DNA from: Candidatus Woesearchaeota archaeon
GTDB taxonomy: Archaea; Nanobdellota; Nanobdellia; Woesearchaeales; ARS49
NCBI GenBank assembly: GCA_014729505.1
Contig: WJJS01000001.1
Coordinates: 12,938-76,937, forward strand
Direction of reading: 5' to 3'
Length of the DNA: 64,000 nt
Of this stretch, positions 1-64,000 are shown piece after piece. Both the position numbers and the translations under genes were made by a program. Within the stretch, counting starts at the first letter, position 1. Every line of letters starts with the position of its first letter. Below the pieces are notes generated by a model, which had not been told where the DNA came from, made no database searches, and was given only the letters and a program-made list of their open reading frames with translations.

Positions 1-2013
1 AATAACAAGACGACCAGTGCATTTATTTTCCATAACCTTCTCAGCCCGTAGTAACAATTTCTCAGCAAACAACGGACAATCAATAACAAGACTTTCAAAC
101 TCCCCGCCCTCGCCAGCAACATTAAGACCTCTCTTTTCATGTAACCGCTGCAACTGTTTCACATCATCTCTGGTAATACTCCTGCCAAGCCACGACTCAT
201 CAAGACCATCACCAGCAATAGCAGTAAACCACAACACAAAACCATGATCGAGCAATTCGCGCATCTGCACCTCTTGAGGCTTATGCCACAAAGGAGAAAA
301 CATCTTGAGACCGAGCTCGTCACAAATACGCTCGATACGATCGCGCTGATATGTAGAAAACAAGGCCCCCGTTACGATACCTTGAATACCATACTGCTCT
401 TTTGCCGCACGAATAGTATGTTGCAGATCCAACAATTCCTTTTCCTTTTCACCAATAGTATTACCAATAACAAGAGGCAGACCCATTGATTGAGCCTGAA
501 GTGTTGTCAAATCAATAGTTGGCGTATGAAACATGAACGAATCAGGATTAGATGATTTCATCGTTATCAAACACGTCAACTCATAATTCTGCCTTTTCAT
601 AACATAAGCGGCATACGTACTGTCTTTACCTCCGCTAAATAGAACACCAAGCTTAACATTATGAGAAGGATAGAACTGAAGAAGATATTGTGACTTTAAG
701 AGTCCCTGTCGTTTTGCAAGTTTACCAATCGCATGATCAATTTTTGAACCGTACTGAGCAGCAATTTTCTTACGAGAAGCAAACTCCTCGGGAACACCCC
801 ATTCGCGAGCAATATCTCTTAACAATAACTTAGTAAGATCTCCAGAAATCTTATACTCGCCAGGAACACGCAACACATACTCGACAAGCGAACGATCAAG
901 AAAAGGAAGACGCAATTCAAGATGCAAAGCCATCGTAATAACATCATCACGATATAAATCACGCTCATACATCTTCAACAAACCCCACACACATTCCTTG
1001 TTCACATCCAGAGCCTTTTTATGACGTTCATACCCTGCAAAAATCTCCTCACTACCAAGACCAGAAAAAACAACCTTGCAACCATCCTCTTTAGCCAATT
1101 CACAAGCAAGAAAAAAAGTCAGTGCAACACCAACCTTCACCACATTAGAATCCTCAATAAGAGGAACAATACGAGACAAATACTGTGGAATATCATCTCT
1201 AGCAAGCTCGCGGACTTTAAGAGGTACGTCAAGAGCACGGGCAGCCCTTATAGCAGCATCAAGATCCTTAGCATTCGCATCTTTGATAGCCGCAGTGTAC
1301 AACGTGACTTCATGTCCATGATCCTTGAAATATTTAGCAAGAACAGTGCTATCCAAGCCACCACTAAACAACAATCCAATTTTTTGATGAGGAATTCGCT
1401 TTTTAATAGCCTCATCGAGCAAAGCTGCAGTTCTTGATTTAATACACTCATACGATTCAGTATGTTCGGGAAGATGCGTGACAAAAGAACGTTGTTGCCA
1501 AGAAACCGTATGAGAAGACACCTCAAAGAAAAGCAGTTGGCGAGGAATGAGTTCCTGCACATTTTCATACCCGAGATTCTCGAGCACTTTTTTTTCAGAA
1601 GCAAACGCAAAGACCTCGGTCGTATACACATACCACAATGGTTTGACACCAAACAAATCACGAGCAAGTAATAGTTGACCATCCCTTAGATACGCAAACG
1701 CAAAGACGCCGTCAAGAGAGGAGAGACACTCCTGACCGGACTCGTCGAGTACTCTGAGAAGAGCCTCCGCGTCATTTGCAGCATCAAGAACCAGTTCTTT
1801 CCAATTATAAATCTCACAATTAGCGACAAGCGTTCCACGACCAGACAAGGGCTGAGCAACATGATCAACAACAGCATGCAACGTATGACCAAGACAGCCG
1901 CCAGGCACCGGCTTCAATGCCTGTCCATCACGACCCCTCTCTTTAAGCAAACAAAGCGCTCTGCGTACCTGGGACTCTGCAGACGGGCCAAAAATACCTA
2001 CAATACCACACAT
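1..2013 (-). CDS. Fusion protein, 3' end off-window: glutamine-dependent asparagine synthase-like (GATase-II + PP-loop) followed by a Dph6/MJ0570-like PP-loop ATPase domain
   Basis: Hand translation of the minus strand; the ORF is absent from the track because it runs off the left edge. ATG at 2013 gives MCGIVGIFGP (Ntn Cys2). Further motifs: NCEIYNW, SGGLDS (1348-1365), LELRLPFLD. It continues in frame with no stop into LGVLFSGGKDS (619-636), SFMFHTP, FSPLWHK, GEGGEFESLVIDCP. Confidence 0.8.
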   Translation of the reverse strand, partial: MCGIVGIFGPSAESQVRRALCLLKERGRDGQALKPVPGGCLGHTLHAVVDHVAQPLSGRGTLVANCEIYNWKELVLDAANDAEALLRVLDESGQECLSSLDGVFAFAYLRDGQLLLARDLFGVKPLWYVYTTEVFAFASEKKVLENLGYENVQELIPRQLLFFEVSSHTVSWQQRSFVTHLPEHTESYECIKSRTAALLDEAIKKRIPHQKIGLLFSGGLDSTVLAKYFKDHGHEVTLYTAAIKDANAKDLDAAIRAARALDVPLKVRELARDDIPQYLSRIVPLIEDSNVVKVGVALTFFLACELAKEDGCKVVFSGLGSEEIFAGYERHKKALDVNKECVWGLLKMYERDLYRDDVITMALHLELRLPFLDRSLVEYVLRVPGEYKISGDLTKLLLRDIAREWGVPEEFASRKKIAAQYGSKIDHAIGKLAKRQGLLKSQYLLQFYPSHNVKLGVLFSGGKDSTYAAYVMKRQNYELTCLITMKSSNPDSFMFHTPTIDLTTLQAQSMGLPLVIGNTIGEKEKELLDLQHTIRAAKEQYGIQGIVTGALFSTYQRDRIERICDELGLKMFSPLWHKPQEVQMRELLDHGFVLWFTAIAGDGLDESWLGRSITRDDVKQLQRLHEKRGLNVAGEGGEFESLVIDCPLFAEKLLLRAEKVMENKCTGRLVI

Positions 2014-2054
2014 ACCACAAGAACAGAAAAAACGGTTTAAAAAACCTCTGACAA

Positions 2055-3866
2055 TTATAGATTACTGCGCTCAAGAGCAAGATTATGCGCTTTGATATAA
2101 TTCTCAACAAAATGCTTCCAATCCGCAGTCTCGGCGAGCTTTTTTGCACTAATGCGGTTCTCTGTACGTTCATGCTTTGACAAATGAGCAAAATCGTACA
2201 TGACATCAGTGAGTTTTTGAATCGCCAACTCCTCAGATTGTTTACGAGGAATCACAAAAATACCAGGAAAACGACCCTTAGCCTTGTCCTGCACGTACGA
2301 GCCAAAACCGGCCACGTCAGTAGTAACCGCGCTTACCCCAAGAGCACTAGTCTCAAGAGGAGTATAGCCCCAGGGTTCATAAAATGAGGGAAAGATACCG
2401 AGATTTCCGGCATTCAATGATTCTCGATACGTCAAATCCAACAAACCATCCGCACCCGTCAGATAAATCGGGTAGAACACGACCTTTACAGGATCATCCT
2501 CGTCATTAGCAAGACCTTCTTGACCAAGCATTGATAGAATAGGATCGGACTCTTCATGGTACAAATCATGAGTAGCCACCGGCGGTTTTCCCGACTGTTT
2601 TAGGCGACGAATCTTCACTTTCAAATCCTGCAACAAATCCTTATCAAAAATATTCTCCTTAGAAATTTGCTTTCCAGACACCAGCAAGTACGTTAAAGTA
2701 TTGCGTAACTCCTCGCCGAGATCATCAATATCATCCTTAATATCAAAAAAGTGAGAACGATTCTCCAACAATTCTGATTTAATGCTCTTCATACCGGCAG
2801 GAACCCAAAAGAACGTGATGATTGTCTTATTGGTTTTTTCCTTTTTGAGCCTCTCATTAAGACGGCTCAAGGACTTAATCAGCACATCAATACCCTTATC
2901 ATGAAACTCGTACCTTCCAGCGATAAAATAAATCAGCGTGTTTTCCAAATCAAACTCGTAATAAGGAAAAAAATAGTACATAAGAAACGTATGAATGCGT
3001 TGCTTAAAGATACGATGACGCACAGCAGATTCATCAAGAGTGGGAAACTTCGCAAAATCAAGACCATTTGTCACAATCACGTCGGGTTTTCTACCCAAAA
3101 ACTTCTCAGCCTCGGCACCAGTAATCGCACTAACAGTCGTAAACACATCAGCCTCACGAGCACAAATACGCTCCATCTGCACCTTTGCCCACAAGCCAGG
3201 ACCATGACGCTGCGCTTCACTTGGAGAAATAGAATCAAGCTGGTAAATATCCACTTTATTTGTTGCAAGAGTCCTGCCAAGCATAGTAGCATGAGTGGTG
3301 AATACGGATCCAAGAGGGACATTTCTGTCTTTACAATAGAGTAAAGCCGCACCAGACATCCATTCATGAGTATGCAACACTGTTTTTTTGTTGAAGATAC
3401 CGGTCAATTCCTCAACAACACGACCAACCGCCCAGGCCCACACGACAGGCTCATCAAAATCGTGATACTGCGTCGACAAAGAATCAAGCTTGAAACGCTC
3501 CCATAACAAGGTTTTTATCTCATTATTCTTATACTGGAAATCAGTATAATCAACAAGCATAACCTTAGGGGTGCCCTTAATCAACCATTGACCAGTATGC
3601 ACTTCAATGCCGACTTGTTTTAACCGTTCAAAGCAATCTTTGCACTGTTCGGGTACGGGGGTCTCCTCAAAAATACCGCGCAATTTATCAGGAAAATACG
3701 GTCCGATAAGGTAATAATTCTCATAATTCTCCTGCATAGAAGGAGCTTTAGACGTGACAACAGTGTAGATACCGCCAACTTTATTGCACACTTCCCACGA
3801 CACTTCAAAGAGAAGATCAGCACGAGGATCCATACGCTCATTCACGACTGCCGCGTATATAAACAT
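2055..3866 (-). CDS. Glycogen synthase, GT3 (eukaryote-like) family
   Basis: 603-aa ORF. The N-terminal LLFEVSWEVCNKVGGIYTVV is the hallmark of GT3 glycogen synthases. An alternative start at M12 (3833) is possible. Confidence 0.75.
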   Translation of the reverse strand: MFIYAAVVNERMDPRADLLFEVSWEVCNKVGGIYTVVTSKAPSMQENYENYYLIGPYFPDKLRGIFEETPVPEQCKDCFERLKQVGIEVHTGQWLIKGTPKVMLVDYTDFQYKNNEIKTLLWERFKLDSLSTQYHDFDEPVVWAWAVGRVVEELTGIFNKKTVLHTHEWMSGAALLYCKDRNVPLGSVFTTHATMLGRTLATNKVDIYQLDSISPSEAQRHGPGLWAKVQMERICAREADVFTTVSAITGAEAEKFLGRKPDVIVTNGLDFAKFPTLDESAVRHRIFKQRIHTFLMYYFFPYYEFDLENTLIYFIAGRYEFHDKGIDVLIKSLSRLNERLKKEKTNKTIITFFWVPAGMKSIKSELLENRSHFFDIKDDIDDLGEELRNTLTYLLVSGKQISKENIFDKDLLQDLKVKIRRLKQSGKPPVATHDLYHEESDPILSMLGQEGLANDEDDPVKVVFYPIYLTGADGLLDLTYRESLNAGNLGIFPSFYEPWGYTPLETSALGVSAVTTDVAGFGSYVQDKAKGRFPGIFVIPRKQSEELAIQKLTDVMYDFAHLSKHERTENRISAKKLAETADWKHFVENYIKAHNLALERSNL

Positions 3867-3928
3867 TTAACACTCTTTATGAGTAATAAAATATTTCTGA
3901 ACATCTTTTTGTTCATCCAAGCATCTGT

Positions 3929-6550
3929 TCAGTATTTCCTGAACAGCTTCACGATTTCGCCGAAAATCAAAACACTGGACGCTACAGCAGCAGCAATCAT
4001 CCAATCCATAAATGAAAGCGGAATCGTCTCAAAAAGAGTATTGAAAATACCAAGATGCACACTTGCAATTTGCAAACCAAAACTGAGCAACACCGCACCA
4101 ATCAACCATTTGTTAGACCATAACCCTACCGTAAAAATTGATTTCGTCTCAGAACGCTGATTAAGCACGTTAAACAACTGGAAAAGAACCAAGGTAGTAA
4201 AAGCCATCGTTTGCGCATATGTTTTATTCACCTCAGGCTCGTACCATTCAAACACAAAAAGAGTGCCAGCCATCATCAAAAGGCCAATAAACAACATAAG
4301 ACCTGCCCTGCTCTTGTTAACAATCTTTTCATCAATATCGCGAGGCTTTCGCTCCATAACTCCCGGTTCTTTAGGATCAACACTTAAACTCGTCGCAGGC
4401 AATAAATCAGTGGCAAGATTAATCCACAAAATCTGTCTTGCAGTTAACGGATCAATAAGGCCGAGAAGCGTTGCCACAAAAATAGTCAAAATCTCGCCGA
4501 CATTGCTTGATAACAAGTATATGACAAACTTCTTGATGTTATCATAAATAACGCGACCTTCTTCAACTGCACGAACAATAGTTGCAAAATTATCATCGGC
4601 AAGAATCATATCGCTGGCCTGACGAGAAACATCAGTACCAGTGATACCCATTGCAATGCCAAGATCAGCCTTCTTTAAAGCAGGAGCATCATTAGCACCG
4701 TCACCCGTCATAGCAACAATATGCCTGTTCTTACGCAGTGCATCGACAATATGCAGTTTATCCTCTGGATTAACACGGGCATAAATACTAATCTTTTCAA
4801 CATCACGCGAAAGATTGATAGACTCAAGCTCTACACCCTCAATAGCCCTGCCCTCAAGACCAATCTGTTTACCAATCGCTTTAGCAGTACCGAGATGATC
4901 GCCAGTAATCATCACCACCTTGATACCTGCAGCATTGCACGTCTTAATTGCTTTTTTAACCTCCTCTCGAGGAGGGTCAATCATGCCCTGCAACCCAATA
5001 AAGATCATGCTCTTTTCAATATCATCATGACTCAATTCATCCTTGAACTCCTTATAACAAAAACCAAGAACGCGCAAAGCCTGACTGGTAAATTCATCAT
5101 TTGTTTCAAGAATATGATCCCGATCCTCTTTAGTCAGCCGACGAACCTTTCCATCAACCAACATATGAGTACAAAAACCAAGCACCACTTCAGGAGCGCC
5201 CTTCGTATACGCCGTCTTCTTACCTTCAAAAGTGGAATGAATCGTCGTCATACACTTGCGTTCAGAACTAAAATCGATTTCATCAACGCGCGTATTATCA
5301 GAACGCACCTTGTCAAGATCAATACCTGACTTTGCTGCACTGACCAATAAAGCACCTTCAGTAGGGTCACCGACAATACTATGACGGCCCTGCTCCACAT
5401 CAAGCTGGGCATTATTGTTCAACACTCCTGCACGCAATAACGTATCAAGAGAGGATGTCTCTTTGGAAAAATCACCCTTTGGTTCATAACCAGAACCAGT
5501 TACCTGAACCACCTGTCCATCAACATACAGTTTTTTAACAGTCATCTCGTTATGCGTCAGCGTACCCGTTTTATCGGTACAAATCACCGTACACGCGCCC
5601 AGCGTTTCAACACTTGGAAGCTTGCGCATCAACGCCTTCTTCTTAGCCATGCGCTGCACGCCAAGAGCAAAAGCAATAGTAACCACTGCAGGCAAACCCT
5701 CAGGAATAGCAGCGACTGCAAGGGCAACAGCCTTTTCAAACACTTCAAGAAGATTTTTACCCAACAACACATCAACGCCAATCATCACCATAGCGATCAA
5801 GACCACCGCAGCAGTAAGCTGATATGCCAGTTTCTTGAGATCCTTTTGTATCGGCGTGGGCTCGCTTTTTGTCTTTTTGAGCATAGTTGCAATCTTACCG
5901 ATCTCAGTACGCATGCCAGTAGAAGTGACAACCGCCTTGCCGTGACCGGCAGTAACTGTCGTGCCAGAAAACACCATATTCTTCTGATCACCAATAGACA
6001 AACGATCAGCAATTCTCTTCACATCCTTTTTAACAGGAACAGATTCCCCGGTCAAAGCCGCTTCCTGCGTTTGCACATTCACCGCATCAATAAGACGAGC
6101 ATCTGCAGGCACAATATTACCTGTCTCCAGCACAATAATATCGCCCTTCACCACTTCTTCAGCAGGAATTTCGCGCCGACGACCATCACGAATAACAATG
6201 GCCTTAGGACTCACCATCTTACGCAATGCTTCAATAGATTCCTCGGCCTTATACTCCTGCCAAAAACCAAACAACGCATTAGCAATAACAACAATTGTAA
6301 TAACGTAAAAATCAATAAACTCTTGTAAAAACAAAGAAATACCCATCGCTGCCAAGAGAATCCAGACAAGAGGACTTGTAAACTGATGCAAGAAGATCAC
6401 AAACGGACTTATCTTCTTTTCACGCTCAAGAGCATTTTTACCAAACTTTTGCAAACGCTCCTTAGCCTGAGATTGTGATAATCCTTCCTTAGAAGAAGCA
6501 ACCTTATCAAATACCTTCTCCAAAGGCAGTTGATACCACTCTTTTTCCAT
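3929..6550 (-). CDS. P-type cation-transporting ATPase, type IIA (Ca2+ pump, PacL/SERCA-like)
   Basis: 873-aa ORF with ALTGESVPV (TGES), [10 protein letters not shown] phosphorylation site, MITGDH and [20 protein letters not shown]. Confidence 0.9.
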
Positions 6551-6648
6551 ATCCTGATGTACGCGCTAATAATTATATAATAGTTTCTATACCTGCTCTG
6601 GCAGACGACAAAAAATTTATATGCGTTGCACGTAACCGTCTAATAAAA

Positions 6649-7491
6649 ATGGTGAATGCAAGCGACCTGCTCACAACAACATACGTAACCTGTGATGTAA
6701 ACGACAGAATCTCCTCATTATTAGGAAAAATGAAACGAGCACAGGAAGGAGCTGCAGTCGTAACAAAAAAAGGAAACTATCTTGGCATTGTACATCGCAG
6801 TGCATTTCTCGTCTCGCGAGCGCATGCCAGCGATACAAAAGTAGCAAATATTTACCAACGCCGAAGCAAAGCAAAATCAAACTTTTTTGTACCAACATTA
6901 TCACGCACTTCTTCACTGCCAGTCATGTGCAAACGCATGCTGCAAAGCAATTCACGCATGCTGCCCGTCATGGAAAAAGACCGACTAATAGGAGTAGTTA
7001 AAGATATGGAGTTACTTAAGGCGATAGCTCCAGATTTCTCATCAATACCTGCATTTGAACTGGCAAGCACAGATTCAATAACGGTGAGAGAAAACAACGT
7101 TATTTATGCGGCCATGACTGCTATGAAAAAACACAAGATCGGACACATTCCTGTAGTGGATAAGAACGGAAAACTGTTAGGAATCCTCAGCGGTTATGAT
7201 TATCTGGAAATGCACTTACACTCACGATCACGAATGCATCAGTCACGCAAAGGAACACATTCTGACTACAAAAACCGAGGATTTGATACGGGCGAAAAAA
7301 TAAGTCTTGGAGACTTACCAGTACGAGATTTTATGAGCGAAAAAGTAATCACTGCAACGCCGCGCACAACAATCGCACAATGCATACAACTCATGATAGA
7401 CAATAATGCGCACAGCATTGTTCTCACACGATACGACAAGCCAGTAGGAGTACTTACCTGTCACGATATATTTATTCACGCCGCTCAATAG
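6649..7491 (+). CDS. CBS-domain protein (tandem CBS pairs)
   Basis: 280-aa ORF with repeated CBS-like strands: IGHIPVVDKNGKLLGILSGYD, MLPVMEKDRLIGVV, SIVLTRYDKPVGVLTCHDI. Confidence 0.7.
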   Translation: MVNASDLLTTTYVTCDVNDRISSLLGKMKRAQEGAAVVTKKGNYLGIVHRSAFLVSRAHASDTKVANIYQRRSKAKSNFFVPTLSRTSSLPVMCKRMLQSNSRMLPVMEKDRLIGVVKDMELLKAIAPDFSSIPAFELASTDSITVRENNVIYAAMTAMKKHKIGHIPVVDKNGKLLGILSGYDYLEMHLHSRSRMHQSRKGTHSDYKNRGFDTGEKISLGDLPVRDFMSEKVITATPRTTIAQCIQLMIDNNAHSIVLTRYDKPVGVLTCHDIFIHAAQ

Positions 7492-8320
7492 AAACGCCGG
7501 GAGTAAGAAGTTCCCGCGTAGATAAAGGACAGACAAACGAGGGCAACACTGGTTCTCCAGTACTTCGATTTTCAATTGTCGCGTCATGTCGTGATTGATC
7601 TCTTGAAAGAATGGCTCCGCGTGTTGCACGAAAATGAGTATACAAACGCGCAGCAAGTTCTTGCTCTGTAGGACCAACAATAGTATATTGTTGTCCATTG
7701 GACAATAAATGAACCTGCAACGGCATCTTATACGGCAAAACCAGTTCAGGACCATGAGCACTATTATCAAGATCCTGAGCAGACGCTGCAGAACCATTAG
7801 GATGCGAATGCCAGGTCAGTACATACTCGTGATTCGTTTGAGGACGACCATACGTGTGAGGCAAAATATGTTGACGAGCAACATGTTCAAGAACCTTACA
7901 ATCATCATCACTCCATTCATTTTTTGAAAGCAAAGGACGCGCTTTATCAATCGCTTCTACAACGCCAGTATTACCGGTACGCACGTGCACCCGGCGGGCG
8001 CGAGCAAACAGGCTCTTCATATTGTCAAGATGCTGTGCAGAACCCTCACGTAATTCATTGACATACTCGATCAAGTCAAGAAATTCATTACGCAAAGGAA
8101 CAACAATATAGCGTCCGTTACTCTCGCGGACAATACCGCCAGTTTCATACCCTTGTGTCAACTCGTGATTAGTCTGACTAAGCAAATCACTGCGTGTTTG
8201 ACTGTCCTCAAGCATTTGCATAACGCGAGGACGAATCTCGTCAAGAGAAATGGTGTGCTCGGGCGCGGTACAACCCGCAAGACCGGCCAGTACTATTGTT
8301 GCTAAACGTCGTCCACTCAT
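7472..8320 (-). CDS. Predicted lipoprotein with a JAB/MPN-like metalloprotease motif
   Basis: N-terminus MSGRRLATIVLAGLAGC contains a lipobox (LAGC). YETGGIV and WHSHPNGSAASAQDLD resemble the E...HxHx(6-7)SxxD JAMM signature, with spacing one residue short. It lies 24 nt downstream of lgt. Confidence 0.45.
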   Translation of the reverse strand: MSGRRLATIVLAGLAGCTAPEHTISLDEIRPRVMQMLEDSQTRSDLLSQTNHELTQGYETGGIVRESNGRYIVVPLRNEFLDLIEYVNELREGSAQHLDNMKSLFARARRVHVRTGNTGVVEAIDKARPLLSKNEWSDDDCKVLEHVARQHILPHTYGRPQTNHEYVLTWHSHPNGSAASAQDLDNSAHGPELVLPYKMPLQVHLLSNGQQYTIVGPTEQELAARLYTHFRATRGAILSRDQSRHDATIENRSTGEPVLPSFVCPLSTRELLTPGVSIERRE

Positions 8321-8344
8321 AAAATATATATTGGGAAATATATG

Positions 8345-9133
8345 TTATAAAGGTTTCGGTGATTGGCGATACTGATAATAGAGTATTGCGCTGCCCGCGA
8401 TACACATAACGATATTGAACACCTGACCCAAGGTCAAACCAAGCAGACTTGGTTCGCCCACACGCAAAAACTCAGTACAAAAGCGAAACACTGCATATAA
8501 AATGAGCCAGATCGCAAGAAGACTTCCCGGACGAAGACCGCGATCACGCAAAAGCCACAGCACTACAAAAATAACAACATTATACGCGACTTCATACAAC
8601 TGGTTTGGATGACGAAACACCAATTGACCAAAAGCGTCAGTTTCACCACCAAAATTAACACCCCAGGGAAGCGACGTGACACGACCAAACAGTTCGCCAT
8701 TAATGAAATTACCCATCCTGCCAAAGGCTTGCCCAAGGGAAAGCGGCACAATCAAAAGATCGCCAAGCGAGAGCAACGATAAGCCAAAACGACGAGCAAG
8801 AATATACGCAGTAATAATCATCGCTACAAGAGAACCATGAAAACTAAGACCACCCTTCCAAATAGCAAGAATTTCAACAGGATGAGCAAAATAATAACCG
8901 GGCTGCCAAAACAGAACCTCAAACAGCCGCGCTCCAATAATCAACGCAACAACAAGCCAGACCATGAGCGAGTCCAACTGCTCAAGAGTAAGCGCAGTCT
9001 TTTCTTGACGAATACGACGACGAACATACCAGTACGCAAACAAAAAGGCCAAGACGTACATCACGCCATACCAATGAATCCTCAAAGGGCCAATACTAAT
9101 GAGGACCGGATCAATCGTGTGAATCCATACCAT
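8345..9133 (-). CDS. lgt: Prolipoprotein diacylglyceryl transferase
   Basis: 262-aa polytopic ORF. IDPVLISIGPLRIHWYGVMY, WKGGLSFHG, GRMGNFINGELFGR and HPNQLYE align along the whole length with bacterial Lgt. Confidence 0.9.
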   Translation of the reverse strand: MVWIHTIDPVLISIGPLRIHWYGVMYVLAFLFAYWYVRRRIRQEKTALTLEQLDSLMVWLVVALIIGARLFEVLFWQPGYYFAHPVEILAIWKGGLSFHGSLVAMIITAYILARRFGLSLLSLGDLLIVPLSLGQAFGRMGNFINGELFGRVTSLPWGVNFGGETDAFGQLVFRHPNQLYEVAYNVVIFVVLWLLRDRGLRPGSLLAIWLILYAVFRFCTEFLRVGEPSLLGLTLGQVFNIVMCIAGSAILYYQYRQSPKPL

Positions 9134-9893
9134 ATGTAGCTAATGAAAAAAGACGAATAAATGATAAGAGCGGAAACAGCGCAAGACCAACAACAAATCC
9201 TGCAAAAGGACTTAACAGATTGACGCTATAGATAATGACCTGAGCGAAAGCAAGACTGCCGGCAATCACGACCATCATAGGAACAAAGAGTTTCCAACGT
9301 CGAAGCCCGAGACGAAACGCGTAACGCACATTCAAGGAACCATACGAAATAAGAGCGAAATACACAAGAGCGACAAGCAAGATATAGAACGGAATAAAAG
9401 GCCATACAGGTTTTGTCGTCGAAGTAAGCGATGCAATAAGAGTGTAGCGCAAATCAACATAGAGCAAAGCAAAAAACAACACAAGACCGGAGATAAACCA
9501 TGGCAGATTTACCAAAAAGAAACGAAGAAAAAACCTCTTGACTTCATACATAAGCAAGCGTCTAGACAAATGCCACGCCAAACCCTGAAGAACACCATAC
9601 ACGACGTAAGCAATCAAACCCGCAAGCAGCGTATATAGCACAAACCGCAGTACAAGAGGTTGCAAAGTGCTATGAGACACTAACGTCCACACACTAAACG
9701 AGTCAAGCTGTTGCAACACTTGACCGATACCAGTAGTCAGCGTAAAGGACAATTCCAGTAAACGATCAACAACAGGAGCAGTAGCAAAACCTAGCACAAA
9801 AAGAAAAGAGACATCAATAAGACCAAGAGCAAGCACCACTAACACATTGTTTTTCATCACTCGTGCAGTATAGTAAATACTCTTTTGTAACAT
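9111..9893 (-). CDS. Polytopic membrane protein, unknown function
   Basis: 260-aa ORF with about 7 hydrophobic segments. Its 3' end overlaps the lgt start by 23 nt, and it starts 2 nt after the TPR gene stop. Confidence 0.6.
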   Translation of the reverse strand: MLQKSIYYTARVMKNNVLVVLALGLIDVSFLFVLGFATAPVVDRLLELSFTLTTGIGQVLQQLDSFSVWTLVSHSTLQPLVLRFVLYTLLAGLIAYVVYGVLQGLAWHLSRRLLMYEVKRFFLRFFLVNLPWFISGLVLFFALLYVDLRYTLIASLTSTTKPVWPFIPFYILLVALVYFALISYGSLNVRYAFRLGLRRWKLFVPMMVVIAGSLAFAQVIIYSVNLLSPFAGFVVGLALFPLLSFIRLFSLATYGMDSHD

Positions 9894-9894
9894 A

Positions 9895-11898
9895 TTATTT
9901 CGAACTTTTGAGATACCAATTCCTCAAACGGACAACCTTATCAACAACAGAAGGATACATATAGAACTGACCATATTTTTTTGCAGTTTTACTCAGCAAC
10001 TTATCAAGCTCAAGCATTTTGTACATCACCTGAATAGCGTCCTTTTTGCGATCGTATCTAAACAATAATTTGACAAGTTCGACGCCATCATCAGGATGTT
10101 TGGTCAACTTGTAAAAAATCTCCGCGTGAGAAACAGCCTTATCAGGATCGCCCTTTTGCGCATACAGTATAGAGATTGCTCGATGATACTGGGCAATCCA
10201 GGGCTTCTTTTTATGAAACTCATCGAGCAACTGCATTGCCTCGTCTATTCTACCCTGCGCATGAAGAATCTCTGAGTGCGCATGAACAAGATCAAACTCG
10301 CGAGTCCAAGAAGGTGCTTTATCAAGCAAAGACAGTCCCTTTTTTGGTTTTCCAACAAACGCGAGCAACACTGCTTCCCACAAAAGAAGAAACTCATTAT
10401 GAGGCGCCCTCTTACGAGCTTGTTGTACCACTCGAAGAGCGCGATCGTGATTACCGACGTGACTTAACGCGTTTATCACATGCTCTTCATATTGAAGATC
10501 CTTCTTGTGATATGGCAATCCCCTCTCAAGATACGCCAAAGCCTTTTTTGCTTTACCGTCACTGCGAGCAATACGACTGCCAGTAAGATAGCCAGTCTGA
10601 TCCTTAGGATACCACTTGATAATTTTGTCAGCTATCGGATACGCTTTGCCAGGCTTACCGAAATGATCGAAATCTTCGAGAAGAACATACAATGCGCGAA
10701 AGTTTCTGGGAAACTTCATAAGGACTTTTTTTGCCAGATCGTAATACGAGGTCCAGTCATTGCATTTTCGCAGACACTCAAGAGCAGAAAGCCAATTATC
10801 CAGGGTAGGAGGTAAGGAAAGAAACACCTTAGCAGCTTCGCGAAACCGGCCGAGCTCACGCAAGCAGGTAGCCTTTGTTTCAAGCAACACTATTGAAGAA
10901 TACTGCTTTAACTTTTTGTTTATCTCCCGCAATTTCTCCCGTTCATTGCCCTGCGTAAACAAGACATGAGGGTACAATGATGGAAGTTTGTCAATCTCAG
11001 AAGCTCTCTTCGCATATTCATGCGCCTTTTTATTCTTGCCGATGGAGAAATACAACGCAGTCAATCGGTTACACACATCAGAATTTTCAGGTTGCAAGAC
11101 TGCAAGTTTTTCATAGTCAGCAATAGCTTTCTTGACTTGATCTGTTACCATAAACAAATCAGCTCGGGCAGTGAGAATGCCTTCATCAGGACCCATCAGA
11201 GATATTGCATGTGTAAGAAACTTCTCCGCTTCACTGAATTTTCCTTCGGCTTTAAGAGAATCCACATACACCACGTAATCATATTCTGCAAATGAAAAAT
11301 TCTCTGCAAACGCTTGAGCAAAAAACTTGTTGGCCTTTTTATGCTCATGATTGTCAAAATACCGGCGTGCAAGATCAAGAAGACTGCGTGCAAGACCAAA
11401 CTTACGATGAATTAACTTCAAGGTCTGCTTATACTTCTTGTCATTTCGAGCATAATAATACAGGTGAGCGAGATCTTCATAATGAGACACTTTAAATGGT
11501 TCGAGCTTGATGACTTTCTTCATCGCGCTAAGAGCTTTAGAACTGTTTGTTTCCCTAAACAACCAATACACACGAAGAGGCCAATACACATTATTTGGTT
11601 GCCTCCTCATATACCTACGCAAAAGCCTTTCTTCACCAACAGCGTCGTGAAGCTCCCTATAGACATCAACTTTACTTTGCATAACATCAATTTCTTCAAG
11701 ACCGCACTCTCTTGCTTTGTCAAGGATTGCCAAAGCCTCCTTTTTCTTTTTGAGCTTAGAGAGTAACTCTGCTTTTCTCTGCAAATACAAAGGATGGCGA
11801 GGATTCTTTTCCAAAGCTCTATTGACGATGCGAAGCTGTTGACTAGTTGGTAAGTACGGATTAACAAACGGGAACACGGAATAGGTACAAGTCTTCAT
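9895..11898 (-). CDS. TPR-repeat protein
   Basis: Long helical-repeat ORF with many 34-aa A/Y/L periodic repeats. I trimmed the start to the ATG at 11898 (MKTCTYS...) because the track's 5' extension overlaps a better small gene on the plus strand. Confidence 0.65.
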   Translation of the reverse strand: MKTCTYSVFPFVNPYLPTSQQLRIVNRALEKNPRHPLYLQRKAELLSKLKKKKEALAILDKARECGLEEIDVMQSKVDVYRELHDAVGEERLLRRYMRRQPNNVYWPLRVYWLFRETNSSKALSAMKKVIKLEPFKVSHYEDLAHLYYYARNDKKYKQTLKLIHRKFGLARSLLDLARRYFDNHEHKKANKFFAQAFAENFSFAEYDYVVYVDSLKAEGKFSEAEKFLTHAISLMGPDEGILTARADLFMVTDQVKKAIADYEKLAVLQPENSDVCNRLTALYFSIGKNKKAHEYAKRASEIDKLPSLYPHVLFTQGNEREKLREINKKLKQYSSIVLLETKATCLRELGRFREAAKVFLSLPPTLDNWLSALECLRKCNDWTSYYDLAKKVLMKFPRNFRALYVLLEDFDHFGKPGKAYPIADKIIKWYPKDQTGYLTGSRIARSDGKAKKALAYLERGLPYHKKDLQYEEHVINALSHVGNHDRALRVVQQARKRAPHNEFLLLWEAVLLAFVGKPKKGLSLLDKAPSWTREFDLVHAHSEILHAQGRIDEAMQLLDEFHKKKPWIAQYHRAISILYAQKGDPDKAVSHAEIFYKLTKHPDDGVELVKLLFRYDRKKDAIQVMYKMLELDKLLSKTAKKYGQFYMYPSVVDKVVRLRNWYLKSSK

Positions 11899-11953
11899 AG
11901 AGTAACACCTAAGTCGAGAAAAGTTTAAATAGTATAAAAACCATACTGTTTTC

Positions 11954-12124
11954 ATGGCCAAATTGACACTACGATGCACTTCATGCAACTGGAAATTCCG
12001 CAGAGTATACGAACCAAAACTGTGTCCTAATTGTGGCAAAGCCACCGTAGAAAAAGACAAACGTCAAGGCGCTTCTGACATTCTGCGAGAACTCGACGAG
12101 ATGCAGTCGGGTTTTGATCGCTAA
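11954..12124 (+). CDS. Small zinc-ribbon protein (56 aa)
   Basis: Hand-translated; it is below the track's length cutoff. MAKLTLRCTSCNWKFRRVYEPKLCPNCGKATVEK... has a CxxC-x13-CxxC knuckle pair. Confidence 0.5.
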   Translation: MAKLTLRCTSCNWKFRRVYEPKLCPNCGKATVEKDKRQGASDILRELDEMQSGFDR

Positions 12125-12159
12125 CTACATTCTTGTCTATTCTTTTTCAGAACACTATT

Positions 12160-13257
12160 CTACGACACTTCGTGAGTTTTGTACACCACATTAAGCGCAT
12201 CAAGATTGCGCAGCACATACATGCCATCATTTTCTACAGTGCCAAGATCACTCCATGTCGCCTGAATACCCTGATAGTACTGAGCCTCTTTATTGAACAA
12301 CACTGTTGGCGTAACGTTAATAGCATATCTTGACATCAAACGCTGACCATCAGGACTGGACACATCATAGGACACCTGACTCAAGAACACCATACCAAAA
12401 TTATCCTCAAAAATGGAAGTTACTGCGGAAGTATCAGAACAGGTCTCACACGTTTCATCAGTAAGAATAATCATAGTCGCTAATCCTCTCACGGTCTTTT
12501 CTTCACGATCAACATAGGGAGCAGGAGTATCACGAAGCACGTATTTACCATCTGACTCCACAGAACCAATACTCTGCCAGCCAGCACGAATAAACTCATA
12601 CTCAGAAGCATCATTTGAAAGAATAAGAGAAGGCGTTCTTGTAATATTATAATGATCAAGAAGACGCTGACCGTCAGCACTGGATGATTCAATCGTTTCA
12701 ATAGCTGAAAAGACCATCCCATTCAGTTCCAACTGCGAAAGCAAACGCTGAGTATCAAAACATTCAGGACAATTCTCATCCTCAAGAACAAGAGCAGTCA
12801 CCAAACCAAATACTTCGCCATCAAGATTAGAATACGGAACAAGAGAGTCAGACAAGACATAACCACTATCACTTTTTACAAACAAAGGAATCTGATCAAG
12901 ACGAGGATCAGCACCCTCAATAACAATAGCCGGCAATTTTTCAATAGAGAACTCCTCAATCAAAGATACTGCCTGGGCTTGCGTCTTATACTCCACTTCT
13001 TCAAAGACAAGACCTGCAAGTTCCAAAGCCTGAACAATCTCAGACGCGTTTACACACTGATCACAAAACGGTTGAATAACAGTTGCACGCAGTGAGGATG
13101 ATTCACTAGGCACAATGTCAATAACCGGTTCCTCGCCAGCGCGAGAAACGTAAAAAGACAAGATCACATTAGCCAACGTTGCAATAACAATCAAAACAAC
13201 GAGCAATACATGCAGCGTCGTCCACGGTGATTGCATCTTTTTTGCTGACATAGACAA
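12160..13257 (-). CDS. Membrane-anchored protein with three tandem thioredoxin-fold-like repeats (CxxC + cis-Pro loop)
   Basis: N-terminal TM helix, then three repeats of about 100 aa. Each has CxxC (CDQC, CPEC, CETC) and, in repeats 2 and 3, a TP(S/T) loop (ITRTPSL, NVTPTVL). Confidence 0.6.
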   Translation of the reverse strand: MSMSAKKMQSPWTTLHVLLVVLIVIATLANVILSFYVSRAGEEPVIDIVPSESSSLRATVIQPFCDQCVNASEIVQALELAGLVFEEVEYKTQAQAVSLIEEFSIEKLPAIVIEGADPRLDQIPLFVKSDSGYVLSDSLVPYSNLDGEVFGLVTALVLEDENCPECFDTQRLLSQLELNGMVFSAIETIESSSADGQRLLDHYNITRTPSLILSNDASEYEFIRAGWQSIGSVESDGKYVLRDTPAPYVDREEKTVRGLATMIILTDETCETCSDTSAVTSIFEDNFGMVFLSQVSYDVSSPDGQRLMSRYAINVTPTVLFNKEAQYYQGIQATWSDLGTVENDGMYVLRNLDALNVVYKTHEVS

Positions 13258-13367
13258 AAACCATTAGAGGAGATATTTAAGTATTATCGTACTGCAGGCA
13301 CACTTTGCAATACCTATAAACAACCTGTATTGAAACATTTAAATAATCTGACGGACGAGAGACTCAT

Positions 13368-15044
13368 ATGGACCTGACAGATCTCATACGGGAACTGGCA
13401 CTGCGCAATGCCGCAAAATTTGGCAAAGCAAACGCTAACGCTGTACTGGGATCAGTACTCAAAGCACGACCAGAACAAAAACAACACATCAACCTTATCA
13501 AACAACACGTACAAGGCATTGTCAATGAAATCAACACTCTTGACAGCAAGACATTACAACAAGCAATCGCCGCGTTACCAGAAAAAGAAAAAGAAACGCC
13601 AAAAGAAAAAACACTCAAAGACCTGCCAAACGTCAGTAATAGTGTCATCATGCGCTTTGCACCATCACCCTCAGGACCGCTGCACATAGCACACGCTTAT
13701 GGACTCAGTCTGAATTATCATTATGCAAAGCGATACCATGGCACATTCCTCTTTCGCATAGAAGACACGAACCCAGAAAACATCTATGCGCCTGCATATG
13801 ATATGATGGTCGAAGATGCACAATGGCTTACGAATAACGGCATAGATCATGTCATCATACAATCAGACCGGTTAGGCCGGTATTATGACATTGCAGAACA
13901 ACTAGTCGACAAAGAGAAGGCATACGTTTGTACATGCAACAGCGATGAATTTCGCACACTTCTCTTCAAAAAAACAGCCTGTCCATGCCGCACGGCAGGA
14001 GTCAAAGAGCACCTTAAACGCTACGCAGCAATGTTTTCAAGCTACAAACCAGGAGAAGCCGTCTTACGAAGCAAAACAGATATCACACACAAAAATCCGG
14101 CCATGAGAGATTTTCCACTCATGAGAATAAACGAGCATCCACATCCGCGCACAGGCACAGAACACCGCGTTTGGCCACTCATGAATCTTGCAGTATTTGT
14201 CGACGACATGGATTACCACGTCACACACATCATTCGAGCAAAAGAACACCGTGATAATGCAGCACGACAAGAATTTCTCTACAACGCGTTTGACCATCCA
14301 GTACCAGTAACGCTCTTTGTTGGACGCATCAATTTTACTGATATGAAAGTTAGCTGTAGTGCAACAAAAGCAGCAATAGAAGAAGGAAAATATACGGGAT
14401 GGGAAGATATACGATTACCTTTTCTACGACCATTACGACGACGAGGATACCAACAAGAAGCATTTATGAAATACGCCATAGAGATAGGCATCAGTCAAGC
14501 AGACAAAACAGTCAAAAAAGAAGAATACTTCAAAACACTCAATGCATTCAACAAAGATATTATCGATGCACATGCGAACCGCTACTTTTTCTTGCACGAT
14601 CCCGTACCGGTACACATTACCGACGTGGAACAAAAAACAATAACAATAGCTCTACATCCCGATGTCAAAGACCGAGGACTGCGAACCTTTAAGATTAACG
14701 GACACTTTTTACTAGAACGAAAAGATGTAGAACAATTACCAGACGGATTGCACAGGCTCATGGACTGCCTGAACTTTATCAAAAAAGGACAACAATTCAC
14801 CTTTCATTCATTTGCCTATGACGTGTTCAAACAAGAAGGACAACACATACTCCACTGGCTACCAGCACAAGACACACAACAAGTAATTGTACACCAGCCC
14901 GACGGAAAACAATTACAGGGAGTTGGAGAAACAACATTACAGGAAGTAGAAATCGGATCACTCATACAGTTTGAACGATTCGGATTTGCACGACTGGACG
15001 CTCACACAAGACAAGCACTAGAATTCTGGTATGCTCACAGATAA
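13368..15044 (+). CDS. gltX: Glutamate--tRNA ligase (archaeal type)
   Basis: 558-aa ORF with RFAPSPSGPLHIAHA (HIGH), RIEDTNPE, a KMSKS-like MKVSCS, and the usual archaeal N-terminal helical extension. Confidence 0.9.
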   Translation: MDLTDLIRELALRNAAKFGKANANAVLGSVLKARPEQKQHINLIKQHVQGIVNEINTLDSKTLQQAIAALPEKEKETPKEKTLKDLPNVSNSVIMRFAPSPSGPLHIAHAYGLSLNYHYAKRYHGTFLFRIEDTNPENIYAPAYDMMVEDAQWLTNNGIDHVIIQSDRLGRYYDIAEQLVDKEKAYVCTCNSDEFRTLLFKKTACPCRTAGVKEHLKRYAAMFSSYKPGEAVLRSKTDITHKNPAMRDFPLMRINEHPHPRTGTEHRVWPLMNLAVFVDDMDYHVTHIIRAKEHRDNAARQEFLYNAFDHPVPVTLFVGRINFTDMKVSCSATKAAIEEGKYTGWEDIRLPFLRPLRRRGYQQEAFMKYAIEIGISQADKTVKKEEYFKTLNAFNKDIIDAHANRYFFLHDPVPVHITDVEQKTITIALHPDVKDRGLRTFKINGHFLLERKDVEQLPDGLHRLMDCLNFIKKGQQFTFHSFAYDVFKQEGQHILHWLPAQDTQQVIVHQPDGKQLQGVGETTLQEVEIGSLIQFERFGFARLDAHTRQALEFWYAHR

Positions 15045-15565
15045 GATTCTTCCAATTCCTTTATTTTATCCTTTAACAACTTAATATGCTTAGCAATATC
15101 TTTCATATCCTGAGCAGAATGCTCACCGGATTTTCTCTCTTCCTTATACTGTTTTTCCAACATCTCCAAACCTTCCTTAAGCTTGACCACTTCATACTTT
15201 TTAGGTTGAGTAACGGAGAAAATCTTTTCCTCAAGTTTTTTCAAACGCTTCTCACGATTCTCGCGCGTATCAAGATATCGAGACAATTTCTCCTGCAATT
15301 TATCAATCTTCATTAACAATTCATTATGTTCGCGTTCCTCCTGCATCTGGCGCGAAAGAATCTTCTTTTCATTCTCCAACGCTTCAGAAACAGTCGCTTC
15401 AAGCTGATGAATATCCTTTTCAAAAGTTTCAGGAGAAATAGTCTTCAGACGATTAATAGCCATACGAACCTTCTCACGAGAACGCTCGCGCTCTTCAAGA
15501 CGTTTATTGGATTGTCCTAAATAATACAAAAGCGTGCGAACCTTAGAAACATCAAATGCCAACAT
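15035..15565 (-). CDS. Coiled-coil protein, unknown function
   Basis: 176-aa E/K/L-rich heptad sequence; last gene of a four-gene same-strand cluster. Confidence 0.5.
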   Translation of the reverse strand: MLAFDVSKVRTLLYYLGQSNKRLEERERSREKVRMAINRLKTISPETFEKDIHQLEATVSEALENEKKILSRQMQEEREHNELLMKIDKLQEKLSRYLDTRENREKRLKKLEEKIFSVTQPKKYEVVKLKEGLEMLEKQYKEERKSGEHSAQDMKDIAKHIKLLKDKIKELEESYL

Positions 15566-15566
15566 A

Positions 15567-15989
15567 TCACTTAGGAGGGGGAGGAGGAATATCGTTAGTC
15601 GTTACTTCAGGTTCTGGAGGTAGCGATCCAGACATGCCACCCTGCGTAATCGACTCATGAATATCAGTCAACGTAGGAGCAATCACTTCTTGAAGTACAT
15701 CAGTCATAGCACCAACCTGCTTTTCCAATCGATCAATACGATTAACCACTGGTTTAATCTTGTCAGCGAACAATAATCCACCCTCTTCAATATGAATTTC
15801 GCGCAACGCCTCTTCAAAAATGTTCAACAATTTCTCAATATTTCGATTCAACTCCACAATAGAAATATGCAATCGCTTTGTTGGCGTGATATCCATCTCT
15901 TTTAGCGATTCCAACTCTTTTTTGAGATCTGCAATTTCCTGGTGTGGAAGAAGTTCATAATGTTCGGTATCCTTAGCCATAACAGTCAC
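15567..15989 (-). CDS. Coiled-coil protein with Pro-rich C-terminus, unknown function
   Basis: 140-aa ORF with helical heptads, ending in IPPPPPK; 1 nt from the next gene. Confidence 0.5.
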   Translation of the reverse strand: MTVMAKDTEHYELLPHQEIADLKKELESLKEMDITPTKRLHISIVELNRNIEKLLNIFEEALREIHIEEGGLLFADKIKPVVNRIDRLEKQVGAMTDVLQEVIAPTLTDIHESITQGGMSGSLPPEPEVTTNDIPPPPPK

Positions 15990-16036
15990 CCTTTTTTTCC
16001 TTAATCAGGGGTAAACGCTATATAAACGTTTCGTCC

Positions 16037-16831
16037 CTATTTTCGCGTTGATTTCCTGCTTTTTTTCTTCGTTGCCTTCTTCTTTTTACGCGAAACAGAT
16101 TTTTTTGCGGTTTTCTTTACAGGTTTTTTTGCTTCTTTAGACCTGCCCGTTGATTTTTTAACATTTTTTTTACGCGCCTTGATCGAAGGAATAACCGGTT
16201 CTTCAGGTTCCACAAGAGGAGACTTACTGCGACGACGAGAACGCCAAGCGCCTACCATGATCATGATAAACACTCCAATGAGTACAATCATAAGAGCAGA
16301 AAAGAACGTCACGCCGGAGACTCCCTGAATGATGCCAGTAAAAAAATACCCTGTCCATGCAAGAGCAAACAGCACGTACAGTACCACCGCAATCGTCGCT
16401 ACCGCCTTGACCAAGAAGTCAGCAATCCTGCTTGACGGAAACATAAGCAAGATAGGCAACAATACCAAAACAAATGCGATAATAAGAAGAAAAAGCGATA
16501 CAATAAGAGCGACAACAAGGAAAAAAGACGTAACAGTCACATACGACCATGCAATAAGATGCTGCATATATGAAGCTTGAGCGCCAACAACGAGCGTTGT
16601 CACATACGTATATGCCGCAGCAAGAACCACACCAATAACACAGTATGACCAGCGAACTACAGCACGCGCAACAGGATGGGCAACGTCACGAAGACCTGCC
16701 TTAACAAAAGAAAACAACAACGCAGCAACAGCAATAATAATAGCGGATTCCCACAATACCGTAGAACTCACCGTTTGAGCGATATCATGAGGCCTCCACA
16801 ATAAGGAGAGAAAAGCATACCAGTCGATCAT
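16037..16831 (-). CDS. Polytopic membrane protein with Lys-rich (H1-like) C-terminal tail
   Basis: 264-aa ORF with about 6 TM segments, then KARKKNVKKSTGRSKEAKKPVKKTAKKSVSRKKKKATKKKSRKSTRK. Confidence 0.55.
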   Translation of the reverse strand: MIDWYAFLSLLWRPHDIAQTVSSTVLWESAIIIAVAALLFSFVKAGLRDVAHPVARAVVRWSYCVIGVVLAAAYTYVTTLVVGAQASYMQHLIAWSYVTVTSFFLVVALIVSLFLLIIAFVLVLLPILLMFPSSRIADFLVKAVATIAVVLYVLFALAWTGYFFTGIIQGVSGVTFFSALMIVLIGVFIMIMVGAWRSRRRSKSPLVEPEEPVIPSIKARKKNVKKSTGRSKEAKKPVKKTAKKSVSRKKKKATKKKSRKSTRK

Positions 16832-17517
16832 TTTTTATTCCTCTTTCTTACTTTACGAGTCCTGGTAGTATAAGTTTCTTTCGCTGCTGTCGCTCTACGA
16901 AAAAAACCAGAACCTCGCTCAAGAAGACGACCCCACACGCCACGAGCAGAACCGATCAGTGCTGCACCGATTACTGCAAACAATACAACAGCTGCAGAGG
17001 AAAAGCGACTGATCTCGTTTGCATGAGCAACAGAAGTAATATGAACGATCAAACCAAAAAGGAAGGAAACAAACGAAAAGATCCACGTACAAATGACGAT
17101 CCATCCAATTATTGAAGGCATTTTATCATTTTTAACTACTCCTCGATTTTCGAAGAATACATACGTCCTAAGAAACAGAAAGTAAAGACCTGCAAGGAGA
17201 ATACCATACACCCCGATAATCACTGTAACAGTCAACATTACATAGAGCAAAAAAGCCACATTGATCTGAAAATCCACCACGCCACTAAAAAGAGCGCTTG
17301 CCAGAGTGATATATACCCAGTATCCTAGAAGAAACGCTGCAGTAGCAGCAAAACGTACCGCCCTGGTCTTCAAAGAAATAAGGACTTCATGTTTGCGTTT
17401 TCCGCTGCCAAGCGCTGCAAGAGCGAGCAGAATCACCACACCAATAGAAATGGTGATGCCCTCAATAAAATGTGCGGGCGGCACAGCCACTGAAATGATA
17501 AAATCACTGAATGTCAT
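16828..17517 (-). CDS. Polytopic membrane protein with basic C-terminal tail
   Basis: 229-aa ORF with about 6 TM segments, ending TRTRKVRKRNKK. It overlaps the next gene by 4 nt and has a similar layout to 16037-16831. Confidence 0.55.
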   Translation of the reverse strand: MTFSDFIISVAVPPAHFIEGITISIGVVILLALAALGSGKRKHEVLISLKTRAVRFAATAAFLLGYWVYITLASALFSGVVDFQINVAFLLYVMLTVTVIIGVYGILLAGLYFLFLRTYVFFENRGVVKNDKMPSIIGWIVICTWIFSFVSFLFGLIVHITSVAHANEISRFSSAAVVLFAVIGAALIGSARGVWGRLLERGSGFFRRATAAKETYTTRTRKVRKRNKK

Positions 17518-17605
17518 AGTCTCTTTTTTATTGCAGGAAAAAGTTCAAAGTTATAAACTTTTCAGCGACAATTTTTTAAAGAATCCGATGAAAAAGCATC
17601 CGTAC

Positions 17606-17700
17606 GGGCCGGTAGCTCAACCTGGTAGAGTGCTCCGTTGCGATGCTTTCGCCCATCGACAGCGAGGTCCGATCTCACTTGCGTGAGATCCGACAGTTTT
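17606..17700 (+). ncRNA. Truncated tRNA-Ala 5' copy (35 nt, positions 1-34) fused to a conserved two-hairpin element, then a T4 run
   Basis: 17606-17640 is identical to 17730-17764. 17641-17696 holds CGATG-N8-CATCG and GTCCGATCTCAC-TTGC-GTGAGATCCGAC. The element recurs at 20047-20108 and partly at 22438-22462. An A/T-rich TATA-like box lies at 17573-17580. Confidence 0.6.
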
Positions 17701-17729
17701 ATGAATAGGTGTTTTTAGTATACGTTTAT

Positions 17730-17803
17730 GGGCCGGTAGCTCAACCTGGTAGAGTGCTCCGTTGGCTTCGGAGAGGCTGCGGGTTCAAATCCCGCTCGGT
17801 CCA
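17730..17803 (+). tRNA. tRNA-Ala (anticodon GGC), no intron
   Basis: Hand-folded cloverleaf: acceptor GGGCCGG/TCGGTCC with G3:U70, D arm GCTC..GAGT, anticodon arm CTCCG-TTGGCTT-CGGAG, T arm GCGGG-TTCAAAT-CCCGC, discriminator A. Confidence 0.85.
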
Positions 17804-17804
17804 T

Positions 17805-17828
17805 GGGTGGCCTTGACGCCCTTTTTTT
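17805..17828 (+). terminator. Hairpin plus T7 run downstream of tRNA-Ala
   Basis: GGGTG..CGCCC stem followed by TTTTTTT (17822-17828). Confidence 0.4.
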
Positions 17829-17857
17829 GATCAAACTTTTTGTAAAAGTTTGCGGTT

Positions 17858-17879
17858 AGAGGCTGCGGGTTCAAATCCC
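17858..17879 (+). repeat. Orphan internal tRNA-Ala fragment (positions about 42-63)
   Basis: AGAGGCTGCGGGTTCAAATCCC is identical to 17772-17793 of the intact gene, and the flanks differ. It is followed by the hairpin GAAACTGC-TCGC-GCAGTTTC and a T6 run. Confidence 0.7.
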
Positions 17880-18127
17880 TTCAGGCTCATCTTGAAACTG
17901 CTCGCGCAGTTTCGTGTTTTTTCACCTGCGATGAAATGCGGCACTCAACCAACTGCTGAAACCCCTCTCACACCATTCTTCAGACCAGTTCTCGACCACA
18001 CCATGGCCCGAACGGTGCGCTTGCTGCCTATAGTCGTCAACAACACGGTAGTTTTACCGGATCTTATCCTTCTTGTTTTACGATTTGTCCACAAGGTTTA
18101 TCAATGAGAGCGTGACAACACCATATT

Positions 18128-18754
18128 ATGGGGGCGTTACTCTTTGACTTTTGGGGAACATTGCTAGATCACGGCACGTACAGTCCTATTCGACAAACAT
18201 ACAAGATCATGCGACCACGCATGAGATTTGGTGATTTTGTTCCTCGATTCGAACAAGCTTTTATGACCGCCACATTCGAATCACAAGAACAGGCGTTTAA
18301 GGCGGCAGCAGAAGAACTCCACGTACGGCTCAAACCATTCATGGTTGACAAACTTATAGGTTTATGGAACAAAAGCCGTCTTCTCGCACAACCATACCCA
18401 GAAACATTTACTGTTCTTGAAGATCTCAAAAAAGAACACAAACTCGTCCTCTTGTCCAATACAGATTGTTTTGTAGAATCAGTGCTTAATAAATTTGAGA
18501 TAGAAAAATACTTCGATCTTATAGCACTATCATACCAAACCGGACTACTCAAGCAAGACGCGAAATCATTTGCATTAGTAGCAAAAAAACTGAAAATGAA
18601 AAAAAATGATCTCATCATGATTGGTGACAGCATGGAAACAGACATAAACGGAGCGGAACGCGCAGGAGTGCGAGCGATACTTGTAGATCGACGTGATCGA
18701 CGAGCACACGATCCAAAGATTGCAGATCTGACAGGACTCAAGGAGGTACTGTAA
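18128..18754 (+). CDS. HAD-superfamily hydrolase
   Basis: 208-aa ORF with LLFDFWGTLL (DxDxT-type motif I variant), LLSNTD and IGDSMETDINGAERAG. Confidence 0.75.
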   Translation: MGALLFDFWGTLLDHGTYSPIRQTYKIMRPRMRFGDFVPRFEQAFMTATFESQEQAFKAAAEELHVRLKPFMVDKLIGLWNKSRLLAQPYPETFTVLEDLKKEHKLVLLSNTDCFVESVLNKFEIEKYFDLIALSYQTGLLKQDAKSFALVAKKLKMKKNDLIMIGDSMETDINGAERAGVRAILVDRRDRRAHDPKIADLTGLKEVL

Positions 18755-19161
18755 TGGACTGTTTGTTTTGCAAGATCGCGAAAAAAGAAATGCCAAGCGA
18801 AGTCCTCTACGAAGACGACGATATTTTTTGCTTCTTAGACATTAGGCCAATCAACAAAGGACACGCACTTATCATACCAAAACAACACCACGAAAACCTC
18901 TTTGATACGCCAGACGACTTGCTCAGCAAACTGATCATTACCGCCAAAAAACTAGGAAAGGTCATCCTGAACACCGTACAAGCTGACGGTCTTAATCTGG
19001 GCATGAACAACAAGCCAGCAGCAGGACAAGTAATTTTTCACACACACTTACATGTCATGCCGCGATTTGAAGATGACGGACATACACACTGGAAAGGAAA
19101 AGAAACAACAAAAACAGAGCGCGAAGCAGTAGCAGAAAAAATCAAAGAACAACTGCACTAG
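18754..19161 (+). CDS. HIT-family nucleotide hydrolase (HinT-like)
   Basis: 135-aa ORF with MDCLFCKI, NKGHALIIPK and histidine triad HTHLHVMPR. Confidence 0.85.
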   Translation: MDCLFCKIAKKEMPSEVLYEDDDIFCFLDIRPINKGHALIIPKQHHENLFDTPDDLLSKLIITAKKLGKVILNTVQADGLNLGMNNKPAAGQVIFHTHLHVMPRFEDDGHTHWKGKETTKTEREAVAEKIKEQLH

Positions 19162-19257
19162 CAAGAGCGCTATACTCCACATATTTCTTAAGTATACCTG
19201 CAGCTAAATGATAAAAATAGTCTGTGCGTTCTTTTTACTTCCATTCTTTTAAAAGAG

Positions 19258-19936
19258 GTGTTAATCGTGTCCCAAAAACAATTTACAACAGTATCGATCA
19301 TAGTCTTTCTCGTTTTGCTGAGCAGTACAGTACTCGCTATCTGCGATCAAACAATTGGAACATCAACAACGCTCAGTAGCGATATCGTGAACTGCAGCAC
19401 AACAAATGGGGTAACCATAAACTCGTCAAACGTCGTGCTGGATTGTGCAGGTCACACGATAATGAGCAATGGGACAGGTCTGCTCAATATTTACGGTGTG
19501 GAAGTAGAACCGGGATTAACAAATGTGACTATACAAAACTGAAACATAAACGGATACTGCAGAACTACGCATTAATGGAGGAATTGTCAATATTAGACAA
19601 GGACGAAGCGTTAACGTAGATCTTGACAATGATAATAAAGCCGATCTGGTCATAACGACAACTAGCGTAGAGTACAGCACACTTGGAGTGACACTGAAAA
19701 AGTACGAAAAACCAGAACCGGTCATTACAGGAGAAGCCACGACAGAGGAACCAACAACAGAACCAGAACCTGAGCCGGTTGACGAACCAGTTGTGCAACC
19801 ACAGCCCGAACCTGAAAGCGACGAGCAAGCAGAGCCCGAACCAGAACCGCAACGTTCTGTTTTGCTTTACATCGTCATTGCAGGAGTAGGTTTAGTAGGC
19901 ATTGGCATTGTGGTGTGGTACTTATTCAAAAAATAG
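19258..19936 (+). pseudogene. Probable remnant of a surface protein: signal peptide + beta-helix start, then a broken middle, then a Pro/Glu-rich stalk + C-terminal TM anchor
   Basis: ORF 19258-19542 has a signal peptide and beta-helix-like NSSNVVLDCAGHTI/NVTIQN repeats. Positions 19543-19687 have stops in all three forward frames. ORF 19688-19936 is a PEPEP linker plus a TM helix. Confidence 0.4.
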
Positions 19937-20032
19937 AAGGCAGGAAAACCCCTGCTCATTTTTACTTTCTTTTTTCTCAAGAGTACAAAAACCTTTAAAA
20001 AAGACTTGTCTTCTCGAATATTCCAGAAGTAT

Positions 20033-20108
20033 GGTGGCGGAGTGGCATATTCCGATGTTTTCCGCCATCGACACGGAGGTCCGATCTCGCTTGCGCGAGA
20101 TCCGACGG
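20033..20108 (+). ncRNA. Truncated tRNA-Met 5' copy (14 nt) fused to the conserved two-hairpin element
   Basis: GGTGGCGGAGTGGC (20033-20046) repeats 20133-20146. The element at 20047-20108 has hairpins CGATG-N8-CATCG and GTCCGATCTCGC-TTGC-GCGAGATCCGAC. Confidence 0.6.
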
Positions 20109-20135
20109 TAGTCAAGTAACACGAGTATCATTGGT

Positions 20136-20253
20136 GGCGGAGTGGCTTAGCCTGGTTAGAGCACCGCGCTCATAGGTCATACCTTTGAGCACTGAGCTTT
20201 CGAGCTATGACGAAGAAACGCGGGGGTCACGAGTTCAAATCTCGTCTCCGCCA
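20136..20253 (+). tRNA. tRNA-Met/Ile2-type (anticodon CAT) with a 43-nt canonical intron (37/38)
   Basis: Acceptor GGCGGAG/CTCCGCC, anticodon arm CCGCG-CTCATA[intron]A-CGCGG, T arm ACGAG-TTCAAAT-CTCGT, discriminator A, T6 run after. G1:C72 argues against an initiator. Confidence 0.8.
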
Positions 20254-20396
20254 CTTTTTTATGGTGGGTGAGTGTAAGCGAACCCTCCTTTTTTTTCACA
20301 TTTTTCTCAAAAATTTGGTTTATTTTTTTGTCTTTGCCACTTTTTTTGTGCTGTTGAGCGTTAGCGAGGCGCACTTGTCATTTCACAGTACCATGC

Positions 20397-20759
20397 TCAA
20401 TCCTCAAAGGGATGAGAAAAAAGACGAAGATGCTGCTCAAGTTGGTGAGGATCCCAGATTTCAAGATGCGTAGAAAAAGGAATTATTTGACAGCGATTTG
20501 TCCACGGCCATGTTTCAGGATCGGGGAATCGCAGGTACGGATTGCAGACGACTTCATAGCGTTGCAGCACATCAAGATCAGGTGTTTGTTCAATGAGGTA
20601 TTCTTGATCTTTAGTAACAAGCAAGCCCATAACGAAAGCATCTTCAAGTACGCGGCATAACGTGTTGCGACCGTACCATCGACTGCATTCTTGAGGAAGC
20701 GCCAATTTATTATTACGATACGTGATAATGGGAGATAAGGGTATTGAGCGTCTTCGCAT
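20397..20759 (-). CDS. Hypothetical protein
   Basis: 120-aa ORF with no family I recognise. Confidence 0.35.
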   Translation of the reverse strand: MRRRSIPLSPIITYRNNKLALPQECSRWYGRNTLCRVLEDAFVMGLLVTKDQEYLIEQTPDLDVLQRYEVVCNPYLRFPDPETWPWTNRCQIIPFSTHLEIWDPHQLEQHLRLFSHPFED

Positions 20760-20866
20760 GACAATACAGACAAAAAAACGATTTATAAATGCCGCGATAA
20801 AAGGCCATTACAACCTAAACGTTTAAATAGAAAATTTGCCTAATTGGCAAAAAAGGAGGTGAATTC

Positions 20867-21232
20867 ATGGCAAAAAAACCATCAATGTGGAAGCAAGTAG
20901 GTAATTGGGCCTTTATAGGCGGTGTTATCCTTGCAGTAGTGATTGGACTATTTTCTAGTCAAGTCGGCAATCTTGGACCTACACTCACGACAGTACTCGT
21001 CATTTTAGGATTGATCGTAGGATTGCTCAATGTCCAACCAGACGAAGCACTACACTTTTTGGCAGCTGCAGTCTCAATTGTTGTCGTCGCAGAATTTGGC
21101 GGTGCAGGATTTGAGCAAGTACAAACAGTAGGACCTGCTCTATCAGGACTATTTATGTCGCTTAAGACGTTTGTCGTTCCGGCAACAGTCGTTGTGGCAT
21201 TAGCAGCACTCTTTAGTGTAGCACGAGACTAA
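20867..21232 (+). CDS. Small membrane protein (about 4 TM)
   Basis: 121-aa hydrophobic ORF preceded by GGAGGTG 6 nt upstream of the ATG. Confidence 0.55.
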   Translation: MAKKPSMWKQVGNWAFIGGVILAVVIGLFSSQVGNLGPTLTTVLVILGLIVGLLNVQPDEALHFLAAAVSIVVVAEFGGAGFEQVQTVGPALSGLFMSLKTFVVPATVVVALAALFSVARD

Positions 21233-21293
21233 GTCTCGTCTTTTTCTTTTTCTTTTCATAACATTTTTAAGGAGTATATTTGACTTGCAGATC

Positions 21294-22355
21294 ATGGTTT
21301 ATTCGCTAGTCAGACCGCTGCTTTTTCGCATGGACGCAGAAAAAGTACATCATCGCCTCGTCAGGTTAGGAACGATGCTCCAACAAGTTCCCCTCGTCTT
21401 GCCGGTGCTTCGCAGTATCTTCACGTATCAGCATCCCGCACTACACGTACAAGTGGACGGCGTAGCGTATGAAAACCCGATAGGGTTAGCAGCAGGTTTT
21501 GACAAAAACGGCGAAATACCTCGATTTATGAGCAGTTTTGGTTTTGGACACGTAGAAATAGGCTCTGTGACAAGTAAACAACACACAGGCAATCCAAAAC
21601 CGCGAGTGCATCGCGTAATAGAAGAACAAGCATTAGTTATCAATTATGGACTAGCAAATCACGGTGCTGCAACAGTAAAACGACGAATAGCAGCGTATGA
21701 TGAAAAGATGCCTATTGGAATTAGCATCGCAAAGACACCCCGCGTAGGAGGAGAACAAGGGATACGCGATTACGCACAATCATTTAGAGATCTATCCATG
21801 CATGGAACGTATACGACGATAAACATCAGTTGTCCAAATGTGGCAGACGGAGAAACGTATGGAGAGAATCCCCGATTATTGCGATCTTTATTGCAAACAC
21901 TCTCAAAAGAAAAAATCGTCTCACCCGTATATCTCAAACTCAAACCAGATTATTCGCACAAACAAATCGATGACATACTCGAGGTTATCAATTCGTTTCC
22001 GTTTGTAAAAGGAGTAATCATCGGCAATCTCACAAAAGAACGAAAAGGGGCAGTCGCGAAAAGAACAGAGTCGGGCGGTATCAGCGGAAAACCAACTAGA
22101 AACAAAAGCACAGCATTAATACGATACGTCTACAAGAAAACAAATGGTCAACTCACCATTATTGGGTGCGGCGGTATCTTTACTGCCCAAGACGCGTATG
22201 ACAAAATAACATCCGGAGCAAGCATGTTACAACTCATAACGGGCATGATCTATTTAGGACCTAGCACCATAAGAAACATCAATAAAGGGCTTGTTACACT
22301 GCTCGAACAAGACGGATTTAAAAGCATCACCGAAGCAACAGGTTCGCGAGCGTGA
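21294..22355 (+). CDS. pyrD: Dihydroorotate dehydrogenase (class-2-like architecture)
   Basis: NPIGLAAGFDKNGE, GFGHVEIGSVT, GNPKPRVHR, INISCPN and IIGCGGI. I use the ATG at 21294 rather than the TTG at 21285. Confidence 0.85.
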   Translation: MVYSLVRPLLFRMDAEKVHHRLVRLGTMLQQVPLVLPVLRSIFTYQHPALHVQVDGVAYENPIGLAAGFDKNGEIPRFMSSFGFGHVEIGSVTSKQHTGNPKPRVHRVIEEQALVINYGLANHGAATVKRRIAAYDEKMPIGISIAKTPRVGGEQGIRDYAQSFRDLSMHGTYTTINISCPNVADGETYGENPRLLRSLLQTLSKEKIVSPVYLKLKPDYSHKQIDDILEVINSFPFVKGVIIGNLTKERKGAVAKRTESGGISGKPTRNKSTALIRYVYKKTNGQLTIIGCGGIFTAQDAYDKITSGASMLQLITGMIYLGPSTIRNINKGLVTLLEQDGFKSITEATGSRA

Positions 22356-22413
22356 AAGAAAACCACGTTCAAATCCGTAAACTTCTTAACTGGGGCATTT
22401 TATGTGCATATAT

Positions 22414-22462
22414 GCCGACGTCGCATACTCTGCGTATCGATGTTTTCCGCCATCGACACGGA
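22414..22462 (+). repeat. Truncated tRNA-Ser 5' copy (14 nt) followed by a partial copy of the conserved element
   Basis: GCCGACGTCGCATA matches the first 14 nt of the tRNA-Ser at 22756. 22438-22462 (CGATGTTTTCCGCCATCGACACGGA) is identical to 20053-20077. The second hairpin is absent. Confidence 0.6.
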
Positions 22463-22539
22463 CGCGCGGCATTCGCTATTGCTCAGCCCCGCAAGACACA
22501 AATCTTAAAAGGCAGTTCCTTTGTTACTCACTTATTCTT

Positions 22540-22718
22540 GCCGACGTCGCATAATCTGGTACGCTAAAAAACGCATTAGCGTTTTTGGCGCGCCGAAAAG
22601 CTTTGCTTTTCTCGCGTTGCGCCGGTCTTGAAAACCGGTTCCCTTGGGTGCTCGAAAATCTGCGATTTTCGGCACGTACAAAAGCTGACGCTTTTGTCCG
22701 TATCCCGTTTCAAATCCG
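22540..22718 (+). pseudogene. tRNA-Ser(TGA)-like copy with two large insertions/introns and no 3' acceptor strand
   Basis: Matches 22756-22818 except for a 55-nt insertion in the D loop (22562-22616) and a 52-nt insertion at the variable-arm/T-stem junction (22650-22701). The T arm is degenerate (CCCGT) and the sequence diverges after AAATCCG. Confidence 0.55.
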
Positions 22719-22755
22719 TAAACTTCTTAACTAGTGGCATTTCATGCGCATATAT

Positions 22756-22837
22756 GCCGACGTCGCATAATCTGGTATTGCGCCGGTCTTGAAAACCGGT
22801 TCCCTTGGGTATCCCGGTTCAAATCCGGGCGTCGGCG
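22756..22837 (+). tRNA. tRNA-Ser (anticodon TGA), no intron
   Basis: Acceptor GCCGACG/CGTCGGC, anticodon arm CCGGT-CTTGAAA-ACCGG, long variable arm TTCCCTTGGGTAT, T arm CCCGG-TTCAAAT-CCGGG, discriminator G. Confidence 0.85.
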
Positions 22838-22891
22838 TTTCTATGACGCGAAAGCGTCATCCCATTTTTGAAGTAGTGATTTGAACCGGGG
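22833..22891. repeat. 59-nt direct repeat, left copy (starts in the last 5 nt of tRNA-Ser)
   Basis: CGGCGTTTCTATGACGCGAAAGCGTCATCCCATTTTTGAAGTAGTGATTTGAACCGGGG is identical to 23751-23809. Confidence 0.9.
22843..22869 (+). terminator. Hairpin ATGACGC-GAAA-GCGTCAT plus T5 run after tRNA-Ser
   Basis: Perfect 7-bp stem and T-run. It lies inside the 59-nt direct repeat, so it recurs at 23761-23787. Confidence 0.5.
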
Positions 22892-23068
22892 CCAGTCAAG
22901 CTTTGCTTGACGTTGTCCTGGTTTCAAATCCGGGCGTCGGCGTTGTGGGCGCGTTAGCGCTCTTTTTTGTTGTTGTGATTTGAACCGGGGCCAGTCAAGC
23001 TTTGCTTGACGTTGTCCTGGTTTCAAATCCGGGTGTCGGCGTTGTGGGCGCGTTAGCGCTCTTTTTTT
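22876..23068 (+). repeat. Two tandem 99-nt units, each holding an inverted T-arm copy, a hairpin, a tRNA-Ser 3'-end-like segment and a hairpin + T-run
   Basis: Units start at 22876 and 22975, with one mismatch in about 90 nt. Each contains GATTTGAACCGGGG (reverse complement of the T arm) and CCTGGTTTCAAATCCGGG(C/T)GTCGGCG. Confidence 0.85.
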
Positions 23069-23135
23069 GATTGCTGCATCATTTCGAATCTAAACCATAA
23101 CCTTTATAAACTATGGCCACTATAGTAACTATAGT

Positions 23136-23336
23136 ATGCCAACAACTATCCAACTCAGCAAAGAAACCAAGAAGCTAATAAGCACGTTTGGTTCCAAAGA
23201 AGATACTTACGACACGATAATTAGAAGACTGTACAAATTAGCTGTTAAGGAGCAACTGAAAGAATTCTTGCTCTCATCAGAAGGAACAATGCCGATAGAT
23301 GAGGCGATTAAGAAAGCCAAGAAAAAATGGCAATAG
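23136..23336 (+). CDS. Putative type II antitoxin (archaeal VapB/DUF217-like)
   Basis: 66-aa ORF. TIQLSKETKKLISTFGSKEDTYDTIIRRL matches the short archaeal antitoxin pattern. It overlaps the downstream gene by 10 nt. Confidence 0.5.
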   Translation: MPTTIQLSKETKKLISTFGSKEDTYDTIIRRLYKLAVKEQLKEFLLSSEGTMPIDEAIKKAKKKWQ

Positions 23337-23668
23337 TAGAGATTACGAAAACACTCTATGAACAGATAGATCGAAAATTCAAAGGAAAAAGTGTCAAAGT
23401 ATTACAACATTTGAAATCATTAGAAGAATCGCCAAAGAAAGGAAAACTCCTAGGAACCATAGGAGGAATAGTGATTAAAGAAGTAAAGTATGAAGGTTTC
23501 AGATTTTATTTCATCACCGACGGATTCAAACTCAAATATACCTCCTCTGAAGATCTTACCGACTTACTTTTGCGGGTTGTAAGAATGTCAGATAAGAAAC
23601 ATCAGCAACAGACTATCGACGAGATCAAACAGATTCTACTAACCATCGGTGTTGAAGGTTTGACTTGA
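23327..23668 (+). CDS. Putative RelE/ParE-fold toxin
   Basis: 113-aa ORF. LKSLEESPKKGKLLGTIGGIVIKEVKYEGFRFYFITDG fits the RelE-like core pattern, and the gene is coupled to the upstream small gene. Confidence 0.45.
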   Translation: MAIVEITKTLYEQIDRKFKGKSVKVLQHLKSLEESPKKGKLLGTIGGIVIKEVKYEGFRFYFITDGFKLKYTSSEDLTDLLLRVVRMSDKKHQQQTIDEIKQILLTIGVEGLT

Positions 23669-23750
23669 TAGCCTTCCTTGGCTTGATGTAATGCAAACCG
23701 CATGCACAGGTAAAAAATAACTCAAAAGAAGCCCAGAACCAACCATACAC

Positions 23751-23809
23751 CGGCGTTTCTATGACGCGAAAGCGTCATCCCATTTTTGAAGTAGTGATTT
23801 GAACCGGGG
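23751..23809. repeat. 59-nt direct repeat, right copy
   Basis: Identical to 22833-22891. Confidence 0.9.
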
Positions 23810-23854
23810 ATCTTTGCTTGGCAGTATGCTGATGAAAATACGGCGTTTCAAGAA

Positions 23855-24286
23855 TTATATCAAACCAGTAATTGCTGCAGAGACAAAGAAAATGATGAGG
23901 AAAAAACCAAGCATAATCACATTTGCAGCGATCATGAACCCGAGCCAGACAAGACCGACAAGAGCGCCCTTACCGTAATCAACATGCAACATCCACGAAG
24001 GCAAAAGCAAATACAACGCGAGCTGTACGATCATACCAATAGCACTGATAATGATACTTGCAAACGAGCCCACATTCATAGCAAGCAATCCTATAAGAGC
24101 ACTGAACACGCCAAGAATCAGCGCAGGCCACAACGATTGCACATACGTTCGCGGCACATGAAAAATCTTCGCACTCAACCACAACAGCAAGGCACTAAGA
24201 GGAGTAAAGATAACAAAAACAACAAGAGAGACAATAAGTGTTCCAAGAAAACTCAGGTATGGCAGCTGAGGCTCAACGATCGTCAT
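23855..24286 (-). CDS. Small membrane protein (4 TM)
   Basis: 143-aa hydrophobic ORF. Confidence 0.5.
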   Translation of the reverse strand: MTIVEPQLPYLSFLGTLIVSLVVFVIFTPLSALLLWLSAKIFHVPRTYVQSLWPALILGVFSALIGLLAMNVGSFASIIISAIGMIVQLALYLLLPSWMLHVDYGKGALVGLVWLGFMIAANVIMLGFFLIIFFVSAAITGLI

Positions 24287-24382
24287 AGTAGTGGAAAGCA
24301 GACGTCACATAAAAACTTTGCTAGAGAACATTCTAGATCTATAACTATTGTACACTGCTCGAAAAACAATGAAGATCACGTT

Positions 24383-24625
24383 TCACTCGATATCCTCATC
24401 AGCTAACAACGCTGGTTCAGTAAAACCCTGCAGCATATCAAGAATCTGAATAATATAATCCTCGTCCACCTCAGTAAACTCATTACCCTGCATACTGTCA
24501 AGAAAATCCTGAAATAATTTAAAAATCTGAGCCTTTTTCATACCTTTCTCAGACAAATCAAGAACTACTTGCTGCAAAGCTTGCAGAGGGTCAGCAGAAC
24601 GAAGAGCGTTTTTTATTTGTCGCAT
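24383..24625 (-). CDS. Small acidic protein, unknown function
   Basis: 80-aa ORF whose ATG overlaps the S10 stop codon (TAATG), indicating translational coupling. Confidence 0.45.
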   Translation of the reverse strand: MRQIKNALRSADPLQALQQVVLDLSEKGMKKAQIFKLFQDFLDSMQGNEFTEVDEDYIIQILDMLQGFTEPALLADEDIE

Positions 24626-24948
24626 TAGACATCAATCATTTCGATTTCAATCTTTACAGATTCTGCGGGAATTTGAATACGCATAACGAGTCGCAAAGCG
24701 CGCTCATCAAGACCAAGATCGATTAATCGCTTGAAAATACGCATTTCATAGCGTTCCCACGTCGCAGTACCATCACCAGAAGTTGCCTTACGGGTAGTCA
24801 GACGAAGTTTCTTAGTAGGAAGAGGTACGGGCCCGCGCATTTCTGCACCGGTTTTTTCAGCTATATCAGAGATTGCCTTGCAGATATCGTTCAACTTGTC
24901 GATATCGATACTGGTTAGTTTTATTCGGGCCTTTTGCATGGTAAACAA
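24625..24948 (-). CDS. rps10: 30S ribosomal protein S10 (uS10)
   Basis: ARIKLTS...MRGPVPLPTKKLRLTTRK...TWERYEMRIFKRLIDL. Confidence 0.9.
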   Translation of the reverse strand: MFTMQKARIKLTSIDIDKLNDICKAISDIAEKTGAEMRGPVPLPTKKLRLTTRKATSGDGTATWERYEMRIFKRLIDLGLDERALRLVMRIQIPAESVKIEIEMIDV

Positions 24949-24965
24949 AAAAATAAAAGGGCTAT

Positions 24966-26255
24966 TTAAGCCTTTTTAACAAGATCAACACAGACGCCAG
25001 CAGCGACTGTCTTACCACTGTCACGAACAGCAAAGCGGGACAATTTTGGATTGTCCTTTTGCGTCTCAATGACCAACGCTTGTACCGGCTTGAACTTGAT
25101 GATCGCAATGTCTCCATTCTTGACAAAATCAGGCTTTTCCTGAAGCGTCTCACCAGTAGCAGGGTTTAGTGTCTTTACGATCTCTGTTACTCTACACGCG
25201 ACCTGAGCCGTGTGAATGTGGAACACAGGTGTGTAGCCGATAGTGATCACAGATGGGTGATCCATTACCACTACTTGACCGGTAAACTCCGTAGCAACTG
25301 TAGGCGGATTGTCTGTATGTCCTAGCACATCTCCACGAGCGATATCCTTAATACCAATACCACGAACGGAGAATCCAACATTATCGCCGGGCAGAGCCTT
25401 TTGCATTTGCTGGTGGTGCATCTCAATGGACTTACACTCTCCAGTCACTCCCTTACCTTCACGACCAGGAGTTACAATAACCTTATCACCGACCTTCATT
25501 ACTCCAGTCTCAACTTTACCAACGGGAACAACGCCAATACCCTTGATGTTATACACGTCTTGCAAAGGCAAGCGGAGAGGAAGATCCGTAGGTTTTTCAG
25601 GAACATTCAAACTGTTCAATGCGTCAAGCAGTGTCTTACCCTGGTACCAAGGCATCTTGTCAGATTTCTTGACAACATTATCGCCTTTTAGAGAAGCAAT
25701 AGCAACAAATTGTACGTCGTCAACCTTCCAACCGGCTGTCGTTAGAGTCTTCTTGACATCTTCAACAACCTTCTTGAACTTGTCTTCAGAGTACTCAACT
25801 CCGCTGATATCCATTTTGTTAACAGCAACGATAAGCTGGCTAACGCCAAGGATCTTTGACAATCGGGAATGCTCAATCGTTTGAGCATTAACACCGTCAT
25901 TAGCAGCGACAACAAGCACGGCAGCATCCGCTTGAGATGTTCCCGTAATCATGTTTTTGACAAAATCCCTGTGTCCAGGAGCGTCAATGATCGTAAAATA
26001 GAACTTGTCTGATTTGAATTCTTTGTGCGCAAGATCGATAGTTACACCGCGCTCCTGCTCTTCCTTTAATCCATCCATAACAAAAGCAAACTCAAAACCG
26101 CCCTTACCGAGCTGTTCAGCTTTCTCTTTGAGTTTACGCATTGCTTGCTCATCAATGTTTCCACTATCGAAAAGCAATCGTCCAACCGTCGTGGACTTTC
26201 CGTGGTCAACGTGTCCAATGAACACGAGATTCATGTGTGGTTTATCTTCAGCCAT
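24966..26255 (-). CDS. tuf: Translation elongation factor EF-1alpha
   Basis: 429-aa ORF with [27 protein letters not shown] and the archaeal/eukaryal EF-1alpha C-terminal domains. Confidence 0.95.
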
Positions 26256-26346
26256 TGTAAGTTACCCCCTCTTCTCTTGAGTATACCTGAAAAGATTTTA
26301 TGACCCTATATAAATGTTACTGTTAATGTGAGATGCTCTTCTCGTC

Positions 26347-28515
26347 CTATTGCGCGTCGGTCAAACCCTTTCTCTCACGGATTTGTTTGACAACCTTGTC
26401 CTGCAATTCTCCTGGGAGCCGTTCAAAGACCTGATCGACGAGAGAACTGTTTCCACGACCGCCAGTCGCACTACGCAATTCTGAACTCCATCCAAACATC
26501 TCGGCGACAGGAAGCTTTGCACGAATCATCACCATAATATTCTCCTGATTCATATCAAGCAATTGTCCGCGTTTGTTACTGATCAATTTACTGACATCGC
26601 CCATATGCTCGACGGGAGCATCGATTTGGTGAATTTGCTTAGGTTCGTAAAGCACAGGAGTTGCCGCCATGATAGCCTGACGAATACCGTCGCGAACAGC
26701 AGGATACATCTGCGCAGGACCGCGGTGGATCGCATCCTCGTGAAGCTTTGCATCCATCAAAGAAACCTTCACTTTAACACAAGGCTCTCGCGCAACAGGA
26801 CCTGCATTCATAACATCTTCAAACATGTCAAGAACCATTTCCATAATCTCGTTAATCTGCACAATTCCTCTCGTCAAATCAAGAAAGACACAACCGTTAT
26901 GGATATCCTTAACACTCAATGCAACCTTGTTATCCCAACCGCAAGCAACAAGCACGTCACGCATTTCCAGATCTTTCTTTTTAACGCGACCTTCACTAAT
27001 CTTACCTTCTCTGATAGCATCAATAACTTCTTGTTCGAGAGGTTCAACCTTGAAGTACAACTTGTTGTGCTTATTAGGAGATTTTCCTTCAAAAGTATCA
27101 GATTCTCTTGTAACATTTTCACGATACACGACGATAGGAGGACTAGTTTTTACCTCAACACCCTTCTCAGACTTAATACGATTCTCAATAATTTCAAGAT
27201 GCAATTCTCCCATGCCGTGAATCAAGTGTTCGCCTGTCTCCTCATTGATCTCGACTTTAAGCGTAGGATCCTCCTTGACAACCATTCTCAACACTTCAAT
27301 AAGTTTTGGAAGATCGCTAGGTTTTTTTGCCTCAATAGCTTTAGAGACAACAGGCTCAAAAATGTGTGTGATCTCTTCAAAAGGCTCGGTAGGTTCTGTA
27401 GTAATCGTCTCACCAGGAAACGCTTTGACGCCAGCCAAACCAATAACATTACCAGCAGGACTACTCGGCACAATATCACGCTTTGCACCATTAAAGACAA
27501 AAACCTGCTGAATACGACTGGGCATCTTGGCGCGATTCAAATATACACTATCGCCTTTACTAATAGTGCCGGAAAAAATGCGACCACAGGAAATCTCACC
27601 AGCCTGAGGATCGACGACAACCTTAGTGATACAAATAAAAGTAGGCCCTTTTGGATTTGCTGCAAGAAGAGACTTGCCCTCCTCACTTTCAAGATCTCCC
27701 TTCCACAATTTAGGAATGCGATATTTTTGAGCCTGCGTAGGACTTGGATGATGTCGAATACACATGTTAAGAATCACTTCATGAATAGGTGCTTTTTTCT
27801 GCAAGACCTTATACGCTTCACCGCCCTGTTCATATGCATCAATAATATCCTTAAACCCAATATTATTTCTTTGCATATACGGAACTGAAAGTGCCCAATT
27901 ATGAAATGCACTGCCAAAAGCAACAGTACCATTTTGTACATCAACCTGCCACTCCTTCTTATATTCTGCAGGAGCAATGTTTGCGATAAGCTTATTCACT
28001 TCACCAATCACCTTCAAAAAACGCTCCTGCATTTTGTCAGGGGCAAGCTGCAATTCCTTTATCAAACGATCAACCTTATTGATGAACAAAACAGGCTTAA
28101 CACGCTCTTTTAGAGCCTGACGCAAAACCGTCTCGGTTTGAGGCATAATACCCTCAACAGCACACACAAGAACAATCGCACCGTCAATAGCGCGCATAGC
28201 ACGCGTTACGTCACCGCCAAAATCAACGTGACCCGGCGTATCAATAAGATTAATCAAATATTCCTTGCCATCAAACTGATGCACCATTGACACTGCAGCA
28301 CTATCAATAGTAATACCACGAGCCTTTTCATCCTCATGAAAATCAAGAGCGCAAGCCTTACCAGCGAGTAACTCACTCATCATGCCAGCTCCCGCTAAGA
28401 GATTATCAGAAAATGTAGTCTTACCGTGATCAATGTGAGCACAAGTACAAATATTACGGATTTGATCGGGCTTGCTAGAAATTTCTGCAACCCTTTCTGA
28501 CATCTTTTTAGCCAT
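26347..28515 (-). CDS. fusA: Translation elongation factor EF-2
   Basis: 722-aa ORF with AHIDHGKTT, DTPGHVDF, NKVDR and a diphthamide-loop region HEDAIHRGPAQ. Confidence 0.95.
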   Translation of the reverse strand: MAKKMSERVAEISSKPDQIRNICTCAHIDHGKTTFSDNLLAGAGMMSELLAGKACALDFHEDEKARGITIDSAAVSMVHQFDGKEYLINLIDTPGHVDFGGDVTRAMRAIDGAIVLVCAVEGIMPQTETVLRQALKERVKPVLFINKVDRLIKELQLAPDKMQERFLKVIGEVNKLIANIAPAEYKKEWQVDVQNGTVAFGSAFHNWALSVPYMQRNNIGFKDIIDAYEQGGEAYKVLQKKAPIHEVILNMCIRHHPSPTQAQKYRIPKLWKGDLESEEGKSLLAANPKGPTFICITKVVVDPQAGEISCGRIFSGTISKGDSVYLNRAKMPSRIQQVFVFNGAKRDIVPSSPAGNVIGLAGVKAFPGETITTEPTEPFEEITHIFEPVVSKAIEAKKPSDLPKLIEVLRMVVKEDPTLKVEINEETGEHLIHGMGELHLEIIENRIKSEKGVEVKTSPPIVVYRENVTRESDTFEGKSPNKHNKLYFKVEPLEQEVIDAIREGKISEGRVKKKDLEMRDVLVACGWDNKVALSVKDIHNGCVFLDLTRGIVQINEIMEMVLDMFEDVMNAGPVAREPCVKVKVSLMDAKLHEDAIHRGPAQMYPAVRDGIRQAIMAATPVLYEPKQIHQIDAPVEHMGDVSKLISNKRGQLLDMNQENIMVMIRAKLPVAEMFGWSSELRSATGGRGNSSLVDQVFERLPGELQDKVVKQIRERKGLTDAQ

Positions 28516-28527
28516 AGTCTATCACCT

Positions 28528-28713
28528 TTACTTAGACGGTTTAAGCTTACGAGCTTCTGCCGTCCATTTAACATTACGAGGTTTGCGCTTGAGTTTTACA
28601 TGACTCTTCTCACACTTCCTTTTACAAAAGTGCAATTCCTTGCCATCGTTTTTTACAAACAACATGCCCGTTCCCGGAGGAATGGACATCCCACAAAAAG
28701 CACACGTAGCCAT
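28528..28713 (-). CDS. rpl24e: 50S ribosomal protein L24e
   Basis: 61-aa ORF: CAFCGMSIPPGTGMLFVKNDGKELHFCKRKC...VKWT. Confidence 0.9.
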   Translation of the reverse strand: MATCAFCGMSIPPGTGMLFVKNDGKELHFCKRKCEKSHVKLKRKPRNVKWTAEARKLKPSK

Positions 28714-28995
28714 CTACTTCCTCCCCCGACCGCCACGAGACAACGGACGAGCCTCAAGTTCAGTTTCACGAAGCATCAAAATATCATCGATTTGCACAGG
28801 ACCGCGCACATTACGACGAAGAACCTTATCCTTATCACGACCATCAAGGACACGACAACGTACTTGAATAGCCTCCCCACGAGTGCCTGTACGACCAATC
28901 ACTTCTTCAACACGTGCAGGAACAGCAGGGCTGAAGCGAACGCCGCCTTTTTTCTCTTCCTTTTGATCCTTACGCACTGGTTTTTTTGCTGCCAT
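28714..28995 (-). CDS. rps28e: 30S ribosomal protein S28e
   Basis: [41 protein letters not shown]. Confidence 0.9.
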
Positions 28996-28996
28996 T

Positions 28997-29329
28997 TTAC
29001 GCTGCCTTTAGATTTTGTTGGATTTCTTGAATAACCTTCTTAGCATCGCCCTCGGCGATAATTGCTACTGCCGCTGTAGACACCGGAAGACCGGCAGCAG
29101 TGCCAAGATCTTCCTTATTATCAATCTCGACACAAACAATATTCTTCTCCTTAGCAAGAAGAGGCAAATGCATCACAATTTCAGGTGGCGACACATTCTT
29201 TGCAAACGCTACAAGTTTAGCCGTACCACGCTCAAGAGCTTTTGTAACCTCATTTGAACCCTTCTTGAGTTTTCCTGTATTTTTTGCGATCTCAATCGCT
29301 TCCAAGACTTTATCGGTAAGTTCACTCAT
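28997..29329 (-). CDS. rpl7ae: 50S ribosomal protein L7Ae
   Basis: [34 protein letters not shown]. The start is trimmed to the ATG at 29329 (MSELTD). Confidence 0.9.
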
Positions 29330-29463
29330 GATACCCCTCCGGAGATTAGAAACCTCCTCGGCCAAAGGCCTCATTGGATACCAATTTGAGCAAGACGGTG
29401 GTATATAAAAGTATCGTCTATAATCGAGAAGTATATAAACCAATTTTGTTTCATAAGGAACAC

Positions 29464-29703
29464 ATGGCAAAAAAGAGATGGAAAACAGTACTCATATACG
29501 TAGCATTCATATTTTTGGGACTATTGTGGGGAGTGATAGAAGAATTCTACATGGAACCAAGCAATGAAGAAAAACTCGACGAGTATATCTCTTGCGGTCT
29601 TGAAATGAACTGGTGCATAAACGACTGCTACGGAAACTTTGCATGCAAAGAAGACTGCATACAACAAAGAATTATTTGTGACAAAGAGACACTTGATCAA
29701 TGA
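29464..29703 (+). CDS. Small TM-anchored Cys6 protein (paralog 1)
   Basis: 79 aa from the ATG at 29464: a TM helix, then C-x6-C-x3-C-x5-C-x3-C-x6-C. Confidence 0.5.
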   Translation: MAKKRWKTVLIYVAFIFLGLLWGVIEEFYMEPSNEEKLDEYISCGLEMNWCINDCYGNFACKEDCIQQRIICDKETLDQ

Positions 29704-29963
29704 AAAAAAATATCATATTCATAGCTAGCGGATTGCTTCTTTTGTTACTATTTTTTATTGGCGCAAGCATATGGGCAACACATTATTTCGCCCAGAACAT
29801 TGAAAAAGAACTCGAAGGAGCCCGAGGATGTCGCACAAGTTTTGAACGATGCTACAACGAATGCACAGACTATATGCGAGAACAATGTGTACATACTTGT
29901 TTAAGTAACAGATATTTGTGTGAAGAAAGAACATTGGGTTGGGAAGCGCCGACGCCAGGGTAA
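29700..29963 (+). CDS. Small TM-anchored Cys6 protein (paralog 2)
   Basis: 87 aa: a TM helix, then C-x6-C-x3-C-x7-C-x3-C-x6-C. ATGA overlap with paralog 1. Confidence 0.5.
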   Translation: MKKNIIFIASGLLLLLLFFIGASIWATHYFAQNIEKELEGARGCRTSFERCYNECTDYMREQCVHTCLSNRYLCEERTLGWEAPTPG

Positions 29964-29999
29964 TATTTAAATACTGACACAAGACGTTCAAAGAATTAC

Positions 30000-30107
30000 G
30001 CGCAGATAGTACAATGGCTAGTATAGCGGCCTTCCACTGCACGGCAGAAGCAAGCCGTTGATCCGGGTTCGAAAATGAATCTTTCATCGAATGTCCCGGT
30101 CTGCGCA
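30000..30107 (+). tRNA. tRNA-Gly (anticodon TCC) with two introns: 16 nt at 37/38 and 20 nt in the T loop (about 59/60)
   Basis: Acceptor GCGCAGA/TCTGCGC, anticodon arm GCGGC-CTTCCA[16]A-GCCGT, T arm CCGGG-TTCGAA[20]T-CCCGG, discriminator A, T6 run. Exons sum to 72 nt. Confidence 0.8.
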
Positions 30108-30111
30108 TTTT

Positions 30112-30614
30112 TTACTTTTTACAACGAGCATTGTTTTGTCTCCAAACGCAATATGCTGCATATTTTTCCTTCTTTATGTGGTGATTAAAACCGATGAGTT
30201 GGAAAAGTAAATAGTCTTTAGCTGGAATTCGTAGAGTAAAACAATGCTTGTGTTTTGGATTGGTCGAATATCTTGTGTGCCACGTAGAACTTATGCCTTC
30301 TGCAAGAAGCATTTGTTGAACTTGACGTCTTGCATCCTCGTTGGGATTATAGGCAATGATGCTACTTCTATAAACGGCACCCTCATCATCGAAGAACGCT
30401 CTTAACCCGTCCGCCTTAGAATTTTATCTTTTGTGATTTCTTTCGAGATTGTCCAAGGGCGATCAAGAGTATATCCAAGTTCACATATCTTCTCAAAAAG
30501 AAGTCGATTAGCTACTTGAAGGCGATGTTTATTCCTTCCAAAATAGATGTAGATTCCCGGCAAAACTTTTCGAACTGCCGCGGCTGCAGAACAGTTGAAC
30601 ATAGGAGCAGACAC
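30112..30614 (-). pseudogene. Frameshifted LAGLIDADG-type homing endonuclease remnant
   Basis: Hand translation of 30312-30420 gives KADGLRAFFDDEGAVYRSSIIAYNP..., a LAGLIDADG-like motif continuous with track ORF 30112-30312. The upstream part (ORF 30402-30614) is in another frame, and no first LAGLIDADG motif was found. Confidence 0.45.
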
Positions 30615-30889
30615 GGGCTACTACAAGGACTATATTGCAGAACCTGAAAATGTACGAAAGAAACTTGAAAAAGAAGCCGCAGAAAGGGTCTTACTGTTTC
30701 AAATCGCGTCTGAAGATGGAGCGGACATGAACCGGATAGATGGCGGAAAAATTGTACGTTTATATCCGGAAAAACCATCTCAAGAACAAGGATTTTTCTC
30801 GCGAGTATTGCACGATGCAAACACATTAAAGCCCAAAGCTTTATATAATAATTGATAATTTATACCTTATAATATAGGGGGGGAATAAT

Positions 30890-31126
30890 ATGCCATACGA
30901 TAAAAGTCTTGATAAACAGCTCTTTAGTGAGTCAGTAGAATTTGAAACCACGAGACTAACAGTTAGTGTATTCTCGTACAACGACGGAACACCAAAAATC
31001 CAGATCGCCAGAGAAAATAAGAACCGCGACGGAGAATGGCAGTTTGCAAAGCTTGGCCGCATGGTCAAAGCAGAAGCTGAAGCCGTCTTACCACTACTCA
31101 AGAAAGCGGTAGAATCACTCGATTAG
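30890..31126 (+). CDS. PC4/YdbC-like ssDNA-binding protein
   Basis: 78-aa ORF. RLTVSVFSYNDGTPKIQIARENKNRDGEWQFAKLGRMVKAEAEAVLPLL follows the YdbC/PC4 pattern. Confidence 0.5.
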   Translation: MPYDKSLDKQLFSESVEFETTRLTVSVFSYNDGTPKIQIARENKNRDGEWQFAKLGRMVKAEAEAVLPLLKKAVESLD

Positions 31127-31470
31127 CGCGATAAGTGCACTTCAGTAGCATTGTCGCCAGATCCTATAACGACATAAACATCAGTACGTTCTTGATCGAA
31201 AAACACGGTGTACGGCAACGTTCCCCCATCAGATTGAAGAGCAGTCGTCGCGTAGCACATCGATTTATTCTTATATGCTGTCATACCCTGAATAACGGTT
31301 TTCACACCATCTTCAGTCGTTAATTCTCCTGCTTTACACCACTCCGTGGAAGGAGCGGATGGTGCAGTTATGACTCCAGCATTCTTGGAACTCGTCGTTT
31401 TCAGCGTTTGCTGACAAGCGCTCATCAACAATAAAGACACTAGGATCATCACTACACACAATCGTTTCAT
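31123..31470 (-). CDS. Predicted secreted lipoprotein
   Basis: MKRLCVVMILVSLLLMSAC is a signal peptide with a lipobox-like MSAC. Confidence 0.5.
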   Translation of the reverse strand: MKRLCVVMILVSLLLMSACQQTLKTTSSKNAGVITAPSAPSTEWCKAGELTTEDGVKTVIQGMTAYKNKSMCYATTALQSDGGTLPYTVFFDQERTDVYVVIGSGDNATEVHLSR

Positions 31471-31505
31471 GAACGAGCACCTGTATTTTCCAGTATATAA
31501 GTTTA

Positions 31506-32186
31506 ATGGCTTTGCTCATAAGGTATATAAGGGAAAGACACATCACTATAGCAAAAGAGATGGCCTTAGAAACATTTCACCACTATCAGCACCTGTATGA
31601 AGAATTCTTCAGTGTTCGATTCAAACCAATACCCATAGTTGATATTGTCGAAGACTACGACCTCGTCGCAGGAAGCGTGCGCATCCACGAAAACGCATCA
31701 CGATGGTACTTCTTCATCCCAGAACGACTCACCGAATGGGAACTCTTTGTACTGCTTGAAACAAAACAATGGCTCAGTCCCAACACAGAAAAAGTTGTTA
31801 TACGAAACAAGATAAAAGAATTGACAACAAGAAAAGGAATAGCTGAAGCGAGGGCACAACATTTGTACGACTTATTCATGCAAGTCACCTGTGGATATGG
31901 ATTACTCGAAGTATTGCTTGGCGATGCGAAACTCAAAGCCATACGCATTCACACACTCAACAAGGTAAGCACGGTAAAAGTTGACATTGAACACTACGGG
32001 GAATGTAACACGAACCTTCTATTTACCAAAGAATTTATTGACACACTCTCAAAAAAATTACGACACGAGCGATGCGCAGGACTCGAACCATGCTCTATTC
32101 GCATAGGCGATATCCCGGTTAGCGCGCACGTCAAAGACGAAGCAGGACAACACCTGCACTCAAGGACTATTAAAATAAAGAAATAG
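31506..32186 (+). CDS. Protein resembling only the N-terminal domain of FlaI/VirB11-type secretion ATPases (no P-loop)
   Basis: 226-aa ORF. GYGLLEVLLGDAKLKAIRI resembles the GYGPLEPLL.D motif preceding the ATPase core, but no Walker A follows. Confidence 0.35.
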   Translation: MALLIRYIRERHITIAKEMALETFHHYQHLYEEFFSVRFKPIPIVDIVEDYDLVAGSVRIHENASRWYFFIPERLTEWELFVLLETKQWLSPNTEKVVIRNKIKELTTRKGIAEARAQHLYDLFMQVTCGYGLLEVLLGDAKLKAIRIHTLNKVSTVKVDIEHYGECNTNLLFTKEFIDTLSKKLRHERCAGLEPCSIRIGDIPVSAHVKDEAGQHLHSRTIKIKK

Positions 32187-32199
32187 CAATGCTCAGCAA

Positions 32200-33807
32200 T
32201 CAGGACTCTGGCGGCATATTATGCTCGGTTTCTTGACCTGAAGCAATCACGTCATCAATGCGAAGAATCATCTGTGCCACTTCTGAAGCAGCTGTAATCG
32301 CCTGAGTCTTAATGCGCAGGGGCTCGATTACGCCAGCATCAAAACTGTTTACGATTTTACCCGCATGCACATCAATGCCAGCCTTTTTACTGCCAGCATC
32401 ATGAGCCGCTTTTAATTCGGTCAACACATCAATAGGATCAAGACCTGCATTTTCCGCAAGCGTCCGAGGAATGATTTCCAGTGATTGAGCAAAAGCCTGC
32501 ACAGCCAACTGTTCACGACCACTCAACGTTTCTGCATACACACGAAGACCTCGAGCAAGTTCTATCTCTGTAGCACCGGCACCAGTAACCACTTTACCAA
32601 GCTTGAGCGCAGCAGCAATATCACCAATAGCATCAGTCAACGCGCGTTTAGCCTCGTCAGCGATATGATCAGTTCCTCCGCGCACAAGAATAGAAACAGA
32701 CTTAGGATTAGTGCATTCAGTAACAAAAATCATCTCCTCACCAGCAATACGACGTTCAGTCACCTGGCCAGCAGCACCCAAATCCTCAGCACTCAAATCT
32801 TCAAGATTAGACACGACACGACCGCTAGTTGCAAGCGCCAACGATTCCATATCACTTTTCTTTACACGACGACAAGCAAGAATACCCTCCTTAGCAAGAA
32901 AATGCTGCGCAATATCATCAATACCCTTTTGACAAAACAACACCGACGCGCCAGTAGCCTTCACTTTAGAAACCATAGCACGGAGCATTTTCTCTTCTTG
33001 ATCAATAAACGCCTGCATCTGTGACGGATCAGTAATGGAGATCTTTGCATCGATCTCAGTATTTCGAATCTCAAAAGCTGCATCAACAAGAGCAACCTTC
33101 GCATTCTTAACAATTCTTGGCATCGACGGATGAACAGCTTCCTTTTCAATAATAATGCCTTCAATAAGTTCGCTGTCTTCAACACCGCCACCAGCCTTTT
33201 TCTCGATCTTTACATGATCATCATCAAACTCAAAAACGCCGTCTTTTTGTTCAGCAACACGAAGCACTGCACGAACGGCGATTGTAGAAAGTTTTTCCTG
33301 AGCAGATTCTGCACCCTTACCATTAATTGCAGTCATTCCAATCTTAATAAGCGTATCAGTATCATCTCGAGCAATATCATCAGCAAACTCTGCGAGCAAC
33401 TCATGAGCCTTAACCGTAGCCATGCGATAGCCACGAGCAATCACTGTTGGATGAATATCCTGATCAAGCAAATTCTCAGACTGTTTGAGCAGTTCACCAG
33501 CAATAACAACAGCAGTTGTGGTACCATCACCGATCTCCTCCTCTTGAGTTCTCGACACCTCTACAAGCATCTTCGCAGCAGGATGATTAACCTGCATCTC
33601 TTCTAGAATAGTCACACCATCATTAGTGATCGTAATCTCGCCCATACTGTCAACGAGCATCTTATCCATACCCTTAGGACCGAGTGTTGTACGAACAGCC
33701 TCAGCAAGCGCTTTAGCCGCAAGAATATTATTACGTTGTGCAGATCGTCCAGTCACACGCTGCGATCCTTCAGGCAAAATAAATATAGGTTGCATTTCTT
33801 TTGACAT
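32200..33807 (-). CDS. ths: Thermosome subunit (group II chaperonin)
   Basis: 535-aa ORF with [37 protein letters not shown] and VTGAGATE. Confidence 0.95.
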
Positions 33808-33917
33808 ACTAATCCCCCGTGTATACCATCACTATCACTTTCTTTTAAACGTTTCGTCTGCCCATGCAATGCAAAGACAATAATAAAGTTTATAGCAAAC
33901 GTCATGTTCTTACCAGT

Positions 33918-35107
33918 ATGCGCGTTTTTGAAAGAGGGGAACTGAGACTCTTATGGCCGTTTTATGCCGATTATCTACTATCACAACTACTCTTTTTTGC
34001 ACCAGCGTTTTACATCGTGTATTTTCTGGATATTGGCCTGTCCTTGTTTCAGTTAGGACTTGTTATGGCTGCAGCACCACTGGCAGGTCTGCTCTTTGAG
34101 ATTCCAACAGGAGCCGTAGCAGATCTGTACGGGAGAAAATTTTCAGTCCTGCTAAGCTTTCTACTGGTAGCAGCAGGTTATTTGCTTCTCTTCTTCTTTA
34201 CAAGTATCCCAGCACTTATTGCCATTTTTGCGTTAATCGGATTTGCAGGAACATTCTGGTCGGGAGCAAAAGATGCGTGGGTTGTTGATCTTATAGGAAA
34301 AAGAAAAACATTACTCCAAATTATTTTGCAAAAGCAGATTTTCTCAGCAGTCTTGGACTAGTCATATCAGGCATCCTTGGAGCGTTCATTGTTGAAGTCA
34401 TTGGCCTACGATCCATATGGTTATTTGCTGCAGGTGCGTACGCGATATCATTTGTAGTTCTACTCACAGCCCCTGAACGTTATCGCAGACGACACACTTC
34501 ATTTAGTCGAGCTCTTAAAACTGTAACACAACAAAGCGGGGATGCGTTACGATACTGTCGAATGCACCACATACTTTACGCATTTTTCATTGCAAGCGCT
34601 CTTTGGCTTATCGCAGGAGCAATAGGAGGAGTCATGGCATGGACACCCTTTCTTATCGAACTTGGTTTTGCAGAACAACACTTTGGCTACTTGTGGAGTG
34701 CGATGGCCGTAGTACAAATGATGGGACTTGCCATCTCACAATTCGCTCTAAAAACGATCTCGTCTCGAAAAGTGATCATTGTTGCCCAGTCATTGTTTGC
34801 TGCAACTCTCCTTGCCGTGTATTGGGTATCTTCACTGCCGTTTGCGTTGTTACTGGTACTGTTTAGCATCTTATTTGCCTCAGCAAAAGCACCTTCATTA
34901 AACGTGTTCTTTCATCGGTTTACTCCTTCATACATGAGAGCAACCATCGGTTCAGTCAAGGCAACACTCGGCGCAGCTATAGCCATACTCATGATGCCGA
35001 TTTCAGGACATTTTATTGACACTATAGGTGCTCAAAACGCATTATTTAGCGCGGGACTTGCATTACTGCCTGCAGTAGGGATATACCTGCTAATGAAAGA
35101 ACACTAA
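33918..35107 (+). pseudogene. MFS transporter interrupted by a frameshift near 34298-34321 (or a sequencing error)
   Basis: ORF 33864-34361 (TM1-4, ADLYGRKF) and ORF 34562-35107 (TM7-12) join if the reading frame shifts in the A5-G-A5 tract. The other frame then reads KNITPNYFAKADFLSSLGLVISGILG and continues. Confidence 0.6.
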
Positions 35108-35148
35108 ATCTTTAAATAGTTCCTTTCACTGATTTGACCAAAAAGAGA

Positions 35149-36117
35149 ATGTATGATATCATTACTATAGGATCCGGTACTGTCGACGTATTTGTAGAAA
35201 CAGAAGACAAGCAAATAGTGCCGCACAACAATCATCAAGACGTTTGCTATCACATCGGGGACAAAGTACTCATCAAACGATTGCAGCACAGCACCGGTGG
35301 CGGAGGAACAAACAGTGCTGTAGGATTCTCGCGTATGGGACTCAACACTGGCTGGATAGGTCAAGTAGGCCAAGACGCGAATATGCACTATATTATGGAA
35401 ACGCTGCAACAAGAACGCGTCACCTTTCTTGGCAACTGTTCAAAGGGTATGAGCGGTTACAGCGTTATACTCGTCGGACTGCGAAAAGACAGAACGATAC
35501 TTACCTACAAAGGAATCAACAATATGCTTGCCGTAAAGGACAAGGATCTCAAACAATTGAAAACGAAATGGTTCTATTTCTCATCAATGATGGACAAAAG
35601 CTTACGCACGCAAAAAAAGATAGCACAACACGCTAAGAAAAAAGGCATACGATATGCGTACAATCCGAGCTGTTACCTCGCAGAAAAAGGAATGAGAGTG
35701 CTCGGACCCATTGTACGAGGAGCCACAGTGCTTGTAATGAACGCACAAGAAGCAGCATACTTGCTTGACACTTCGCCACAACAAAAAGCAGAGAATGCCA
35801 GAGCACTCACCAAGTACGGCCAGTACGGTATTGTCACCGACGGGCCGCGGGAAGGCTATGCAAGCGACGGTACTCATCTGTACGTGTGGAAACCACGAAA
35901 AGCAAAAATCGTCGAAACAACAGGAGCAGGAGACAGTTTTGCTGTTGGAGTTGTCACAGGCATTATCAAAGGCATGACCCTAGCACAATCACTACAATTA
36001 GGCTATGCAAATGCAGTTTCAGTACTCGGAGAGATCGGTGCAAAAAACAACTTGCTCACATATCGTAATGCTCGACGAGAACTAAGGGAACATCCAGTGA
36101 GGGTAAAACGAATATGA
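35149..36117 (+). CDS. PfkB-family sugar/sugar-phosphate kinase
   Basis: MYDIITIGSGTVDVF, GGGGTNSAVG and TTGAGDSFAVGVV. Confidence 0.8.
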   Translation: MYDIITIGSGTVDVFVETEDKQIVPHNNHQDVCYHIGDKVLIKRLQHSTGGGGTNSAVGFSRMGLNTGWIGQVGQDANMHYIMETLQQERVTFLGNCSKGMSGYSVILVGLRKDRTILTYKGINNMLAVKDKDLKQLKTKWFYFSSMMDKSLRTQKKIAQHAKKKGIRYAYNPSCYLAEKGMRVLGPIVRGATVLVMNAQEAAYLLDTSPQQKAENARALTKYGQYGIVTDGPREGYASDGTHLYVWKPRKAKIVETTGAGDSFAVGVVTGIIKGMTLAQSLQLGYANAVSVLGEIGAKNNLLTYRNARRELREHPVRVKRI

Positions 36118-37028
36118 TTATATCACTCAAACGTATGCTTGCACAAGCGAACAAGAAAAACTACGCTGTTGGCGCGTACAACATCAATAACATGGAATTT
36201 GTCCAAGCAGTTGTCAGCGCAAGCGAAAAAATGAACAGTCCAGCAATAATCTCGACAACAGAGGGAGCAATACGTTACGCAGGCATGCCATACCTGAAAA
36301 CGCTCGTCTACACGGCAGCAGCACACACAAAAATACCTATCACGTTTCATCTCGATCACGGAAGAGATTTTACGGTGATCAAACAAGCGATAAAAGCGGG
36401 ATACTCCTCAATAATGTATGACGGCAGTCATCTGCCTTTCAAAGAAAATGTTCGCAACACTGCAAAAGTCGTGCGATGGGCGCACAAAAAAGGAGTCAGC
36501 GTTGAAGGAGAACTAGGAACTATAGGTGGTGCAGAAGATCTCGTCAGTTCAAGAGAAATTATCTATACCGATCCAGACACTGCAAAAGAGTTCGTCGAAA
36601 AAACAGGAGTTGATGCACTCGCAATTGCTATTGGGACCAGTCACGGCGCGTACAAATTTTCAAGCACACCAACACTTGATATTGCGCGCCTCAAAACAAT
36701 AAAAAAACTCACTAAACTACCGCTCGTACTGCACGGCGCAAGTGAAGTACCACAATATCTGGTACGACAAGCGAACCGCTATGGAGCAACACTTGGCAAA
36801 GCTCGAGGAGTGCCAGACGCACAAATACGACAAGCAGTCAAGCACGGCATCAATAAAGTCAACGAGGATACGGACTTGCGCTTAGCATTTCTAGCCTCAA
36901 CTAGAAAAACACTCGTAAAACAACCAAGCGTATTTGATCCGCGAAAAATCCTTGGACCCGCACGAGATTACGTACAAAAAATCGTCGAGGATCGCATCAA
37001 ACTTTTAGGGAGTAAAGGTAAAGCATGA
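36114..37028 (+). CDS. fba: Class II fructose/tagatose-bisphosphate aldolase
   Basis: YAVGAYNINNMEF, FHLDHG, SVEGELGTIGG and LVLHGAS. Confidence 0.85.
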   Translation: MIISLKRMLAQANKKNYAVGAYNINNMEFVQAVVSASEKMNSPAIISTTEGAIRYAGMPYLKTLVYTAAAHTKIPITFHLDHGRDFTVIKQAIKAGYSSIMYDGSHLPFKENVRNTAKVVRWAHKKGVSVEGELGTIGGAEDLVSSREIIYTDPDTAKEFVEKTGVDALAIAIGTSHGAYKFSSTPTLDIARLKTIKKLTKLPLVLHGASEVPQYLVRQANRYGATLGKARGVPDAQIRQAVKHGINKVNEDTDLRLAFLASTRKTLVKQPSVFDPRKILGPARDYVQKIVEDRIKLLGSKGKA

Positions 37029-37465
37029 AGGTTATACTAGGAGCAGATCATGCAGGATTCGCACTCAAAGAACACCTAAAAAAATACTTGAGCGCAAAAG
37101 GATACGACGTAATTGATCTTGGTGCAACAGTTCTCAAACCACGCGATGATTACCCAGACTATGCTGCTCGAGTTGCAAAACGCGTCGTAAAGCATAACGA
37201 ACCAGGCATTCTGGTGTGCGGCAGTTCTGAAGGCGTCTGCATTGCAGCAAACAAATTCAAAGGCATACGAGCAGTCTCGGCATGGTCAAAAAAAGTAGCA
37301 AAACTATCAAGAGAGCACGATAATGCAAACATACTCTGCTTATCAGGGTGGTTGCTCAGTAAAGAAAAGGCAAGCGGTATAGCTGACACGTTCTTAAGCA
37401 CGGCTTTTTCTAAGGAACCACGGCATGTCCGCCGTCTCAAAAAGATCGAAAAACTAGAACAATGA
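37025..37465 (+). CDS. rpiB: Ribose-5-phosphate isomerase B
   Basis: MKVILGADHAGFALKEHL and GILVCGSSEGVCIAANKFKGIRA. Confidence 0.85.
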   Translation: MKVILGADHAGFALKEHLKKYLSAKGYDVIDLGATVLKPRDDYPDYAARVAKRVVKHNEPGILVCGSSEGVCIAANKFKGIRAVSAWSKKVAKLSREHDNANILCLSGWLLSKEKASGIADTFLSTAFSKEPRHVRRLKKIEKLEQ

Positions 37466-38088
37466 TACGCGTCATCCCCGCAGTCAATGCCACAACAATG
37501 CTGGCTTTACGAAAAAACATCTCAATCGCAGAAACACTCAGTCCACTTATTGACGTCGATATTTGTGATGGAAGATTCGTCGCGCGAAAAACGGTTTCCT
37601 TAACTCAATTACGAGGTCTGACAACAAAAAAGTTGAGCATTGATTATATGGGTCAACATCCAGCACGTGCGTTTGTTCGACTGCCAAAAAACACGTATCG
37701 TTTTGTGTTCCACGTCGAGGTAGCCAATGATATCGATGCTCTTATACGACGCTGTAAAGCACATAAGATCATTGCATCAATAGGATTGAATCCCGAGACT
37801 CCTGTTTCGAGTATCGCAAAGTATCTGGGTAAAGGAGTGCAGGTTCATCTCCTCACAGTACATCCAGGAAAAAGCGGACAAGAACTCATCCCTTCAGTAT
37901 TGCAAAAGGTGCGAAAGATCAAAAAGATACGGGAAGACACAAGGATTGGTATTGACGGAGGAGTAAACCTCAAGACCGCGAAACTGATCAAACGATATCC
38001 GCTCAACTATGTCTCAGCAACGTCAGCAATCTTTGGCGCAAAAGACCCAAAGAACGCGTTTAGGGAACTTAAGAAGGCGCTCAACTAG
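37462..38088 (+). CDS. rpe: Ribulose-phosphate 3-epimerase-like protein (divergent)
   Basis: DVDICDGRFV, HVEV, LLTVHPGKSGQE and IGIDGGVN are in the order expected for Rpe. Confidence 0.6.
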   Translation: MIRVIPAVNATTMLALRKNISIAETLSPLIDVDICDGRFVARKTVSLTQLRGLTTKKLSIDYMGQHPARAFVRLPKNTYRFVFHVEVANDIDALIRRCKAHKIIASIGLNPETPVSSIAKYLGKGVQVHLLTVHPGKSGQELIPSVLQKVRKIKKIREDTRIGIDGGVNLKTAKLIKRYPLNYVSATSAIFGAKDPKNAFRELKKALN

Positions 38089-38089
38089 A

Positions 38090-38131
38090 TTTTTTTTCCT
38101 TTTTCGTATATGTGAATGCAATTAACAGGAC
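38090..38131. repeat. 42-nt direct repeat: decayed extra copy of the ferredoxin gene 3' end
   Basis: TTTTTTTTCCTTTTTCGTATATGTGAATGCAATTAACAGGAC is identical to 38218-38259. The adjacent sequence is related but carries a 1-nt indel. Confidence 0.85.
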
Positions 38132-38209
38132 GAGCATTCTGCCGCTGTTTTTGCCCAGCGGTTGCAATGCGTGACGCTCGGCTTTGCCTCGATCACGCAG
38201 TTAGAATTT

Positions 38210-38467
38210 CTAGATTCTTTTTTTTCCTTTTTCGTATATGTGAATGCAATTAACAGGACAACACTCTGCGGCGTCCATATTATCTTTGAGATCATCGAGT
38301 TCGAGATGTTCTTCAAGACCGACCTTTTTGGCTCCCTTCAAATCAACTTTGCCATCATCACTTATCGTCCAAAATTCTTCAGCAATAGCAGTACAACTAC
38401 CACAACCAATACATTCAGAACGCTCATGAACAATCCTGAACTTTTTATCTTTGTTTTTCTCAGGCAT
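38210..38467 (-). CDS. Small ferredoxin (single Fe-S cluster type)
   Basis: 85-aa ORF with CIGCGSC...CP(V)NCI. Confidence 0.75.
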   Translation of the reverse strand: MPEKNKDKKFRIVHERSECIGCGSCTAIAEEFWTISDDGKVDLKGAKKVGLEEHLELDDLKDNMDAAECCPVNCIHIYEKGKKRI

Positions 38468-38492
38468 AGCAACACTCCCGAAATATTACTTT

Positions 38493-38732
38493 TTAATTGT
38501 TTCGCCAGACATGAGTAATGGCGCCAAGCGTATTGAGCAACAGCACAAGACTAGAGAGAAACAGCAATGCAAGAGCGATCATCAAAAACATCTCATCATC
38601 GACGTACAACCCCTGAAGAACTAAGGTTCCTTTCTTGAGCAAAAAAATAACTGCTGATGCTACTAAGGAAAGAATGCCGAGAATAAGCGAGAGTACCTCT
38701 CTAAAAATGCTGCTGTTCTGTAACAAGGTCAT
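38493..38732 (-). CDS. Small membrane protein (2 TM)
   Basis: 79-aa hydrophobic ORF. Confidence 0.4.
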   Translation of the reverse strand: MTLLQNSSIFREVLSLILGILSLVASAVIFLLKKGTLVLQGLYVDDEMFLMIALALLFLSSLVLLLNTLGAITHVWRNN

Positions 38733-38826
38733 AAGACTGAGAAGACAAGGACAACATATAAATTTTGCTTATCCTTATTGAGTAATCAACAGCAAGATTA
38801 AATACTATTATCCCATCGCGGTACGC

Positions 38827-39483
38827 ATGTGTGGCCGCTACGCAATAGTCCAACAAAAAAACGATCTTGAAACATTCTATGACGCCAACATGAAAGCAGC
38901 ATGGAAACCGCGATACAACGCAGCACCCACACAAGAATTACCACTAGTGCTTGACGCAGATCCTGCGCATATCGTAGTCGCTCGATGGGGACTTATTCCT
39001 TTTTGGGCAAAAGACGACAAGATAGGAGCACGACTCATCAACGCACGAAGCGAAACTGTGGCAGAAAAACCGACTTTTCGAACATCGTTTAAGAAACGAC
39101 GATGCCTCATTCCCGCTACACATTTTTACGAATGGAAGAAAACAACAAGCATCAAGAAACCATTTGCAATTCATCTGAAGTCAAAAGAGTTGTTTTCATT
39201 TGCAGGACTGTGGGATGAATGGAAGAGTTCTAAAGGAGAATTGATTCGCACGTTTACAATATTGACGTGCGGTCCTAACAGTGTAATGAAAAAGATCCAT
39301 GATCGCATGCCGGTCATACTCAAAAAATCTGACGAAGAGGCGTGGATGAATCCTACGAGCTCAGAGACTGCACTGCAGAAGTTGTTGAAACCTTTTTCAT
39401 CGTCGCAACTCGTCGCGTACGAGATCAGCACGCTTGTCAACTTGCCGACAAACGACAACCCTGCAGTAGTACAACCAGTCTAA
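38827..39483 (+). CDS. SRAP-domain abasic-site processing protein (YedK/HMCES family)
   Basis: 218-aa ORF. MCGRYA (Cys2), YNAAPTQ, RWGLIPFWAKD, LINARSETVAEKPTFR, RCLIPATHFYEWKK and HDRMPVIL are collinear with E. coli YedK. Confidence 0.9.
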   Translation: MCGRYAIVQQKNDLETFYDANMKAAWKPRYNAAPTQELPLVLDADPAHIVVARWGLIPFWAKDDKIGARLINARSETVAEKPTFRTSFKKRRCLIPATHFYEWKKTTSIKKPFAIHLKSKELFSFAGLWDEWKSSKGELIRTFTILTCGPNSVMKKIHDRMPVILKKSDEEAWMNPTSSETALQKLLKPFSSSQLVAYEISTLVNLPTNDNPAVVQPV

Positions 39484-39535
39484 TCTCTACATTCTTTCTC
39501 ACAAGTCACAAGACACGACTTCGCAGCGCTTTTTA

Positions 39536-40006
39536 GTGACTACGCTTTTGTTTTTTGTCATGGGGTTATTAGGGGTGCGAGGAGAACAACGTATCATCAA
39601 TGATCATATTCTCTACTATGCCGTTTATCACACGCCGTGTTTATTGATCGACGCAGCAAACTGTGCAAACCCACACAAACTATATCCTCTGGCACGTGAA
39701 GAACAACTCTACAACATCCACGTTATTGAAGTCGAACTACTCTACGTTTTTCGCGACGTCCTACTGCGCTGTCACCGCTTTGCACAACAACGAGCAGTGC
39801 GCCACATACTCCTCACGACATTCAACCAACTCTTTCACTATCAAGACGCCAAAGAAAACGACAACATCCACGAACATGCATGGGAATTGCTGCGCACACT
39901 AGGACAACGCTATGACGTACGCGTCGGCATACATCACCGTCACGAAGCGCGCGCAAGACGATTTTGTGACGCGATCATTACGCAGCACTCTCTGGCGGGA
40001 TATTGA
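39536..40006 (+). CDS. Hypothetical protein; possibly a degenerate RecA/RadB-like fold (speculative)
   Basis: 156-aa ORF (GTG start; ATG at codon 9). GLLGVRGEQ and the hhhhD strand CLLID weakly recall Walker A/B. It lies 52 nt after the SRAP gene. Confidence 0.4.
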   Translation: MTTLLFFVMGLLGVRGEQRIINDHILYYAVYHTPCLLIDAANCANPHKLYPLAREEQLYNIHVIEVELLYVFRDVLLRCHRFAQQRAVRHILLTTFNQLFHYQDAKENDNIHEHAWELLRTLGQRYDVRVGIHHRHEARARRFCDAIITQHSLAGY

Positions 40007-40009
40007 ATT

Positions 40010-40324
40010 ATGGGACATACCGTATGGAGCCAACGGATGAATGCAGAGCGCATCATCACAGAACTACTTCGTTACAAGAAAGCATTGCGAAGCGAACAAC
40101 AAGCACTGTTTGACGAATTACTGAAACGATCCATGAATCATCTCGGTACCATAAGTTACGCAAACAGCATGCACACCTGGGCATTACTGCTCTTATCAAT
40201 ACTACTAGAACAAGAACAACGCATAAAGAAACTAGAACATGTGGTTAATAGATACCTATCAAAAAAAGAACAAGATCGTCGTGTGGCTGAAAACGAAAAC
40301 GACGAATATGCATCGAACCTATGA
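40010..40324 (+). CDS. Hypothetical helical protein
   Basis: 104-aa ORF, 3 nt after the previous gene. Its last 86 nt overlap the polymerase start in another frame. Confidence 0.4.
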   Translation: MGHTVWSQRMNAERIITELLRYKKALRSEQQALFDELLKRSMNHLGTISYANSMHTWALLLLSILLEQEQRIKKLEHVVNRYLSKKEQDRRVAENENDEYASNL

Positions 40325-42794
40325 GTACTCTGTCACACTCTACGCACACGAAGATGCACGAGAATTCCTTACAACGAACAAGATTGCTTTTACAGAACAA
40401 CTCAAAAAAGATCCTTTTCGCAACAAGAAACATGTTCTTGCCATAACGTTATCATGCGAACGACTCGCACCATTTGTAAGATGGTTTGAACTCGGCACCA
40501 AACACCGCATACCGCTTTACAATGCAGATATCACGCCGGAACAACGCTTTCTTTACGAGAACAAGCTAGTACCGTGCAGCAACGTGCGAGACGTTGATGG
40601 GAGACTTGTACACGTCAACGAATCCGCACCACCGCTAAGCACTGTTCATTTGCGATGCGCCACACAAGGACCTATTACACGATTAGAATACCAGGATCAC
40701 ACTATCGTAGGCGAGGAACGAGAAGTACTCGCGCATTTTACGCAACGCTTCAGACAGGACGATCCAGATGTACTACTTATGCGACGAGCATACAAAGCAG
40801 TACCACATCTCTTTGAACGGTTACGTGCGAACGGATTGCACGTGCCTTTTCATCGATGGGATGAGATACCGCTGCGCCACCGCGGCGGCAAGACACACTT
40901 CAGTTACGGAAGAGTATATTATCAAGATCACTCGTTTCAACTGCGAGGACGATTACTCGTTGACACGGCAAGCAGTGTAGGATCAACATGCTCTGTACCT
41001 GCAATCATCGAACTTGCACAGCTCACAGGCACTCGATTCCAACGCGTAGCAGCACGCAGTTTCGGTGCCTCATTTCAACTTCAACTCGTCAAAGAACTGC
41101 TCGCCCAAGATCTGCTTGTGCCATACAAGGAAAAACCCTTTGATGAACCGCTGCGCATGACAGAGTTATTCGACGCAGACAGAGCAGGACATACCTTTGA
41201 TCCTCAACTAGGATTTCACAATGATGTTGTAGCAATAGACTTCTCAAGCATGTATCCATGGATCATCCACAACTACAACATCAGCGCAGATACCATACTC
41301 ACAAAAAAAGGAAAGAAGACCAAGATTCCTGCAGTACCAATTGATGTAACCACACAATATCAAGGAGTGATACCAAAAGCAATCAAACCATTGTTAGATC
41401 GACGCATGTACTACAAAAAACATCCGACGCCGGAAAACAAACGACGAGCAATAGGACTAAAAACACTGCTCGTGACCTGTTATGGTTATCTGCGATTTCG
41501 CGAATTTAAAATGGGACTTGCCACATCACACATGGCAATTTGTTCATACGCGCGAGAACTCCTCCTACAATCAGCAACGCTTGCAGAAGAACAAGGCTTT
41601 CGCGTCATTCACGGCATCATCGATTCACTCTACATATCAAAAAAAGACATTACCACAACAGAAGTCGAAACATTTCGAAAAGAACTAGAACACATGAGCG
41701 GTATACCCGTTGCCTGCGATGGCATCTTCAAATGGATCGTGTTTCTTTCACGACGACATGACAACACTGTCGGAGTGCCGGCCCGTTATTTTGGCGCATA
41801 TAAAAATGGTGGCATTAAAGCAAGAGGTATTGAAGTACGACAATCGAGTGCGCCGCTACTTATACGACGATTCCAACAAAACGTGTTAGAAGAGCTCGCA
41901 GCGTTTTCAACGAAAAGAGCGATACAGGATCACTTGCCACAAGTCATGAAACGCGCACGAGCAGTCCTGCACGATCTGCCTGCGACGCCACGAGAAGAAC
42001 TGTGTTGCAGAATACGCATCAGTAAGACCACGTATTCTCGAAACATTCCACAACGGCAAGTGATACGCTTGTTAACACAACAAGGGAGAGACATTATCGC
42101 TGGACAGGTCATACGGTTCTGGTACAGTGCGAATGGACCGTTACTAGTCGATATGACTGGAAGGCCAGACTACAAAAAATATCGCGATTTGTTATTACGC
42201 GCAATACACTCAGTGTACCAGCCTTTCGGTTATACTACCAAACAACTACAACACCTCCTATTAGACGAATATCAAAGCGTTCTGCAAGATTTTGCGCGAC
42301 AACAGATCCGCTACGAATACGTGCCTATGAAAAAACACTATGCACAAAAACGAGGACTGTCAGAGAGAATCCTGCGACAACGACTGGAACGACAAGGATG
42401 GACGGTGTGGCGCGGCGGCAGCATACATATTACTCGTTATGAAGAACTGTATCCCAACGTACGACGAAAGTACGAATTACTCATCCGTCTGCTTGACGAT
42501 CATAAGCCAGACACAAAAGAAATACTGCAATATTATTGCATGATACAGCACGGCATGCCAGATTTTCTCTGCTACAAAAATGGACGATTCAAATTTGTTG
42601 AATGCAAATTGCAATACGAGCAATTAAGTCATCGACAAAAACGCTGCATTATGAAGCTACAAGACCTGGGATTTGATGTGGAAGTTCACAAACTCGTTGA
42701 CAAACGCACAAAAATGAGAGAGGCACTAGTTGACATGTTTACCAATTGCAAAATAGTACGAGAACGACAACTAGCCCTACTCTCAACATGGTGA
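40239..42794 (+). CDS. Family-B DNA polymerase lacking recognisable exonuclease motifs, fused to a C-terminal VRR-NUC nuclease domain
   Basis: 851-aa ORF. Pol motifs: A VAIDFSSMYPW (D334), B KTLLVTCYGYL (K408), C HGIIDSLY (D462). No DxE, NxxxFD or YxxxD at the expected sites. The C-terminus (from about aa 700) reads ERQGWTVWR...GMPDFLCYKNGRFKFVECKLQYEQLSHRQKRCIMKLQDLGFDVEVH. Confidence 0.85.
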   Translation: MWLIDTYQKKNKIVVWLKTKTTNMHRTYEYSVTLYAHEDAREFLTTNKIAFTEQLKKDPFRNKKHVLAITLSCERLAPFVRWFELGTKHRIPLYNADITPEQRFLYENKLVPCSNVRDVDGRLVHVNESAPPLSTVHLRCATQGPITRLEYQDHTIVGEEREVLAHFTQRFRQDDPDVLLMRRAYKAVPHLFERLRANGLHVPFHRWDEIPLRHRGGKTHFSYGRVYYQDHSFQLRGRLLVDTASSVGSTCSVPAIIELAQLTGTRFQRVAARSFGASFQLQLVKELLAQDLLVPYKEKPFDEPLRMTELFDADRAGHTFDPQLGFHNDVVAIDFSSMYPWIIHNYNISADTILTKKGKKTKIPAVPIDVTTQYQGVIPKAIKPLLDRRMYYKKHPTPENKRRAIGLKTLLVTCYGYLRFREFKMGLATSHMAICSYARELLLQSATLAEEQGFRVIHGIIDSLYISKKDITTTEVETFRKELEHMSGIPVACDGIFKWIVFLSRRHDNTVGVPARYFGAYKNGGIKARGIEVRQSSAPLLIRRFQQNVLEELAAFSTKRAIQDHLPQVMKRARAVLHDLPATPREELCCRIRISKTTYSRNIPQRQVIRLLTQQGRDIIAGQVIRFWYSANGPLLVDMTGRPDYKKYRDLLLRAIHSVYQPFGYTTKQLQHLLLDEYQSVLQDFARQQIRYEYVPMKKHYAQKRGLSERILRQRLERQGWTVWRGGSIHITRYEELYPNVRRKYELLIRLLDDHKPDTKEILQYYCMIQHGMPDFLCYKNGRFKFVECKLQYEQLSHRQKRCIMKLQDLGFDVEVHKLVDKRTKMREALVDMFTNCKIVRERQLALLSTW

Positions 42795-42882
42795 TTTTTA
42801 TCACCGAACGGTGTCGGCCTACTCGTGTCTTTCTTACGAATTCTTTTTATAGAAAGAATGATTTAGATACGGTGGGGGTATA

Positions 42883-43659
42883 ATGCACAAAGCATTAACG
42901 ATAGTATTGCTAGGAATTCTTCTAGTTGGATGCTCAACAACACTAGACACGTCGTCGACAAATCCGCCAACAGCGCCGCACTCAACTTCAAGTCCTCCAA
43001 CAACACAACACCCCGCAACAGAGAACAATTCACAACACACCACAACACAAAATGATTCACAATATCCGACAACGCAGAACGATTCACAACACACGGCAAC
43101 CAATGACTACGTTGCGGGACGAGAACTCTTCAAACTACAACGGGATTCAGACAGTGCACTGGGACAACGAGTAACAGACTTTTTCCCACTTCCTGCAGGA
43201 GCAGTTCTTGTCGAGACAAGACATTTTGGAGCGCAACAATTCAAAGCAAATCTTGTATCAAAAACAGGAGACATATTTCCTTTAGTCAATGATGAAGGAT
43301 ACATTCTTACCACTACGCTGCACTCTTTTGCGGCAGGCCAGTACCTGCTAGACATGATCATCAATGGCGAAGTTACCTTTATCATACGAACACCGGACAT
43401 AGAAGAAGCAACATCATGGAGCGGAGCCGGCAAGAAGTTCACCCCCTTCTTTACACTTTCAGGAACCAACACCTTTGAGATGTCGTTTCAAGGAAATGGA
43501 TTATACATCGTGTCACTATACAATCAAGCAGGAGAACGCATCGCCGTACTTGCACAAGGCGACACCACAGAAAAAACAAACACTGACGTAACCGTACCAC
43601 AAGGACTCTATCTGTTAGGTATAGAATCAACAGGAGTCTGGGACATACAACTCAAATAA
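42883..43659 (+). CDS. Predicted lipoprotein with low-complexity T/Q/N stalk
   Basis: MHKALTIVLLGILLVGC contains a lipobox (LVGC), followed by TTQNDSQ(H/Y) repeats. Confidence 0.55.
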   Translation: MHKALTIVLLGILLVGCSTTLDTSSTNPPTAPHSTSSPPTTQHPATENNSQHTTTQNDSQYPTTQNDSQHTATNDYVAGRELFKLQRDSDSALGQRVTDFFPLPAGAVLVETRHFGAQQFKANLVSKTGDIFPLVNDEGYILTTTLHSFAAGQYLLDMIINGEVTFIIRTPDIEEATSWSGAGKKFTPFFTLSGTNTFEMSFQGNGLYIVSLYNQAGERIAVLAQGDTTEKTNTDVTVPQGLYLLGIESTGVWDIQLK

Positions 43660-43671
43660 TTCCAACTACTT

Positions 43672-44157
43672 CTAATTAAGAGCGACAATCGCCGTATTAA
43701 GAAGAGTGGCAAACAAAACCCAGAACGCATAAGGAAGCAACAACCACAACGTGACCTTATTCACACGATAAAATGCGCTTATCATACCAACAATCGCGCC
43801 GTTGAGCAGAATAATGTCAACCAGCGCCGCCAAAGGATTCTGCAAACCAAAAAATAAGATACTCCATAACATATTAAGAACCCAATGAGCTGCAAACCAG
43901 TACGACGCGTTCTTATCAGGCCAGACAAGATAGAGTGCAATACCAATAAGCGTGAATAAGGTAAGCCACACCGGGCCAAACAACCATGAAGGAGGTTGAA
44001 ATGCGGGAAAGGTCAATGTCAAATACCACGTTCTCACACTACTCGCGGTAAAAAAACTTCCAATAAATCCCGCTGCATGGGAGATAAGCAAGCACAGAGC
44101 AAGAGTACGCCATCGCATACGTATAAGAAAGCTCCAGAGTTTTTTAAGATTATGCAA
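43672..44157 (-). CDS. tspO: TspO/MBR family tryptophan-rich membrane protein
   Basis: 161-aa, 5-TM ORF with PSWLFGPVWLTLF and WVLNMLWSILFF. Confidence 0.8.
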   Translation of the reverse strand: MHNLKKLWSFLIRMRWRTLALCLLISHAAGFIGSFFTASSVRTWYLTLTFPAFQPPSWLFGPVWLTLFTLIGIALYLVWPDKNASYWFAAHWVLNMLWSILFFGLQNPLAALVDIILLNGAIVGMISAFYRVNKVTLWLLLPYAFWVLFATLLNTAIVALN

Positions 44158-44209
44158 CAGTAGATTTTTATGTACAAAGACGCTTTACCACCAAAAAAAA
44201 GAGGAAGTC

Positions 44210-44617
44210 ATGGCGTACAACATTATTTACAGAGGATCCCCATCGTTTCGAGGATACCTCGTCTGGTTTATCGTAGCGTTCTCGCTCATTGCGCTAGGCT
44301 ATGTCGTACACCCGTTACTCATACTCTTATCCCTGCCCTTCTTCATGATACCCCTCATCGACAAATTACGACACACCTACATCATTGCCACAAACGAAAT
44401 AGTGCAACGCACAGGCATAATCCGCACGGTTACACAATCAGCAACATTTAAACACATTACAGGCTTAACAGTACACCAAGGAATAGCGGGAAAAATACTT
44501 GGTTATGCAACAATAACGATCGACACTTCAGGCGGAGCAACAAACAAAGAATTCAGCTGGAAATTCGTAAGAAAAGCACACGATATCAGCATGATGATAC
44601 GCAAAAAAATACAATAA
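44210..44617 (+). CDS. Membrane protein with bacterial PH (YdbS/YdbT-like) domain
   Basis: Two TM helices, then YIIATNEIVQRTGIIRTVTQSATFKHITGLTVHQGIAGKILGYATITIDT. Confidence 0.6.
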   Translation: MAYNIIYRGSPSFRGYLVWFIVAFSLIALGYVVHPLLILLSLPFFMIPLIDKLRHTYIIATNEIVQRTGIIRTVTQSATFKHITGLTVHQGIAGKILGYATITIDTSGGATNKEFSWKFVRKAHDISMMIRKKIQ

Positions 44618-44659
44618 TATTTTATACTGAGACAGTACCAAAAATTTTGAGGTGATACC

Positions 44660-44854
44660 GTGTTAGAAAACCATGTCTATAATCTAATGCAGCAACTCGT
44701 TGAAGAACACAAAAGTCTGTGGCGCATCAAGAAATTCTACACCAAAGATGCGGGAAAGTGCAAAGATTGCAAAGCGTTTTGGGCAAAAATGAAAAAAGAC
44801 AAAGAAGACCATATCAAAGAACTGCGAGGCCTTATAAAGAAACACCTGAAATGA
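44660..44854 (+). CDS. Small helical protein, unknown function
   Basis: 64-aa ORF with ATGA overlap to the next gene. Confidence 0.4.
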   Translation: MLENHVYNLMQQLVEEHKSLWRIKKFYTKDAGKCKDCKAFWAKMKKDKEDHIKELRGLIKKHLK

Positions 44855-45369
44855 TTGATTTTTCGCGAGTACCGGATCTGGCACGAGATCCATCGTACTC
44901 CTTTTTACTTCTCACGACACAACAGTCATCACTGCAACTTCCAAAACAACGTACCGCATATCTAGGACTACTCATTCCAGTAACAGGAAATGCCATACGC
45001 GTTGAAGAAACACTCGTCGGTATTTTATACCTGGGGCCAGAAGACGTGCGCATCAAAAAACTCTTACCATCAAACGAAAAAGAAGAACAACAACTGCAGG
45101 AAATAACACACGCCATAGAAGAAACACTAAACGAAAACAAGACGTTAACTATACCACAGGACCTGCTGCTTTTTCTCACAACACAAGAAGCACAAGCAGG
45201 ATATCCTATGAACCGAGTAGGAGAAGAACTACAGTACGAAGGGACGTTTCCTACGAGATTATGGTACGTGGCAAAAGAAGAAAAAAATCCGCCAGTATAC
45301 ATAGCCATACAAAGCACCATTGGTGGAGAATACGTAGGAATATTTATTGCAACGCGACCACGAACCTAG
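44851..45369 (+). CDS. Hypothetical protein
   Basis: 172 aa from the ATG at 44851. The track's longer version overlaps the preceding small gene. Confidence 0.4.
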   Translation: MIDFSRVPDLARDPSYSFLLLTTQQSSLQLPKQRTAYLGLLIPVTGNAIRVEETLVGILYLGPEDVRIKKLLPSNEKEEQQLQEITHAIEETLNENKTLTIPQDLLLFLTTQEAQAGYPMNRVGEELQYEGTFPTRLWYVAKEEKNPPVYIAIQSTIGGEYVGIFIATRPRT

Positions 45370-45794
45370 AGAAAACGCGTAATACGATCAATCAAACGCT
45401 TCATAACCTTCTCAGAAAGAACACGATTACTCTCCTTAGGCAAACCCTTGAACTGTTCATCAACAAAAGATTCACCTTCAAAAGACACTTCATTCTTATA
45501 GCGAGGAATAATATGAAAATGAAAATGACGCACACTATTGTTAGTCTGCATGTAATTAAACCAATCAGGATGAAACGCTTGTTGTAACGCAGATTCAATC
45601 CTTTTAAGAATGCGAAACGCTTCAATCAGCTCTTCTTCACAAAGAGAAGTGAACCCTTCCTTATGCTCCTTATGAACCAAAACACTAGCCCCGGGAAGAA
45701 ACTGACTAAGATTTAAACGAAACACCCAATTACCAAAATCCTTGACAAAAGTAATATCTTGCTTGTTTCTCAATTGACAAAAGATGCAGGTCAT
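45366..45794 (-). CDS. HIT-family protein
   Basis: MTCIFCQL and histidine triad HFHFHIIPRY. Start set at the ATG at 45794. Confidence 0.8.
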   Translation of the reverse strand: MTCIFCQLRNKQDITFVKDFGNWVFRLNLSQFLPGASVLVHKEHKEGFTSLCEEELIEAFRILKRIESALQQAFHPDWFNYMQTNNSVRHFHFHIIPRYKNEVSFEGESFVDEQFKGLPKESNRVLSEKVMKRLIDRITRFL

Positions 45795-46024
45795 GGGATA
45801 GTAGAAAGAGAAAAACAATAAATAAGTTTTGAATTCATTTTAGCGCAGTAGTACCTATGAGATCTACTTCCATATACAATTCTTCCTGTCTACCGATTAC
45901 AGAAATCGTCTTTTTCTCTATACTACTCATTTTGCTACAGTACTGCCAATGCAGGACTACTTTCGAAAGCCCAAGGTATGTTCAACGGGATTGCAGTACT
46001 AACGTTATTATCGTTGAATAAGAA

Positions 46025-46106
46025 TCCCCGCCCCCGGACTCAGCGTTAACCTGCGGTTAACTGGCTGCAGAAAACACTTCGTGTTTTTGCAGTGAACCAG
46101 GAACCT
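46025..46106 (-). repeat. Partial second copy of the tRNA-Tyr 3' portion (variable loop to 3' end) with a 52-nt insertion in the T loop
   Basis: Minus strand reads AGGTTCCTGGTTCA[52 nt, two hairpins]AGTCCGGGGGCGGGGA. It is preceded by TGAACCAGG, the reverse complement of the T arm. Confidence 0.65.
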
Positions 46107-46145
46107 GGTTCAAGCCTTGTAAGATATTGTTTCCAAAAAGAAAAG

Positions 46146-46269
46146 TCCCCGCCCCCGGACTTGAACCAGGAACCTCGCGGTGACGGCTGACTCGCCTTCA
46201 CGTCTCGAGCGTTGCTCGGAATCAGTTGAGTTTCTACAGCCGCGCGCTCTACCATTGAGCTAGGCGGGG
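46146..46269 (-). tRNA. tRNA-Tyr (anticodon GTA) with a 52-nt canonical intron
   Basis: Acceptor CCCCGCC/GGCGGGG (the C1:G72 archaeal Tyr identity pair), anticodon arm CGCGG-CTGTAG[52]A-CCGCG, T arm CCTGG-TTCAAGT-CCGGG, discriminator A. Confidence 0.85.
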
Positions 46270-46346
46270 ATAGACGAGAAAAAAAACTACGGGGTTTAAA
46301 AGGGTTTTGGACGAAAAGACATAAATATCCCTTGCTTTGAGCCTTT

Positions 46347-46664
46347 TTGATCATGACACCTCTCGATTATCTGGCAGTCTTTGAAGAACTTCGACGATAC
46401 GACGATGATCTTCCTAATAGAGAATTTGATGACTGGCATCCGTCATGGCCCAAACTGAAAGGCAGAGGCAATTCAATAGTGGGGTTACTACTCTATTTGC
46501 ATTTAGGACAAAGGCAGGGTTTGTTTGGAGATGAAGTAGAAGGTTGCCTTAGGCACGAATGGAGTGTGAAATCAGGACGTTATACGACGCCAGAAGAGAT
46601 AAAGTTGATCAACAGAACCTTAGACTATGTTATAGAGTATCTGCGAGAAACTACTTCACGATAA
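46347..46664 (+). CDS. Hypothetical protein
   Basis: 105-aa ORF (TTG start; ATG at 46353). Confidence 0.4.
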   Translation: MIMTPLDYLAVFEELRRYDDDLPNREFDDWHPSWPKLKGRGNSIVGLLLYLHLGQRQGLFGDEVEGCLRHEWSVKSGRYTTPEEIKLINRTLDYVIEYLRETTSR

Positions 46665-48057
46665 ACTGCGCTTTATTTGACTGTACAGAGCCCTTCTTGT
46701 CACCAGCACTGAAATGAACAATGATAGGATCGAGCGTGATTGTTCCAATCATTTGCACACGACTGCGAATCTTATACGTGACAAAGACTTCTTGACGACC
46801 TTCAACATTTTTGAATTCCCACTTAATACGAGTGCCAAGCGTGTCATGAGTGGACTTACTCTTCAAGGTCGCAACAGCAGAGGGTTTAACATGTCCAGGA
46901 CCGAATTCGCTTAGCACTTCAAAGACCTTTGGCACTTTTTCCACCAAGGAAATATCAACAGGAGAACGCGATCTATTGCGCACCTGTACATGAATAGAGA
47001 GCTCCTTACCACCATGATGGCGACGAATATTCTTCTTGACGACAACAGGAGCGCGAAACATATAATACGCTCCAAGCGCCAGTAACGCGATAATAATGAA
47101 AATAAGAATAGGCCAGTAATTTTTTGAGACCACAATAGTCTTGGATTCTTCAGGATCTAACTGAACAGTCCACACATACACACCGTCTTCTCGCTCAACT
47201 GAAGGCTCAGTCGATGAAAATAAGTTATCAAACCAGCTAACATCAAAACGATACGTATGACGCTTCACATCATTACCATTGTTTGTAAGCGTCACCACAT
47301 CGCGTGTTCGCAAAAATGATGAAGAGGATTGCAACTCTTCGGCTACCTCGCCGTATTCTGCCACTCTAAAAGCAACAGGCGAAGCTTCCATGCGAATCGT
47401 ACGATTCTCGTGTTCAGTAACCAGTGTTGCGCGCAGTTCATCCTCTTGAGGACGAAGGTCAGGATCGAGATCTGCAGTAAACGTGACTGTTTTTGTCTCG
47501 TCAGGACCCAACGTTACCGCGTGCTGGGCATTAATCAAATTACTGCGCACGTACAAGGTCATTTCAGTGATGTTACGTGGGTTCAAGTTTTCCATTTCAA
47601 GAGAATATGTTATGGGTTGTCGAGGATCAACAGACTCGGCAATATGTACTGTGGAACGCACTGAAGGCGTATACAAACGAGGAGTATCCACTAGCGGTTT
47701 CAAACCGACTAGAGGAGTCTCTTTTTTGACAACGCCAAATTGTCGGGCACTAAACGTGATAGGAATAAGATAAAATGCAGGATCATCAACATGCACTTGA
47801 CGAATACGCAATTTTGTAGTTAAACCCTGCGGCGGAACCCGAAGAACGTCTTTTGTAGAGACATCCCAGCGAATGTCAAGGGTGTACATAGTAATATAGA
47901 CCGTTTCACTCGAGTCATGAGTAATAGTCATATCAAATTCTGCAGTTTCATTCATGCGGATCGAGCGTTCATCAGGAGAAATCTGCACATCAAAAGAAAA
48001 CGCAGCAACACCAAACGCGCACAACAACAAGATGACCAATACAGTAATTCGTTTCAC
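46651..48057 (-). CDS. Secreted/membrane protein, unknown function
   Basis: 468-aa ORF with a signal peptide (MKRITVLVILLLCAFGVAA), a beta-rich ectodomain, one TM helix (ILIFIIIALLALGAYYMF) and a C-terminal beta-rich domain. Confidence 0.55.
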   Translation of the reverse strand: MKRITVLVILLLCAFGVAAFSFDVQISPDERSIRMNETAEFDMTITHDSSETVYITMYTLDIRWDVSTKDVLRVPPQGLTTKLRIRQVHVDDPAFYLIPITFSARQFGVVKKETPLVGLKPLVDTPRLYTPSVRSTVHIAESVDPRQPITYSLEMENLNPRNITEMTLYVRSNLINAQHAVTLGPDETKTVTFTADLDPDLRPQEDELRATLVTEHENRTIRMEASPVAFRVAEYGEVAEELQSSSSFLRTRDVVTLTNNGNDVKRHTYRFDVSWFDNLFSSTEPSVEREDGVYVWTVQLDPEESKTIVVSKNYWPILIFIIIALLALGAYYMFRAPVVVKKNIRRHHGGKELSIHVQVRNRSRSPVDISLVEKVPKVFEVLSEFGPGHVKPSAVATLKSKSTHDTLGTRIKWEFKNVEGRQEVFVTYKIRSRVQMIGTITLDPIIVHFSAGDKKGSVQSNKAQFIVK

Positions 48058-48106
48058 AAGACTACCTCTTTACTGTTAGGTACATGATTCATTTATATAA
48101 ACATTT

Positions 48107-50149
48107 CTACTGTAAGCGACTGACATTCTCATATTTCGAGATGGACACTACATGATCTGCAAAACTCTCAATCTTTCGCTCATGACTTACAATAATTACT
48201 TGGTCAAGCTCAAGAGAGTCAAGGACCTCGCGCAAACGATCAAGCTGCTGGGACGAAAAACCATCGGTGGGCTCGTCAAGAATCAGCACATCCCTCGTCT
48301 TAATAGTAGTAATCAAGTTATTAATGACCTTAGTTAGCGCAAGACGATACGCGAGCGCACAAGCGGTACGCTCACCGCCACTCAAATTATCAATCGTTGT
48401 CTCATAACCATTTTGCTCAATAATAGGTGTGAACTCATCATCAAGACGTGCAGAAAACAAATCATCATCAACAAGAGCCGCAAACCACTCGGCAAACAAA
48501 TCATTAAAATTGTGATAAATACGCGCTAACACCTGCTTTTCAATATCCTGCATGAGCGGAATAAAATAACGCGACAACCAGTCACGCGTTTGAGAAACAT
48601 AACGCATCTTCTTTTGAGCCTTCACCTTTTCCTCGATCTCCTTATCAAGCGAATCAATTGTTTGAGAGAGAAGATCAGCTCGCTGAGCAAGCGCCGCAAC
48701 ACGCGCATGCAATTCCTGAAACGCACTAAGAGCAGTATCAAGACGTTTTTTCACCTCCTGCATCGCTTCAGGAACACCAGGAGTAATACGTTGACGCAAA
48801 AGTGCCAGTTCGTTCTTATGATCTTTTTCCAAGGTCATGAACTTCTCCAAGCGGGACTTCAATGTGAGAAGTTCCTTTTCTTGCTCTTGGCGCTGCGCAA
48901 CCTTTGCACGAACTTGCGCTTGAGCCTTTTCCTTTTCAAACATTTCTTGCAGCGCGGACCGAATATCCGAACACCTTTTTTCCAACTGTTCTTTTTGCTC
49001 CTTTTGCGACAATATCTTATCCTGCATACGCTGCAATTTTTGAGACTCCCGCTCAGCAATATTTTGCTTATGCTCTACAGACACGTTCTGCAAACAAGTC
49101 GGGCACTGAGACAAATTATTAATCGCCTGCTTCAACTCCTCGCTCTGCGAGATATGAGTACTACACACGGTGAGTCGCTCACGCACAGATGTTAATTCCT
49201 GCTCGACACTCTTTTGCTCCTCTTCGATCTTTTTGCGCTGCTCAGCAAGCTTCTCCTCGGTCAAGTGAGGCTCCAAAGGCACAGACACTGCCTGTGTCAA
49301 CACCGCGATACGAGAACGAAGATCCTCAGAAAATTGCGAAGTCTGAACGCATTTCTCTTCGAGAAGACGAATTTTTGTAATAAGTTCTTGTTGTTCTTTT
49401 GCAACGCGTTCCCTTTCTGCCACTTCCTTTTTTATCGTCTCAACCACTTGAAACGCAGAATCCTTTTGCGCCTTGACATCACGAAGCGATGCGATAGTGT
49501 GCGCATGATCCTTCTTCTTTTCTTGGAGTCCTTGTTGTTTTACAACAATATCCTTTGTAAACCCTTCAAGGTTGCGCTGCTTGTCACGAAGCGTGCGCAG
49601 GTAAGGCTGCGCATTATCACAAATACGCTTATACTTGTCAATATCAAAGATCTTTCGAAGCACATTAATCCTTGTCTCAGCACTCTCAGTCAAAATCCGC
49701 TTCATCTGCTCTTGAGGAGTATAAACCGTATACCGGTAAATCAACGTTTTACTCTTTGTCAGCATATCTTGAGGGTAGCCAAGCAAGTCAAGAATGCGCA
49801 CCTTGAGTTCAGTAGGAGTCAAATTATGCACGACACCATCAATAATAAGCACGCCTTCATCTTGATCAACAGTTCCTCGAGACGCTTTTAGAGATCGCTT
49901 GATAAACACATGCTGACCGTTCACGTTGAACTCGAGCGTCACAGATCCCTTTTTTGTACCATGACGAAGCAAAGCATTACCTGATAACATACCCCGAAGA
50001 ATGCCAAACAATGAAAACTCAATTGCGAGAAGAACCGTAGATTTGCCAGCACCAATATCGCCCTGCAACAATACCTTTCCTTGAGAAAATGATAACTTCT
50101 CATTAACATAAGAACGGATATTTTCCAGTTGTAAAGAGAGCAATCGCAT
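48107..50149 (-). CDS. rad50: Rad50-like SMC ATPase with CxxC zinc hook
   Basis: MRLLSLQLENIRSY, Walker A GDIGAGKST, hook SQCPTCLQ in the middle of the coiled coil, signature LSGGERTACALAYRLAL, Walker B VLILDEPTDGF. Start trimmed to the ATG at 50149. Confidence 0.85.
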   Translation of the reverse strand: MRLLSLQLENIRSYVNEKLSFSQGKVLLQGDIGAGKSTVLLAIEFSLFGILRGMLSGNALLRHGTKKGSVTLEFNVNGQHVFIKRSLKASRGTVDQDEGVLIIDGVVHNLTPTELKVRILDLLGYPQDMLTKSKTLIYRYTVYTPQEQMKRILTESAETRINVLRKIFDIDKYKRICDNAQPYLRTLRDKQRNLEGFTKDIVVKQQGLQEKKKDHAHTIASLRDVKAQKDSAFQVVETIKKEVAERERVAKEQQELITKIRLLEEKCVQTSQFSEDLRSRIAVLTQAVSVPLEPHLTEEKLAEQRKKIEEEQKSVEQELTSVRERLTVCSTHISQSEELKQAINNLSQCPTCLQNVSVEHKQNIAERESQKLQRMQDKILSQKEQKEQLEKRCSDIRSALQEMFEKEKAQAQVRAKVAQRQEQEKELLTLKSRLEKFMTLEKDHKNELALLRQRITPGVPEAMQEVKKRLDTALSAFQELHARVAALAQRADLLSQTIDSLDKEIEEKVKAQKKMRYVSQTRDWLSRYFIPLMQDIEKQVLARIYHNFNDLFAEWFAALVDDDLFSARLDDEFTPIIEQNGYETTIDNLSGGERTACALAYRLALTKVINNLITTIKTRDVLILDEPTDGFSSQQLDRLREVLDSLELDQVIIVSHERKIESFADHVVSISKYENVSRLQ

Positions 50150-50195
50150 AGTAAGAGGAAGAGGCAAAAGAGTATATAAGCACTGTTGGCGAGAA

Positions 50196-51122
50196 CTATA
50201 TATCTTTTGGCACCACAAACTGTCTATGGTGTTCAAGAGCAGTAATGAAGCGTTTTATTCTGTCAATACTAAGGTCTGATTGTCCAAACTGTCGACGAAG
50301 AGTCACCGACAAGACCGTGCCGCGCTCGTAACGACAGGTACTAGTATCAGTGAAAAAATAGTACTTGCCGTTAATCTTTTTTAGAGCGATAAGATGATGA
50401 TGTGCGCCATCCTTACAAAGCCATATCGGTCTTTTATGATTAAGATCAGAATACCACTGCGTAATTGAATCAACAACAACGTCGAGCTTCACTTTTTGAA
50501 CCTGTTGCAGGGTCTTAAAGAATTTTGGAGCGTGCTTTCTAATAGCTGCACGATTTCTTGTGTTCATGGCCCTAGAAAGAGCACAGGCAGCAGAACAAGG
50601 AGTGTGAGAGATAAAAGGAAATTTTCTCATCAGTTTCTCACGACGGGAAAAATACTCGTAATACGAATATTTCTTTTCAAGATACTTCTCTTCTTGCTCA
50701 CGAATAAACTCCCGAACACAACAAGCAGGATACCCATACAGTTTGCCAGCAATTTTATGAGCTGCTGTTTGACGGCCGCGCTTTATTTCAGACAAATAGT
50801 TCTCAAAAAGCTTTTTCTGCTTTTTTGAAGAAAAAACGTCAAAACCGTACCACGTACCTGCCATTTCCCACTCAATAATATTCTTATGAATACGCGCAAT
50901 CTGTTCAAACGATTTAGGATGGCTCACAGAGAAAAGACAGTTATTTTCCTGCAGATGAAACTGGAAATGCCTGCGCTCATCCAAAGTTGTGGGCGTGATA
51001 CGAAACTGAAGATAGGTAGCAGGCTTTAAACCTGCGGCAAAAAGAAGCAAACGCATACGCGCAGCAGTATCAAGGGCAGGCGTATCCTCTGCAAAGTCAA
51101 GAAACCTCCTCTTTTTATCCAT
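50196..51122 (-). CDS. Cys-motif protein (GYPACC...HTPCSAAC; resembles the archaeal DUF483-type domain)
   Basis: 308-aa ORF ending 46 nt upstream of the rad50 start on the same strand. The family assignment is from memory of the GYPxCC motif only. Confidence 0.4.
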   Translation of the reverse strand: MDKKRRFLDFAEDTPALDTAARMRLLLFAAGLKPATYLQFRITPTTLDERRHFQFHLQENNCLFSVSHPKSFEQIARIHKNIIEWEMAGTWYGFDVFSSKKQKKLFENYLSEIKRGRQTAAHKIAGKLYGYPACCVREFIREQEEKYLEKKYSYYEYFSRREKLMRKFPFISHTPCSAACALSRAMNTRNRAAIRKHAPKFFKTLQQVQKVKLDVVVDSITQWYSDLNHKRPIWLCKDGAHHHLIALKKINGKYYFFTDTSTCRYERGTVLSVTLRRQFGQSDLSIDRIKRFITALEHHRQFVVPKDI

Positions 51123-51199
51123 GATCAGTGGTACGACAACGCAGTATATATTTGTTTTGGACCAAAAAGTTTAAGAATCCATTAAAAATCAATTGTCAC

Positions 51200-52063
51200 A
51201 TGAAATTTCTCGCCATCGGTGATCTGCACGGCGCCATACCAAAGATTCACTTCAAGAATTTTCAGGCGGTTATTGCGCCAGGAGACTTTTGTTCAGATGC
51301 ACCACGACAATACATGTTTCAAGCATTACAATATAATTTGTCACATCCCACAAAAAAAGAAAAACAATGGTATGATATTGTAGGCAAACGCAAAGCAAAA
51401 GCAATGATTGAACAAAGCCTTGCAGACGGCAGAGTCATAGTAGAACGACTCAACGCTCTGAACGTACCTGTATATGTCGTACCAGGAAACTGGGACTGGA
51501 CACCAAAAGATGACAGCGATTGGCATTATTACAGAAAGCATCACTGGACAGCACTTCTTGAAGGATTAGAAAATATAATCGATTGCCATCATCGCCTCGT
51601 CGATGCAGGAACATTTGATATCATAGGACACGGCATTATTTCAGGACCGGAATATCCGCAACACAAAAAAGATCAACAACAACTCACTGCAAAACAACGA
51701 AAAGAAAAACGACGCGAGTACGACAGACAATATCGCAAACTGGACCGTTTATTTCAGCAATCACAAAAACCAGTACTTTTTATTTCTCACAATGTGCCTT
51801 ATGGCACGCCATTTGACAAGATCAACAATCCGTCCTCGCCACGAGACGGAGAACACGTAGGGTCAGTACTTGCAAGAAGAATGAGTCTCAAATATTCGCC
51901 GCTGCTAGGCATCGCAGGACACATGCACGAATATTTTGGCAAGTGCAGACTTGGAAAAACAACGTGGATTGATACCGGTTTTGGCTCAGATGTCAATGTA
52001 GCAATTGACGCAGCACCGCGAAAAATCCGTAAGATAGTTTTCAAAGGGAACACTGCAGTATAA
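51200..52063 (+). CDS. Calcineurin-like metallophosphoesterase
   Basis: AIGDLHG, APGDFCSD, VVPGNWDW, GHGII and IAGHMHEY. It is divergent from the rad50 operon and lacks the Mre11-specific GNHD motif. Confidence 0.65.
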   Translation: MKFLAIGDLHGAIPKIHFKNFQAVIAPGDFCSDAPRQYMFQALQYNLSHPTKKEKQWYDIVGKRKAKAMIEQSLADGRVIVERLNALNVPVYVVPGNWDWTPKDDSDWHYYRKHHWTALLEGLENIIDCHHRLVDAGTFDIIGHGIISGPEYPQHKKDQQQLTAKQRKEKRREYDRQYRKLDRLFQQSQKPVLFISHNVPYGTPFDKINNPSSPRDGEHVGSVLARRMSLKYSPLLGIAGHMHEYFGKCRLGKTTWIDTGFGSDVNVAIDAAPRKIRKIVFKGNTAV

Positions 52064-52132
52064 AACGCCCCAACTTTTTTATAGATCCAGACCTCCAAAG
52101 AAAAATAAGATAAAAAAACACAGGTGAAGCTA

Positions 52133-52525
52133 ATGAAACTCGATAAGAAACACGAAATTGCACTTCAAGAAGTCGCAGACGCGCATTTTGCTCTTCAACA
52201 GCGATTAAACGAAATCGTCTTTTTAGAAGGTGCAAAACTCTTTGAACCAATAAAAGACATGAGTCTTGATCCGGGCGACATCGTCAAGATTGAAAACCAA
52301 CTCTTTAAACTCCTCGAACAGTACCCTGAATTCAACGGATACCTTGATGCAAGAAAAAAAGCACTGCCCGCCATGCTCGATTTAATGACTAAAATGAAAA
52401 AGGCAAAAAAAGACGATTGGAAACAACTTGTCGAGACAGAACTGGGATTGGAGATTTCTAAAGGAGTACGACTCATGGCAAGCAAAATGGGCATCTCCTA
52501 CGGTTCAAAAGTGTACATCCAGTGA
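52133..52525 (+). CDS. Hypothetical helical protein
   Basis: ORF 52124-52525 (GTG start); the first ATG is at 52133. Confidence 0.4.
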   Translation: MKLDKKHEIALQEVADAHFALQQRLNEIVFLEGAKLFEPIKDMSLDPGDIVKIENQLFKLLEQYPEFNGYLDARKKALPAMLDLMTKMKKAKKDDWKQLVETELGLEISKGVRLMASKMGISYGSKVYIQ

Positions 52526-53574
52526 AACGAATCGTAGTTGTTGGCGGCGGATTTGCAGGAGCATATATCTGCAAAAAACTCGAAAACGCATTCGATGTCA
52601 CACTCATCGATACAAAAAACTATTTCGAATTTACGCCTTCCATTCTGCGATGTTTAGTTGAACCAGACCATCTACGAAAAATACAAGCACTGCACAGAGA
52701 GTATCTTGCAAAAACCACTGTATTGCAGGACACGGTTATTTCCATACCTCAACTGGAATGCAAAAAAAACCGTGAAGTACGTACAAACTCACAAACGTAC
52801 GGTTACGATTATCTCGTACTCTGCACAGGATCATCGTATAGTCTGCCAATAAAAGACCGAGAAGTCATAGCGGCAACGAGAGCAGAAGAACTAACACGTT
52901 ATCATCGCAGGCTTGAAAAATCAAAAAGTGTTCTTGTCATTGGAGGAGGACTTGCAGGTGTTGAAATGGCAGCAGAACTCTGCACTGTCTTTGCAGATAA
53001 AGCAATTATTCTGGCAGACTCCCATAACGTCCTAATGAGTCGCGCACCAAAAAAAGCACAACAATACGCACAACGATTTTTAGAAAAATACGACGTAGAA
53101 CTTATCTTTGGAGAACGAGTAAAGGAACACAAAAAAGGAGCATTCATCTGTGAGAGCGGCCGCCGCATTAGCGCAGACTTTGCCATACTCTGTACAGGCA
53201 TCAAGCCAAACTTTGATTATCTAAAAGAACACAAAAAAGTGCTGAGCAAACGAAAATATGTCAACGTCAAAGACACACTACAAATCAAAGGACACCCATG
53301 TATTTTTGCAGCAGGCGATATTACGGCAATAAAAGAAGAAAAAACAGCACAAAACGCAGAAGAACACGCAAAAATTGTGGTCAAAAATATTATGAACCTG
53401 GAAAAAGGCGAAACATTACAGCACTACGAGTCCAAGAAGCGCACAATGGTCATCAGTCTTGGAAAACATAATGGAATACTGATCAAGAAAAAATGCGTCT
53501 GGACAGGACTACTGCCAGGACTTCTCAAACGAGCAATAGAGAAAAAAACAATGTGGCGTTATCGATATTTGTAG
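52522..53574 (+). CDS. FAD/NAD(P)-dependent oxidoreductase (NDH-2/AIF-like)
   Basis: RIVVVGGGFAGAY, VLVIGGGLAGVEMAAEL and FAAGDITAI. Confidence 0.75.
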   Translation: MKRIVVVGGGFAGAYICKKLENAFDVTLIDTKNYFEFTPSILRCLVEPDHLRKIQALHREYLAKTTVLQDTVISIPQLECKKNREVRTNSQTYGYDYLVLCTGSSYSLPIKDREVIAATRAEELTRYHRRLEKSKSVLVIGGGLAGVEMAAELCTVFADKAIILADSHNVLMSRAPKKAQQYAQRFLEKYDVELIFGERVKEHKKGAFICESGRRISADFAILCTGIKPNFDYLKEHKKVLSKRKYVNVKDTLQIKGHPCIFAAGDITAIKEEKTAQNAEEHAKIVVKNIMNLEKGETLQHYESKKRTMVISLGKHNGILIKKKCVWTGLLPGLLKRAIEKKTMWRYRYL

Positions 53575-53901
53575 TAACAGTAGTTTTTTTTTTCGAGAAT
53601 ACAGGTTGTTGCGTTACAGGTTATACCTCAAGCCAGTACCAGAATTTTCTACCGTAGCGCTTATCGCAGCCCTGATGGTAGTTGTTGGAGGTTTCTTGAT
53701 AGTAAGGCGGCAAGCTTAAGGATTTTGGCCTAATCCGCTCAATTTTGGCCCGTTATCACCAACTAGGCCTTAAAAAGGGTAAGATTTATAAACCCCCTCA
53801 AGTTTTTTTGGAAAAAATGGCGGGTAGACATAATTCTCACTGAACTGCAAACTATGTGAGTGAGACGTCTATCACACGTGAGGAGTCATAATGACCCTTG
53901 C

Positions 53902-54025
53902 GCCCTGGTAGTGTAGTGGCCTATCATGAAGCCCTGTCGAGACGAAAACCGTCGCATAAAGGCTTCGACCCGGGTTCAAAGACGGCGTCGGGTTAACCGA
54001 TCCGCTGAAATTCCCGGCCAGGGCG
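53902..54025 (+). tRNA. tRNA-Asp (anticodon GTC) with two introns: 20 nt at 37/38 and 31 nt in the T loop (about 59/60)
   Basis: Acceptor GCCCTGG/CCAGGGC, anticodon arm AAGCC-CTGTCG[20]A-GGCTT, T arm CCGGG-TTCAAA[31]T-CCCGG, discriminator G. Exons sum to 73 nt. Confidence 0.8.
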
Positions 54026-54063
54026 TGTGCTCAGCATCCAGCATGCTGGGAGTATACAACAAA

Positions 54064-54179
54064 GGGCCGGTAGCTCAGCCTGGTAGAGCACCTGACTTTT
54101 ATGAAAGTCAAGGACATCAGGTGGTCGCGAGTTCAAAACGATCCCGCGTATGCGGTTCGTGAACGTCTCGTCCGGCCCA
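54064..54179 (+). tRNA. tRNA-Lys (anticodon TTT) with two introns: 14 nt at 37/38 and 28 nt in the T loop (about 59/60)
   Basis: Acceptor GGGCCGG/CCGGCCC, anticodon arm CCTGA-CTTTTA[14]A-TCAGG, T arm GCGAG-TTCAAA[28]T-CTCGT, discriminator A. Exons sum to 74 nt. Confidence 0.8.
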
Positions 54180-54187
54180 TTTTTACT

Positions 54188-54433
54188 ATGGCAAAAACAA
54201 CCTTCGACGTATCCAAACACGTGCTTGTACCAAAGCACAAAAAGGTGAGTGAAAAGGAGAAAAAAGAATTACAAGAGCGATACTCCCCCTCACTAAAAGA
54301 ACTGCCGCGCATCCTACAAAACGATCCTGCAATACAACATCTCGACATCAAAGAGAACGACGTTATCAAGATCGAACGCAAAAGCATGACTGCAGGAACG
54401 ATCACTTTCTATCGGAGGGTATCGAATGGTTGA
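54188..54433 (+). CDS. rpoH: DNA-directed RNA polymerase subunit H (Rpo5)
   Basis: HVLVPKHKKVSEKEKKELQERY, LPRILQNDPAIQHL and DVIKIERKS. Start trimmed to the ATG at 54188. Confidence 0.85.
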   Translation: MAKTTFDVSKHVLVPKHKKVSEKEKKELQERYSPSLKELPRILQNDPAIQHLDIKENDVIKIERKSMTAGTITFYRRVSNG

Positions 54434-55910
54434 TCAAACACGACTCATTTTACAAAAATTCTTTGAAGAACACAGCTTTGTAGAAAGCGATATTGAATCA
54501 TTCAACCAATTCGTTGACCAACAATTACAGGAAATCATTGACGAAAACAGAGTAATTGAACCTGCGATTATCCCACCGAACGTTGAAAGCTTCAAAATAC
54601 GACTCGACAAAGTATGGGTAACAAAACCAGAAATTACCGAAGCAGACGGCTCGAAACGAATGGTTTATCCGCAAGAAGCAAGACTTCGAAAACTCAGTTA
54701 CGCAGCACCCATCTATCTGGAGATAAGTTCTCACATCAATGACGTACAACGAGAAACGTTTACGACACAAATAGGCAACCTGCCCATTATGCTCAAGAGC
54801 AATTACTGCCACCTCAATAGGTTAAACAGAGACGAACTCTTTGCCAAAGGAGAAGATCCTGATGATCCTGGCGGATACTTCATTATCAACGGTACAGAAA
54901 GAGTACTCGTCAATATTGAAGACCTGGGAGCAAACCGTTTTCTCGTCGAGCGTACGGGAGGAGTATCAAAATACACCGGCAAACTATTCAGTGAAGCGGG
55001 ATCGTACAAAATACCTCACATGATCGAAAGACTCAAAGACGGCATCTTCTACCTCTCATTTACACGAGTAAAACGCATACCGCTGATACTCGTACTCAAA
55101 GCTCTTGGTTTGACAAAAGATGAAGATATCGTACGAACAGTCTCAGACAAAAAACAATACGATGAAGTCCTCATTAACATTTTCGAATACGTCGGTGTAA
55201 AAAATGCAGAAGACGCAATCGATACAATGGCCAAAAAAATTGGCATCACACAAACAAAGGACATACGATTACAACGCATGAGCGAAATCATCGATCGATT
55301 CCTCTTGCCACACCTAGGAACAGAAAAAAGCGACCGCATCAAAAAAGCACATAACTTATGCAAAATGGTGCGCAAGTTTATCGATGTATCAAATGGCAAA
55401 ATGCGAACAGATGACAAAGATCATTATCTCAATAAACGAGTAAAAATGAGCGGCGATCTCCTGGCAGATCTATTGCGCACAAACATCAAAGTACTCATCA
55501 GCGATCTGCTTTACAACTTTCAGCGCATCGTCAAAAGAGGAAAATTTCCAAGCATCAAAGTAATCATCAGAGACCAACTACTCACCATGAGAATATACGG
55601 AGCGATGGCTACAGGAAACTGGGTTGGGGGACGAAAAGGAATAAGCCAACGAATACAACGAACAAACCATCTCAACACCATCAGCTATCTTCAAAAGGTA
55701 GTATCACCACTTTCAACATCACAGGAAAACTTCCTAGCACGTGAACTTCATGCTACACATTTAGGACGACTCTGTCCAAGTGAAACGCCGGAAGGAACAA
55801 ACATCGGGCTACGAAAGAATCTAGCACTACTTGCTTCTGTAAGTAAAGAAGGCAATGAAGAAGAAGTGCACAAAGCATTGCAAGGATTAGGGCTGCGAGG
55901 TTTTGAGTAA
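54426..55910 (+). CDS. rpoB2: DNA-directed RNA polymerase subunit B'' (N-terminal half of Rpo2)
   Basis: 494-aa ORF with GYFIINGTERVLV and LCPSETPEGTNIGL. Confidence 0.95.
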   Translation: MVDQTRLILQKFFEEHSFVESDIESFNQFVDQQLQEIIDENRVIEPAIIPPNVESFKIRLDKVWVTKPEITEADGSKRMVYPQEARLRKLSYAAPIYLEISSHINDVQRETFTTQIGNLPIMLKSNYCHLNRLNRDELFAKGEDPDDPGGYFIINGTERVLVNIEDLGANRFLVERTGGVSKYTGKLFSEAGSYKIPHMIERLKDGIFYLSFTRVKRIPLILVLKALGLTKDEDIVRTVSDKKQYDEVLINIFEYVGVKNAEDAIDTMAKKIGITQTKDIRLQRMSEIIDRFLLPHLGTEKSDRIKKAHNLCKMVRKFIDVSNGKMRTDDKDHYLNKRVKMSGDLLADLLRTNIKVLISDLLYNFQRIVKRGKFPSIKVIIRDQLLTMRIYGAMATGNWVGGRKGISQRIQRTNHLNTISYLQKVVSPLSTSQENFLARELHATHLGRLCPSETPEGTNIGLRKNLALLASVSKEGNEEEVHKALQGLGLRGFE

Positions 55911-57716
55911 ATGGCAACAGAAGTATTTCTCAACGGAAAATATGTCGGTACCGTCGACAATCACAGGGATTTTTTAGACTCGCTCAAGACAGAACGACGA
56001 CGAGGAGCAATCAGTAACAACGTCAATGTACAATACGAAGAACACCTTGATCGCATCCATGTGGAAACCACCAGAGGTCGAACGAGACGACCACTCATCG
56101 TTGTACAAGACGGAAAAAGTCTTATCACCGATGAGATAATCCAACAACTGCAAAAAGGAGAACTCACCTGGAATAATCTAGTGGAGAAAGGTATTATCGA
56201 ATACCTTGATGCAGCAGAAGAAGAAAACGCACTCGTAGCGTTTTACGAAAGAGAACTCACACCATCACACACCCACCTGGAAGTCTCACCATTAGCAATG
56301 TTTGGACTTGTCACATCAATGGTTCCCTACGGCAATTTCAGTCAATCAGCACGATTACTCATTGGAGCAAAAAATCAAAAATACGGAATAGGACTGTACA
56401 CGGCAAACTATCTTCACCGTCTAGATATGGATGTCAATATTCTTCACTACCCGCAAATGCCCATAGTACAATCACTCACACATGGCATATCACGAAATGA
56501 AAAACACCCTGCAGGGCAAAACGTTGTCGTCGCAGTCATGAGCTACAAAGGATACAACATTGAAGACGCAATAATCATCAACAAAGGCAGTGTCGATTTC
56601 GGCTTTGCACGATCTACCTATTTTCGACCGGCAGTTGCAGAAGAACTACGCTACAGCGGAGGACTCACAGACCAGGTCAGTGTGCCGGACAAAGAAGTCA
56701 AAGGCTACAAGTCAGAACGCGATTATCGACATTTAGAAGATGATGGAATAGTATATCCAGAAGCGGTTGTCGGACCAGAAGATGTCATTATCGGAAAAAC
56801 AAGTCCGCCACGATTCCTTTCCTCGCTCGACGAGTACAGCCTTGCAGGAAACATACGACGTGAAAGCTCAGTAGGTCTTAAACACGGAGAAAACGGCGTG
56901 GTCGACTTTGTTGTGCTTACAGAAAACGGAGAAGGAAACAAACTCGTACAAGTCAGACTGCGCGATCAACGATTGCCAGAAATCGGTGACAAATTCACAA
57001 GCCGCGCAGGACAAAAAGGAATAGTCGGACTCATTGTTCCAGAAGCGGATCTTCCTTTCACATCAAACGGTATGACGCCAGACATTATCTTCAGTCCACA
57101 CTCCATACCCGGACGTATGACCGTATCACACTTACTGGAAATGCTCGGCGGAAAAACAGGAGCTCTTGGAGCGCGAAAAGTTGATGCAACATCCTTTAGT
57201 CCAGAACCGGAAGAGCGCATACGACAAGAACTGCTCAGTTTAGGATTCCGTGAAGACGGCACAGAAACACTCTACAATGGTCAGACAGGAGAACGCATAC
57301 AAGCAAAAATCTATGTCGGCTCCATGTACTACCTAAAACTACGACACCTCGTCGCAAACAGAATACAATCACGTGCAAGAGGACCAATACAACTCCTTAC
57401 AAGACAACCAACAGAAGGACGTGCAAAAGAAGGAGGACTTCGACTGGGAGAAATGGAAAAGGACACGCTTGTTGCTCACGGTGCATCACTACTCCTCAAA
57501 GAACGATTTGACTCTGACCAAACACTTGTACCAGTCTGTGAAAGCTGCGGAGTCATAGCAATTCATGACAGTGTAAAAAACAAACGACATTGCCCAATCT
57601 GCGGAGAAGGAGTCGAAGTCTCAGATATCGAGATAAGCTATGCATTCAAACTCATACTGGACGAATTCAAAAGCCTAGGATTATATCCAAAAATGATATT
57701 GGAGAGTAAATACTAA
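55911..57716 (+). CDS. rpoB1: DNA-directed RNA polymerase subunit B' (C-terminal half of Rpo2)
   Basis: 601-aa ORF with GYNIEDAIIINK, GDKFTSRAGQKG, GGLRLGEMEKD and a C-terminal Cys4 ribbon. Confidence 0.95.
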   Translation: MATEVFLNGKYVGTVDNHRDFLDSLKTERRRGAISNNVNVQYEEHLDRIHVETTRGRTRRPLIVVQDGKSLITDEIIQQLQKGELTWNNLVEKGIIEYLDAAEEENALVAFYERELTPSHTHLEVSPLAMFGLVTSMVPYGNFSQSARLLIGAKNQKYGIGLYTANYLHRLDMDVNILHYPQMPIVQSLTHGISRNEKHPAGQNVVVAVMSYKGYNIEDAIIINKGSVDFGFARSTYFRPAVAEELRYSGGLTDQVSVPDKEVKGYKSERDYRHLEDDGIVYPEAVVGPEDVIIGKTSPPRFLSSLDEYSLAGNIRRESSVGLKHGENGVVDFVVLTENGEGNKLVQVRLRDQRLPEIGDKFTSRAGQKGIVGLIVPEADLPFTSNGMTPDIIFSPHSIPGRMTVSHLLEMLGGKTGALGARKVDATSFSPEPEERIRQELLSLGFREDGTETLYNGQTGERIQAKIYVGSMYYLKLRHLVANRIQSRARGPIQLLTRQPTEGRAKEGGLRLGEMEKDTLVAHGASLLLKERFDSDQTLVPVCESCGVIAIHDSVKNKRHCPICGEGVEVSDIEISYAFKLILDEFKSLGLYPKMILESKY

Positions 57717-60406
57717 TGCCAGAAGAAGTCAAACCGGACGAAGAAGTAAAAACTGAAGACACTGAAGACTCAGAGGTTGATGACGAAGAACAAAAAAACA
57801 TCCTTCGAGAATCACTCTCACGAGAACGAATGGAAGGACTGCAGCGTCACGTCTCAAAGAAAGTTAACAGCATAGTCTTTGGGATACTCAGTCCGAAAAT
57901 GATTCGAAAAATGGCAAGTGTCAAAGTAGTCACACCAGAACTCTACGACAAAGAAGGATATCCTGTCGACGGCGGACTCATGGACGTGCGTTTAGGAGTC
58001 ATTGATCCTGGACTGCGCTGCAAAACCTGCGGCAGCAAACTCAAGGAATGTATCGGACACTTCGGATACATAGAACTGGCACGACCGGTCATACACATCA
58101 GTTACATCAAAATCGTCTATTTACTATTACGAAGCACCTGCGGCGACTGTGGACGAGTCCTCATACCAGAAGATAAGATCCGCAAATACTCGAAATATCT
58201 CGAACGCATCGAACAACAAGAAGGAATCGCTGCAAAACGAAACGCCGTCAAGGAAATCGTCGACACATTCAAAAAAGTCAACAAATGCCCGCACTGCAGT
58301 GCAAAACAAGAAAAAATCGTTTTAGAAAAACCAAGCACATTTATCGAAGGAGAAAAAAGACTCACGCCAATAGATGTACGCAGTCGCTTAGAAAAAATAC
58401 CTGATGAGGATCTGCCACTTTTTGCAATCAACCCTGAAATGGGACGGCCAGAATGGTTAGTACTAACAATACTTGCAATACCTCCAGTAACAGTGCGCCC
58501 GTCAATAACACTGGAGAGCGGGGAGCGAAGCGAAGACGATCTCACACACAAATTAGGAGATATCGTCCGTATAAATCAACGATTATTTGAAAACATCAAT
58601 GCAGGAGCGCCGGAAATCATTATCGAAGACCTATGGGATCTATTACAGTATCACGTGACAACATTCTTTGATAACGGCGTAGCACAACTACCTCCGGCAC
58701 GTCACAGAAACGGACAACCACTCAAAACAATAACGGAGCGTATTAAGAGTAAAGAAGGACGAATACGCCGAAACCTTGCAGGTAAGAGAACTAATTTCTG
58801 TGCAAGAACTGTCATCAGCCCGGATCCAATGCTTAAGATCAACGAAGTAGGAGTGCCAAAAATCATGGCTAAAAAACTCACAGTTCCAGAAGTGATCAAT
58901 GAATGGAACATGGCGTACCTCAAGAAATTCGTTGAAAACGGTCCAGACAAATACCCAGGATCAAACTATATCATCAGACCTGACGGTAAACGAAAAAAGA
59001 TTACAGACGAAACAAAAGAAGCAGCACTAGAAGAATTGCAACCGGGTTACATCGTTGAACGACATCTTCTCGACGGTGATGTTGCGTTATTTAACCGCCA
59101 ACCTTCACTGCACAGAATGTCAATGATGTGCCACAAAATAAAAGTGCTGCCTTACAAAACATTGCGATTAAATCCTGCAGTATGTGCACCATACAACGCA
59201 GACTTCGACGGGGATGAGATGAACCTGCACGTACCACAAACAGAAGAAGCACGAGCCGAAGCAGAAATACTCATGGATGTACAAACACAACTCATCAGTC
59301 CGGGTTATGGACGAAGTGCTGTTGGCTGTATTCATGACGGAATTTCAGGAAACTATGTGCTAACAAAAGATCTGGAATTTGATCGACAAACAGCAATAGA
59401 CATTCTCAGTTCCATTGGATACTTTGACTTTTCAAAATTACCACACAAGAAAAAAATAAGCGGAAAAGAAATATTCAGCGCACTTTTACCAAAAGATTTC
59501 AATTATGTAGGAACAACAAAACAAGGAGAAAAAGTGACGGTACGCGACGGACAAATCATTGAAGGAGTAATGGACATAAAAGCAATCGGCGGAGAAGGAA
59601 ACGGAGATCTTCTGCGACTATTGCACAAACAATATGGTCCGGCAGCAACAGTAGAAATGTTGCACTACATCTTTAAGCTTGGCATCGAAGTACTTCTTCG
59701 CACCGGTCTCACAAGTGCTATCGGCGATGTTGATCTGCCACCATCAGCTCGAAAAGAGATCAATGAACTGCTTACAAAAGCAGAAGAGGAAGTGCAAGGT
59801 TTTATCGACGCATACGAAGCAGGAACACTCGAAGCATTTCCAGGACGAACAGTCAAACAAACACTGGAATTAAAGATCATCCAGGTTCTCAACAAAGCAA
59901 GAAACGGCTGCGGTAATGTAATAAAGAATAATGTGCATGAAAACTTCAACAGTCACGTTCTTATCAATAGCGGAGCTCGAGGAAACATACTCAACGTTGT
60001 ACAAATGTCTGCTTGTGTAGGACAGCAGGCACTGCGAGGAAGCAGAATAGACAAAGGCTACTCGGGACGAACACTGTCGTGCTTTAAAAAAGGAGATCTC
60101 TCGCCGGCAGCAAGAGGTTTTGTACGCACAGGATTCAAAAACGGACTCAACCCAAAGGAATTCTTTTTCCACGCGATTACAGGAAGAGATGCACTGATGG
60201 ATACTGCGCTTAGAACGCCAAAATCCGGATACCTTTATCGACGATTAGCAAATGCCCTGCAAGATCTACGGGTTGAATATGATAATACCGTACGCGATGC
60301 AAACGGCATGATTATCCAATTCGAATACGGTGAAGACGGCATTGACGTTTCGCGAAGCGAAAGCGGAACAATAGATGTTAAACGCATAGTGGAGTTGATC
60401 AAATAA
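57716..60406 (+). CDS. rpoA1: DNA-directed RNA polymerase subunit A'
   Basis: 896-aa ORF with a zinc motif CKTCGS...C.GHFGYIEL, NRQPSLHRMSMM and NADFDGDEMNLH. Confidence 0.95.
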   Translation: MPEEVKPDEEVKTEDTEDSEVDDEEQKNILRESLSRERMEGLQRHVSKKVNSIVFGILSPKMIRKMASVKVVTPELYDKEGYPVDGGLMDVRLGVIDPGLRCKTCGSKLKECIGHFGYIELARPVIHISYIKIVYLLLRSTCGDCGRVLIPEDKIRKYSKYLERIEQQEGIAAKRNAVKEIVDTFKKVNKCPHCSAKQEKIVLEKPSTFIEGEKRLTPIDVRSRLEKIPDEDLPLFAINPEMGRPEWLVLTILAIPPVTVRPSITLESGERSEDDLTHKLGDIVRINQRLFENINAGAPEIIIEDLWDLLQYHVTTFFDNGVAQLPPARHRNGQPLKTITERIKSKEGRIRRNLAGKRTNFCARTVISPDPMLKINEVGVPKIMAKKLTVPEVINEWNMAYLKKFVENGPDKYPGSNYIIRPDGKRKKITDETKEAALEELQPGYIVERHLLDGDVALFNRQPSLHRMSMMCHKIKVLPYKTLRLNPAVCAPYNADFDGDEMNLHVPQTEEARAEAEILMDVQTQLISPGYGRSAVGCIHDGISGNYVLTKDLEFDRQTAIDILSSIGYFDFSKLPHKKKISGKEIFSALLPKDFNYVGTTKQGEKVTVRDGQIIEGVMDIKAIGGEGNGDLLRLLHKQYGPAATVEMLHYIFKLGIEVLLRTGLTSAIGDVDLPPSARKEINELLTKAEEEVQGFIDAYEAGTLEAFPGRTVKQTLELKIIQVLNKARNGCGNVIKNNVHENFNSHVLINSGARGNILNVVQMSACVGQQALRGSRIDKGYSGRTLSCFKKGDLSPAARGFVRTGFKNGLNPKEFFFHAITGRDALMDTALRTPKSGYLYRRLANALQDLRVEYDNTVRDANGMIIQFEYGEDGIDVSRSESGTIDVKRIVELIK

Positions 60407-61533
60407 TGGTACATAAAGATCTCGAAGAATACGCAGGCGTATTACCGCCAAAACTCCTAGAAGAGATTGAAGAACAGGCGCCTGCAAGCAAGCGAAAAAA
60501 AGTCGGACAAATCGTTTACGATGAGTACATGAAAGCGCGAGTAGATGCAGGAGAAAGCGTAGGTCTTATCAGTGCTGAATCAATAGGAGAGCAGGCAACA
60601 CAGATGACGCTTAACACCTTCCACTTTGCAGGAGTCGCAGAAATGAACGTCACCATGGGATTGCCTCGAATCATTGAAATCCTTGACGCGAGAAAAGCAA
60701 TCAAAACACCAAAAATGGAAATTTATCTTAACAGTCCTTACAACAAAGGAAAGGACATCAGACAAATAGCGCTCTCAATCAAAGATACCAGACTGGGAGA
60801 ACTGGTCAGCGAGTATGCAATCAACATCTTTGAATTCGTCATCGACATCCATCTCAATGCAGAAAAGATGCAACTGCTAAGCCTAACACCTGCAAAAATA
60901 AGCAAGCTCCTTGACAAAGCACTGGGAAAAGTCACCAAAATAACAGATGCAGGAGAAAACAAAATTTCACTGCAACTCAAGGCAAAAGAAGACCGCAATC
61001 TCAACACACTCTACAAACTCAAAGAAAAAATAAAGGATGTACACGTAAAAGGAATCAAAGGCATACGACAAGTCCTGCCAGTACGACGACAAGATGAATT
61101 CATCATCATCACCGCAGGAACAAACCTGAAAAAAGTCCTCGCCCTTGAATTTGTTGATCCAACACGAACTATCACCAATGACGTTCACGAATTTGCAAAA
61201 GTGATGGGCATCGAAGCTGCACGACATTTGATCATTGAAGAAGTCTACCGCGTAATCGAAGCACAAGGATTGAGCGTGGATATCCGCCACATCATGCTTG
61301 TTGCAGATACCATGTGCGTGACAGGAGAGATCAAAGGAATAACGCGATACGGTGTTGTAAGCGAAAAATCAAGCGTGCTTGCACGAGCATCCTTTGAAAC
61401 GCCAATAAGACACCTCATCAATGCAGCATTACTCGGAGAAGTCGATAAGCTTAATAGTGTTGTTGAAAATGTCATGCTGAACCAGCCAGTACCCATAGGA
61501 ACTGGACTACCACAACTACGAGTCAAGGAATAA
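60406..61533 (+). CDS. rpoA2: DNA-directed RNA polymerase subunit A''
   Basis: 375-aa ORF with GESVGLISAESIGEQATQMTLNTFHFAGV. Confidence 0.95.
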   Translation: MVHKDLEEYAGVLPPKLLEEIEEQAPASKRKKVGQIVYDEYMKARVDAGESVGLISAESIGEQATQMTLNTFHFAGVAEMNVTMGLPRIIEILDARKAIKTPKMEIYLNSPYNKGKDIRQIALSIKDTRLGELVSEYAINIFEFVIDIHLNAEKMQLLSLTPAKISKLLDKALGKVTKITDAGENKISLQLKAKEDRNLNTLYKLKEKIKDVHVKGIKGIRQVLPVRRQDEFIIITAGTNLKKVLALEFVDPTRTITNDVHEFAKVMGIEAARHLIIEEVYRVIEAQGLSVDIRHIMLVADTMCVTGEIKGITRYGVVSEKSSVLARASFETPIRHLINAALLGEVDKLNSVVENVMLNQPVPIGTGLPQLRVKE

Positions 61534-61793
61534 TGGATAACGAAGAAATACGAAACCTGTTTAAAGACGGCAAACTCGTTATAGGCACTGATAGAGTACT
61601 CAAAGGAGTGCGCGAAGGTACCATAACAAAAGTCATTGCTGCAAAAAACTGTCCAGAAGAAACGCTCAAAGAACTTGCACATTACAAAAAGCTAACTACT
61701 ATCGATATAGAACACTCAGACCTTACAAACGAACAACTTGGCGTACTGTGCAAGAAACGCTTTTCTATAGCTCTTATCGGCGTACTTGCATGA
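61533..61793 (+). CDS. rpl30e: 50S ribosomal protein L30e
   Basis: GKLVIGTDRVLKGVREGTITKVIAAKNCPEE. Confidence 0.85.
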   Translation: MDNEEIRNLFKDGKLVIGTDRVLKGVREGTITKVIAAKNCPEETLKELAHYKKLTTIDIEHSDLTNEQLGVLCKKRFSIALIGVLA

Positions 61794-62227
61794 AACGCAT
61801 ATTCGACACCCAAACCATGCAAGTAATGCGTATGTTTGAACAGATAACACACGCGAATCTCAAAGACTGTTTCACCGAAGACGAGATACAATATTTTATC
61901 GTCGAAGAACACCAAATAGGCAAAGCAGTTGGAAAACAAGGGCGCAACCTCAAAAAATTAGAGAAAGCTTTAAAAAGGAAAGTCAAAATCGTTGAATACA
62001 GTAGCGATCTTGCGACATTTGTTCGCAATCTCTATTATCCTACCAAGATAGAAGATATCGTCGTGGAGGAAGAGACAGTAACCATCATGCCAGCAGATCT
62101 GCAGGCGCGAGGATACCTGATCGGGCGTGGCGCAAACACGCTTAGACGAATCGAACGGATCGTACAACGCTACTTTGATATTAAAGAAATTAAAATCGCA
62201 CCATGGTCAAAAAAGCAAGAGGCTTAA
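61790..62227 (+). CDS. nusA: Archaeal NusA-like protein (two KH domains)
   Basis: [19 protein letters not shown] and [16 protein letters not shown]. The ATG at 61790 overlaps the L30e stop. Confidence 0.85.
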
Positions 62228-62640
62228 ACGCAGGCAGCAAATTACGACAGCGACGAGAACGATTCCGCTGGAGTCAAAAAACATGGGTACGAAAATTTTT
62301 GGACCTGAAACGAAAATCCGACCCTCTGGAAGCTGCACATCAAGCTAAAGGTATTGTTCTTAAAAAAGTGCAAGTAGAAGCAAAACAACCAAACTCAGGT
62401 CTTCGAAAATGTGTCAGAGTACAATTGACGAAAAACAGCCGACAAGTCACTGCAATGCTTCCAGGAGACAAAGCAAAAGATTTTGTTGACGAGCACGACG
62501 AAGTCATCATCCAATGTATTGGAGGAGCAAAAGGTCGGGCAAAAGGAGATCTTGGAGGAGTGCGCTGGGAAGTAACACATGTTAACGGACAAAGCCTCAA
62601 GGATTTGCGCAAAGGAAAGATAGAGAAGGCAAGAAAATAA
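62203..62640 (+). CDS. rps12: 30S ribosomal protein S12 (uS12)
   Basis: [29 protein letters not shown]. Confidence 0.95.
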
Positions 62641-63236
62641 TGGATATACTCGTGTTTGACAAATGGAGTGCAAAAGATCTGGCAGTTGAAGATCCAGGTC
62701 TGCAACGATATATCACACTTGATCCTGCGTATCGAAGCAAGACAGGAGCGCGATACGGCGGCCGACGATTCTACAAATCAAAAATCTTTATTGTAGAACG
62801 CTTAATCAACAAACTCATGGTACCGGGACATCGGGGGAAAAAACACAAAATCACGAGCGGACATGTCACAGGCAAAGCAGCAAATGCACGACGCATCGTC
62901 GAAGAAGCATTCGAACTCGTTGAAAAACGCACAAAAAAGAACCCTGTCGAAGTCTTTGTCAAAGCACTGGAAAACGGAGCTCCACGAGAAGAAATACTCA
63001 CGATCGAGTACGGTGGTGCCAGATATCCAAAAGCAGTAGATGTAGCACCACAACGACGCGTTGATTATGTACTGCGACTCCTCGTCCATGGATCGTTTGA
63101 CCGCTCCTTTAACAAAAAGAAAAGCATGGCACAAGCACTGGCAGACGAAATCGTCGCAGCATATTCTATGAGTGCAGACAGTACTGCTATTTCCAAAAAA
63201 AACGACGTCGAACGACAAGCAGACAGCAGCAGGTAG
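62640..63236 (+). CDS. rps7: 30S ribosomal protein S7 (uS7)
   Basis: 198-aa ORF with ERLINKLMVPG, NPVEVFVKALENGAPREE and the C-terminal tail. Confidence 0.9.
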   Translation: MDILVFDKWSAKDLAVEDPGLQRYITLDPAYRSKTGARYGGRRFYKSKIFIVERLINKLMVPGHRGKKHKITSGHVTGKAANARRIVEEAFELVEKRTKKNPVEVFVKALENGAPREEILTIEYGGARYPKAVDVAPQRRVDYVLRLLVHGSFDRSFNKKKSMAQALADEIVAAYSMSADSTAISKKNDVERQADSSR

Positions 63237-63282
63237 TTGTCCGATCAGTAGTTTTTTATAACACAGAATACTCAATGCACAT

Positions 63283-64000
63283 ATGAAAAGAGGTCTTATA
63301 CTGGTAGTATTGCTCTGCGTTCTCAATATTGTTATAGCCGAGACTACAGGCGGCACTACAGAAACAGGCCACTTCAGTCAATCAGGACAACTCCTCAACA
63401 TCAATGATCAAGATAATGACGGGGTAGTTGATAGCAGCGATCGTTGCCAAAACACGAGAGAAGAATCAGTAACCCTGCAAGGATGCGCAGAAGAACAACT
63501 CCTTGAAGAAGCACGCTTTACCGTTCCCCTCACAGAAGGAGTAAACGAGATCGCACCAGAAGACACCATTGGTACGGTTCCAGAAGATTTCACCGTTATC
63601 ATCATCAAAGAAGGAGACTTCTACACCCTACACGTTGACAGTCTGGACAATGAACCACTACTGCTAGAAGAAGGAAAAACCATACGAGTACACAGTGTCA
63701 CACATACCGTTGCATCCATTGCTGAAAATGCAGTAGAATTTTCATGGGAATACGCGCCGGACTTCACCCCACATTCATTGTGTCAACAAGTGTATCTCAC
63801 CTACTTGCCCATTTCAACAACAGAAGTACTGGCGCATCCCACCTGCTACGTTCAAGATGGAAAGGAACTCATCGTATACACTACAAAAATCACGTGCACG
63901 CACCGCGTTACTGACACGGTTATTCTCAGTGATGATCGGGCATGCGAACTTGCAGGACTAGGAACTGCATGCATGCGAAACGAACAATGCAGTACAGGTT
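63283..64000 (+). CDS. Secreted protein with a thrombospondin-type-3-like Ca-binding motif (partial, runs off window)
   Basis: Hand-translated; it is not in the track because it runs off the right edge. MKRGLILVVLLCVLNIVIA is a signal peptide, DQDNDGVVDSSDRC is the motif, and the frame is open to 64000. Confidence 0.6.
   Translation, partial: MKRGLILVVLLCVLNIVIAETTGGTTETGHFSQSGQLLNINDQDNDGVVDSSDRCQNTREESVTLQGCAEEQLLEEARFTVPLTEGVNEIAPEDTIGTVPEDFTVIIIKEGDFYTLHVDSLDNEPLLLEEGKTIRVHSVTHTVASIAENAVEFSWEYAPDFTPHSLCQQVYLTYLPISTTEVLAHPTCYVQDGKELIVYTTKITCTHRVTDTVILSDDRACELAGLGTACMRNEQCSTG

What the first reader, a model, noticed from the sequence alone, without database searches (positions are those of the whole stretch)
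42336..42794. VRR-NUC nuclease domain appended to a DNA polymerase
Seen: the last 150 aa or so of the 851-aa PolB read SERILRQRLERQGWTVWR...GMPDFLCYKNGRFKFVECKLQYEQLSHRQKRCIMKLQDLGFDVEVH. This reproduces the VRR-NUC order: E, GW.V.R, G.PD, hhE.K, LS..Q, G..V.V. Meanwhile the polymerase's own proofreading motifs are missing.

Inference: a polymerase that has lost its 3'-5' exonuclease but gained a structure-specific endonuclease suggests coupled incision and gap-filling on one polypeptide. From memory, this fusion is not a standard PolB1/B2/B3 or casposon PolB architecture.
Basis: partly seen in the sequence, partly recalled or inferred. Interest (0 to 1): 0.7.

Follow-up and report, generated by a model that had tools for sequence, protein, structure and literature searches.

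The report
Translesion polymerase PolB2 fused to nuclease
A tiny archaeon's damage-tolerance DNA polymerase (PolB2, sitting in its usual operon with two helper proteins) carries an intact FAN1-like DNA-cutting domain at its tail; the fusion recurs in many related archaea, I found no paper describing it, and it suggests that lesion bypass and cutting of branched DNA are physically coupled.

Summary

It is not an assembly artefact. 56 diverged homologs and 19 species-level genomes carry the same in-frame fusion, with the catalytic E/D/ExK/Q residues near-invariant.

The interpretation needs correcting. The polymerase is a standard PolB2 (B2 group), a translesion "extender". It has the hallmark IID motif C, the D(K/R) motif, degenerate Exo I/II and a deleted Exo III. 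It sits in the canonical iRadA–PPB2–PolB2 operon with SRAP next door. Exonuclease loss is ancestral to all PolB2, not a trade for the nuclease.

The nuclease is a small subfamily found almost only in genomes labelled Woesearchaeota/Nanoarchaeia. About two thirds of the species surveyed have it as a free-standing ~165-aa gene. It has a helical insertion between β1 and β2, where FAN1 has its dimer-blocking insertion, and it is joined directly after the polymerase's PIP-like motif.

Best model: PCNA-tethered lesion extension or gap filling coupled to flap/branch cleavage. This is inferred, not shown. I found no literature on the fusion. Verdict: new variant of a known system, moderate interest.

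The parts
38827..39483 (+). SRAP (SOS-response-associated peptidase / abasic-site shield), starts MCGRY
   Evidence: Pfam PF02586 E 2.8e-74. SRAP also lies within a few kb of PolB2 in L001, L002 and 5 fused GTDB loci. It is reported as enriched near polB2 (PMC11791011).
39560..40006 (+). iRadA: 148-aa Rad51/RadA-core protein with no Walker A GK[T/S]; it ends in QHSLAGY, which looks like a PIP box
40010..40324 (+). PPB2: small protein (the family is described as helical) starting MGHTVWSQR; it overlaps the polB2 start by 86 nt
   Evidence: BLAST E 1e-23 to 1e-28 to the C-terminal half of the iRadA-PPB2 fusions, which begins at an internal MGHT. All 13 homologs extracted start MGH[TI]..SQR. This matches the 'MGRT' + Arg9 arm described for PPB2.
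40239..42794 (+). PolB2::VRR-NUC fusion gene (851 aa + stop)
   Evidence: Identical to NCBI GF342_00350, Candidatus Woesearchaeota archaeon.
40239..40988 (+). N-terminal and degenerate exonuclease region (aa 1-250): Exo I/II acidic residues absent, Exo III segment deleted
   Evidence: Profile alignment to Deep Vent Pol and column counts. It is the least conserved region, at 43% mean pairwise identity.
41178..41183 (+). D314-R315, the PolB2-specific D(K/R) motif (contacts the PPB2 arm in the published models)
   Evidence: D is invariant in 109/109 and R is present in 104/109 homologs; motif defined in PMC11791011.
41238..41258 (+). Polymerase motif A, DFSSMYP (catalytic D334)
   Evidence: D334 invariant in 109/109.
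41460..41489 (+). Polymerase motif B, K408...Y415-G416
   Evidence: K408, G416 and Y417 invariant.
41610..41633 (+). Polymerase motif C, HGIIDSLY: a single Asp (D462), the I-I-D form as in S. islandicus PolB2
   Evidence: H-G-I-[VI]-D-S is conserved and D462 is invariant in 109/109. S. islandicus 401-IID-403. [quoted passage not shown]
42273..42296 (+). Junction motif Q679-SVLQDFA: PIP-box-like, equivalent to the C-terminal PCNA-binding motif of archaeal PolB, now internal
   Evidence: Q..[LIMV]..[FYW] is present in 55/56 fused proteins and near the C-terminus of 41/53 unfused ones. It aligns to the Deep Vent C-terminal KQTGLTAW. Q679 is invariant.
42300..42791 (+). VRR-NUC nuclease module (aa 688-851): N-terminal strand, alpha1, beta1, helical insertion, beta2-beta3, alpha, beta4, C-terminal hairpin
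42363..42365 (+). E709 (alpha1 acidic residue of the PD-(D/E)xK site)
   Evidence: Invariant in A1; E in 58 of the ~68 sequences with a residue at this column.
42414..42545 (+). Three-helix insertion between beta1 and beta2 (aa 726-769), at the position of FAN1's dimer-blocking insertion
   Evidence: DSSP of the model gives H39-46, H52-68 and H73-82 in tail numbering. The FAN1 insertion is described in PMC4103454. The insertion contains the conserved YPNV[RE][RK]KY.
42561..42608 (+). Catalytic core P774-D775 ... E788-C-K790
   Evidence: D, E and K are each present in 56 of 56 fused proteins and are invariant in A1.
42636..42638 (+). Q800 (the conserved VRR-NUC glutamine, from 'LS..Q')
   Evidence: Q in 56/56.
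42768..42791 (+). C-terminal tail Q844-LALLSTW: weak PIP-like motif on a low-confidence (flexible) tail
   Evidence: pLDDT of the last block is 60. The strict motif is present in the last 16 aa of 20/56 fused and the last 20 aa of 5/26 stand-alone-like proteins, against about 1% in shuffles. It is only partly conserved.

Best explanation
The gene encodes the catalytic subunit of an archaeal PolB2 translesion 'mutasome'. The operon is iRadA - PPB2 - PolB2, with the abasic-site shield SRAP next door, in a Woesearchaeota (DPANN) chromosome. Directly after the polymerase's own PCNA-binding-type motif it has acquired a catalytically intact VRR-NUC nuclease. The same nuclease exists as a free-standing ~165-aa gene in related species.

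Shown: domain identity, fold, conservation of both active sites, the operon, and recurrence of the fusion.

Inferred mechanism: PolB2, an exonuclease-less extender polymerase in Sulfolobus, extends past a lesion or fills a post-replicative gap while tethered to PCNA. The appended nuclease has a helical insertion between beta1 and beta2, where FAN1 carries the insertion that blocks dimerisation and biases it to 5' flaps. It would therefore act as a single-active-site, structure-specific nuclease on the same junction. The most likely job is cutting the 5' flap or branched end met or created downstream of the bypass patch, so the patch can be ligated. A second possibility is incising next to the lesion or stalled fork before extension. 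On this model the fusion guarantees 1:1 delivery of the nuclease with the polymerase.
For: PolB2 identity: motif C is HGIIDS with a single invariant Asp, D314-R315 is conserved, motifs A and B are intact, Exo I/II are degenerate and Exo III is deleted. These match the published B2/PolB2 diagnostics. The best NCBIfam model covers aa 1-666 end to end.

The fusion is real: 56 fused homologs come from NCBI, JGI, ENA and Logan assemblies, and 19 of 75 species genomes have it in frame.

Functional link beyond the fusion: in L005/L006 and L045 the free-standing nuclease lies 1.8-3.6 kb from an unfused PolB2. Fused and free forms interleave on both the polymerase and nuclease comparisons.

The insertion sits at the FAN1 position. 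The junction falls right after a PIP-like motif kept in 55/56 fused proteins. The Sulfolobus enzyme is an active, exo-less extender.
Against: No experiment or model here shows the substrate, the polarity of cleavage, the oligomeric state or any coupling.

About 50 of 75 species carry the nuclease as a separate gene with no PolB within 7 kb, so its function cannot depend on being fused. It may be a general repair nuclease.

The residue-level correspondence of the insertion to FAN1's was not inspected, because no coordinates or alignment were returned. The insertion has three helices, not two.

A domain attached with no linker right after the PIP motif would sit near PCNA on the product duplex, not obviously at a downstream flap.

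The nuclease's own C-terminal PIP-like motif is only partly conserved.

Placement of the polymerase in the B2 clade rests on motifs and operon context, not on a phylogeny with reference sequences. The NCBIfam score (317 bits) is below that model's cut-off (516).
Confidence: 0.55

Rival explanations
1. Co-expression fusion without mechanistic coupling. The nuclease is a general-purpose repair or recombination nuclease of Woesearchaeota. In some lineages it happened to fuse to the neighbouring damage-inducible polB2 gene and gained the same regulation, but it acts independently of the polymerase.
For: Two thirds of species have it free-standing and unlinked to PolB. Free and fused forms interleave, implying easy fusion and fission. 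The junction is a plain end-to-start join with no dedicated linker.
Against: The fusion has persisted across proteins only 45-50% identical, with both active sites conserved. At least two lineages keep the free gene within 1.8-3.6 kb of an unfused PolB2. Gene fusions are generally good predictors of physical or functional interaction (established 'Rosetta stone' principle).
Confidence: 0.25
2. Holliday-junction or reversed-fork resolvase module. As in bacterial and phage stand-alone VRR-NUC proteins, the domain dimerises. It makes the fused polymerase a dimer that resolves four-way junctions at regressed forks before or after PolB2 synthesis.
Against: The best matches are FAN1, with 122-127 residues aligned. 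A 44-residue helical insertion sits between beta1 and beta2, exactly where FAN1's insertion occludes the dimer interface. iRadA lacks ATPase motifs and in the published models is a structural subunit.
Confidence: 0.12
3. Surrogate proofreader or primer-end trimmer. The nuclease replaces the lost 3'-5' exonuclease, removing mismatched or damaged 3' ends for the polymerase.
For: The polymerase has no exonuclease active site and the nuclease is on the same chain.
Against: Exo loss is ancestral to all PolB2, and hundreds of PolB2s lack any nuclease. PolB2's characterised role is to extend mismatched termini, the opposite of proofreading. Characterised VRR-NUC enzymes cut 5' flaps, degrade 5'-3' or cut four-way junctions, not 3' termini.
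Confidence: 0.04
4. Artefact: a chimeric assembly, a missed stop or frameshift, or a decaying pseudogene tail.
For: The source is a metagenome-assembled genome and raw reads could not be checked.
Against: The same in-frame architecture occurs in 56 diverged protein clusters from four independent data sources and in 19 GTDB species genomes. Catalytic residues are invariant and the domain is as conserved as the polymerase core. The ORF is continuous.
Confidence: 0.01

Closest known systems
Archaeal PolB2 (B2 group; Sulfolobus Dpo2) mutasome: PolB2 + iRadA + PPB2 trimer (Timinskas et al. 2025, PMC11791011; Feng et al. 2022, PMC8764526; Kazlauskas et al. 2020, PMC7544198)
   Same: I-I-D motif C with one Asp, the D(K/R) motif, intact motifs A and B, Exo I not conserved, Exo III missing, the iRadA-PPB2-PolB2 gene order, PPB2's N-terminal MG[R/H]T..R arm, iRadA with a Rad51 fold and no ATPase motifs, SRAP nearby, and a PIP-like motif at the end of the polymerase and of iRadA.
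   Different: It carries a ~164-aa VRR-NUC nuclease after the polymerase C-terminus. This is not mentioned in the main text or the held supplements of the mutasome paper, which also contain no Woesearchaeota or Nanoarchaeota entries. PPB2 has His instead of Arg at position 3. The host is a DPANN archaeon rather than TACK, Euryarchaeota or Bacteria.
FAN1 (Fanconi-associated nuclease 1) VRR-NUC domain
   Different: No Pfam family was detected in the N-terminal region, so there is no sign of FAN1's UBZ, SAP or TPR domains; it is not a FAN1 ortholog. The insertion has three helices rather than two. There are extra N-terminal strand and C-terminal hairpin elements. It is attached to a polymerase or free-standing.
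Stand-alone bacterial and phage VRR-NUC proteins (PDB 4qbn, 4qbo, 4qbl; Pennell et al. 2014)
   Same: [quoted passage not shown]
   Different: Those proteins are ~90-120 aa dimers that resolve Holliday junctions. This module is ~165 aa, with the beta1-beta2 insertion and terminal extensions. No relatives were found on viral contigs.
Bacterial DNA polymerase I (polymerase + 5' nuclease on one chain), functional analogy only
   Same: One polypeptide combines a DNA polymerase with what is probably a flap or 5'-end nuclease, which would allow gap filling to a ligatable nick.
   Different: The folds are unrelated (A-family polymerase, FEN/PIN-like 5' nuclease at the N-terminus). Here it is a B-family TLS polymerase with a PD-(D/E)xK nuclease at the C-terminus. 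The analogy is an inference from architecture, not a tested property.

Membership tests
VRR-NUC (Pfam PF08774; PD-(D/E)xK superfamily) | Profile HMM score at or above the curated gathering score | tested here: met
   29.8 bits (whole protein) and 33.3 bits (tail) against a cut-off of 23.8. Pfam is precomputed on ~45 homologs.
VRR-NUC (Pfam PF08774; PD-(D/E)xK superfamily) | Catalytic constellation E (alpha1) ... D (beta2) ... E-x-K (beta3) plus the conserved Gln | tested here: met
   E709, D775, E788, K790 and Q800 are present and near-invariant in 56 fused and 26 stand-alone-like sequences.
VRR-NUC (Pfam PF08774; PD-(D/E)xK superfamily) | [quoted passage not shown] | tested here: met
VRR-NUC (Pfam PF08774; PD-(D/E)xK superfamily) | Metal-dependent structure-specific nuclease activity | not testable with these tools
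   Needs biochemistry.
FAN1 orthologs | Helical insertion between beta1 and beta2 of the VRR-NUC domain (blocks dimerisation) | tested here: inconclusive
   The model has helices at tail residues 39-46, 52-68 and 73-82 between beta1 and beta2. More residues align to FAN1 than to minimal VRR-NUC. Residue-level equivalence and packing on the dimer face could not be inspected.
FAN1 orthologs | N-terminal SAP and TPR (and, in animals, UBZ) domains preceding the nuclease | tested here: not met
   Pfam finds only DNA_pol_B and VRR_NUC in the fused protein, and only VRR_NUC in the free-standing forms. So it is not a FAN1 ortholog, only FAN1-like in its nuclease module.
FAN1 orthologs | Monomeric; 5' flap endonuclease and 5'-3' exonuclease; no HJ cleavage | not testable with these tools
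   Needs SEC-MALS or AUC and nuclease assays.
Archaeal PolB2 / B2 group | Motif C with only one conserved Asp (first Asp of DxD replaced; I-I-D in S. islandicus) | tested here: met
   H458-G-I-I-D462-S. D462 is invariant and position 460 is I/V in 109/109. Definitions.
Archaeal PolB2 / B2 group | Exo I not conserved, Exo III missing, no exonuclease active site | tested here: met
   Columns aligned to D141/E143/N210/D215 of Deep Vent are variable and non-acidic. The Exo III segment is deleted. Definition.
Archaeal PolB2 / B2 group | Conserved D(K/R) motif in the loop that contacts PPB2 | tested here: met
   D314 in 109/109 and R315 in 104/109. Definition.
Archaeal PolB2 / B2 group | Operon with iRadA and PPB2 | tested here: met
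   Window ORFs 39560..40006 and 40010..40324 lie immediately upstream. They are homologous to the iRadA-PPB2 fusion genes upstream of PolB2 in relatives. iRadA has a Rad51 fold.
Archaeal PolB2 / B2 group | Phylogenetic placement inside the B2 clade with reference B1/B2/B3 sequences | not tested
   No reference PolB2 sequences could be obtained. The best NCBIfam model (NF004416, end-to-end alignment) scores 317 bits, below its 516-bit cut-off, and I could not verify which clade that model represents.
Archaeal PolB2 / B2 group | Active polymerase without proofreading; mismatch and lesion extender | not testable with these tools
   Shown only for Sulfolobus Dpo2.
iRadA (inactivated RadA of PolB2 operons) | Rad51/RadA ATPase-core fold lacking the N-terminal domain and the ATPase active-site residues | tested here: met
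PPB2 (arCOG07300) | Conserved N-terminal arm 'MGRT' with Arg at positions 3 and 9 | tested here: met
   The window has M-G-H-T-V-W-S-Q-R: His for Arg at position 3, and Arg9 present. The same holds in 13 homologs.
PPB2 (arCOG07300) | Three-helix fold forming a trimer | not tested
SRAP (PF02586) | Profile match and N-terminal catalytic Cys2 | tested here: met
   E 2.8e-74 over the full length. The sequence begins MCGRY.
PIP box (PCNA-interacting peptide) | Q-x-x-[LIMV]-x-x-[FYW]-[FYW] on a flexible segment; binding to PCNA | tested here: inconclusive
   The junction Q679SVLQDFA aligns to the Deep Vent PolB C-terminal QTGLTAW and is kept in 55/56. The nuclease C-terminus QLALLSTW is PIP-like but the motif is only partly conserved. 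Binding was not tested.

The most novel reading that the evidence does not exclude
The fused protein is a single-chain archaeal counterpart of the eukaryotic FAN1 + Pol zeta partnership. A FAN1-type monomeric nuclease and a Pol-zeta-like extender polymerase, both riding on PCNA, would together incise or unhook and then bypass replication-blocking lesions such as crosslinks or SRAP-protected abasic sites. On this reading the nuclease-plus-extender logic of crosslink and stalled-fork repair, and possibly the FAN1-type insertion itself, predates eukaryotes.
Probability: 0.15. Interest if true: 0.8.

Novelty: new variant of a known kind. Interest (0 to 1): 0.55.

Why it matters
PolB2 was long written off as an inactivated polymerase. 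It is now recognised as the archaeal (and some bacterial) counterpart of Pol zeta, yet how its bypass patches are started, finished and handed to ligase is unknown.

A natural, recurrent fusion to a catalytically intact FAN1-like nuclease names a concrete candidate partner activity for the PolB2 mutasome. It gives experimenters a single polypeptide in which to test the coupling of lesion extension with flap or branch cleavage.

It extends the PolB2 operon to DPANN archaea, which the published survey did not cover.

It also identifies a compact (~165 aa) VRR-NUC with an insertion between beta1 and beta2, where FAN1 carries its insertion. That may help explain how this nuclease family switched from dimeric junction resolvase to monomeric flap nuclease.

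Tried and rejected
1. Pfam and NCBIfam on the two small upstream ORFs gave nothing useful. The local Pfam copy lacks PF26485/DUF8156, which the precomputed tables assign to the fused iRadA-PPB2 homologs.

2. A sequence profile of iRadA against PDB sequences found no RadA or Rad51, only a designed protein. The assignment needed a fold search.

The model is therefore only moderately confident.

4. The word-indexed homolog search with iRadA found only 3 proteins.

5. An NJ tree of the polymerase core is star-like and cannot count fusion and fission events. Nearest-neighbour analysis of the nucleases shows only that the two states interleave.

6. Conserved neighbours of the free-standing nuclease: an ATP-dependent DNA ligase lies 0.5-2.9 kb upstream in 10 loci. 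All belong to one clade with 76-99% identical nucleases, so this is synteny, not independent evidence.

7. Viral origin: no relatives on IMG/VR contigs.

8. Defence-system reading: no meaningful PADLOC hit.

9. Literature: no paper holding VRR-NUC together with PolB2, Woesearchaeota or translesion describes this fusion. The one 'PolB fusion' paper concerns an unrelated helicase-pPolB and a BRO-N-VRR-NUC protein in a dinoflagellate virus.

10. Chimeric assembly, and the nuclease as a proofreading surrogate, were both rejected; see the rival explanations.
Full report
OBSERVATION. Pfam finds DNA_pol_B at aa 280-632 (E 7e-14) and VRR_NUC at aa 763-816. The VRR_NUC score is 29.8 bits against a gathering score of 23.8, and 33.3 bits when the tail is scanned alone. 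The identical protein is in NCBI as hypothetical protein GF342_00350 of a Candidatus Woesearchaeota archaeon MAG. The rest of the window is ordinary archaeal chromosome: RNA polymerase subunits, thermosome, aEF-2, EF-1alpha, GluRS and sugar-metabolism genes.

THE FUSION IS NOT AN ARTEFACT. A search of 5.8 billion protein clusters returned more than 50 full-length homologs of 810-870 aa, only 43-50% identical to the query. They come from NCBI, JGI, ENA and Logan assemblies, and most are already annotated with both PF00136 and PF08774. In an alignment of 109 near-full-length homologs, 56 carry the PD...ExK tail. An independent scan of one genome per GTDB species with the nuclease alone found 75 loci, and in 19 of them the nuclease is in frame behind a PolB2. 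Among 52 fused proteins the nuclease region is as conserved as the polymerase core. Mean pairwise identity is 52% for the nuclease, 55% for the core and 43% for the N-terminal degenerate exonuclease region.

Pennell et al. showed that minimal VRR-NUC proteins are dimeric Holliday-junction resolvases. FAN1, by contrast, has a helical insertion between beta1 and beta2 that occludes the dimer interface, making it a monomeric 5' flap nuclease (PMC4103454). The insertion here is at the same topological position. I could not inspect residue-level equivalence, so calling it 'FAN1-type' is an inference. The protein is not a FAN1 ortholog, because no SAP, TPR or UBZ domains are present.

THE POLYMERASE IS PolB2. 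Motif A (D334), motif B (K408...YG) and a motif C reading H-G-I-[IV]-D-S, with only one Asp (D462), are invariant in all 109 homologs. So is a D-R pair at 314-315. A family profile aligned to Deep Vent polymerase shows that the Exo I and Exo II acidic positions are variable and non-acidic. The segment that would carry Exo III is deleted.

[quoted passage not shown] Sulfolobus PolB2 (Dpo2) is an active polymerase without proofreading. It is poor at insertion opposite lesions but excellent at extending mismatched or lesion-paired termini, and its authors compare it to Pol zeta (PMC8764526).

So the missing proofreading motifs are an ancestral family trait, not a change linked to gaining the nuclease. 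I did not place the protein in a tree with reference B1/B2/B3 sequences. The best NCBIfam model aligns end to end but scores below its cut-off.

THE OPERON. Immediately upstream lie two small ORFs that Pfam and NCBIfam do not recognise. In relatives, a single ~225-aa gene (precomputed Pfam DUF8156) sits upstream of PolB2. The window's ORF 39560..40006 matches its N-terminal half (E 1e-20 to 1e-40). ORF 40010..40324 matches its C-terminal half (E 1e-23 to 1e-28), which begins at an internal MGHT.

This is the arrangement Timinskas et al. describe for PolB2 mutasomes: iRadA, PPB2 with a conserved N-terminal 'MGRT' arm and Arg9, occasional iRadA-PPB2 fusions, and the gene order iRadA-PPB2-PolB2. 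All 13 PPB2 homologs I extracted begin MGH[TI]..SQR.

DISTRIBUTION AND ORIGIN OF THE NUCLEASE. An exhaustive HMMER search of 1.84 billion representative proteins with the tail found only 119 relatives, 64 of them at E <= 1e-10. Their lengths are either ~150-230 aa or ~830-920 aa. The record titles of the 75 genome loci are almost all Woesearchaeota, Nanoarchaeia or Nanoarchaeota. Many are labelled 'uncultured Methanosarcinales archaeon' and a few carry bacterial labels; I regard these as unreliable labels or mis-binning and did not verify them.

About 50 loci have the nuclease as a free-standing ~165-aa gene with no PolB within 7 kb. In L045 and L005/L006 it lies 3.6 and 1.8 kb from an unfused PolB2; the L005 polymerase is followed by iRadA. 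L022 has only a partial PolB-like hit on the opposite strand. Free and fused nucleases interleave: 7 of 20 fused have a free-standing nearest neighbour. Fused and unfused polymerases interleave on a poorly resolved NJ tree. So the state has changed repeatedly. No relatives occur on IMG/VR viral contigs and nothing matches a defence family.

THE JUNCTION. The polymerase part ends in Q679-SVLQDFA. This motif (Q..[LIMV]..[FYW]) is kept in 55 of 56 fused proteins and lies near the C-terminus of 41 of 53 unfused ones. In the profile alignment it matches the C-terminal KQTGLTAW of Deep Vent polymerase. From background knowledge, that is the PCNA-interacting motif of Thermococcales PolB.

The nuclease's first beta-strand follows within two residues, and free-standing homologs start at that strand. 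The fusion is therefore a simple end-to-start join. The nuclease's own flexible C-terminus (QLALLSTW; pLDDT ~60) is weakly PIP-like. The strict pattern occurs in 20/56 fused and 5/26 free-standing-like proteins, against ~1% in shuffles. iRadA ends in QHSLAGY, in line with the report that iRadA often carries the clamp-binding motif.

MECHANISM (inferred). The best-supported reading is a PCNA-tethered PolB2 mutasome that brings its own single-active-site, structure-specific nuclease. The polymerase extends past a lesion or fills a post-replicative gap. The nuclease trims the flap or branched end at the downstream boundary, or incises next to the block, so the patch can be sealed.

The shown steps are domain identity, intact active sites, operon membership, and recurrence and conservation of the fusion. 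The inferred steps are monomeric state, flap specificity, PCNA binding, order of action and any coupling.

The main rival is that the fusion only co-regulates an otherwise independent repair nuclease. The fact that the gene is free-standing and unlinked in most species supports this rival. A dimeric junction-resolvase role is less likely given the insertion. A proofreading-surrogate role and an assembly artefact are effectively excluded.

NOVELTY. The PolB2 mutasome, SRAP association and VRR-NUC/FAN1 nucleases are all known. What I could not find in the searchable literature is any description of a PolB2-VRR-NUC fusion or of PolB2 operons in Woesearchaeota. The domain pair is visible in automated annotations. 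I therefore class it as a new variant of a known kind, of moderate interest. It nominates a partner nuclease for an enigmatic translesion polymerase and offers a compact FAN1-like module for study.

Noticed in passing
window 40239-40324: The PPB2 ORF (40010..40324) overlaps the start of polB2 (40239) by 86 nt in a different frame. A similar ~100-nt overlap is seen in relatives (e.g. L012, L002). The overlapping PPB2 tail is not conserved.
   Followed up: partly
window 39560-40324 vs L001:4534-5205, L002:5364-6041, L013:2108-2800: iRadA and PPB2 are separate ORFs in the window, with the stop at 40004-40006 and the next ATG at 40010. In several relatives they form one ~225-aa fused ORF (precomputed Pfam DUF8156) with an internal MGHT. 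Of 13 GTDB loci examined, 3 are fused and 10 split.
   Followed up: partly
window 39983-40003: iRadA ends in QHSLAGY, a PIP-box-like C-terminus. This is consistent with the published observation that iRadA, more often than PolB2, carries the clamp-binding motif. With the junction motif and the nuclease tail, the operon may encode three PIP-like peptides.
   Followed up: no
window 20136-20253 (+) and 46146-46269 (-): Rfam finds two additional tRNAs of 118 and 124 nt that ARAGORN did not report. They are probably intron-containing archaeal tRNA genes.
   Followed up: no
window 48107-50236 (-) and 51128-52063 (+): A Rad50-like SMC/AAA_23 ATPase and a calcineurin-like phosphoesterase (possibly Mre11-like) lie about 5-8 kb downstream of the PolB2 operon. 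The ORFs between and beside them (46651..48057, 50196..51122) have no Pfam family.
   Followed up: partly
window 42883-43659 (+): Immediately downstream of the fusion gene is a 258-aa ORF with a lipoprotein-like N-terminus (LLVGCS) and a Thr/Gln/Ser-rich repeat (TTQNDSQ...). No family was assigned, and it is not conserved next to PolB2 in relatives.
   Followed up: no
L062, L063, L069, L070, L072, L073, L074, L076, L078, L079: In one clade of Woesearchaeota-like genomes the free-standing nuclease lies 0.5-2.9 kb downstream of an ATP-dependent DNA ligase (Pfam DNA_ligase_A_N/M/C). All ten nucleases are 76-99% identical, so this is clade-level synteny rather than independent evidence of a link.
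   Followed up: yes
L028, L071, and the many 'uncultured Methanosarcinales archaeon' loci among L029-L085; P0041, P0082: Record titles assign some of these archaeal PolB2 or nuclease contigs to Acidobacteriota, Binatia, Omnitrophica or Methanosarcinales. The sequences nest among Woesearchaeota/Nanoarchaeia homologs, which suggests mis-binning or placeholder taxonomy.
   Followed up: no
window 1-64000: The + strand has a persistent positive AT skew (mostly 0.1-0.35) and negative GC skew over almost the whole 64 kb, apparently regardless of which strand the genes are on.
   Followed up: no

Follow-up and report, generated by a model that had tools for sequence, protein, structure and literature searches.

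Predicted tRNA genes with two introns each, at positions 37/38 and 59/60, in a Woesearchaeota-like archaeon

Results

Three tRNA genes carry a second insert in the T loop

The stretch of DNA analysed here, a 64-kb segment of an archaeal contig referred to below as the window, contains seven tRNA genes. Introns are found in five of the seven, for a total of eight. Three genes, all on the forward strand, are interrupted twice, once at the canonical position 37/38 and once within the T loop. The tRNA-Asp(GTC) gene (53902-54025) is made up of exons 53902-53939, 53960-53980 and 54012-54025, which join into a predicted mature tRNA of 73 nt; its canonical intron (53940-53959), placed by ARAGORN with the -i option, is 20 nt long and its T-loop intron (53981-54011) 31 nt. 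The tRNA-Lys(UUU) gene (54064-54179) yields a 74-nt tRNA from exons 54064-54101, 54116-54137 and 54166-54179, with introns of 14 nt (54102-54115) and 28 nt (54138-54165) in the anticodon and T loops, respectively. The tRNA-Gly(UCC) gene (30000-30107) has exons 30000-30036, 30053-30073 and 30094-30107, a 72-nt product and introns of 16 nt (30037-30052) and 20 nt (30074-30093). A previous sequence-only reading of this DNA had proposed that these three tRNAs are interrupted twice, and every one of its coordinates, intron lengths (20/31, 14/28 and 16/20 nt) and exon sums (73, 74 and 72 nt) proved correct.

Excision of both segments produced sequences that ARAGORN folds into standard cloverleaves for Asp(GTC), Lys(TTT) and Gly(TCC), with 7-nt T loops reading UUCAAAU in Asp and Lys and UUCGAAU in Gly. 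Removing the T-loop insert alone was sufficient for ARAGORN to detect each of the three genes with its canonical intron. When the T-loop insert was retained, no tRNA was called at the Asp, Lys or Gly locus. A TATA-like sequence, TTTAAATA, lies about 30 nt 5' of tRNA-Gly, and a T-run is found 3' of the gene. The tRNA-Asp and tRNA-Lys genes are separated by a 38-nt gap; no T-run follows the former and one follows the latter, an arrangement which suggests that the two are co-transcribed as a single Asp-Lys transcript. Removal of pairs of candidate motifs throughout the window disclosed no further disrupted tRNA; the sole extra candidate, located inside the EF-2 gene, was implausible and was discarded.

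Two other tRNA genes of the window are preceded by a shared element. A 26-nt hairpin motif, CCGATCTC[A/G]CTTGCG[T/C]GAGATCCGAC, occurs exactly twice, at 17669-17694 and 20081-20106 (forward strand), 36 nt 5' of tRNA-Ala and 30 nt 5' of a tRNA with a CAU anticodon. The stems of the two copies show one compensatory difference, A-T in one and G-C in the other, and no copy would be expected by chance.

The T-loop inserts fit a 3-4-3 bulge-helix-bulge motif

In all three T-loop inserts, bases 54-57 of the T loop (UUCR) pair at four of four positions with bases -6 to -3 of the intron (YGAA). The complementarity that had been reported between the 3' part of each intron and the upstream exon is thus real and resides exactly at these intron positions. 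The native T stem provides the outer helix and a hairpin within the intron the inner helix. Bases 58 and 59 together with the first base of the intron make up the 5' bulge; the two final intron bases and U60 make up the 3' bulge. The resulting geometry is that of a 3-4-3 bulge-helix-bulge (BHB) laid over both exon-intron junctions, conforming to the strict hBHBh' type in Gly (UUCG/CGAA, with a 5-bp inner helix) and Lys (UUCA/UGAA, inner helix present) and nearly so in Asp (UUCA at 54-57 with UGAA, bulges AA^G and AU^U), whose inner helix opens with an A.C mismatch. Gly and Lys were recovered by a scan for strict 3-4-3 geometry plus an inner helix, followed by ARAGORN, and Asp was recovered once the inner-helix requirement was dropped. 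As for the canonical introns, the motif is strict in Gly (CUUC/GAAG), has a weak inner helix in Lys (CUUU at 32-35 with AAGG) and can be drawn in Asp if a C32.U mismatch is accepted within the central helix.

The splice points had been thought ambiguous by 1-2 nt. This is so for the canonical introns of Asp and Gly but does not apply to the T-loop introns, where no shift of 1-2 nt yields the same mature sequence and the 3-4-3 geometry sets the junction at 59/60. A 5-bp stem capped by a 7-nt loop is common to the T and anticodon arms, and we infer from this geometry that 59/60 corresponds exactly, in structural terms, to 37/38.

When the 3-4-3 geometry is imposed, 0.3-4.5 kcal/mol is lost compared with unconstrained folding; the penalty is 0.8-2.4 kcal/mol in the three T-arm introns. 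Left unconstrained, the Gly T arm adopts a minimum-energy fold that amounts essentially to the motif. In the Asp and Lys T arms, the unconstrained fold opens the 4-bp central helix and restoring it costs 2.2-2.4 kcal/mol; minimum-energy folding is therefore insufficient as proof of the motif, and the proof comes from geometry and covariation (see below). Folds of the whole precursors retained the acceptor stem and both extended arms together, indicating that the two motifs can form independently.

T-loop introns recur at the same locus in related archaea

Directly downstream of the Asp-Lys pair lie rpoH, a split rpoB (B'' followed by B') and rpoA. A protein search with RpoB'' returned 58 loci, all from DPANN metagenome-assembled genomes that are labelled Woesearchaeota, Nanoarchaeota or Nanobdellota, or are mislabelled; the best identity was 75%. 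Judging from these matches, the host is evidently a Woesearchaeota-like DPANN archaeon. Among other protein-coding features of the window are an 851-aa ORF (40239-42794, forward strand) whose product has a family B DNA polymerase domain and, at its C terminus, a VRR-NUC nuclease domain, and two separate ORFs (33864-34361 and 34562-35107, forward strand) for the N- and C-terminal halves of an MFS transporter, whose gene may be split or frameshifted.

The Asp-Lys pair 5' of rpoH is syntenic across the relatives. Their introns were scored by aligning only the mature exons of the window's genes to each locus. Of 41 tRNA-Asp orthologues, 27 have a T-loop intron, 17 a 37/38 intron and 5 a D-loop intron, and 6 have no intron; for the 49 tRNA-Lys orthologues, the corresponding figures are 16, 29, 23 and 7. 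Introns at 59/60 were also found in some tRNA-Tyr orthologues and in one tRNA-Gly(GCC) of the relatives. These counts bear out the earlier suggestion of a recurrent class of T-loop introns. The exons of the orthologues are 90-100% identical to those of the window, the Asp exons being identical at 73/73 positions in two loci (L038 and L039). Furthermore, the predicted spliced tRNA-Asp is identical at 71/73 positions to the uninterrupted tRNA-Asp of a third locus, L022. The T-loop introns of the relatives, 13-75 nt long in Asp and Lys genes and up to 96 nt in another tRNA, are mostly unalignable; they end with YGAAAG directly before a U, or with close variants of this sequence.

Some tRNA-Lys genes of the relatives contain three introns, in the D loop, at 37/38 and at 59/60 (L020, 5583-5731; L053, 494-642; L017, 737-852; L009, 5566-5746), and give clean cloverleaves once spliced. 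The D-loop intron of tRNA-Lys follows GCCTGG and ends with GGGCAA; it is present in 23 of the 49 orthologues and absent from the Lys gene of the window.

For the analysis of covariation, 46 junctions were defined from the exon alignment alone. Across this set, 98.1% of the pair cells are occupied by standard pairs. The pair between base 57 and intron base -6 is A-U in 17 cases, G-C in 10 and G-U in 3, and that between base 55 and intron base -4 is U-A in 26, U-G in 8 and C-G in one. In 500 shuffles the covariation never reached the level seen in the real alignment, and with the register displaced by one column the pairing fell to 55-65%. Compensatory changes of this kind indicate that the splice helix is under selection, as judged from the alignment, and argue in turn that the sites are really spliced and that the genes are not pseudogenes.

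Standard finders overlook the genes, and chance does not account for the motif

Run with default settings on the window, ARAGORN called only tRNA-Ala and tRNA-Ser and missed Asp, Lys and Gly altogether. Allowing introns added the CAU tRNA (20136-20253, forward strand) and tRNA-Tyr (46146-46269, reverse strand). The Rfam model at its gathering threshold found four tRNAs in the window (Ala, Ser, CAU and Tyr) and again missed the other three; a permissive search added just one partial match (54071-54147), which at 25.4 bits falls under the 29-bit cut-off. The CAU gene has a 45-nt canonical intron that ARAGORN misplaces, leading to its being mis-called as Ser(cga).

A finder for T-loop introns was set up that looks for a T stem, a UUCR-type loop at 54-59, a 3' T stem strand and a 7-bp acceptor stem, with confirmation by ARAGORN. 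Applied to the window and the 58 related loci, it returned 61 confirmed genes, 43 of which have all four central-helix pairs. The same finder confirmed no gene in a decoy made of the reversed sequences, despite 3788 structural candidates as opposed to 3365 in the real ones. By a rough estimate rather than a computation, the probability of a 4/4 central helix arising fortuitously in three of three inserts is about 1e-5 or less. Taken together with the close match between spliced tRNA-Asp and its uninterrupted orthologue in L022, the empty decoy and the rarity of the helix exclude chance as an explanation.

Two other approaches were tried and set aside. Excising two segments by brute force, without any structural criterion, and passing the products to ARAGORN gave thousands of solutions with arbitrary anticodons and was replaced by motif-guided splicing. 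Direct ARAGORN calls in the relatives gave false cloverleaves for the Asp gene of L021 and the Lys gene of L004 and were replaced by the exon-only alignment. At these two loci (256-377 and 5637-5742, respectively), ARAGORN reports intron-less, mismatched cloverleaves where the real 59/60 introns are 47 nt and 31 nt long. False cloverleaves of this sort constitute a silent source of mis-annotation.

Duplicated tRNA 3' ends follow tRNA-Tyr and tRNA-Ser

The intact tRNA-Tyr gene of the window (coordinates above) has no T-loop intron, and several relatives have a tRNA-Tyr with one at 59/60. At 40 nt downstream of the intact gene, past a T-run, lies a 3'-terminal fragment of tRNA-Tyr (46025-46106, reverse strand) which, when aligned to the intact gene, extends from about position 44 to position 73 and contains a 52-nt insert. 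The fragment reads ...CCUGGUUCA + 52 nt + AGUCCGGGGGCGGGGA. UUCA and AGU flank the insert; since the intact gene has an uninterrupted UUCAAGU at this point, the insert lies at 57/58. A 3-4-3 motif could not be drawn around it: its own ends do not pair with bases 54-57 in register. The 52 nt fold as two unrelated hairpins, and the intact Tyr T loop joined to the 3' end of the fragment formed only one of the four central-helix pairs. Thus, the fragment, which had been listed as interrupted at 59/60, is not a member of the 59/60 intron class. It could represent a displaced original 3' end of the gene. An inverted copy of the 5' strand of the T stem plus the loop, CUUGAACCAGG, is found 5' of the fragment.

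Two tandem units of about 99 nt (22868-23065, forward strand) that resemble tRNA-Ser 3' halves lie 3' of tRNA-Ser(TGA) (22756-22837). In each unit one can recognize a portion of the anticodon loop, the stem strand ACCGG, a variable-arm hairpin that is longer, the T arm and the 3' strand of the acceptor stem; a hairpin plus a T-run come after it. Beyond the units is a small ORF resembling DUF7557 (23136-23336). The units may have arisen as scars of integration sites or may constitute a repeat derived from a tRNA. Pfam scans of the window's ORFs showed no integrase or mobile-element gene beside either the Tyr or the Ser fragments. Duplicated 3' fragments in the window follow Ser and Tyr only, and both of these genes are without a T-loop intron.

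Discussion

Proposed processing of the twice-interrupted genes

The data above make it very probable that all three loci represent functional tRNA genes of an archaeon and that each has two BHB introns spliced by proteins, one at 37/38 and the other at 59/60. In the precursor, as we picture it from sequence and predicted folding, the acceptor stem, the D arm and the two interrupted arms would fold independently of each other. The T arm would present its native 5-bp stem (49-53/61-65) as the outer helix, followed by the 4-bp central helix and the inner hairpin of the intron. In each of the two motifs the splicing endonuclease (EndA) would then cleave at the two bulges, and the three exons would presumably be joined by an RtcB-type ligase, so that the T loop would form only after splicing and ligation. 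Neither EndA nor a ligase was detected among the products of some 50 ORFs of the 64-kb window in Pfam scans. The sequence-only reading held that introns of this sort require an endonuclease of broad specificity. Such a requirement is not established here: two of the T-loop motifs are of the strict hBHBh' type and the third, in Asp, comes close to it, and strict EndA enzymes are those that require a strict 3-4-3 hBHBh' motif (PMC3239211). An alpha4 EndA with an extra L3 loop has been described in several DPANN lineages and linked to a greater degree of tRNA gene disruption (PMC5829648).

Alternative explanations

One could argue that the loci are decaying pseudogenes disrupted in the T loop, with functional copies elsewhere. 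Standard finders do reject all three, truncated tRNA 3' fragments also occur in the window, and coverage of the genome amounts here to 64 kb, leaving room for copies outside. This notwithstanding, we deem decay very unlikely, on account of exons that are up to 73/73 identical to those of the orthologues while the introns are mostly unalignable, of a splice helix kept through compensatory changes, and of an Asp-Lys-rpoH order that is conserved in relatives in which the same genes are interrupted. The TATA-like box 5' of Gly and the T-run terminators after Gly and Lys also speak against it. It is less probable still, to the point of being scarcely credible, that the inserts are not introns but scars left by the integration of mobile elements at the T loop (att-site remnants). 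The 3' halves of tRNA genes are classic integration targets, and 3'-fragment duplications do accompany tRNA-Ser and tRNA-Tyr. However, the inserts measure just 20-31 nt, no duplicated tRNA 3' end is found near the Asp, Lys or Gly gene, the Pfam scans of the approximately 50 window ORFs showed no integrase, and scars would not be expected to display an exact 3-4-3 geometry or covariation.

A different question is how introns came to occupy these sites. The sequence-only reading had proposed that they spread by transposition; in this scheme the T-loop inserts would have moved recently from tRNA to tRNA, as proposed for Thermoproteales, and the three would derive from one ancestor intron. The recurrence of a single insertion site in three different tRNAs of one genome is in line with this idea, and so is one cross-tRNA pair in the relatives, the Lys intron of L019 and the Asp intron of L040, with z = 5.4. 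The latter similarity is borderline given some 1300 comparisons. Alignment of the six introns of the window, canonical and T-loop, showed no similarity beyond that of shuffled sequences; all 15 pairs fall inside the shuffle expectation (P 0.32-0.98). Among 52 T-loop introns, three of the four pairs with z of at least 5 are orthologous (L036/L044 Tyr, L017/L020 Asp and L010/L015 Asp), and the shared YGAA is dictated by the need to pair with the T loop, varying in concert with base 57. We thus consider recent transposition improbable. Since most of the similar pairs are orthologous, the pattern fits vertical inheritance with rapid divergence of the intron interior, following an old acquisition and accompanied by repeated loss, as far as the aligned sequences go.

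The observations can also be assembled into a broader scheme, in which a vertically inherited system of three intron sites (D loop, 37/38 and 59/60) would extend throughout the Woesearchaeota. The 59/60 site would be favoured owing to the exact mimicry of the anticodon arm by the T arm, and even an alpha4 EndA of strict specificity could suffice to splice it. Introns in the T arm would also protect the genes against integrative elements, and the Tyr fragment with its degenerate insert would be the original, intron-bearing 3' end, displaced by an intron-less one supplied by an element. We find this scheme, as a whole, rather unlikely.

Significance and relation to known systems

Introns at 59/60 have already been documented in archaea, and the mechanism is not new; by the standards of DPANN and Thermoproteales-type tRNA genes, it is ordinary. 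What is added here is a lineage-wide comparative picture, along with the realization that ordinary finders miss such genes or fold them wrongly. Three of the seven tRNA genes of the window escape both default ARAGORN and Rfam at the gathering threshold, and the same applies to many of the Asp and Lys genes of the relatives. Genes missed in this way explain part of the incomplete tRNA sets that have been reported in DPANN genomes (PMC5829648), and affect inferences on codon usage as well as estimates of completeness in such genomes. The tRNA survey of PMC5829648 took in one Woesearchaeota genome. The 45 orthologous 59/60 introns (13-75 nt), together with the intron-less orthologues, provide a comparative set for the study of intron gain and loss.

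The closest precedents come from ARMAN-2. Its pre-tRNA-Cys(GCA) has a 59/60 intron with a relaxed motif that is cleaved in vitro by ARMAN-2 EndA, and its pre-tRNA-Pro(GGG) is interrupted at 53/54 and 59/60, with a strict motif (PMC3239211); a later study made renewed use of the 59/60 substrate (PMC5829648). ARMAN-2 and the organism studied here have in common a DPANN affiliation, a T-loop intron exactly at 59/60, a BHB motif and multiple introns per gene, and the Pro(GGG) motif is of the same strict hBHBh' type as the T-loop motifs of Gly and Lys. They differ in lineage and in the tRNAs concerned, which are Asp, Lys and Gly in the window, with the combination of 37/38 and 59/60. The ARMAN-2 EndA is of the three-unit epsilon2 type.

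In Thermoproteales, tRNA genes have up to three introns and are served by dedicated models in tRNAscan-SE 2 (PMC8450103; see also Sugahara 2008 and Fujishima 2010, as cited in PMC8450103 and PMC3239211). The resemblance extends to the presence of up to three BHB introns per tRNA, to recurrent non-canonical sites and to the failure of ordinary finders, which miss or mis-annotate the genes. However, the Thermoproteales hosts are crenarchaeal and possess an (alpha-beta)2 EndA, and many of their motifs are relaxed. Moreover, transposition was inferred there from intron sequence similarity, and such similarity is absent among the introns of the window. Finally, the 59/60 introns share with the canonical archaeal 37/38 intron an identical 3-4-3 geometry, a 5-bp stem with a 7-nt loop and, presumably, the processing enzyme; unlike the canonical intron, they sit in the T arm, where they would block the T loop and the elbow of the tRNA before splicing.
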